A stretch of 64,000 nucleotides of DNA, taken from the NCBI GenBank assembly GCA_951406725.2, contig OX597817.1:56544001-56608000 (forward strand). Direction: 5' to 3'. The notes below the pieces were generated by a model, which was not told the DNA's origin, made no database searches, and saw nothing but the letters and a program-made list of their open reading frames with translations. Positions 1-64,000 of this stretch are shown piece after piece. The stretch's first letter is position 1. The number at the start of each line of letters is the position of its first letter. The DNA is from Octopus vulgaris (taxonomy: Eukaryota). The position numbers and the translations under genes were made by a program.

Positions 1-20202: not shown

Positions 20203-20750
20203 TCAGGTCACTTTCGAGTGCTACTGGTAGCATGTAACCCAGTACTACCTGTTGCATGGTCGAGTCGTCGGCGTCTAAACCGGCAACCCCAGCAAGCTTG
20301 CTTGGTGAGGAGGGTGTTTATTGGACACCCTGCGGGATGAAAAACAAAACCCGTCAAAGGGCGGAGGAACTCTTGAGAGTCAACCGCCATCCAATAAATG
20401 TCTTAAAGCTGTATCATGCGCGGGGACATAGAAATAATCGAATTGAATGCCCGATCGCGCAGTTAAAACATTGGGAGTGAAGGACTCCTAGCCTTTGTCA
20501 GGGCATCCTTCTAGGGGAAGGCAACTCAGGTAACTGGGATAACTCCGACATAAAACCTGCGGCTCACTGGTTACCGATGATGTGGACTTGTTCTTTTCGG
20601 ATAATGCTGCTGTTGCTTAGTGAGTGGGGTTGACTCTGTGCACAGCTTTTCCTCACTTAAAAAAATATCTTCTTGCACAGGCATTGCACGATAACAACAT
20701 TGATTAAGCTTCGTGCAATGGCCATACTCGATAACGAGGGGGCAGCTACC
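20203..20750 (+). mobile_element. Probable 5'-UTR-like fragment of a non-LTR retrotransposon between (TATG)n tracts
   Basis: A GC-richer unique block; gggcatccttctaggggaaggcaactc resembles my memory of RTE-type 5' UTR motifs. No ORF support. Confidence 0.35.
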
Positions 20751-20827
20751 ATGTATGTATGTATATATGTATGTATGTGTGTATGTATGGATGGATGGAT
20801 GGATGGATGGATGGATGGATGGATGGA

Positions 20828-21083
20828 TGTCGGAATGTTTGTGCAGATTTATATGTTTTGCTTTATGTATGTATTCTCATACATATAGTTGCATATCTAG
20901 ACATGCTCATATATCTTTATATGGCAAACTGCTGGAAAGTTCTACAGATTTTTACAGTTCCAGTGATAGATTGGATGTGTACCTTCGAATCAGCTTTCCC
21001 CTTTCTGGTTTTGAGATGCCTAATTTCTCAAGATTGGTATTTAGGCAGTATGTTACATATCCCAGACCCCCAATAATTCAAGG

Positions 21084-21085
<2 letters not shown>
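20828..21085 (-). mobile_element. Short 3'-end copy of the R4/Dong-like LINE
   Basis: The reverse complement matches ~16650-16890; flanked by (GGAT)n and (TATG)n. Confidence 0.85.
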
Positions 21086-21115
<30 letters not shown>

Positions 21116-21129
21116 TGTATGTATGTATG

Positions 21130-21160
<31 letters not shown>

Positions 21161-21581
21161 GGTAATAGATTCTCTCGTCGCTTCCACGAATGAGGAGTCA
21201 GACAGTCGGCTACGTCAATGAAAAACGACCATCAGCTGACGTCGTCCCGTGTGCTGGGTCACATCTGAAAACTTCCAGTAACATCCTCTACCTGTCGCCG
21301 CTTTCCCTAAAGCCACTGGAGTTATGAAGAAGGCCTGAATGGTGTTTGATGCTTTGATGCTAGAGTCTAGCTCTGCTAAACTAGCTTCATAGTGAAAATA
21401 ATTAAAGAGAGCGTGCTTCGCAGTGTAAGCCCTGTACTCTCTTCCTTCAAACTTGGATTGCTCCGGCGCCACAAGTAGCACGAGAACAGTAATTATGAAG
21501 ATGCCGCATTCATTTGGAGTTATCTGCTCTTCTATGAATTGTTGAAGTAATGGCAGTAAACAAATTAGCGATCTTTTGACG

Positions 21582-21647
21582 ACTTCATTACCATCATTTC
21601 TATGAACTTCCTAAATTCTTTTGCAAAACCATCTCGTCAGATAAAGT
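21582..21647 (-). ncRNA. Type-I hammerhead motif
   Basis: Minus strand: ACTTTAT-CTGACGA-[imperfect stem II]-GAAA-tgatgg-TA-ATGAAGT. Stem I is 7 bp with one G-U pair; the stem III palindrome is eroded. Confidence 0.6.
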
Positions 21648-21688
21648 ATGCCATGCCTTATACCACATAGTAAATTATACACACACAA

Positions 21689-21749
<61 letters not shown>

Positions 21750-21757
21750 CATATGCT

Positions 21758-21816
<59 letters not shown>

Positions 21817-22017
21817 AAATAAGAAAATGGAGAAATACACCTTAATCAATAATCAACTACCAGATAATACCCAATCAAATAATTCATTAAACCACTACAT
21901 ATGAACATTAAGGTCAAACATAATAATATAGAACAAAACAATGTACATCAATGAGTAATATGATACAATAAGTACAGTATGTATAAGTGAATATAAATAA
22001 ATACAAATATAAACTAC

Positions 22018-22144
22018 ATCTTACAGCTGTTTCAGCCATGCGGATATGGGTATCTCATTATGCTCATATTAGCCATGTGTGATAAGTTAATATGTGGTTA
22101 TAAATGAGACACTTACAAAAATATCCCAAGGCCTCTTCAGAGAT
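22018..22144 (-). ncRNA. Type-I hammerhead ribozyme with a ~100-nt stem II
   Basis: Minus strand: ATCT-CTGAAGA-GGCC...GGCT-GAAA-CAGCTG-TA-AGAT, with internal pairings ggatat/atatcc and gtctcatt/aatgagat. Confidence 0.8.
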
Positions 22145-22294
22145 TATGAAGTACAAACTAAATTAAATATGAATATCAGAGGAGGTACACCCATACAAGA
22201 GTGGGTACATACCCATAATATATAATATACACATACATATGAGTGCATATGCCCATACTCCTATATATATATATATACATATACATACTACTCC

Positions 22295-23080
22295 CTCCAC
22301 AACACTAGTTTCAAAAAGTCTTCATGTGAACGTGACCTGGGTGTTATTGTCGACAGTGATTTGCGTTGGACAAAACACATCGCTAAAATTGTCAAGAAGG
22401 CTGAGGGTATCTTGGCATCACTCACCAAATCCTTTGTGAGCCGCTCTCCGACTATCTATCTGCGGCTTTACATAGCTATGGTAAGACCTCACCTGGAATT
22501 TGCATCACCGGTCTGGAACCCCTATCTTGCCCAGGATATCAATCGTCTGGAAGTCGTTCAGCGACGTGCAACCAAAAGAATACCTTCCATCAGGCATTTG
22601 CCATATTCTGAACGCCTTACTTCCCTGGGCCTGGACACATTGAAACTCCGACGTCTGGCAGCTGACTTGGCAGACACCCATAAAATTATCAACCATCATA
22701 CAAACAATAACCCATGAGCACCTTTTCAAACTCCACCCATCTAACACCCGTGGACATATTTACAAAGTCAGAAAACAGCACAGCTCCCATGACTTTAGGA
22801 AACATTTTTCACGCTGAGAGTTGCTGAAGCATGGAACAAACTGCCGGCATCAGTTGTTAGTTGTCGGAGCACTGCATCCTTCAAAACTTCCATACTTTCT
22901 GAGATTCACCAACACTACACCTGATTTTCTCCCCTCCATACACACACAAGCATGTATCTGACTCATGCATTGTTCGCTTTCCAGACATTTGTACATTACT
23001 GCATGTGCTTTATATGCACTGTCTGACAAGTTGTGGTGCACCTGAGCACTGTATACAATAATTTCATTATTATAATAATA
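22295..23080 (+). mobile_element. CR1-like LINE 3' end (RT C-terminus and 3' UTR)
   Basis: ERDLGVIVDSDLRW..., MVRPHLEFASPVWNPY, LEVVQRRATK, YSERLTSLGLDTLKLRRL, then TRGH and RVAEAWNKLP after frameshifts; ends in an (ATT)-like tail. Confidence 0.92.
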
Positions 23081-24029
23081 TACAGCAATATACATACATA
23101 TGTTCTATATTCAAGGTTACAGTTGGTCAAAACAATATATTAGAATATTACAATATACAAACATACATATATCTATATTCAAATGCAGATTTACAAAGTC
23201 AAGAGTTCATTATATTAAGTCACAAAATGCCATTAATATTACCATCATTACTATTACCATTGCCATTATTGCTGCTAATATCATTATTATTATTATTATT
23301 ATTAATAACATTAATACCAGCAAGACAATATATGCATCACGCGGTTAGCAACATAATAGTAAAAATAACAACAACAATAATACAGTACTATGCAAAGCAT
23401 TATAGATCGGCAAATACATATAAAATGAAAAATGAAAACATTAATTTACATCATAGCAAATTTCACAGGTGCACAAGCGTATACACGGGTGCCAGCCATC
23501 ATTTTGGCTGTGATATGTGTAAAGTATTAAGTTCAGAGATAGTTAAAGATCGAACGCCCAATACGATTGGCCGGCACATTTGAATTTCAATTGTCTTCGT
23601 TACGGTTGGTTTGTTAAGAAATACTTACATATGTACACACGTATATGTGCGCTTACACATATATACATGGATAAATCACAATACAGGAAATACAAGCTTA
23701 CATACACACATATATGTTTGCATACATAACTACTCACATATATCCATAAATATATATACATGCATGCAAACAGACACCCATACCCAGTCGAAGTACGTTA
23801 TTAGCATAAGATACATAATTAAAAATTACACCGCATATTTCGTAAACATTTATCGTGCTATTAAACCTTCCAGATAACCACAATTTCGACTGTGTTCCCA
23901 CTCAAACCTTCACTAATAAACAAGCATAGGCATGGGAAAACTGCACCAACATACATATACACACACACACCCGCACACAGCCATATACATATATACATTC
24001 GCATGCACTGCATCCGCAAACATTTGCAT

Positions 24030-24097
<68 letters not shown>

Positions 24098-24157
24098 TCA
24101 CACTTAGATCGGTAGCCACTACACACATTTTTTCTCTCCTTGTTTCTTTCTGTGTTC

Positions 24158-24193
24158 CTTTCTGTGGAAGAGCGTAGGCTCGAAACGTAAAAG
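24158..24193 (+). ncRNA. Minimal hammerhead motif with variant core CUGUGGA
   Basis: CTTT-ctgtgga-a-GAGC-gtag-GCTC-GAAA-CG-TA-AAAG. Confidence 0.65.
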
Positions 24194-24622
24194 ACTTTTT
24201 CGATTCCCGAGCGTTATACTAATGGATATGTTTGTTTTCTACACAACCTGTCTCCGTCTTTTGTTGTTTTTTTTTTCGTGAACTCTCCCTTTGTTTTTGA
24301 CCTGCGATTGGACCCAAAACACCACTCCTTAATTCTTACTACTGGCCTGCTAGCCAGTTGTTCGCCATACACACACACACACACGTGTCATCATTGCACA
24401 CACACACACACGCGCACACGCTGACCTCCCCGCACGCAATACACCCACACACATTCCCCCTCTCACTTTCTTTACCATACTGTCTTTGATATAACTCTCC
24501 TGTCTTTAAAAGACATTATTCTTCTACTTTTACTACTTCCGTCTTTCAGTATGTGACCTCGTCTGTACCACTAGCGATTTTTTTCCCCTGTCTTCCCTTC
24601 TCGGGATCTTTCCTTCTCCTAT

Positions 24623-24657
24623 GTTTCCGACGAAGAGCTCCGCTAGAAACGTCAAAC
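24623..24657 (+). ncRNA. Minimal hammerhead motif with a GUC site
   Basis: GTTT-ccgacga-a-gagctccgcta-GAAA-CG-TC-AAAC; U4>C in the core and one stem II mismatch. Confidence 0.65.
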
Positions 24658-24758
24658 CCTCCTTCTTCCCTTCTTTCCTGAGCGTCCAATAATACTTTAT
24701 TTGTTCCACGTCTTTGCGTTGTTGTGATTTTTGTTTTTGTTTTCTTGTTTGGATTAAC

Positions 24759-24791
<33 letters not shown>

Positions 24792-24819
24792 GTAATGTGC
24801 ATGTATGTATATGTTTATT

Positions 24820-25008
24820 TATACAATTGTAAATAAAGGCAAAAGAAAATTTTTTCTATGCCAATATGCTGAGAAATAGACTTTTAAATCGTCGGTCACC
24901 ACATACAACAGTGATGTATATTGTATGTGGTGACTGACGATTTAAAAGTCTATTTCTCAGCATATTGGCATAGAAATGTTTTTATTTTGCCCTTTTTATA
25001 ATTGTATA
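24820..25008. repeat. Fold-back inverted repeat (~88-bp arms, ~12-nt loop)
   Basis: tttctatgccaatatgctgagaaatagacttttaaatcgtcggtcaccacatacaa is followed by its reverse complement. The right arm and its extension resemble 32545-32680. Confidence 0.92.
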
Positions 25009-25159
25009 TAATTTTGACCTTTAGAGGTATTTTAATATGCTGGCCACTTGATGAAATATTTGAAAAAAATTTATTGTATATTAGAATGTTTATATATACA
25101 TATATTAATGAAAAAATATATATATATCATACATTATATTATATTATATTATATTATAT

Positions 25160-25700
<541 letters not shown>

Positions 25701-25906
25701 CAAAAATGGATACGCATGACTGCATAAATGTGTTTTTGGTGCAACTGTGCAAGCCTTTGAGTTGTTTGCGAAGATTTAAAAGAGACAAAGAAGGACGAGG
25801 GAATAAAGAGAGCAAGAAAGTACAGACTGTGAGGGGGAGACAAAGAGATACAGAGGTAGATAGATAGATAGATAGATAGATAGGTAGGTAGATAGGTAGA
25901 TAGATA

Positions 25907-26424
25907 TGTTTCTTTATTAGCCACACAGGGCTGCACACAGATAGAACAAATTACAAGGTAGAGCTTTTCTTTTGAAGGTTTAAAAAAAAAAAAAAAGGAA
26001 GGGGGAGTTTCGATCAAAAGGGATCGTAAAAGGAGAGAAAGAGGACAAAAAAAGGGGGGTTAAAAAAAAGGGGGAGAGGAAAAAAAAAATTTGATCAATA
26101 GGGATCGTTATCACAGAAATGTCAATATGAAGTGTAAAGGGGAGGACAGGTGAGGTTTACCGTGGAAAGAAAAGCCTACGGAAAAGACCACGGTAACCTC
26201 GGTCAATTGAGTCACATGTTATATTTCTTTTTTTTTTCTTTTTTTGCAAATAAGCAACTCTCTGTTTTCAATTTCTGGGTTCATAGGATCATGCTCAATG
26301 TGGCTTCGTCATTCATACGTGCCATTCTTGCTACATTCACCCATCTTTTTTTAAAACATTCGCTAGACAAAACTTGCCTCTCTACTCTCACTTTCCTTTT
26401 CAAGTGGTACTTGAAGAAGTTGAT

Positions 26425-26426
<2 letters not shown>
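25907..26426 (-). mobile_element. Short 3'-end copy of the Tx1-like LINE inside (GATA)n
   Basis: Homologous to 26508-27060 (INFFKYHLKRKVRVERQVLSSECFKKRWVNVARMARMNDEATLS); AATAAA lies at the 3' end. Confidence 0.92.
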
Positions 26427-26507
<81 letters not shown>

Positions 26508-26509
<2 letters not shown>

Positions 26510-29500
26510 GTTTCTTTATTGGCCACACAGGGCTGCACACAGATGGGACAAATTACAAGGTAGAGATTTTCTTTTGTGGGATGAAAGAAAACAAAAAAAA
26601 AACAAAAAAACAGGAGAAACGAAAAAATGTGGCGTAGGTTTTCGATCAAAAGGGATCGTAAAAGGGGGAAAAGGAAAAAAAAAGAAAAGAAAAATAGAGG
26701 AAGAAAAAAGAGGAAAAAAGGGGGAGAGGAAAAAAACGATCAATAGGGATCGTGTATCACAGTGTCATGATGTATGATGTAAAGGGGAAAGCAAGTAAGG
26801 TTTATCCGTGGGAAGAAAATCCTACGAAAAAGACCACGGTAACCTTGGTCAGTATTGTTATATATTACCACATTTGTTTGCAAGTGGGTAACCCTCTGTT
26901 TTCAATTTCTGGGTTCATAGGATTATGCTCAAGGTGGCTTCGTCATTCATACGTGCCATCCTTGCTACATTCACCCATCTTTTTTTAAAACATTCGCTAG
27001 ACAAAACTTGCCTCTCTACTCTCACTTTCCTTTTCAAGTGGTACTTGAAGAAGTTGATGAGAGATTGACCAGAGAGGAAAGTGTTTGTCTCCAATCCTTT
27101 CAGACGCGTCCACCAGATACATTTCTTCGCCATAGCCACAAGGATGATGAAAATAGCTCTTCCTTCCCGTTTGAAGGAAGGAGGCGTGACAATATTGACG
27201 ATAGACTCAGCTGATAAACCGACTCGTCCCACACGTGACAGCAGTTGTTCGAAATAAGCCCAAAGGTCGTTAATTGTTGGACACTGCACGAGGCGTGCAG
27301 AACGGTTTCGTCGCTCTGACCGCATCTCGGGCAGGTCGGCCCCGTGTTTCTCGAGCCGTGTCTGTAGAGCTTATCCCGAATGGGTAGCGCTTCTCGGTAG
27401 CACTGCCAGGCCAGGGATCTCTGGAAGTTGTCCATGGGCCCTGGACCGAAAGTCGTCCAGAACAGGTGGATCAGGTATTCCTCGTCGACGTCCAGGTTCG
27501 CCCCGAGCTCGTCGTCGTACCTCCCCTCCATTAATCCCCTATAGAATGCTTTGGTTGTGATGCAGTCATTCATGGTCGACCCAGGACGACAGAGTTGCTT
27601 GAGAGCAACGCGACACTCGAGGTGCCATACGCTCTTCCTCGGCCTCTTTTTTATCCACGACTGCAGTTCGGTCATGGAGACGAGCTGCGGGAAAGCGTGC
27701 CTCACAAACGGTGACCACACCTGTTCACCGTCGTCTACGAAGAGCCTGAGATGTCGCAGTCTCAGCGCGTGTCTGCGCATCATCAACCACGGCATGCCCA
27801 GTCCTCCTTTTAACGGGTGTTGACAGCAAATGGATCGCCTGACCATCGGGATGCATCCTTTCCACAAGAAGCGAAAGAGAATGCGTTCTAGTTTGGTGAT
27901 GGTAGGGTCGGGACAAGGTAAGACGGTCAGGCGGTAGTAGATGACGGACGCGATGTACGTGTTCACCACCTCCGCTCGACCTTTTAGGGACAGTTTCCTC
28001 TCGGCCCATTGCCGGGCGAGAGTGACCACCCTACTCGTTATCTCGTTCCAGTTCTTCTCCACTTGGAGGTCCGGACCGAACCAGATCCCGAGCAACTCGA
28101 CCGGGCCGTCGGTCCAGCGTCCCACGACGGAGGCGCTGGTGTACGGCATGGGCTTGCTTCTCCAGGTGCCTAGTCGCAAACCCACTGACTTTTTCCGTTT
28201 GATTTTCGCTCCTGTCACCGCTTCGTAGTTTTTCAGTGTCTCGCCGACCTGCTCGATGTGCTCATGGCTAGACACTATGACGGTGACGTCGTCCGCGTAT
28301 GCAGACATGCTCGTCCCGCATCCCACTTCTCGCGGGATGCCCCTCAATGTTGCCAGCTTCCGCAATAATGGCTCGAGAGTCAATACGTATAGAAGCGACG
28401 AGAGGGGGCATCCCTGACGGACCGAACGTGCGATGTCGAAAGGTCTCGATAGATGTCCATTTACGCGAATTACCGAACGGATGCCTCTGTACAAAGCGGC
28501 TATCCAGCCGCTGAAGACGGGACCGAAGCCAGCCGCTCTGAGGACTGCCTCCAAGTATCGATGGTCCACCCTATCGAAAGCTTTCGATTGATCCAAATTG
28601 ATAAGCACCCCACCCATGCCAGGTTCGTTAACTACCCTATCTATGATGTAGCGCATCAGGTGGAGGTTGTCATGGATGGTCCGGCCCGGCACGGTGCATG
28701 TTTGCGCCTTGTCGACCAGTTTCTCGATGACAAGCGCCAAAATTTTCAAGTCTGCATTAAGCAGAGTGATTGGCCTAAAGTTATCTATTACATTTCCCTT
28801 GTTTAGATCTTTCTTCAGCAGTATTACGGCTCCTCGGCTCACAAAACCAGGAATGCTCCCGTTTTGTTGCCAGTTGCAGTACACCGCTGCCAAGACATCT
28901 CCAAACCAGTCTTGCATACAATTGTAAAGCTCGTAGGGTAGACCATCCAAACCCGGTGATTTGTCCCTCGAGCATTCTGCCAACTCGTCCTGCACTTCCG
29001 CCGCCGTGATGGCACCTTTGCAGCATCCTGCCTCTCTTGTCGAGAGTCGTGGTAGGCTGTGTAGGTAGGCACTGAAGTCCACCCTACGTTCTTGCCCACC
29101 ACTCGTCCCGAACAGTCGGGAAAAATGCTGTTAAAAGGCCTCACACATTTTACTTGGCTCGATCAATTCGCGCTCCTGCTCATCTACCAGAGACCGAATG
29201 GTGGCTTCGTTGCCCTGTTGCGCCTCTGCCACACGGGCCTCTCTCGCGGCTCCAACACCTTCGTTCCTTAGAGCATGCATCCTAGCTCTGACAGCACACC
29301 CTTCGTGTTTGGCGTTGAAGTGTTGGTCGAAGGCCAACCTTGCCGCCAAAACGTCGGATGCGATGCCGCTTCTAATTGCCTCTTCTAGCTTCTTAACTAG
29401 CTCACCCTCTACTCTATTTCTATCTATGGCTAGTGCTTTGCTGTACCTAATCGCTTCTGCTTTTACTGCTCTCTTGAGGACAAACCACCATTTGTTGTTG

Positions 29501-29784
29501 ATGATGGCTCCCGTCAAAGCCCTCTTTACTAGTGTGCTAATCCGGTCTCTGAAAACCTGTCTCGATGGGAAAGACGCGTTTAGTTTCCAGTATCCGGGAC
29601 CCTGCCTAAGTGTCTTACCTAAGTCTAGCGTACATGTCACAAGTTTGTGATCCGTGTAGCTGACTATGTGGAATTGTGGACATCCTATGCTATCTCTATC
29701 TACTGTCCTACACAGTATCCTATCTAGATACGATCTCGACGACCCGATGCGGTTGCTCCATGTCCACATTGGCGCATTCGGGTG
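26508..29784 (-). mobile_element. 5'-truncated Tx1/L1-clade non-LTR retrotransposon ORF2 (end of APE, RT, Cys-rich C-terminus), pseudogenised
   Basis: ORFs 29131-29769 (SYLDRIL..TDHKLV..GPGYWKLN), 27100-29082 (KSPGLDGLP, NFRPITLLNADLKIL, LDQSKAFDRVDH, RQGCPLS, AYADDV, CPRC..ETVLHA) and 26915-27325. There is an in-frame stop at 29131 and a frameshift near 27290. Both ends abut (GATA)n. Confidence 0.95.
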
Positions 29785-29801
29785 ATAGTTAGGTAGGTAG
29801 G

Positions 29802-29873
<72 letters not shown>

Positions 29874-29884
29874 ATAGATAGATG

Positions 29885-30016
<132 letters not shown>

Positions 30017-30499
30017 CAGATAGATTGCTAGAGAGATAGATAGATATAGTTATGTCAAAGACGAGACTTGAAGAGAGAGGTTGAGTGTGAGTGAGAGGAA
30101 GGGGAGACAAGGTGAAAGGATGGAGAGGAATAGTAAGAGGAAATGTGTATGTGGGCGTGGATGCACAAGTGTGTGCATACTTCGATGCACGCTGCATTAG
30201 AAGTAGCCTGCGTAAGTAGGATGTGCATTTGTTCAATGCATGCATTGCCACCATACACAAATATCGCGGAGAACATGTGACAGAGGACAAATTTACTCTT
30301 ACCTCGCACATAGCTACAGACACGCACTCACACATAAACACACACATATGGCAAGCATACACATATGTCCACATATTGGATGAACATTCACAGGTGCACG
30401 CGTGCACGACGTTACACATACACACACATACACATACATACACACACACATATGCATATGCATATATAGACATATACACACATGTGTGTCGCCTGTGCA

Positions 30500-30562
<63 letters not shown>

Positions 30563-30627
30563 TACACGCATGAGTGCGTGAAGGGAGTGTTGCTTAGCCT
30601 GCTCGGCTTTAAATGATGTATATGTGC

Positions 30628-30686
<59 letters not shown>

Positions 30687-30754
30687 GTATACATACATAT
30701 ATACGCATATATATAATATCAGATAGACCCTTATACATGCATACATATGTGCGT

Positions 30755-30798
<44 letters not shown>

Positions 30799-30870
30799 AC
30801 ATCTATATATTTAAATACATTTGTATACATAATGTGCACATATATATTGAAATATTAATGTATTTGCTTT

Positions 30871-30907
<37 letters not shown>

Positions 30908-31180
30908 TATACACACACACCCACACACGCATATATATATATATACATATCTATATATATATTCATGTATATTTGTGTGTATGTGTGTGTGTGTGTATCT
31001 GGGCGTGTGCGTGTGTGTTTGTATATGTGAGCATGTGTTACAGTTTTTACATGGAAGAGGTAAATACCTGGCGGTTCGGTAAATGTGACCGATAGAATAA
31101 GTATTAGGGTCGCATTGTTCAACTCAAGGCTGTGCTGCAGCATGGTCGCCGTTAGATGAATGAAACAAGTAAAATAATAA

Positions 31181-31221
<41 letters not shown>

Positions 31222-31333
31222 CGGATACATACATATATTCACACACACACTAAGATATATATATATATATATGTATACATTTGACAAAGCAACGATTCAG
31301 TGCATAAGAATATGAAAGAAGTGATGCAAGATG

Positions 31334-31538
<205 letters not shown>

Positions 31539-31723
31539 CCTAGTCTCCAAACGAAGTTAGTTAGCAAGCAGACAATCCGCTACCAAAGAAGTCAGCTAGT
31601 TTGGCGAAGGTGACATCTCAACTAACTTCATTGCCAAACTAAGCTAGCCAGGTAGTCGTAGCCAGCTTAGAGGTACTACACCTCGCGCACCTAACACACA
31701 CACACACTCACATACACAGGCGC

Positions 31724-31790
<67 letters not shown>

Positions 31791-32018
31791 CACATTAATA
31801 TTTATATATAGATACATTCACGCATTAATACTTACGAGCGTACGTACAACCATCCTTTCTGAAATACATTGAGAAACTGTACACACACACACACACAGAA
31901 ATCCATCCGCCTCCACTCACACAGGTAAACACATGTAGTGCATATATATATATATATATATACATATATATATAAATATATATATATATACATACATATA
32001 TGTGGGTGTGAGTGTGTG

Positions 32019-32056
<38 letters not shown>

Positions 32057-32356
32057 TATATGTATATGTGCATACGTACATACACAACATAGTTATTTAT
32101 GTACTTCTTATATACATTCTTTTATTTGTTTCAGTCAATTGACTGCGGCCATGCTGGAGCACCGCGTTTAGTCGAAACAAATCAACCCAAGACTTATTCT
32201 TTTAAAGCCTAATGATTATTCTATCGGTCTATTTTGCCGAACCGCTAAGGTGCGGGGACGAGAACACACCAGCATCGGTTGTCAAGTGAAGGTGGGGAGT
32301 AAACACAGACACACAGATACATATATATATATATACATATATACACATATATATAT

Positions 32357-32444
<88 letters not shown>

Positions 32445-32677
32445 TAGTAATAATGGAATATTTTAGAAATTTTTGTCGACCTTTTTTCGAGTAGCGTGCA
32501 TATTGTGAAAAAATTAAATGGTTAATGGACAATATGTCCAATTTTTCGGCATATTTGGCATTAGAAATTTTTTCGTTTGTCCTTATTTATGAATTATATA
32601 AATTTAACCTTTAAAGGTATTTTTTAATATGCTGGCCATTGATAAAAAATTTTCGAAAAAAAATGTTATCCTACATT

Positions 32678-32804
<127 letters not shown>

Positions 32805-32926
32805 TTGAGGCATGTACAAATACACATGCATGCATATATACATACGTAGATACATGCATATATAGAGAGTTCCATGCATACGTACACATATATATGCATA
32901 CATGTATATACGCGTATATATATGTT

Positions 32927-32957
<31 letters not shown>

Positions 32958-33253
32958 ATATGATACATATATATATATATATATGTACATGAATACATAC
33001 ATGTATATATATATTTTATATATATTTATATATACACACACACACATATTTTTATATATATATATATATATATACATGATATATATATATATATATATAC
33101 GTTTATACATACACACACACATATATATATTTATCTGTTTATATATACATATGTATAAGTATATATATATATATATATGTGTGTGTAGATATATATATAT
33201 ATATATGTGTGTGTGTATGTATTATATGTATATATTATATATATGTAAGTATG

Positions 33254-33307
<54 letters not shown>

Positions 33308-35279
33308 CGTACATATTAAATGCACAAAGACAATCTGTGCGACAGGCAGTGACCAACGGTAGACGGAGAGCCACCAGGTAGCAAAGGAGAATGGTATGAA
33401 GGGAGGGATGGTGGATGCGACACAGGTGATAGTATGCATATAAAGAGGAGAGAGAGAGAAGGTGAAGAAGGTTCAGCGCGTGGTGGTGTTTAATTCCACT
33501 TATTATTTACCGCCAGGTGACATTGGTGGAATCAGTTTAAATTTATAGAGAAAGACGCTTGAGAGATGCGATGGTGGTGGTGATGGTCGCTATTATTGTG
33601 GTTATTACGTTGAGTCGCAGGTGAGACCTAATTAGTAAGATTAAGGATACTTCGACCGTGTCCACCCTTCTACTCTCATACTACATTATATAATGGTTCC
33701 TTCAGTTTTCTCGAAACTGCATCGTGTGATCTGCGGCGATTTGGCTGCTACTTCTAGCAACCTGAATTGAACGCACCCTCCTCTATGATGTATCGATGAT
33801 GATATTGGTGTCGTTGTTGTTGTCGTTGTTGTTGTTGTTGGTAGTAGTGGTGGTGGTAGTGGCGGTGCTGCAGTTGCTGCTGCTCCCACTACTACTGCTG
33901 CTGCAGAAGCTGCTGTTGCTACTGCTGCTGGAGATGGCAATGATACTTTTATTATTGTCGCTGCACACCCTTCTTTTGTTGTAATTGTTGTCTCTCATAG
34001 AAGTGATGGTGGTGGTTGTGATGGTGGTGGTGGTCGTCGTCGTCATCATCATCGTGGCAGTGGTCGTGGTGGTAGTCGTGGTGCTCGTCGTGTTTTTGGT
34101 GATGGTGGTGTCTCCTGTGGTGTAATGAGACGTCGATTGGTTTGGTCAGCCGAAAATCAATCTTGGCTCAATGGACCTAAACATATGACCAATTCTGTTC
34201 TAGCCGTGACACATTTTTAGACACATTTTAGCAAGGACTACATTTTCAAGCATCAGTCCTTAAGCGTTAAGGAATTTTAGCAACAATGGCTACTATTTCT
34301 AGTAGTTTCAGTAACCACGTTGGTGGTTATATGGTTAGTGGGTGGAGAATGTGATTTTGATGGTATGGCTATTTGGTATTGGTGGAAACGGAGTATTGAT
34401 GGCGGTGTTGTGTCTTATTTTCTAGTTAAAGATGGCAGTTACGAATTGGCAAGTGTGTTAGAGGCGTCAGATAAAATGTTTTGCAATATGCGATCTGGCT
34501 CTCTATTCTCCAAGTTCAAATCCCACCAATGTCATCATAGCATTTAATAATCTCGGGGATCAGTAATCTTTCTCTCTTTCTCTCTCCCTCTCACTCTCTC
34601 CATTTCTCTGGATTTTACCTGAAATTCAAGCATTTAACCTTGTCACATTGTATCATGCACATTTGAGTGTTAATGGTAGACGTGTCTGTGGGGTATTCAA
34701 CCACTTACACGTCCATTTCTCCGAGAATCCAGTTTGGCCGAACAACTGGATATCCATCGTCGATACTGACGGAAGATCTTCCAATTTAATGATGTTGGTG
34801 GTGGTGGTGGTACCAGTCGAAGTGAAATCAATGAGGTCAGGGTGACGGTGGTAATGGTTGCGAGTCGGTGGTTGTGATAGTATCCGTGGTGGTGGTGGTG
34901 GTGGTGTAGGTTGTGTTGATGTGTTGAGAGTTATGGCGACGTTGTGAGTTGCGATGGTGATGTTCGGTGGCATGCTGTTGGCAGTTCGGTGTTGTGAGTT
35001 TGTGATGTTGCTAATCTCAGTTGTGAGGTGTTATTGGCATTTAGTTGATGTTGTGTTGTGATATCTTAGCTGTGGTTTAGTGTTGAAAGAGATGCTGTTG
35101 TTTAAGTTGTAAACCTATTTGCAGTGGGGTGGTGGTTGTGGCGACGTTGCGAATTTTAGTGGGATTTCGGCCGTGTTTGCTGAACTTGTTGCTAATGGTG
35201 AACCCTTTGCAGCTATCGTGTCGATGTCGTGTCGTGTCCATGGCTTAGATGAAGTTAAGGTTCGAAAAGGCCCTAGTAA

Positions 35280-35677
35280 TGGTGGTGGTGGTGCTGCTGC
35301 TGCTGCTGCCACTGCCACTACTGCTGCTGCTGCTTGTAGTAGTAGTAATAGTAGTATAAGTAGTAGTAGTGGTGGCGGTGGGTGGTGGTGGTGGTGGTGG
35401 CGGTGGTGGTGGTGGTGGTGGTGATGGCGGTTGCGGTGATGGTGGTGGTGGTGGTGGTGATGCTGGTGGTGGTAGAAATGTTAGTGAGGATGGTAATGAT
35501 AGTGGTGGTGGTGATGCTGGTAGAAATGTTAGTGGTGGTGGTGGTGGTGGTGGTGGTAGTAATAGCTGTGGTACCAGCATGAGTGTGTAGGTGTAGAGGG
35601 ACTCTGTGGATGTGGTCATGTTTTTGATGACGAGGACAGCAGCAGCAGCAGCGGTGGTGGTGGTGGTAGTAGTAATT

Positions 35678-35732
<55 letters not shown>

Positions 35733-35757
35733 CAGCAGCAACAGCAGCAGCAGTAGC

Positions 35758-35798
<41 letters not shown>

Positions 35799-35834
35799 CA
35801 GCAGCAGCAACAGCAGCAGTAGTAGTAGCAGTAA

Positions 35835-35912
<78 letters not shown>

Positions 35913-36020
35913 CAGTAGTAGTAGTAGTAGCTGCAACAGCATCAGCAACAGTAGCAGCACCAGTTGAGGTGGTGGTACGTTGGGGTTCGGTGGTGACATT
36001 AGTAGTAGTGGTGGTTGTAG
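35280..36020. repeat. Compound trinucleotide array (GGT/GCT/AGT/AGC)
   Basis: Directly visible; the source of the poly-T/V/L/G pseudo-ORFs. Confidence 0.95.
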
Positions 36021-36141
36021 TGGGATTGCTGCTGCCCCTAATGGCGGTGAAGGGAAGGGCCATTGGTTGTTTTGGTTCGGGAAATGATGGGGGAGACGAA
36101 CAGAATGTGTGCGTAAGGGAGAGAGAAAGAAAGAGAGAGAG

Positions 36142-36184
<43 letters not shown>

Positions 36185-36965
36185 GAGACAGAGAGACAGA
36201 GTAAAGGAAGGAAGGAAGGAAGAAAGGTAAAGAGAGAAGGAAGGAGGCAAGGAAGGAATGAAAGAAGGAAATGAAGGAAAAATGAAAGATGAAAAGAAAG
36301 AAAGAAAGAAAGAAGGAAAGAAAGAAAGTAGGGAAGTGATGAAGAAGGAATGAAGGAACGACGGAAAGAAAGAAAGGACGAAAGAAAGAGAGAAGTGACG
36401 AAGAAAGAAAGGTGGATCTGAGAGACAGAGACAAAGAACGTGTGTGTGCGTGCGTGCGCGCGCGCTAAGAAGATGGAGTTGCAGTGCATGCCATGGGTGG
36501 TATGGTTATCGCTGGTTGAAATTCCTTAACCATCCTCTCGAACCACCACCACGCCACCACCACTACCTTCCCTTTCTCACACGCACACTCCTCTCTCTCT
36601 CTCTGTCTGTCTCTCTCTCTCTGTCGTCACACTCCTCTCCCACTATTACAGCTACCACTACTACTGCTACTACGACTACTATTACTACTACCACCACCAC
36701 TACCACCACCACCACCACTACTACAACTATTGCTTCTACTGTTGCCGCTCCTACTGCTGCTTCTGCTACCGCGCGCTCTCTCCTCCTCCTCCACCTCCTC
36801 ACCCCCCTCCACCTCCTCACCCCCTCCTCCCACTGCCACTATGACTAATAACACATGTAACATCGATCACCATTGATCAGAAATATGTAGCGAAGTGTCT
36901 TCACTGATAGGGAAATCTTGCTGGCCGCAAAACAATAAGAGAAAACGCGCGCTTACACACACACG

Positions 36966-37019
<54 letters not shown>

Positions 37020-37097
37020 TATGCACACATACCCACACACACACATATTTTATATACATACACATGCATACATAGCAATATATATATATATATATAT

Positions 37098-37403
37098 GTG
37101 GAGGGGCAATGGCCCAGTGGTTAGGGCAGGGGACTCGCGGTCGGAGGATCGCGGTTTCGATTCCCAGACCGGGCGTTGTGTGGTGTTTATTGAGCGAAAA
37201 CACCTAAAGCTCCACGAGGCTCCGGCAGTGGGTGGTTGAGATCCCTGCTGTACAACTTTCTCTCAATCTTTCTTCTGTTGGCCTGCTCGCTTATTAGCCA
37301 GCGGGGTGGCGTCATTTGAAGGCTAAAACAATGCGAATCGCATTGTGACCAGCGATGTGTTGCAACGTCTGATAGCCTGTTCGGTCACGGTGATCACGGT
37401 GAT
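37098..37403 (+). mobile_element. tRNA-derived SINE family C, tail variant 1 (possibly octopus OR1/OR2-type)
   Basis: A box tggcccagtggtt and B box ggtttcgattccc. The first ~155 bp match the element at 41745; it ends in a repeated tcacggtga. Confidence 0.85.
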
Positions 37404-37465
37404 ATATATATATTTATATTTGATATATATATATATATATATATACTATATATGTATATATAAAT

Positions 37466-37496
<31 letters not shown>

Positions 37497-38102
37497 CTTT
37501 CATACATACACATGCGCTCATAACGACATACATACATTCATACATACGTACATACATGCACACACGCGCACATACTCAGATATATACTTCTAAACTCGTA
37601 CACAGTTACACATACCCACACACACATAAATACGCGTACATAATTGTTGTTGTACTTTCGCATACAGAATACACAGGCGCATGCATACGTACAATCATAC
37701 AAAGACATTCACACATTCACAATATGGTCACACATACACACACTCCCATATACACACGCGCATAGCTGCACTTGCGCGCTGCGGCTGACTGTCTTCGTAT
37801 GGCATATGACATTCCAATAGGTTTGTGCTGTTGAGAAAACGTTGGAGACTCGATATGCTTAGCCGGTCTATTAAAAATAGCAGCTAAATTTCCTTCAAAT
37901 CATACTCTAGTCGCTTAAAAAAAATTAGCATGCTGGATGCAGTAGTTTTGTGTCACATTGTGCCTTAGATAGGAGGGGTGGTCGTGGTTCGACTTTTTTT
38001 ACTTCACCATTCTCCGCCTCCAGCAAAGCTGAATTGGGGCTGGATAACAATAGCATTCATGTATGTATGTGTGCATGTTTGTATATACATAATATAAATA
38101 AT

Positions 38103-38161
<59 letters not shown>

Positions 38162-39284
38162 TATATGAGTATGTGTGTGCATTTATATATATAATAATAT
38201 AAATAATATATGTATTTGCATATATACATACATGCATGTACATACCTACATATATATGTATATACACATGCATATATGGGCACAGGACGTCAAAAGAACG
38301 TGAACAACATGAAAAACGAGAACATGAAAAAACAAAAACATGGAACAGAAAGAACAGGATTGTGAATTTGGCAAGTTTATAAATAATGAAAGAAGTTGTA
38401 GCAAGACACGAAACCGAGCCGACAAATTGTCAAGTTATAATCACGACATATCAAAGCCCTTTTTCATGTGAGCAACAGCCAGACATCACATGATAAATCA
38501 TTCTCAAAGCTTTCAGAATATTCTCACAGAAAGACCTTGTGATAGGCACGTTTTGTGCGTCAATGTGTAGTGTGTGGCAATCTACAGCTCAGTTCCACCC
38601 TTGTTGATTTTTAAAAGCCGTTAAAAGCACGACTCCTACTCAACCTTGGTATGCCGTAATACTTGACCGCTATATGTATCCAACGTCCATATACTCTCCT
38701 GTTTCGGCAGCTTAATTACAGAGCCTTTCCAATCAACTATTTGTAAGAGCTACAAAGGTGATTCGATACGTCAGTTATCTACAATCGCCATCGATTAAAT
38801 TAACTTGACAGACAAGACTGAGGGATAAATGTTTCATTAATTACTTAATTGATTCATTCATAAATTATGCGTACAAACAAATGCATAACGGTGAAATAGC
38901 TCTTCCAGCCATCCGAAACGATCGTCTTCATAACTAAGCTTATATAGCAGCATCTGCATGGTTTATTCTGATTTGCATAACACATTACAATTAATGCACC
39001 GACCGCTTCATCGGTGAATATCCTCCGATTTACAGTTTGTATTGATCGACTTGTCTTCATGATTATGACCTACAGGAATTACTACATTCATCACATCGCA
39101 TGGCGTAGAGATTGACGTATTCACACGGATTACAATCCCTAAATTCTATAACCATATACACACATACATACATAAATACATAGATATATATATTTATATA
39201 TATACACACGTGTATATATATATATATATATGTATATGTATATCTATGTATATATCTATGTATATATATATATATTTATATGTA

Positions 39285-40023
39285 GATATATTAAGAAATG
39301 GAGTTAAACGCAAGTGTTATTCAAATCTTTATACTTCCTAAATATGTTTCCAAGAAAACATTGGTATTATTCAATAAACGCAACAATATTGGGCTTAGTA
39401 AATTAGTTTGTTCTCTCAAGGAACATAGTAAACAATTTGATTTGCAATGGAATATTTTATCTAGATCCTTTCCATATGATAAAGGCAATTCCTTTTGTCC
39501 GCTCTGTAACTAAGAATAGTATTTCACTGTGTTTTCGGAGAATTCTCTTGTAAGCACGTTTAAAGAACGCTTTTATCGTTGCAAACATTGGCAAAAATAT
39601 ACCTTTAGTTCCTATAAGTAATTTCTACCAATCTATAAGATTCAACTTTTATTTGTATTCTTACAATTCATTTCCACTTCATATACCTATTTACACGCCT
39701 TTAAGCTTTATTTCCACTCATCTATAGCACTATATTTCTCCACTCCTCATTTTCTGAATATTGCCTTTGACGTTAAATCTATTTACGGTTTTTTTTTTTT
39801 AAATAACTCACCAGCATTCCTTTCATCATATACGCGGTGATCACATTCAGTTAAAATGGCTTATTGATGTGTTTTAGTTCGCTTTATTCCCTGATGTGAT
39901 GATTACATTGTTTTACATCATTTTATTCCCCCAGGAATAATACCAATGGTTTCTACGATACATATGTAAAAAGTATAAAGATTTGAATAACACCTAGGTT
40001 TAACTCCATTTCTTAATTTATCC
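39285..40023 (+). mobile_element. PLE 3' fragment (end of GIY-YIG and UTR) bounded by ~53-bp inverted repeats
   Basis: GLSKLVCSLKEHSKQFDLQWNILSRSFPYDKGNSFCPLCN*E..RCKHWQKY. 39285-39337 is approximately the reverse complement of 39971-40023. Confidence 0.8.
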
Positions 40024-40202
40024 ATGGAATACCAATACATTTCACTAAACCCTGGGATTTATATCTGTATAAGTAGGCTGCAACATTCTTGGCATTTATG
40101 TGAATTTTTTCTACCTTGGTAACCATTTATTTATTTTTTCCCGTGTTATTTCTTCACATTGAAAAATACACATATATTTTTATATCTATCTATCTATGTA
40201 TA

Positions 40203-40271
<69 letters not shown>

Positions 40272-40469
40272 ATATATATGAATATATATACTTATATATA
40301 AATATATATATATACGCGCGCGCGGGCATTCAGAACTTTACAATAATTCCGAGCTTCCAGAGACAGCTATCGAGTTCAGAAACGGTGCATTTTCTCCTTA
40401 GAATTATTGGCTTTTTATGCTGAGTGCAAATATATTTATCTCTTATTCTCTCCTTTTTACTCTCTTTCA

Positions 40470-40530
<61 letters not shown>

Positions 40531-40555
40531 AAGATATATATATATATACATATAC

Positions 40556-40685
<130 letters not shown>

Positions 40686-41671
40686 GTGACTGGATTTGGT
40701 AGACGGAAACTGAAAGAAGCCTGTTGTATATATATCTGTGTGCGTGTGTGTTTGCGTGTCTGTGTTTGTTCCTCCGCCATCGCTGGACAACCGATGTTTA
40801 CGTCCCCGTAAGCTAGCGGTTCAGCAAAAGAACCCGATAGAATAAGTACTAGGCTTACAAAGAATAAGTCCTGGGAACGATTTGTTCGACGAAAGGCAGT
40901 GCTCCAGTATGGCCGCAGTCAAATTACGAACAAATAAAACGAGACACATAGTATTCACACATGCATATTTATATCTATATGTATAAACGCACACACACTA
41001 CACACCATACACACACACACATATATATACATACATATATATATATACATGCGTATATGTATAATAATATATATACATGTATATATATAAGTGTGTGTGT
41101 GTGTGTGTGTGTGTGTGTTCCAAGTAGTAAAACTCTAAAGAATTATGCGAATCGAAAATGGAAAATATTCCTTTTTGTTGCAGAATAAAAGATGGAAATG
41201 CTCAACTACAAAACACAAAAATGAATGGATTATAAAAATTATTTATCCGAAACTAAACCGGAAATAGTTAACACCATTATAAACAAACAACTTCCGCTTT
41301 CTGCATTAGCCCAGAACGCGTATATTTGAGAAGCGTAAAGACCAAATCGCTTATACACAAAATATACTTTGTCATAAAATGCAATGGTGACAGTTTTGCC
41401 ACAAAGGTTTACAGACTTTCTGCTAAACAGAAGAATTCGTTTTTTTTTTAAATGATATTCTTCTGTTCTTTTACTTGTTTCAGTCATTTGACTGCGGCCA
41501 TGCTGGAGCACCGCCTTTAGTCGAGCAAATCGACCCCAGGACTTATTCTTTGTAAGCCTAGTACTTATTCTATCGTTCTCTTTTGCCGAACCGCTAAGTT
41601 ATGGCGACATAAACACACCAGCATCGGTTGTCAAGCGATGTTGGGGGGACAAACACGAACACACAAACACG

Positions 41672-41735
<64 letters not shown>

Positions 41736-41744
41736 GACGATGTC

Positions 41745-42127
41745 GTGGAGGCGCAATGGCCCAGTGGTTAGGGCAGCGGACTCGCGGTCATAGGATCGCG
41801 GTTTCGATTCCCAGACCGGGCGTTGTGAGTGTTTATTGAGCGAAAACACCTAAAGCTCCATGAGGCTCCGGCAGGGAATGGTGGTGATCCCTGCTGTACT
41901 CTTTCACCACAAATTTCTCTCACTCTTACTTCCTGTTTCTGTTGTACCTGTATTTCAAAGGGCCGGCCTTGTCACTCTCTGTGTCACGCTGAATATCCCC
42001 GAGAACTACGTTAAGGGTACACGTGTCTGTGGAGTGCTCAGCCACTTACACGTTAATTTCACGAGCAGGCTGTTCCGTTGATTCGGATCAACCGGAACCC
42101 TCATCGTCGTAACCGACGGAGTGCTAC
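41745..42127 (+). mobile_element. tRNA-derived SINE family C, tail variant 2
   Basis: Same head as 37098 with a different 3' half. The tail is re-duplicated at ~42157-42315 and a diverged copy lies at ~34655-34780. Confidence 0.88.
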
Positions 42128-43088
42128 CATACCATATATATATACGATGTGCTTCCTGAGAACTACGTTAAGGGTACACGCTGAATCTCGCTGAGAACTA
42201 CGTTAAGGGTAAACGTGTCTGTGGAGTGCTCAACCACTTGCACGGTATTTGCACGTACAAGCTGTTCTGTTGATCGTATCAGCTGGGACCCTCGTCATCG
42301 TAACCGACGGAGTGCACCTATACAGTCATATATGTGCACATACATACATACTGTAACAATATACTTATATTTATCCGTCAGTCTGTCTGTGTGACTTTGG
42401 GCGCGCGTGCATTTGCGTGTGTACGTGTGTGTGTGTGTATCTAGTCTATTTTCCTCTAACTACCAAAACAGCAATTTTGCACTCTCTGTATGTTTCTATC
42501 TATCTATTTATCTACCTACCTTCCCACCTACCTACATATCCCTCTATCTCTTTCTATCTATCGTTTCGCCTGTCTGTAGGTCTGGATTCACAAATACTTC
42601 AACACAAACTATTAATATTATATTCAATTTAAAATATATTGAATGGGTGTAGTCATAGCTTATATCTGTGCGTTCCTTCCTCCACGATCACGTACATGTC
42701 TACGCTGTGTCACGTGCTCTAATTATATGTCCCCATGGCGGTGAAAAAATTAAATCTACAATTTGTATTCTCCAATCTTATGGTTCCATCGGTTCATCAG
42801 AAAGATTGCTTTGTCTTTGTCGACTAACATCCCAACTGAATTCTAAGCGAGGTTGTGACAATGTGGATGTTTTCGTTCGTGTATTTTTTATATCGCAGTT
42901 TTTGAATAGAAATTGAAAAACTTGAGGTGATTTCGTGATGTGACTTCTGGGATTTCTTGGGTGAGAAAATTCATACAATAGAAAAATATATGTACGTCTG
43001 TAGAATGTAATATTTGTGCGTCAGTGCATTTGAGAAATGTGTGTAAATATAAATATACATGTGTCTGTGTGTGCATCTTTCTGTGTGT

Positions 43089-43152
<64 letters not shown>

Positions 43153-43153
43153 C

Positions 43154-43272
43154 TAAACTTACTTGGAAATGGATGTGTGGCGTTCAATCATATAATAATA
43201 TAAATAATATATACATATATTATTTATATTAATATTTGATTGTACGCCACGCATCCATTTCCAATAAATTTA
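43154..43272. repeat. Fold-back inverted repeat of about 120 bp
   Basis: ttggaaatggatgtgtggcgttcaatca...tgattgtacgccacgcatccatttccaa with a self-complementary AT-rich centre. Confidence 0.9.
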
Positions 43273-43861
43273 TTGCAATCTTTTGATGCGACTCTACCCT
43301 ACACTGTTTTCTCCCGCTATCGTTTTCCCTCTCATACTTTCTCTAATGCCTTTTTCTCCCTTTCACCGATGTCGGTCTGTCTCTCTCGCCCTCTTTCTTG
43401 TTTATTCTCTCTCTCATTGCTAGCACGTCACCATCGTCCATCTTTCTTTTCTTCGCTTATTCATCTTTCTTTTTTTTTCAGGGCTGTTCTAAAAACTGGA
43501 CGTATCATGTAACTCTCTTATATTTTTTCTCTCATCAAAAAAAATTATTTCTCCAGCGTTCGTTGTTTTACCCTCATTCTGGTCTAACCACCCTCTATGT
43601 TTGTTTTCGTTCTTTTTCCTTATATATCTCTACTGTCCTGGTTTCGTTCCCAACTTTGACCCTTCATAAATCCCAAATTTTATTTTAGAAGACTCATATT
43701 GTCGTTGAATGCTCGAAATGAGAAGTAGATAGACAGCCGACAACTGATGAAGGGTCGTTCTTCATGTTACTTGTCTCGTTTTCCATTTGTTTCTCTCGTT
43801 GTTTGTTTTCGTAGACCAATGAAGCAAGTAAAAGAAGATAAAAATAAGATATATGTGTGTG

Positions 43862-43901
<40 letters not shown>

Positions 43902-44159
43902 CACACACATATATATGTATATATATGTGTGTGTGTGTGTGTGTGTATGCATGTATGTGTATATATAAATTGATAGATAGATAGATGTAGATATATACAT
44001 ATCCGTCGATATAGGATTTCTTTGTGAGAGTGAATACATTTAAATACACAGAGGCAATGCACCTATACACATATAGATGCACATATGGACGTATACATGT
44101 ACATACATATACACACATATATGGATATAGATATACATACACACACGTCATCTAAATAC

Positions 44160-44213
<54 letters not shown>

Positions 44214-44388
44214 GTACATATGTGTATGTATGTGCGTATGTTTGTATGTATATATGCGTGTGTGTGTGTGTGTGTGGCCATCTTTCTTCACGGCAGACTT
44301 CAAAGTCTTTTATAAATTGATACCTTGCAAAGTTATATATTACCATGTTCTGTTCTCTGTCCTATGTTATGCAAATATCATTATTATT

Positions 44389-44435
<47 letters not shown>

Positions 44436-46384
44436 CGCCGTCGTTGTTGTTGTTGTTGTTGTTGTTGCAGTTGTTTCTTTGTCTTTCCACATCTCAATAT
44501 ATCCTATATTCGACATGATGTATTGAATAATATATTTCTTCTTTTTCTTCTTCGTCTTCTTCTTCTTCTTCTTCTTCTTCTTCTTCTTCTTCTTCTTCTT
44601 TTTTTCTTCTTCTTCTTCTTCTTCCTCATCTTGTTTTTCTTCTCCTTTTTCTTCTTCTTTTTCATCTTCTTGTTCTTCTTCTTTTTGTTCTTCTTCTTCT
44701 TTTTCTTCTTCATCTTCTTCTTTTTCTTCTTCTTCTTCTTCTTCTTCTTCTTCTTCTTCTTCTTCTTCTTCTCTCTTTCTAACCTCGATATTCCTTGAAA
44801 TGAATAAGCTATGTGTGTGAGTACGAGTATGTTTGTGTGTGCCGCTGTGTGTGTGTGTGCGTGTGTGCGTGTGTGTGTGTGGTGATGTGTCTTCATATAT
44901 CTATAACTACGCGTATGTGTGTGTGTGTATGCGCGTGTATGTGTGTATGTGTATTTGTGTGTGTGTGTGTGTGTGGTGATGTCTCTTCATATATCTATAA
45001 CTGCGTGTATGTATGTATGTGTGTTTGTGTGTATGCGTCATTTATTCTTTGTTTTTTATTTCTATTTGTCTTGAACATTACCATATTGTGTTGGAACTGT
45101 CCACAATATGTCTACCATATTTCTAGATTGTGCTCACTGCGCATGACAGACCAACAGCTGATTATGTCTTCGTGCTAGTATAACATAATGGCAGCCGCGT
45201 TCAAGAATTGTATTTTTTTTTCTATTCCTAACCTCTTCGTTTTTCAAAATATTCTTTTACCTTCATTCATTCTCTTCGTCGTTTCTTCATTCTCCAATTC
45301 GCTATTCTTTCATTCTTTTATTCTTCTTCTCCTGTCTGTCATTTAATTTGTTTTCATTCCTTCATACCTGAAAAGAATAAAGGTGACCAGCAAAAGCAGG
45401 TGTAACAATATGCAGTGAGTGAGTGTTTGTTAAACCATTCTCCCGACATTATGGGTTCTTGTAACGGAAAATAACAAGGGGCTAGCTACCCATCCTGTAG
45501 GAATATTCACACCTCTTCCAACATATGAAACGTTTTTAATTTATTTAGGCATAGTTCTGAGGTTCAGAAGTTTGCTTAGCAACCAAATGGTTTCATGTTC
45601 AGTCCCGCTTCGCGGTACCTTGGTCAGGTACCTGCTACTATAGCCCCGGGCTGAGTCAACGCCTTATGTAGGAGATTTAGTTGACGGAAACTGTGTGGAA
45701 GCCTGTTGTACATGTATACCTGCGTGAGTGCGTCTTTTACCATTGTGTTTGCGTTTCTCCGAACACAAACATACCGCTTGGCAACGAGTGTAGGTTTGTT
45801 TACGTCCTCATGGCTAATTGGTTCTGCCAGAGAGGTGATAGAATACATACCAGCTGAGTGGATTGGGCCAACGTGAAATGAAGTGTTTTGCCCAAGAACA
45901 AAACTCATCGCCCGGTCCAAGAATTGAAACCACAATCTTGCGATCATGAATCCAACACTCTAACAACTAAGCCACGGTCCTTCACCGGGCTGGGGTCGTT
46001 GTAATCGACTTACCCGTCCTTGACCCTAGAATTCTAGGCTTTGTGTCCCTAGGCGAAAGGATATTTTACTTAAGTCAGCTGTATGTGCTTTGAGAGAAAT
46101 TTGGCTGATATTTCTAGTAAATCGAGCTACTGCATAGAGGCTCCTCATCTTTGGCATGAAGGTGGTGGGGGAGGCGGCGACGGCGATGGCGGTGGTGGTT
46201 GCGTTAGCAGTGGTGGTGGTGGTAGGTGTGGATGTGTGTTATTTGTGTAGTGGTTTTCTGTGCAGGTGGCGCTTTAAAGGAGAAACAAAATTGTTGTTTG
46301 TATGACTGCGTATACATGTGCTTAGAGTGCTGTGTGTGCGTGAGTGAGCGTTCGCGTGTGTGCTGACTTGAGTGTGTGTGTAGT

Positions 46385-46447
<63 letters not shown>

Positions 46448-47702
46448 TGTGTGTGTACGTGTACGTGTATGTGCGTGTGCGTGAATGTGTGTGTTCGCGT
46501 GTCTGTCTGCAAGTACTTGCGTTGGGTGCAGAAAAAAAAAACAAGGAGAGACGAAGAACGAACAAAGGTGGAAAGGGACAGACATGGGTGAAAAGGTTGA
46601 GGAATGGTAAGAGCAAGAAGATGTATTGGAGAAAGAGGAGGAGGAGGGAGATGGGGAGGGGGAGGAGGGGGAGAGGTGGTAGAAGAGTGTGGCGTGGGTT
46701 GCGGGGTAAGGGAAGGTGAGATCTTAAGGATTGAATTTGGAGAAATTCTTTAAAGAACGCCAGAACAGACAGAATATTTGGTCAAACAAAACCAGATGTC
46801 TGTGTGTCTGATATTATTGAGAAGATGGCATACAATGACGTGATGATGTTCTTCTCGTTGTTGTTGGTGTTGATACTGCCCATGTTGTTTAACCCCAGGT
46901 CTGTCTGCCTTCTTCAGCTTTGACCATCTCTTAGCTTTAGATATGTCCAACACTAACATTATCCAATGCGGTCTTCCTTGCTTAAGGAGATAAGGAGAAA
47001 CACTGGAGATTTGACTGTTGTTTCTTGCACGTGTGGTGTTATACAGTATGGAGGTGAAGTGAAGTGGTATCATAGTGATGCATGCAGTACTGTCGTATAA
47101 AATGGTATGGCATGGTAGAGAAGGATGGAGTGCGATTTTGAATGCTAATGATGTTGGTGGTGGTGGTGGTGGTGGTGGTGGTGGTGGTGGTGGTGGTGGT
47201 GGTGGTGGTGGTGATGGTGGTGGTAGTGGTGGTGGTGGTGGTGGTGTTTTTGGTGCTGCTACTGCTGCCGTTGGTGTAGTCGTCCTTTTTGAGCCCCAGG
47301 TAGATCAGACCTATGACCAAAGTCATTCCAACCATGACTATCATATCTTTTCAGACAGCTTATCTCCGGAAAAGATTATCCAATAAATCACTTTTGAGAG
47401 AGAAAAGTAAATTTCGACAGGGATTTTACTGCTATTTCTAACGGGTCGAGGGGCATCTCTCTGGCCTTACAATAGTTCGATGGTGTTAGTATTGTGTCGG
47501 AGTGGTGAAGAGGGGTTTCCTATTTATCAATTATTCTTTTACTTGTTTCAGTCATTATACTGCGGCCATGCTGGAGCTCAGTCGTGATGGCCTTTAGTCG
47601 AACAACAATTACAGGATACAGGACGTGTTTAAAGTCTGGTACTTGTTACAGCGCTAGCCATTACACATTCTTTATTTTCTCTCCTTGTTTCTTTCTGTGT
47701 TC

Positions 47703-47738
47703 CTTTCTGTGGAAGAGCATAGGCACGAAACGTTAAAG
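47703..47738 (+). ncRNA. Minimal hammerhead motif, same family as 24158
   Basis: CTTT-ctgtgga-a-gagcataggcac-GAAA-CG-TT-AAAG; the flanks are homologous to 24115-24290. Confidence 0.6.
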
Positions 47739-47822
47739 ACTTTTTCACTTCCCGGGCGTTATACAACTGTTTGTTTTGTACACCACTTGTCTTCGTCCTT
47801 TTTTTTCCTGTGAATTCTCCCC

Positions 47823-47864
<42 letters not shown>

Positions 47865-49091
47865 TACTCTTTTACTCTTTTACTCTTTTACTTGTTTCAG
47901 TCATTTGACTGTGGCCATGCTGGAGCACCGCCTTTAGTCGAGCAGATCGACCCCAGGACTTATTCCATCGTTCTCTTTAGCCGAACCGCTAAGTTACGGG
48001 GACGTAAACACACCAGCATCGGTTGTCAGGCGATGTTGGGGGGGACAAACTCAGACACACAAGCATATACACGCACATACACACATATATATACATATAT
48101 ACGACGGGCTTCTTTCAGTTTCCGTCTACGAAATCCACTCACAGGCTATAGTAGAAGACACTTGCCCAAGGTGCCTCGCAGTAATGTGGTTCGTAAGCAA
48201 GCTACTTTTACCACACAGCCACCTCTACGCCTATATATATATTCGAAGGGTTTCTTTTAAATTCCGTTTACCAAATCCACTCACAAAACTTTGGTCGGCC
48301 TGAGGTTGTAGTAGAAGAAATTTGCCCAAGGTGCCTCGCAGTGGGACTGAACCCGGAACAATGTGATTGGAAAGCAATCTTCTTACCACATGACCACGCC
48401 TGCATTTATTTATCTTCATCATTTATTTGTAGCGTGTTTTGCAGTGATGTAGTGGCGCGCATGCGGTGTTTAAAAGTTATAGAATACCCTTTTTCAGTCT
48501 GGGGCATGGTAGTATTGGTGTAGTGTGATGAAGTGCATTGTGTTGCATATTTGCATGGCGGGGAATGAGATGTTGACGTTGCGAGCCATGTGCAGCGCGG
48601 CACACTGATGTGCGGAGTGGGTGTTGTAATAGGTTGGCTGGCGTTATGTCTTCTTCTCAGCTATGTGCAATTTGGAATGTGATGCTGTGTGGCGTGTTGC
48701 TGGGAAAATGAAAATAATCACTGAACGTGTGAAAAGGAAAGCAGCCACGCTTACATAATGCGCGCGGCCATACACAAACATAGAGGATAAAACCGTATAC
48801 ACACACACACAGATGTGATAACATATATCTACACATACATATACAAATGCAGGCATAAATATAGACACTCATATATATATATACAGAGAGAGATGTATAC
48901 ACATGCTGCTCTACCCTCACCACCGCCAAATATTGTAAGGAGGGTGTCCAATGTATTTGGAAGGACGAGAAAAGATGAAATGTTTGACAAGACACAAACT
49001 GGTGTTACACAAGGATGACAATTAATCACAATGTTATTTCAGTTATGTCTTGTCTGCTGCTGCTGTTGCTGCCACTACCGCTGCCGCAAGT

Positions 49092-49198
<107 letters not shown>

Positions 49199-49474
49199 CT
49201 ATCTATCTATCTATCTATCTATATATATATATATATATATTCATCTGTCTATCAATCTATGTATATATATATGTATATATATGTGTATGTATATGTGTGT
49301 ATATATATATGTGTGTGTGTTTATATATATATATATATATATATATAAAGAGAGAGAGGGGGGAAGATGGGGAGATAAATAGATAGATAGATATACACAC
49401 ACACACACACATACATAAATATATAGATGTTTGTATATGTATGTACATGTGTATATCGGATATATATATAAATA

Positions 49475-49508
<34 letters not shown>

Positions 49509-50179
49509 AAGAGAAAGAGAGAGACAGAGGGAGAGAGAGATGTATGTATATATACATACATGCAATTATACGTGTATGTATGGATGTATCTATATATGCA
49601 TGTGTGTGTGGTATGCATATATGTATGTATGTATGTGTGCTTATATGTATGTATTGGCATTACTACTTCTGCGTTGGTGATATGAAGAGAACAGCCTTGT
49701 ATACATGGAGAACAACCAGTTTTCATGGAAAGAGATTTTGCTCAAGCCTGAGCAAACATGGAAAATGCATGAGATGCATGTTATTTCAATATTTACAACA
49801 AAGAAAAGAGGCGAGATGGCAGAATCGTTAGCACACCATGCCAGATGCTTAACAGCATTTCGTCCGTCTTTACATTCTGAGTTCAAATTCTGCCGGGGTC
49901 GACTTTTCCTATTATTCTTTCGGCATCGATAAAATAATTACCAGTTGAATACTGGGATCAGCATGACCGAGTTACCTCCTGCCTCTAAATTCCTGGCCCT
50001 ATGTCAAAATTTAAAAACCAATATTTACACCAAAGTAACTCAAATTAGATTATATATGAAAGCAGGTAGAGTTAGATATGTCAACGTCTTAGAACGGTCA
50101 CTTATATCATCAGTAATATTAATATACCAATTTGTTTTTTGTACGTACCTGACGCGTGTGTCATGGTTAAGAGAAATTG

Positions 50180-50223
50180 ATTGTTAAAAGAAATTTTGTT
50201 GCAACAAAATTTCTTTTAACAAT
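50180..50223. repeat. Perfect 44-bp palindrome with no spacer
   Basis: attgttaaaagaaattttgttg|caacaaaatttcttttaacaat; it extends imperfectly over 50169-50234. Confidence 0.95.
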
Positions 50224-50841
50224 TTATTTCTCTTGCAAAAGTAACGCTGCGACGGACTGGTGTCCCGTCCAGCTGAGGAACACATACACCATAGAAACCG
50301 GTTAACTGGGCCCATGAGCCTGGCTAGGCTTTAAAAGGGCACATTTATTTATTATATACATATATGCTCATCATAGAAGGACAAACTGGACTAGACGGAG
50401 CAAGATGATACACGTAGATGGAAAGGGTCGCTGAAGAGTCGCAGAAAGGTTTCCACACAATGGAAATATGATAAGAACAATAATAAACGAGTGAAGAACG
50501 AATATATAGTGATTGTTTATATTTGGTCAAAAAGAAAATGACTATCGCTAAATGTGTGTACGTGTATGTGTGTGTGTAAATATATAAATATATTTGTGTG
50601 TGTATATGTGTGTGCATGCGTGTGCGTGTGAATATATATATGTGTGTGTGTGTGCGTGAATGGATGGATGGATAGATATTTATATATACACACACACATG
50701 CATATTTGGGTACTGGACGTCACCAACAGTACAAATAACATGAAAGATGTAAACAACGAGAAAAAATGGAAAACAGTACAAGTAACCACAGAGAAATGAC
50801 GCTTCATCAGTTGTCGGCTGTCTATCTACTCCTCATTTCGA

Positions 50842-50882
<41 letters not shown>

Positions 50883-50884
<2 letters not shown>

Positions 50885-52116
50885 TTTCCACTGTTTATAT
50901 ATATATTTTTTATTGTTTATATGTTTGTACTGTCGTTACCGTCTTGCTTTTTACCCTCTGCAAAAAGATCTCAGAATTTTAATTGATTTGCTTTTCGCAG
51001 GAAGGAATTTTTCATTCGAAGTATACGTCTCGCTTTTATCCTTCGAAACGTTTAGTAGATGAAACTTTAGCGACTGAAGAAGGGGATTTTTCGTTGTGCT
51101 TATTGTCCTGTATCTCTCTCTCTTTTTTTTTGCCTGTCTTGTTCCTTGGTTTGTGTCTATGTTTTTCGTCTCTCTATGTGTTCGACGTCTTTTTGGTGTC
51201 CTGTACACATATATGCGTGTATATGTACATGTAGAGGTAGGTACGTACATATATGTTTATATATATGCATATATTTTATTAACATATTATACGACTAAAC
51301 GCACGCACCCTATTAAGTAAGATTGTTCTGTTTATCAAGTTCGCCTTGATATTAACTCTCACGTGACTCTGCATCTTTCTTTCTTTCTCTCCCATTCCCT
51401 TTTTCGTCTTTTTTCCCTCACTTAACTTGTCTCTTCCTCTCTCTCTCTCCCTCACTGTTCTTCATGGTCTCCTCGCACCATTCCCCTTCTTCTCTCTCTT
51501 CCTCTTGCTCCTCCTCCCCCATTCCCGTCGTCCATCTGCGACGTTACTTCCGTCGTAACTGCTCCTGTCCTTTCTCGCCCGCCTTCTAAGGCCACTGGTC
51601 GACATCTTCCTCTCTCGTCGTCCACTATAATCCAGCGTTTGCAATACTTTTTTCGTCTGGCGTTAACAGCCCTTCTTATCTTGTTCTCCTTGTCCTGTCT
51701 CTCACTGTTATATATTTATTTTTCCACTGTTTATATATATATTTTTTATTGTTTATATGTTTGTACTGTCGTTACCGTCTTGCTTTTTTACCCCTCTGCA
51801 AAAAGATCTCAGAATTTTAATTGATTTGCTTTTCGCAGGAAGGAATTTTTCATTCGAAGTATACGTCTCGCTTTTATCCTTCGAAACGTTTAGTAGATGA
51901 AACTTTAGCGACTGAAGAAGGGGATTTTTCGTTGTGCTTATTGTCCTGTATCTCTCTCTCTTTTTTTGCCTGTCTTGTTCCTTGGTTTGTGTCTATGTTT
52001 TTCGTCTCTCTATGTGTTCGACGTCTTTTTGGTGTCCTGTACACATATATGCGTGTATATGTACATGTAGAGGTAGGTACGTACATATATGTTTATATAT
52101 ATGCATATATTTTATT

Positions 52117-52124
<8 letters not shown>
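50883..52124 (+). mobile_element. Element with two ~405-bp near-identical direct repeats around a ~430-bp pyrimidine-rich core (pseudo-LTR-like)
   Basis: 50883-51287 matches 51719-52124 at an offset of ~838 bp; the ORF track shows duplicated peptides. Confidence 0.8.
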
Positions 52125-52147
<23 letters not shown>

Positions 52148-52445
52148 CTGTGTGTATTTACATATATATATATGTATGTACTTATATATGTGTGCGTATG
52201 TACACATATATATGTGTATATGTGCGTGTGTGTGTTTCTTTATGTTTATCCCTCGTTACCGCATGACAATCTGTGTTGGTTTGTTTACGTCCCCGTGGCC
52301 TTGCGCTTCGGTAAAACAGTTCCAGGCTTTCAGACAAAATAAGACCTGGGGGTCTATTCCTTCGACTAAAAATTCTTCAAGGCGGCGCTCCAGCATGGCC
52401 GCTGTCTAATGACCGAAAGAAGTAAAAGATAAATTATACATATAT

Positions 52446-52860
52446 AGGCGCAGGAGTGGATGTGTGGTAAGAAGCTTGCTTCCCAGCCACATGGTTCTGG
52501 GTTCAGTCCCACTGCATGGCACCTAGGGCAAGTGTCTTCTACTAAAGCCTCGGGCCGACCGAAGCCTTGTGAGTGGATTTGGTAAACGGAAACTGAAAGA
52601 AGCCCGCTGTATACAAACAACTATATGTTTGTGTGCCTGTCTTTCTCCCCATCACCACCACCATCGCTTGACAACCGATGTTGGTGTGTTTACGTCCCCG
52701 CAACTTAGCAGTTCAGCAAGAGACCGATAGAATAAGTACTAGGCTTACAAAGAATAAGTCCCGGGGTCGATTCGTTCGACTAAAAGGCGGTGCTCCATCA
52801 TGGTCGCAATCAGATGAGGGGAAACCAGTAAAAGAATAGAAGAATAAAAGAATAAAAGAA
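52446..52860 (+). mobile_element. tRNA-derived SINE family A, full length and bipartite around a simple-repeat linker
   Basis: Head aggcgcaggagtggatgtgtggtaag...gggttcagtccc and an (AAGAATA)-type tail. Partial copies lie near 4115, 9080, 9970, 14000, 17520, 19420, 32120, 40690, 41470, 45560, 47885 and 52250. Confidence 0.9.
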
Positions 52861-53056
52861 TATATTTGTGTGTGCGTATGTATGTGATTGCGTGTTTATG
52901 TATGTACGTGTGTGTGTGTTTGTGTGTGTTCTGTTTCTACAAGATGTACTCCCACCAGTCATTTCTGTCAAAAAGACATTCATTTAAATGCCATGAATCT
53001 TGTTAAACCAGTGCAGAAGGAGATTTAGCGGGGGGGGGGGGTATGTATATAAATTC

Positions 53057-53128
<72 letters not shown>

Positions 53129-53372
53129 GTTTGTATGTATGTAATTATGTATGTGTGTTTGTGCCTGTTTGTATTAAACATCGAACATGATCATCGTCAG
53201 TCACTCGCTAAATTAGTGTGTTTGTGAGCAAGTACCTATATATACGTGTGTTTGTGTGTATGCGTATGTATGCATACAGATATGTATGTATATCTGCCCA
53301 CATACACACGTACACAGCATACATACACTGAGATACACACGCATACATATTTATATTTATAAATAAATATGT

Positions 53373-53445
<73 letters not shown>

Positions 53446-53526
53446 CACACACATATACATACATAATATTTATAAATAAATATAGCATTTATATGTATGT
53501 ATGCATGTATGTATGTATGTATGCAT

Positions 53527-53561
<35 letters not shown>

Positions 53562-53750
53562 ATACATATATAAATATATATATATACATACATATATATA
53601 TATATACACACACACACTCACACACATATATATGAATGTATGTATGTACATAAATATATATATATACATATTCATGCGCACACACCATAGGTCCATACAC
53701 ATACACTCACATATATATATATATATATACGCACACACATATAAATACAC

Positions 53751-53796
<46 letters not shown>

Positions 53797-54299
53797 TCAT
53801 ATACTTATATAAGCACCTTATTTGTTTCCATCGTTCTCTTCTGCTGTCGATTTAATGTTGCACTTTAAACAGATGCATTTCTCTCTCCGAGATTATCTTT
53901 GATGTTGCCGTCTGTTTGTTTTGGCAAACTTCGCTTCCAGTAACTTCTCTGATCTCCATAGAGACACATTTGAACCGAATGACCTCGCTTATTTCAGTCG
54001 TGTTTACAACATTCGGTGCACAGTCGGGTTGCAACTGCACGCTGCCAGGTGTCAGTAAGTCTAGCTGTGTGATGCGCGTGCACTTTAACAAATGCACCGC
54101 GGAGAGTAGTAGAGCAGAGTGTTGCAACAGCGGTATCGTATCGTGGGTGCAGTAAGGTGAGTTGCAGTGTAACGAGTGCACTTTAACAAGTGCATTACAT
54201 AGAGTACATTCTTGTGGCTGCAACTGTTGAGACTGAAGGGCGATGGCTCCGTCGCAATTCGAACGTTATCAGGTGATGCTGGTGATAATAATGATGATG

Positions 54300-54340
54300 G
54301 TGATGCTAGTTGTAGCAGCAGCAGCAGTACTAATAGTAGC

Positions 54341-54387
<47 letters not shown>

Positions 54388-54635
54388 CAGCAGCAGCAAT
54401 AGTAGTGGCTGTAGCATGATTATTATTAGTAGTAGTAGCAGTAGTAGTGGCTATAGCATGATTATCAGTTGTAGCAGTAGTAGCAGTAGTAGCAGCAGTA
54501 GCAGCAGCTGTAGTAGTAGTAGAAGTAGTTGTTTTTGTTGTTGTTGTTGCTGTTGTTGTTGCTGTTGTAACAACAACAACAGCAGTATCATTATCATTAT
54601 TATTAGTAGTAGTAGTAGTAGTAGTAGTAGTTGTT

Positions 54636-54667
<32 letters not shown>

Positions 54668-54705
54668 TGCTGTTGGAGCAGCATCAGCAGTATTATTATT
54701 ATTAT

Positions 54706-54753
<48 letters not shown>

Positions 54754-54781
54754 CAGCAGCAGCAGCAATAGCATCAGCAGC

Positions 54782-54813
<32 letters not shown>

Positions 54814-55085
54814 TAGTAGTAGTAGCAGTGGCAGCAGCAGTAGTAGTAGTAGCAGCAGCAGTAAAAGTAGTAGTAGTGGGAGTAGTAGTAGTAGTAGTTG
54901 CAGCAGCAGCAGTAATATTAATAGTAGTAGTAGTAGTAATAATTTTAGTAGCAGTAATAGCAGCAGCAATAGTTGTTGTAGTAACTACTACTACTACCAC
55001 TACGAGTAGTAGAAGTAGCAGTAGTAGCAGCAGCAGTAGTAGTAGTAGTAGTAATAGTAGTAGTAATAGTAGTAGTAATAGCGAC
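54300..55085. repeat. Long compound (AGT/AGC)n trinucleotide array
   Basis: Directly visible. Confidence 0.95.
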
Positions 55086-55249
55086 GATAATGGCAATTAA
55101 TGATAATAATCCTCTCTAATTTTGGTACAAGACAAGCAATTTTTGGTGGAGTGTATTAATCGATTAGATCGACTGACCCCCCTCCCCTAGAATTTCTGGC
55201 CTTGTGCCTAGAGTAGAAAACAATATACACAATACATATTTTGATGTGC

Positions 55250-55500
55250 TTTTAGTAGTTTCATATGTTGAGAAATACCTCAAACATATCATCAGGCACA
55301 AACGACATGTAATTAAGTGGAAAATAATTGAAAAATCAAAATCTTATGTTAATGGATCAAATAGACGTAAGCTATGTTTAGCTGAAAGGACACAGATCCT
55401 TTTCAGATCTAAGATCCCTAACTCACAAGTGAACTCTAGGTCTGAAATTCCCAGCAGTTGTAAACATATGTCGAAGTACATGTTGAAGAATTGGAAAATT
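55250..55500 (+). mobile_element. PLE GIY-YIG C-terminal fragment
   Basis: IKWKIIEKSKSYVNGSNRRKLCLAERTQIL..VNSRSEIPSSCKHMSKYML within ORF 55204-55587. Confidence 0.82.
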
Positions 55501-55700
55501 CGCGTATACCTGATTAACTTGATATCTTTCCAACCTTATAATTTAAAGTCTAAGGGAGTTAACTCTTTTACCTTTTTTACTTTTTAATGTTTTCTCTTTC
55601 GTTTTCCGTTTTTTAATCTTCCACGTTTTCTATATGCTTCCTTTTCAACTTTATACGTTTCTTCTCTCATTCAATTATTAGTTCTTTGTGATATGTGCTT

Positions 55701-55757
55701 TGTGCCTGATGAATATGTTTCAGATATTTCCCAACATATGAAACTATTAGTAGCACA
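55701..55757 (+). ncRNA. Type-I hammerhead ribozyme, best-preserved copy
   Basis: TGTGC-CTGATGA-ATATGTT-N13-AACATAT-GAAA-CTATTAG-TA-GCACA. The core is intact, stem I is 5 bp, stem II is 7 bp, and the GUA site is at 55750-55752. Confidence 0.88.
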
Positions 55758-55867
55758 TTAGAACATGCATTGTGTATATTAAATAATATTTCTCTCTCAC
55801 CAGATGGCGTACTTTTTCTATTGATCTTACCTTCACAAAACAATACATTATATGTATGTATGTATAA

Positions 55868-56075
55868 AGCGACGAGCTGGCAGAAACGTTAACGCACCGG
55901 GCGAAATGTTTACCTGTATTTCGTTTGTCTTTACGTTCTGAGTTCAAATTCCGCCGAGGTCGACTTTGCTTTTCATCCTTTCGGGGTTGATAAATTATGT
56001 ACCAGTTGCGAACTGGGGTCGATCTAATCGACTGGCTCCCTCCCCCAAAATTTTGTGCCTTGTGCCTAGAGTATA
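55868..56075 (+). mobile_element. SINE family B copy (others at ~49810-50020 +, ~57625-57835 -, ~60975-61180 +)
   Basis: Homologous to 8373-8604 and 10975-11195. Confidence 0.85.
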
Positions 56076-56379
56076 AAAGTATATGTATGTATGTATGCTA
56101 TGTATGTATGTATGTATGTATGTACGTATGTCAAGTATACACGGTATGCAATAAAACAAAGGGAAGTATACAGCAGTAAAAGAAAAGAAGGAAAAGGAAA
56201 AAAGAATGATAGTGTGGTGCTCCTGATACAGGAAGACCTCTAAGTATCGTCGAGGAACCCCACTGTCTAAGACCTCCCTGAGCACCAAGGGCAAGTGTCC
56301 TCTCCACTTCCCTTTCTCCGACTTACAGGTCTACATTTAGAGTGGTACCATCCACTCTTATCATTTTCGAAATTTTCAC

Positions 56380-57295
56380 CCACCATTCAAAAAATTCGCT
56401 CGAAGACAACATTCCTCTCCCCGTCCTCACTTTCTGTGTCATCATACTTTCAGCCTCGTCCACCAGACAGACTCTTTCGCCACAGCCACCAGGCAAAGGA
56501 AAACTGCTTTACCTGCCTCATTAAAGGAGGGCTGTGGAGCAATCATTACTCCCTACTCAGCCGACAGACTTATCGGTCCTACGCGCGACAGCTGCTGTTA
56601 AACATAACTACACAGGGCAGCAATGCCCGGATAATGAATGAGAGCAATGAGAATAGTTCCGTCGCTCTGAGAGCACCTCGGACACACCCGTCTTTCAGCA
56701 CATCTATACCTGTAGAGTTTCTCTCGAACCGGTACCGCCTTACCCTTCCATGCCAAGGGCATCTGGAAATTATCCATCGTAATCCTTCGGGACAAACTAG
56801 CCGATTTGTTTTCGTTGACGCCCAGAGTCTCCCCGAGGAGTTCGTCGCACTTCACTGCCACCAATCCTCTATATCCCACTGTCCGACTGAAAGAGGGTTA
56901 TGAGTACCTGACGACGTTCTAGGGGCCAGGCGCTCAGTCTCGGCCTTTCTTTCCCCCCGGAACTGCAGCTCTATCAACGAGACGAAAGACGTGCCACAAA
57001 ACCTCAGCTCGTGTCTGCACACCAGAAGCTATGGCATGCTTAAGCAGCCACGCAGACGTATCAGAAGCAGACTGGCCGCCCGCGCGTCTCTCCCACAGGA
57101 ACATTAATACGAAATGTTCCAGTCTGATCAAACAGTAACCGGGGCTGGGCGCGGTGGTCAGGAGCTAAATGATGATAGAGGCGATGTAGGCATTCGTCAC
57201 CTCTTCCAGGGTTAGGCTCTTCTCTGCTTGTTTCTGAGTAAGACTGGCCTCTCTGCTCGTCACTTTGTTCTGTTCCATTTCTTATCCACATGGAG
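56380..57295 (-). mobile_element. Old degenerate Tx1-like LINE fragment
   Basis: YRGLV..DELLGETLGV..MDNFQMPLAW..PVREKLYRY..CPRCSQSD parallels the C-terminus of the 27100-29082 ORF. Confidence 0.8.
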
Positions 57296-57334
57296 GTTGG
57301 GAGCAAACTAGACCTGGAGCAGGTGGAGAATAAA

Positions 57335-57585
57335 TCAAGCCATGGCAGAGTTGGCCTGTATCTACGCTGGTTAATATGTCGGCATTATAAAATCAAATCT
57401 GTTGACAAGTGGTATGAACACCATCCTGAGTCTGGAACGATTCTTTGGGATTTTCCACTGCATTCACACCGAACCATCAAAACTGATAAATTAGATATTA
57501 TACATTGATCGCCATAAGTATTCCTTCCGGTCATAATATCTCGGCAAAAGAATTTGACAAGCTCAGAAAATATAAACTTGTCGCA
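57335..57585 (+). mobile_element. RLE-type LINE fragment (R4/NeSL-like)
   Basis: HGRVGLYLRWLICRHYKI..KWYEHHP..ILWDF..IKTDKLDII. Confidence 0.75.
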
Positions 57586-57849
57586 TATCACACCCTGCTG
57601 TCTTCGAATAGAACATATTCTTTTTCTACTCTAGGCACCAAACCCGAAATTTTGGGGAAGGAGGGGACCAGTCAATGAGATCGATCCCATTACGCAACTG
57701 GTACTTGATTTATCGATCCCGAAAGAATAAAAGGCAAAGTCGACCTCGGAGGAATTTGAACTCAGAATGTAAAGACAGACCAAATGCTGCTAAGCATTTC
57801 GCCCGGTGTGCTAACGTTTCGGCCAAGTTCGCCGCCTTTTCCAATAGAA

Positions 57850-58495
57850 CACATTGCATTTTGTCTGATTCTTTACACATACAGAAAAGACGGGATGGTC
57901 ATGGTTAAAGCGCTCTCGATCATTGGTCTACTCTCTCAGAGCTGATCTTGGACTGAATAACAGCAAATGCAATTTTTACGGGATCAGTTAATATGCTAGA
58001 AATAACAGCCGAATCTCTATTAAACCACGCCATACCACTTTAAGAAACAAAGGACATATTATATAGTGTAGAAGCAGAGTCCGAAATATACAAATGAAGA
58101 TGGGATGGTCAGAGCTGGAGCGCCGTTGATCACCTGCCTGCTCGAAGGAGCTAATACGTTGTTATTTAATCTGCTAGAAATAACAGTCGAATCTTCGTCA
58201 AATTGTACCGTACTGTTATAAGAAACGAAAGACATAGTAGGGTCCGAGATTTACAAAGAAAGATGGAATGGGCACTGCTGGAACGCTGTTGATCATGGGT
58301 CTACTCGTGTCATTTTGTCTGCTAGTAATAACAGTCAAATCTCCCTCTAACTGTCGTAACGTCTTCAAATAAGGAAGGCCACATTTCCTAATGTGATCCT
58401 ACATAATTCTAAAACAAGACTGGATAACCACGGCTGGAATTCTTTTGGTAAGACGTCTACTGGTTGAGGTTCGGCCTGGGGTTAAACAACAGCAG
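57850..58495 (+). repeat. About four diverged tandem units (150-180 bp) of a dispersed repeat
   Basis: tgctagaaataacagYcgaatct-like starts at ~57994, 58172 and 58320. Dispersed relatives lie near 33620, 34140, 37860, 46880, 47290 and 62600. Confidence 0.7.
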
Positions 58496-59436
58496 CAGCA
58501 GTAGTAGCAGAGGCAGCAGCAATTATTACAAACTCCCAACTCCCTCACCACCAACCACCACCACCATCACCACCACCACCATCACCACCGCCGCCGACAG
58601 CAAGAGCTGTGACATCAACAGCACAAATGATGAATGAGTCTTAGGAAGGAACGTGTGTGTGCGTACGTGTGTGTGCGTACGTGTGTGTGCGTACGTGTGT
58701 GTGCGTGCGGGCGTATGTGTGTGCGTGTGTGTGTGTGTGAATGTGTTTATGAATGTGTGTGCGATTGTACGTATGTGTGTGTATGCGTTTGTGTAGATTG
58801 TTGAAATAGCTTCGCCACACTGGAATGGTTCCCTCCAGTTAGCCAAAGAATGGTAAGCGGGGAGGATGTTGTTTAGTTAACAGTGGTGGTGGGGGTGGGG
58901 TGGCTGTGGAGTTATTGTTGTTGTTGTTGGTGGTGGTGGTAGTGATAGTGGTGGTGGTGGTGGTGGTGGCGGTGGTGGTGGTGGTGGTGGTGGTGGTGGT
59001 GGTGCTTCTCTAGAGTGAGATAAACGGATGGGTGGCTAAATGAATGGACAAACGAAGCGAGCTTGTGTCAACTGGAGTGAGAGGTGGGAGGTGAGAGAGG
59101 GGGATTGGGAAGAGGAGAGGAGAGAAAGGGGAGATGGTACATTGGTGATAGATGGGGTTTATTAGGGAGAGGGAATATCTAAGAGAAAAGGTCTGGAGCA
59201 AAGAGAGAGAGAGAGAGAGAGAGAGAGCGAAAAGGAACGTGAATGAAAGAGAAGGAAAAAATAAGAGATAGATGAGTAAGTAGATAAATAATTTTATATA
59301 CATACATACATACATACATACAGAGTGAAAGACAGACAGACGGAGATAGTCAGACAGACAGAAGGAAAGGGTAGATATATACATAGAGAGAGAGATAGAG
59401 AGGAAACAGACAGACAGGCGGAAAGAAAGGATAATT

Positions 59437-59469
<33 letters not shown>

Positions 59470-59490
59470 TGGATAAATAGACAGACAGAC

Positions 59491-59583
<93 letters not shown>

Positions 59584-59691
59584 TACGGATGGATGGGTGG
59601 ATGGATGGATGGATGGATGGATGGATGGATGGATGGATGGATGGATTGATTGATGGATGGGAAAAGAGAAAGGAAGAAAGAAAGAAAGGAA

Positions 59692-59725
<34 letters not shown>

Positions 59726-60060
59726 GAAAAGAGAAGGAAAGAAAGAAAAGAAGGAAGGAAGGAAGTGAAAATGGTGAAAGAAATGGAAGATGGCGGCAGT
59801 GAGAATGGAAATAGGAAAGGAAGAAATATTGGAAGCAGAAAAAATGGTTGGAAGATGCAGAGAATGAAAGATAGAGGAAAGAGGAGAGAAGGAGATAAAG
59901 AGGGAGCAGGAAGGGGAGGGGGAGAGAAAGAAAGGGACCAAAGTACGAAATATGAAATGAATGAAGGAACGAAAAATATAAACATTGGAAGAGGGAACGG
60001 TAAGAAAGATGAAGACTTCAGAAACATATCTCCTAATTTTCCTCTTTTTTTTTAATAATG

Positions 60061-60122
<62 letters not shown>

Positions 60123-60172
60123 TATAATAATAATGATAATAATAACGATAATAATAATAATAATAATAATAA

Positions 60173-60203
<31 letters not shown>

Positions 60204-63200
60204 AAGAAGAAGAAGAAGAAGAAGAAGAAGAAGAAGAAGAAGAAGAAGAAGAAGAAGAAGAAGAAGAAGAAGAAGAAGAAAACTACGACGACGACAGCGA
60301 TGACGATGATGATGATGATGATGATGATGATGAAGAGCAACGACAATAGCAACGACGTAATAACTGATATACTAAATTTCCTTTTTCATAGTAAGGGTAA
60401 TTTCTAGGTTTGTTATAAAAGCTATAGCTTACAGTTTCCGTAATCATAAAACGTTATTTGTGAATTAATTAATGCGCTGCTTTGCGCTGTTATGCAAATT
60501 GGACACGCCAGTTTTGTGTGCCTTGAGTTTGAATACATAGAAGTAAAACCACAGCCGTCACTCGCAAACGAGAATAGCACGACGTAATATGTTGACATGG
60601 TAACAAGTTCTATGCTTTCGCTAATTGTTTTGGATAGCGCTATATAGCAGTCAGTAGCCACAGGGACTCTCGCGACGCTCTTAGTGTTGACCCAGGTGGA
60701 CATCGAGGGTGCGATAGCTTGAGGAAGAGAATGCTGCATTAGCACCATGTGGATATTTTTTATTATCCTGGACTGGGATAATGTAAAATGAAATGTCTAG
60801 TTCAAGACTGCAACGTTCGGCCCTCTCCCGGATTCGAACCCACGATCTTACGATTGTGAACTCAGCTCACTGAATACTTGGTCCCATGTCTTCATAATAC
60901 GTTAAGAATAGCTATATGTAACTAAGCTGTTTGTGAACAGAATATGAGTAAATGAAGATCTAAGGAAGGTGGTTATTGCTGGAAGCATCGTTACGGTACT
61001 GGACAAAATGCTTAGCAGCGTTTCTTCCAATTCTACGCTCTGGGTTCAAATGCCACGACGGTAGGCTTTGCTTTTCACCTTTCCGAGTCGATAAAATAAG
61101 AACCTGATGAGCACAAGGGTCGATATAATCGATTTGCCCACTCCCACATAACTGCTGGCCTTGTGACATAATTTGAAACCAGCGAGAGCTAAACTCGACC
61201 TCATTGGTCTCAAACTTTTCCGTCCATGGTGGCGGCGGCGATGGTAGCGATGGCGTCCGCGATGGTGTTGATGGCAGCCGCGATAGTGGTGGTGACGGCC
61301 GCGATGGTGGTGCTGGTAATTTTGATGGTGACATATGCGTTTCTATGTGTGTATGTGTGTGTTAGCTGGTATACGATAGTACGAGTGATGGTGGTGTGTG
61401 TGCATGTATGTGTGTGTATACTACTGTTGTGTGTGTGATGGTATGTGGTAATGGCGGTGGTGGTGGTGGTGGTGGTGGTGGTGGTTGTGTCTGTTGGTAT
61501 GTGGTAAAGCAGTTGTGTGCGTGCGTGTGTATGTGTATGTGCATGTGTGTATATGTGTGTGCATGTGTGTGAATGTATGTGTATGCGTTTGTATGTGTAT
61601 GCCTGTGCGTATATATGTGTGTGTGTGTGTGTGCGTTTGTATGTGTATGCCTGTGCGTATATGTGTGTATGTGTGTATGTGTGTATGTATGTGTGTGTAT
61701 GTGTGTGTATGTGTGTGTGTGTGTTAGTATGTAATGGAATTGGTGGTCTTGTGTTGTCGCTAGTAAACGAAGGTGTTTGTGATGTGTGGTTGCAGCGCCG
61801 CTGACGCGCGATGACAGATGAAAGAGTGCGGGAGGAGAGGGGAGAGGAAAGCAGGTGAATGGTGGTAGGAGCATTGATGACGTCACTGCTTGTGTTGTCG
61901 CTTTTTCTGCTGGCGTTGTCAATGACAACTACTGTCACGCACCGAACAGTTGACGACAAAGACGAAGAAAGAAACAAAGAAACAAAGAAACAAACAAACA
62001 AACAAACAAACAAATAAAGAGAGAAAGAAAGAGAGAAAGAAAGAAAGAAGGAAAGAAAGAAAGGGAGAAAGAAAGAAAGAAAAAGAGAGAGAAAGTAAGA
62101 GAGAAAGAAAGAAAGAGAGAAAGAAAGAAAGAGAGAAAGAAAGAAACAAACAAACACATGAAGAAAACGGCGGTGATAATGATGATGAGGAGGAGGAGGA
62201 GGAAGGAAGGAAGAAATAGAGAAAGAAGTAGAATAAAAGGAGGTGGAAGAAAGAAGTGGAGGAGGGGGAGGAAGAAGAAGAAGAAGAAGAAGAAGAAGAA
62301 GAAGAAGAGCTGGAGGAAGATGTAGAGGAAGAAGTGGAGGAGGAAGAGGAGGCGTAGGAGGGGTAGGAGGAGCAAGAAGGAAGACGAGGCGGAAGAAGGT
62401 GGGGGTGCGTTGGTGGTTTTGGTGGTAATGGTGGCGGTGGCGGTGGTGATGGTAGTGATGGCAACAGTGGTGGTAATGGTGGTGTGGTGGTGGTGATGAT
62501 GTTGATGAAATGGAAAAGATACATCAAGAGTCACATTGTGTGAGTCTAAAAGAACTAATCGAAACTAATTTAGAGTTAATTAGTTTAATTAAATAGACAT
62601 TGACCTCTTAGCCCTAGGTCAACCCTGATTGCACTTGAAAGTCATCCTTGCCATGACCACTTCAAATTTTCTCTTGAGATATAGTGTATCGAGGACTATA
62701 CTACCTAATATGTCTTACGTTTCTTAAGTTTATATATTTGACTGCTATTTCTAGCCAAAGGAACTCCGACCACATAGCGGCTTAATCTCGCCAGGAATAT
62801 TAAACCAAATGTACGCCATTTTATTATTGTTCGTGTCCTCTTGCAGGAATTGATCTCATAACTTTCCTCATAACATCCTAACAATTTCCGCAATATATTA
62901 CAAGCAAACCAATGAGAGACACTTTGTTATCACGTGCCCACATACCGCCCTAATCTCCCTCAAACCACACCCTGTATATTCCATAGTTGGCTTCTATGGT
63001 TACCTTGCATTCTGTATATTGTGGTTAATGCTTTTGTTGTTGTTGATTTGGCCGTTGTCTTGTACTTATTGTTTTATCCCAAGGTGAATCTTGATTGAGC
63101 AAATCTCTTATCAAAGTTATTCATTCCATCTGTGACAAATCCATCGTTTTTCTGGCCACAACGTATCCAGAAGTAGAGTGAATCCAAATGTGCTTTTTGA

Positions 63201-64000
63201 ATCAGCATATAAACTTCAGAATCATAGAGATAACTTGCCTCGAATAAACTACAGCTTACATAGAAGGACACTCCGCATTAGCCCTCGCCATTCCTGCTGA
63301 CTCTGTCTACCTGAGAAGCTGTACATACTGAAAGATCACACTGAATTCTTTAACAGGAAAACAGAAAAAGAATAACTTTCACACTGCTGTCAATAATAGT
63401 GCTCCAGACTAGTTCATTTTCAGCCATCAATTGATCACACAGCCTCATGATATTTACCGGAGCTTTATTGAAATTAGCTTGCCATATCTAATGTATCATT
63501 GTATACGACTCCTGCCTATTGCATCAGAATCAAGAACTAATCACCAAGTCAGAAAATTACTATTTGTAAATCTCACAACGTGAGATATTCAGCAACAGCA
63601 CTTTGGAGTAAAGATTGTTTGCCAACATAACATGTTGCTGTAATTTAGCCGCAGAAGAGGAAGAATATCCGTTACCCGTGTTATCCCCGCGCATTGGTGT
63701 GCAGGAACACTATGCTCGTGGAGCACAGGTAACAACAGGATAAACAAATTATTTGTATCAGGAAACAAGTAAAAATAATCAGATTTCTTACGTCACCCAT
63801 TTGTTATGTCATGCTTTGTATTAAAAAATAAGCCATAAATGGGGGCCAATCGATGTGTTTGCTAATCTGAGGTTTCCTCCATTTTCCTAGGGCTAAATGA
63901 CAGTAGCATTCTTCCCTTTCATGGGACTGTCGTATTAAGTTGACAACATACCACCACTTTATCGTGTTACTACTGTATAAATCTCTCTGAGGGATTTAGA

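Follow-up and report, generated by a model that had tools for sequence, protein, structure and literature searches.

A hammerhead-type fold with reversed block order, its core split between A9 and G10.1, is encoded in the genome of Octopus vulgaris, where it probably cleaves in cis the RNA of the Penelope-type repeats that carry it. Its helices, their covariation, the invariant core, the nature of the carriers and a step in 5' ends at the predicted cut all come from sequence comparison.

The window analyzed here is a stretch of 64,000 nucleotides of contig OX597817.1. In it, GAAA precedes CTGAWGA at 43715/43744 (+), 51045/51074 (+), 51883/51912 (+), 50839/50810 (−) and 11707/11678 (−), exactly where a preliminary description had placed these words. 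Four of the five copies have GTAGA at spacer positions 7–11, the spacer contains no stem I of its own, and the three sequence groups of that description proved to be three independent repeat families. The spacing of 25 nt, which had been called invariant, is not: the first 30 genome matches have 25 (11 matches), 24 (18) or 23 (one), and with 22 and 26 also seen the spacer ranges from 22 to 26 nt across copies. Among GAAA-before spacings of 0–79 in the window, none besides 25 has more than two matches. The window alone is not decisive, because it holds only three independent families and the chance of three or more matches at any one of 160 spacings is about 0.09.

Is the pattern enriched in the genome as a whole? 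Across the 2.8 Gb searched, a microsatellite-rich sequence, CGAAA-N22..25-CTGAWGA matches 23,747 times (11,816+11,931), compared with 1,505 matches (742+763) for a reversed-pattern control and 4,534 (2,218+2,316) for a spacing of 28–31. The excess of spacing 22–25 over 28–31 is about 19,000, and a likely count of motif copies, judged from this excess, is roughly 19,000 or more. The expectation that standard descriptors would miss the motif was confirmed: Rfam gave no match at gathering score and no hammerhead among the best 150 of 564 weak matches. Matches in a tblastn search with the motif flanks were dominated by a common repeat.

The predicted strand order, 5' to 3', is P5a, the P6 hairpin, P2a (from G10.1), P4a, a loop, P3b-U16.1-H17 with the predicted cut, P1b, 1–4 nt, P2b, GAAA, P3a, a loop, P4b, P1a, CUGAWGA and P5b. 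The blocks follow each other as site-GAAA-CUGAWGA, and the partners of the spacer sit upstream of GAAA. Four of the five window copies have a UH triplet 16–17 nt before GAAA, with the stem III partner on its 5' side and the stem I partner on its 3' side; in the fifth (50839) the site region has been lost to (TA)n. The initial interpretation as a non-canonically permuted hammerhead-like fold is upheld. Its trans-acting variant is not, as the cleavage triplet and the partners of stems I and III are present in cis, 14–17 nt upstream of GAAA. Nor is its type-II-like variant: type II (GSC) would place the site, along with loops I and III, in the segment from GAAA to CUGAnGA, and this reading fails because the cleavage site lies upstream instead. 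The 5' strand of stem II (P2a, with G10.1) lies 35–44 nt upstream of GAAA and covaries with the bases before GAAA, pairing as GGCTG/CAGCC, GAAGGA/TCCTTC, GAGCA/TGCTC, GACACC/GGTGTC, GGCCGG/CCGGCC or GCCCAA/TTGGGC in different families. After A9 the strand pairs further upstream to form a closing helix, P5, and the P6 hairpin ends at the base before G10.1, so that P5 and P6 bridge the break.

P4 is joined to stem III by an internal loop that links P3 and P4 on both strands and often has the shape of a kink-turn; the GTAGA element of the window copies is part of this loop. Kink-turns of the box C/D or Kt-7 type consist of a 3-nt bulge followed by tandem G-A/A-G pairs, placed between two helices. 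Measured against this consensus, tandem GA occurs in 18/25 families and the full pattern is predicted by sequence in 10/25, including the Naiad family and F3/F4. F1/F2-like families combine tandem GA with other bulge sizes, 7/25 families are without tandem GA, and several Naiads from outside octopus have a plain bulge instead.

How could a core broken at A9/G10.1 function? P5 and P6 would stack end to end as one nicked helix, with A9 and G10.1 flanking the nick, and a normal core would form. The loop between P3 and P4 would bend sharply and return P3 beside P1 and P2, a bend that may explain why the spacer is held at 22–26 nt. The split-core fold, the type SGC of Eckert et al. and the type CSG of nematode Naiads would be three openings of one RNA circle. 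We think it fairly likely that the fold is an active hammerhead with a discontinuous core, a fourth natural opening of the reversed-order circle, located at A9/G10.1, held by stacked P5 and P6 and often bent by a kink-turn. The open literature searched contains no description of a split-core, reversed-order fold and no precedent for an active hammerhead core broken at A9/G10.1; a precedent for a helix inserted at this position may exist in subscription papers.

The window copies represent both intact and damaged states of the fold. The focal motif is part of an F1 repeat, a non-coding Penelope-type repeat at 43207..43805 (+) with limits set by a blastn comparison to a further F1 copy, and it is accompanied by a short inverted piece of the 5' part at 43142-43220. 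Compared with intact F1 copies, the focal ribozyme at 43658..43756 (+) is defective. It retains P5a (43658-43663), P3b with U16.1 (43693-43697), H17 (43698), a predicted cut between 43698 and 43699 (triplet AUA), P1b (43699-43704), P2b (43710-43714), GAAA (43715-43718), P3a (43718-43722), P4b (43731-43736), P1a (43738-43743), CTGATGA (43744-43750) and P5b (43751-43756). It lacks about 24 nt near 43687, the part with P6b, P2a and P4a, and is probably inactive. A second F1 copy at 50710..50845 (−; 3' limit approximate) is 5'-truncated and without cleavage site. Immediately following (TA)n, it begins with P2b, some 10 nt 3' of where the cut is predicted, a start that places the window copy at 50839 in the short-copy class of the 5'-end pile-up described below.

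The F2 repeat at 50873..52128 (+) is a non-coding partial tandem with a period of 838 nt, bounded by (TA)n tracts and containing two ribozyme copies. Copy 1 (50953..51085, +) has the complete six-helix fold: P5a 50953-50957, P6 50958-50967 with 50991-51000 (one mismatch), P2a 51001-51006, P4a about 51009-51015, a predicted cut between 51029 and 51030 (triplet GUC), P1b 51030-51034, P2b 51039-51044, GAAA 51045-51048, CTGAAGA 51074-51080 and P5b 51081-51085. Copy 2 (51791..51923, +) is likewise complete, with a predicted cut between 51867 and 51868. On the opposite strand, the F3 non-coding Penelope-type repeat at 11579..12025 (−) contains a complete six-helix fold at 11656..11800 (−), with P2a at 11746-11742, GAAA at 11707-11704, CTGAAGA at 11678-11672 and a predicted cut between 11724 and 11723 (triplet AUA). 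The F3 representative shows the canonical kink-turn pattern between P3 and P4.

Other features of the window were recorded alongside. Canonical-order cores, type-I-like and minimal, are present at 11419(+), 10526(−), 55706(+), 55295(−), 18043(+), 19754(+) and 61104(+); several of them stand as inverted pairs, and both wirings coexist in the window. A 676-aa open frame at 27103-29130(−) with an RVT_1 and a weak zf-RVT match is a LINE-type remnant unrelated to the ribozyme fold. Two open frames at 15678-16773(+) have motifs that resemble those of a restriction-like-endonuclease LINE; a Pfam search of these two frames gave no match.

Genome-wide, exact patterns identify at least 347 copies of F1, 428 of F2, 53 of F3 and 2,511 of F4, the commonest family examined, to which F3 is related. 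All 40 of 40 F2 copies among the matches listed are 100% identical over 111 nt. Members of F1–F4 are non-coding and flanked by (TA)n. Their 3' end is fixed, some 130-250 nt beyond the core, and their 5' ends vary; inverted 5' pieces occur, as do partial tandems (713-860 nt). Such features are hallmarks described for Penelope-like elements (PMC8557442). F1–F4 contain no ORF, and apart from the common architecture their DNA does not resemble the Naiad 3' UTR; we take them to be non-autonomous carriers. The invariable 3' terminus of insertions falls on a short TA-rich patch within the tandem monomer (L285, L307, L093 and window 51270-51300), as if (TA)n targets prime inside a longer or circular RNA. 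The F2 unit is covered by contigs of presumed RNA runs, which resolve neither ends nor strand nor level; the matches listed show no joint and no pile-up.

Which enzyme could mobilize these repeats? Many intact Neptune-like ORFs of 753-782 aa are present, 98-99% alike in the 753-aa family (L127:2770-2810, L143:2585-2625, L471-L475, L483, L484), and they are candidates for the enzyme that moves F2. Neptune-like elements were rejected as autonomous carriers of the motif: none of 30 GIY-YIG loci has it as its own 3' UTR, and the single nearby case among 20 further PLE loci is a nested insertion. The Neptune-like 3' UTR contains a different core, a type-I minimal one of the published U3-A8 kind.

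If the fold cleaves, the genomic copies may preserve a trace of it. We mapped the 5' ends of 256 copies of F1–F4 (F1 70, F2 63, F3 30, F4 93), selected solely on an exact pattern that lies 3' of GAAA. Of their ends, 46 fall within the 15 nt beginning at the predicted cut and 4 within the 15 nt that precede it; expressed per 100 nt at risk, the rate is 1.47 versus 0.15 (p=3e-9), an approximately tenfold step. Five of the 256 copies end exactly at the predicted cut. By family, the numbers from and before the cut are 27 vs 2 for F4, 15 vs 1 for F1, 2 vs 0 for F3 and 2 vs 1 for F2. The signal is carried by F4 and F1, thin in F3, where 7 ends were misfiled as deletions (6 of the 7 being 3' of the cut), and absent in F2. 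Most simply, the step would reflect run-off where a cleaved template ends. On cut RNA, a Penelope-like reverse transcriptase that is primed at (TA)n would run off at the cut and yield short copies; uncut or re-ligated, possibly circular, RNA would give rise to the longer and tandem copies. Cleavage would have to be incomplete or reversed, since 57/93 F4 copies continue past the cut site. In L325, L348, L362 and L436, internal deletions cross the predicted cut or stop at it, which possibly reflects a jump of the reverse transcriptase across nicked, still base-paired RNA.

Could the same ends arise without catalysis? The fold might be a conserved RT-loading or protein-binding scaffold of hammerhead descent, with 5' ends produced by stalling of the reverse transcriptase at the knot. 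The many copies that run through the site would suit such a scaffold, as would the high frequency of ends within the fold itself, at 15-29 nt 3' of the predicted cut, and the kink-turn pattern, which suggests protein binding. We nevertheless consider it unlikely. The NUH triplet (H = A, C or U) and all catalytic positions are kept in 22/22 tabulated families while the helices turn over, with several Watson-Crick pair types per position in P1, P2 and P3 of the 22 hand-picked families. The step coincides with the predicted scissile bond; by the time the enzyme arrives there, it would already have copied the 3' strands of P1–P4. Other RNAs with this core order, those of type SGC, are described as cleaving in vitro, and so are type CSG RNAs (Eckert, Friedrich, Weinberg & Weinberg 2023, PMC10085705).

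The collected genomic families covary both in partner-swap tests and in a MAFFT alignment. The swap tests covered 31 of 37 sequence clusters, six being left out as microsatellite-truncated. P1+P3 score 16.8 with partners of their own family and 7.5 with swapped partners (p<5e-5), upstream P2 10.5 versus 6.7 (p<5e-5) and upstream P4 12.2 versus 10.1 (p about 1e-4). As the families are related, these permutation p-values overstate independence and are not probabilities of independent events. In alignment A1 (MAFFT, 12 related families) the upstream model pairs 86% of cells, compared with 18-43% for slid controls; 19/24 pairs show double changes, a value that none of 500 shuffles reached, and P4 has double changes in 6/7 pairs. 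The core columns CUGAnGA and GAAA are invariant in 12/12 rows, which had been chosen by these words. G10.1-C11.1 and A15.1-U16.1 are both kept in 22/22 hand-picked families.

P5 and P6 were scored on 25 family representatives; the 22-25 representatives and the offsets used for the pair table, P5/P6 and kink-turn scoring were picked by hand. The P5 duplex has a mean of −9.9 kcal/mol with its own partner and −7.8 with swapped ones, the own partner being best in only 5/25. P6 scores 14.2, compared with 8.7 for shuffled sequences (maximum 10.3), and peaks at the G10.1 edge. Stacked P5+P6 occurs in 19/25 own folds versus 188/600 swapped folds. Among the first 30 pattern matches, taken unselected, 16 have the upstream site block and 18 have an upstream P2 of at least 5 bp, as against one with a downstream P2 of that length; those without the site block are truncated or decayed. 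At spacing 28-31, none of 22 matches (20 loci) fits the six-helix fold. A young repeat family with GAAA-N31-CTGAAGA (L491-L493, L510), often present as inverted pairs, does not fit it either.

The same tests bear on the possibility of an ordinary type-SGC hammerhead, in which stem II would be formed by the strand right after CUGAWGA and the upstream strand would serve as a switch or decoy. The S-G-C order and the short S-to-G linker agree with published type SGC RNAs (PMC10085705). P2b and the downstream flank could form 4 bp, often with many G-U pairs, in F1, F2, F3 and F4, and a portion of this flank could pair with the linker; the outer-flank stem II of the preliminary description is, in this sense, possible on paper, but it does not covary. 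Downstream stem II scores 5.9 with its own family and 5.7 with others (p=0.26), downstream P4 9.8 and 9.9 (p=0.55), so neither shows family specificity. Double changes are found in 0/4 pairs of the downstream P2, which is 62% paired, and G10.1-C11.1 is present in only 4/12 rows of alignment A1 in its downstream version compared with 12/12 in its upstream version. In several families downstream stem II is weak or absent; in 14/14 the upstream duplex is the stronger of the two, and the downstream strand is already used by P5. We therefore regard the ordinary type-SGC fold as very unlikely. Two related proposals were rejected as well: a plain type SGC with downstream stem II and a 5-nt insertion in F3, for the same lack of family specificity and covariation of the downstream strand, and the downstream flank as a product-release mimic of P2a/P4a, the flank being the P5 strand.

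How does the split-core fold relate to known ribozymes? Type SGC, represented by HRIMA-1 and variants, is defined by the order site-GAAA-CUGAnGA, and the available text of the paper reports it from metatranscriptomes only (PMC10085705). The split-core fold and type SGC have in common the reversed order, crossing P1/P2/P3, a short linker between stems I and II and a fourth helix (P4 in the split-core fold) that ties stems I and II together. In type SGC, stem II directly follows CUGAUGA(U), and the block of CUGAnGA and stem II was assumed not to be interruptible; in the split-core fold, the 5' strand of stem II and a P4 strand lie upstream, A9 is followed by P5, P6 precedes G10.1, and a GA-containing loop joins P3 and P4 on both strands. 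The type-SGC descriptor, which requires CUGAUGAG or CUGAUGAUG and then stem II (PMC10085705), would not describe this fold. Of the features of a hammerhead, the fold has the CUGAnGA/GAAA core, an NUH triplet with A15.1-U16.1 and stems I–III with compensatory changes, stem II using its upstream strand; it deviates in that A9 is not covalently next to G10.1, where at most 1-2 inserted nt would be allowed, but continues into P5. Comparison lends good support to the fold itself, which would work like a hammerhead and shares the SGC order, yet falls outside the contiguous-block-C definition of both the classical family and type SGC.

Is the fold restricted to non-autonomous repeats? On the same strand, the motif lies within 1.5 kb downstream of a Naiad-type RT at 9/30 RT loci. 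These Naiad-like RT pieces give weak RVT_1 matches, below cut-off, and all local pieces are short or broken. One family, Naiad-O, matches the 3' end of the Naiad_Obim/Naiad_Ovul consensus by eye in both DNA and peptide, and single-copy Naiad 3' UTRs hold the whole fold. On these grounds the split-core fold is the predicted ribozyme of the local Naiad element. Naiads are described as being without canonical HHRs, with some unexplained 'HHR_core' and 'HHR_half_core' cases, in the available text of Craig, Yushenova, Rodriguez & Arkhipova 2021 (PMC8557442). We inspected the Naiad consensus file published in the supplement of that paper by eye, via short-word searches that did not display all records and overlook motifs interrupted by a line break. 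The full split-core arrangement is present in 10/54 records from five phyla: Naiad_Bfor (with a stem I of only 2 bp), Naiad-3_Chem, Amil, Aacu, Anas, Naiad-2_Movir, Plae, EuTe, Obim and Ovul. Type CSG was seen in 7/54 records, all from nematodes. The 3' motif of Naiad-1_Movir in the same file looks twister-like. Bivalve, hemichordate and two Clytia records have another conserved 3' motif in common, possibly HDV-like. Other structured 3' motifs seem to be present in Naiads that lack the split-core fold, and Naiads may exchange one ribozyme class for another. As in the repeats studied here, (TA)n targets, partial tandems and inverted 5'-truncated copies are described for Naiads (PMC8557442); F1–F4 differ from them in having neither an ORF nor a DNA match outside the fold.

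F1–F4 also resemble non-LTR retrozymes, described as non-coding, ribozyme-bearing tandems that are probably non-autonomous PLE derivatives or passengers (PMC4209133; 10.64898/2026.07.22.740005). In F2, F3 and F4, non-coding tandem monomers of 713-860 nt each have a ribozyme fold. The hammerhead of retrozymes and minimal PLE elements is of type I, in circular order (PMC4209133), which F1–F4 lack, having the reversed-order split core instead; and unlike retrozymes, the monomers of 713-860 nt are mostly found as single or short partial-tandem insertions. That the active unit forms by strand exchange between neighboring copies, in a dimer, tandem transcript or circle, is most improbable: tandem and inverted arrangements are common, minimal PLE hammerheads have been proposed to act as dimers (PMC4209133) and P5 would, in a circle, simply close off the remaining monomer, but all six helices fit in about 135 nt of one copy, stem III has 4-6 bp and is not palindromic, and Naiad 3' UTRs accommodate the whole fold in single copy.

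The reading of the fold as a self-cleaving hammerhead with a split core, if true, would make it the first ribozyme of non-circular permutation to be found in animal genomes, with conservation reaching from comb jellies to octopus. Such ribozymes, so far placed on unassigned metatranscriptome contigs, would then also be present on animal chromosomes, and in very many copies. The assumed contiguity of the CUGAnGA block and stem II would be overturned, widening ribozyme searches and engineering. The genome itself predicts the cut site to the nucleotide. Naiads were taken as evidence that Penelope-like elements thrive without hammerheads; many of them appear to carry a form that descriptors missed. 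The fold would be one of the 'missing' ribozymes of these retroelements, and its cut site would be recorded in tens of thousands of copies across the genome.
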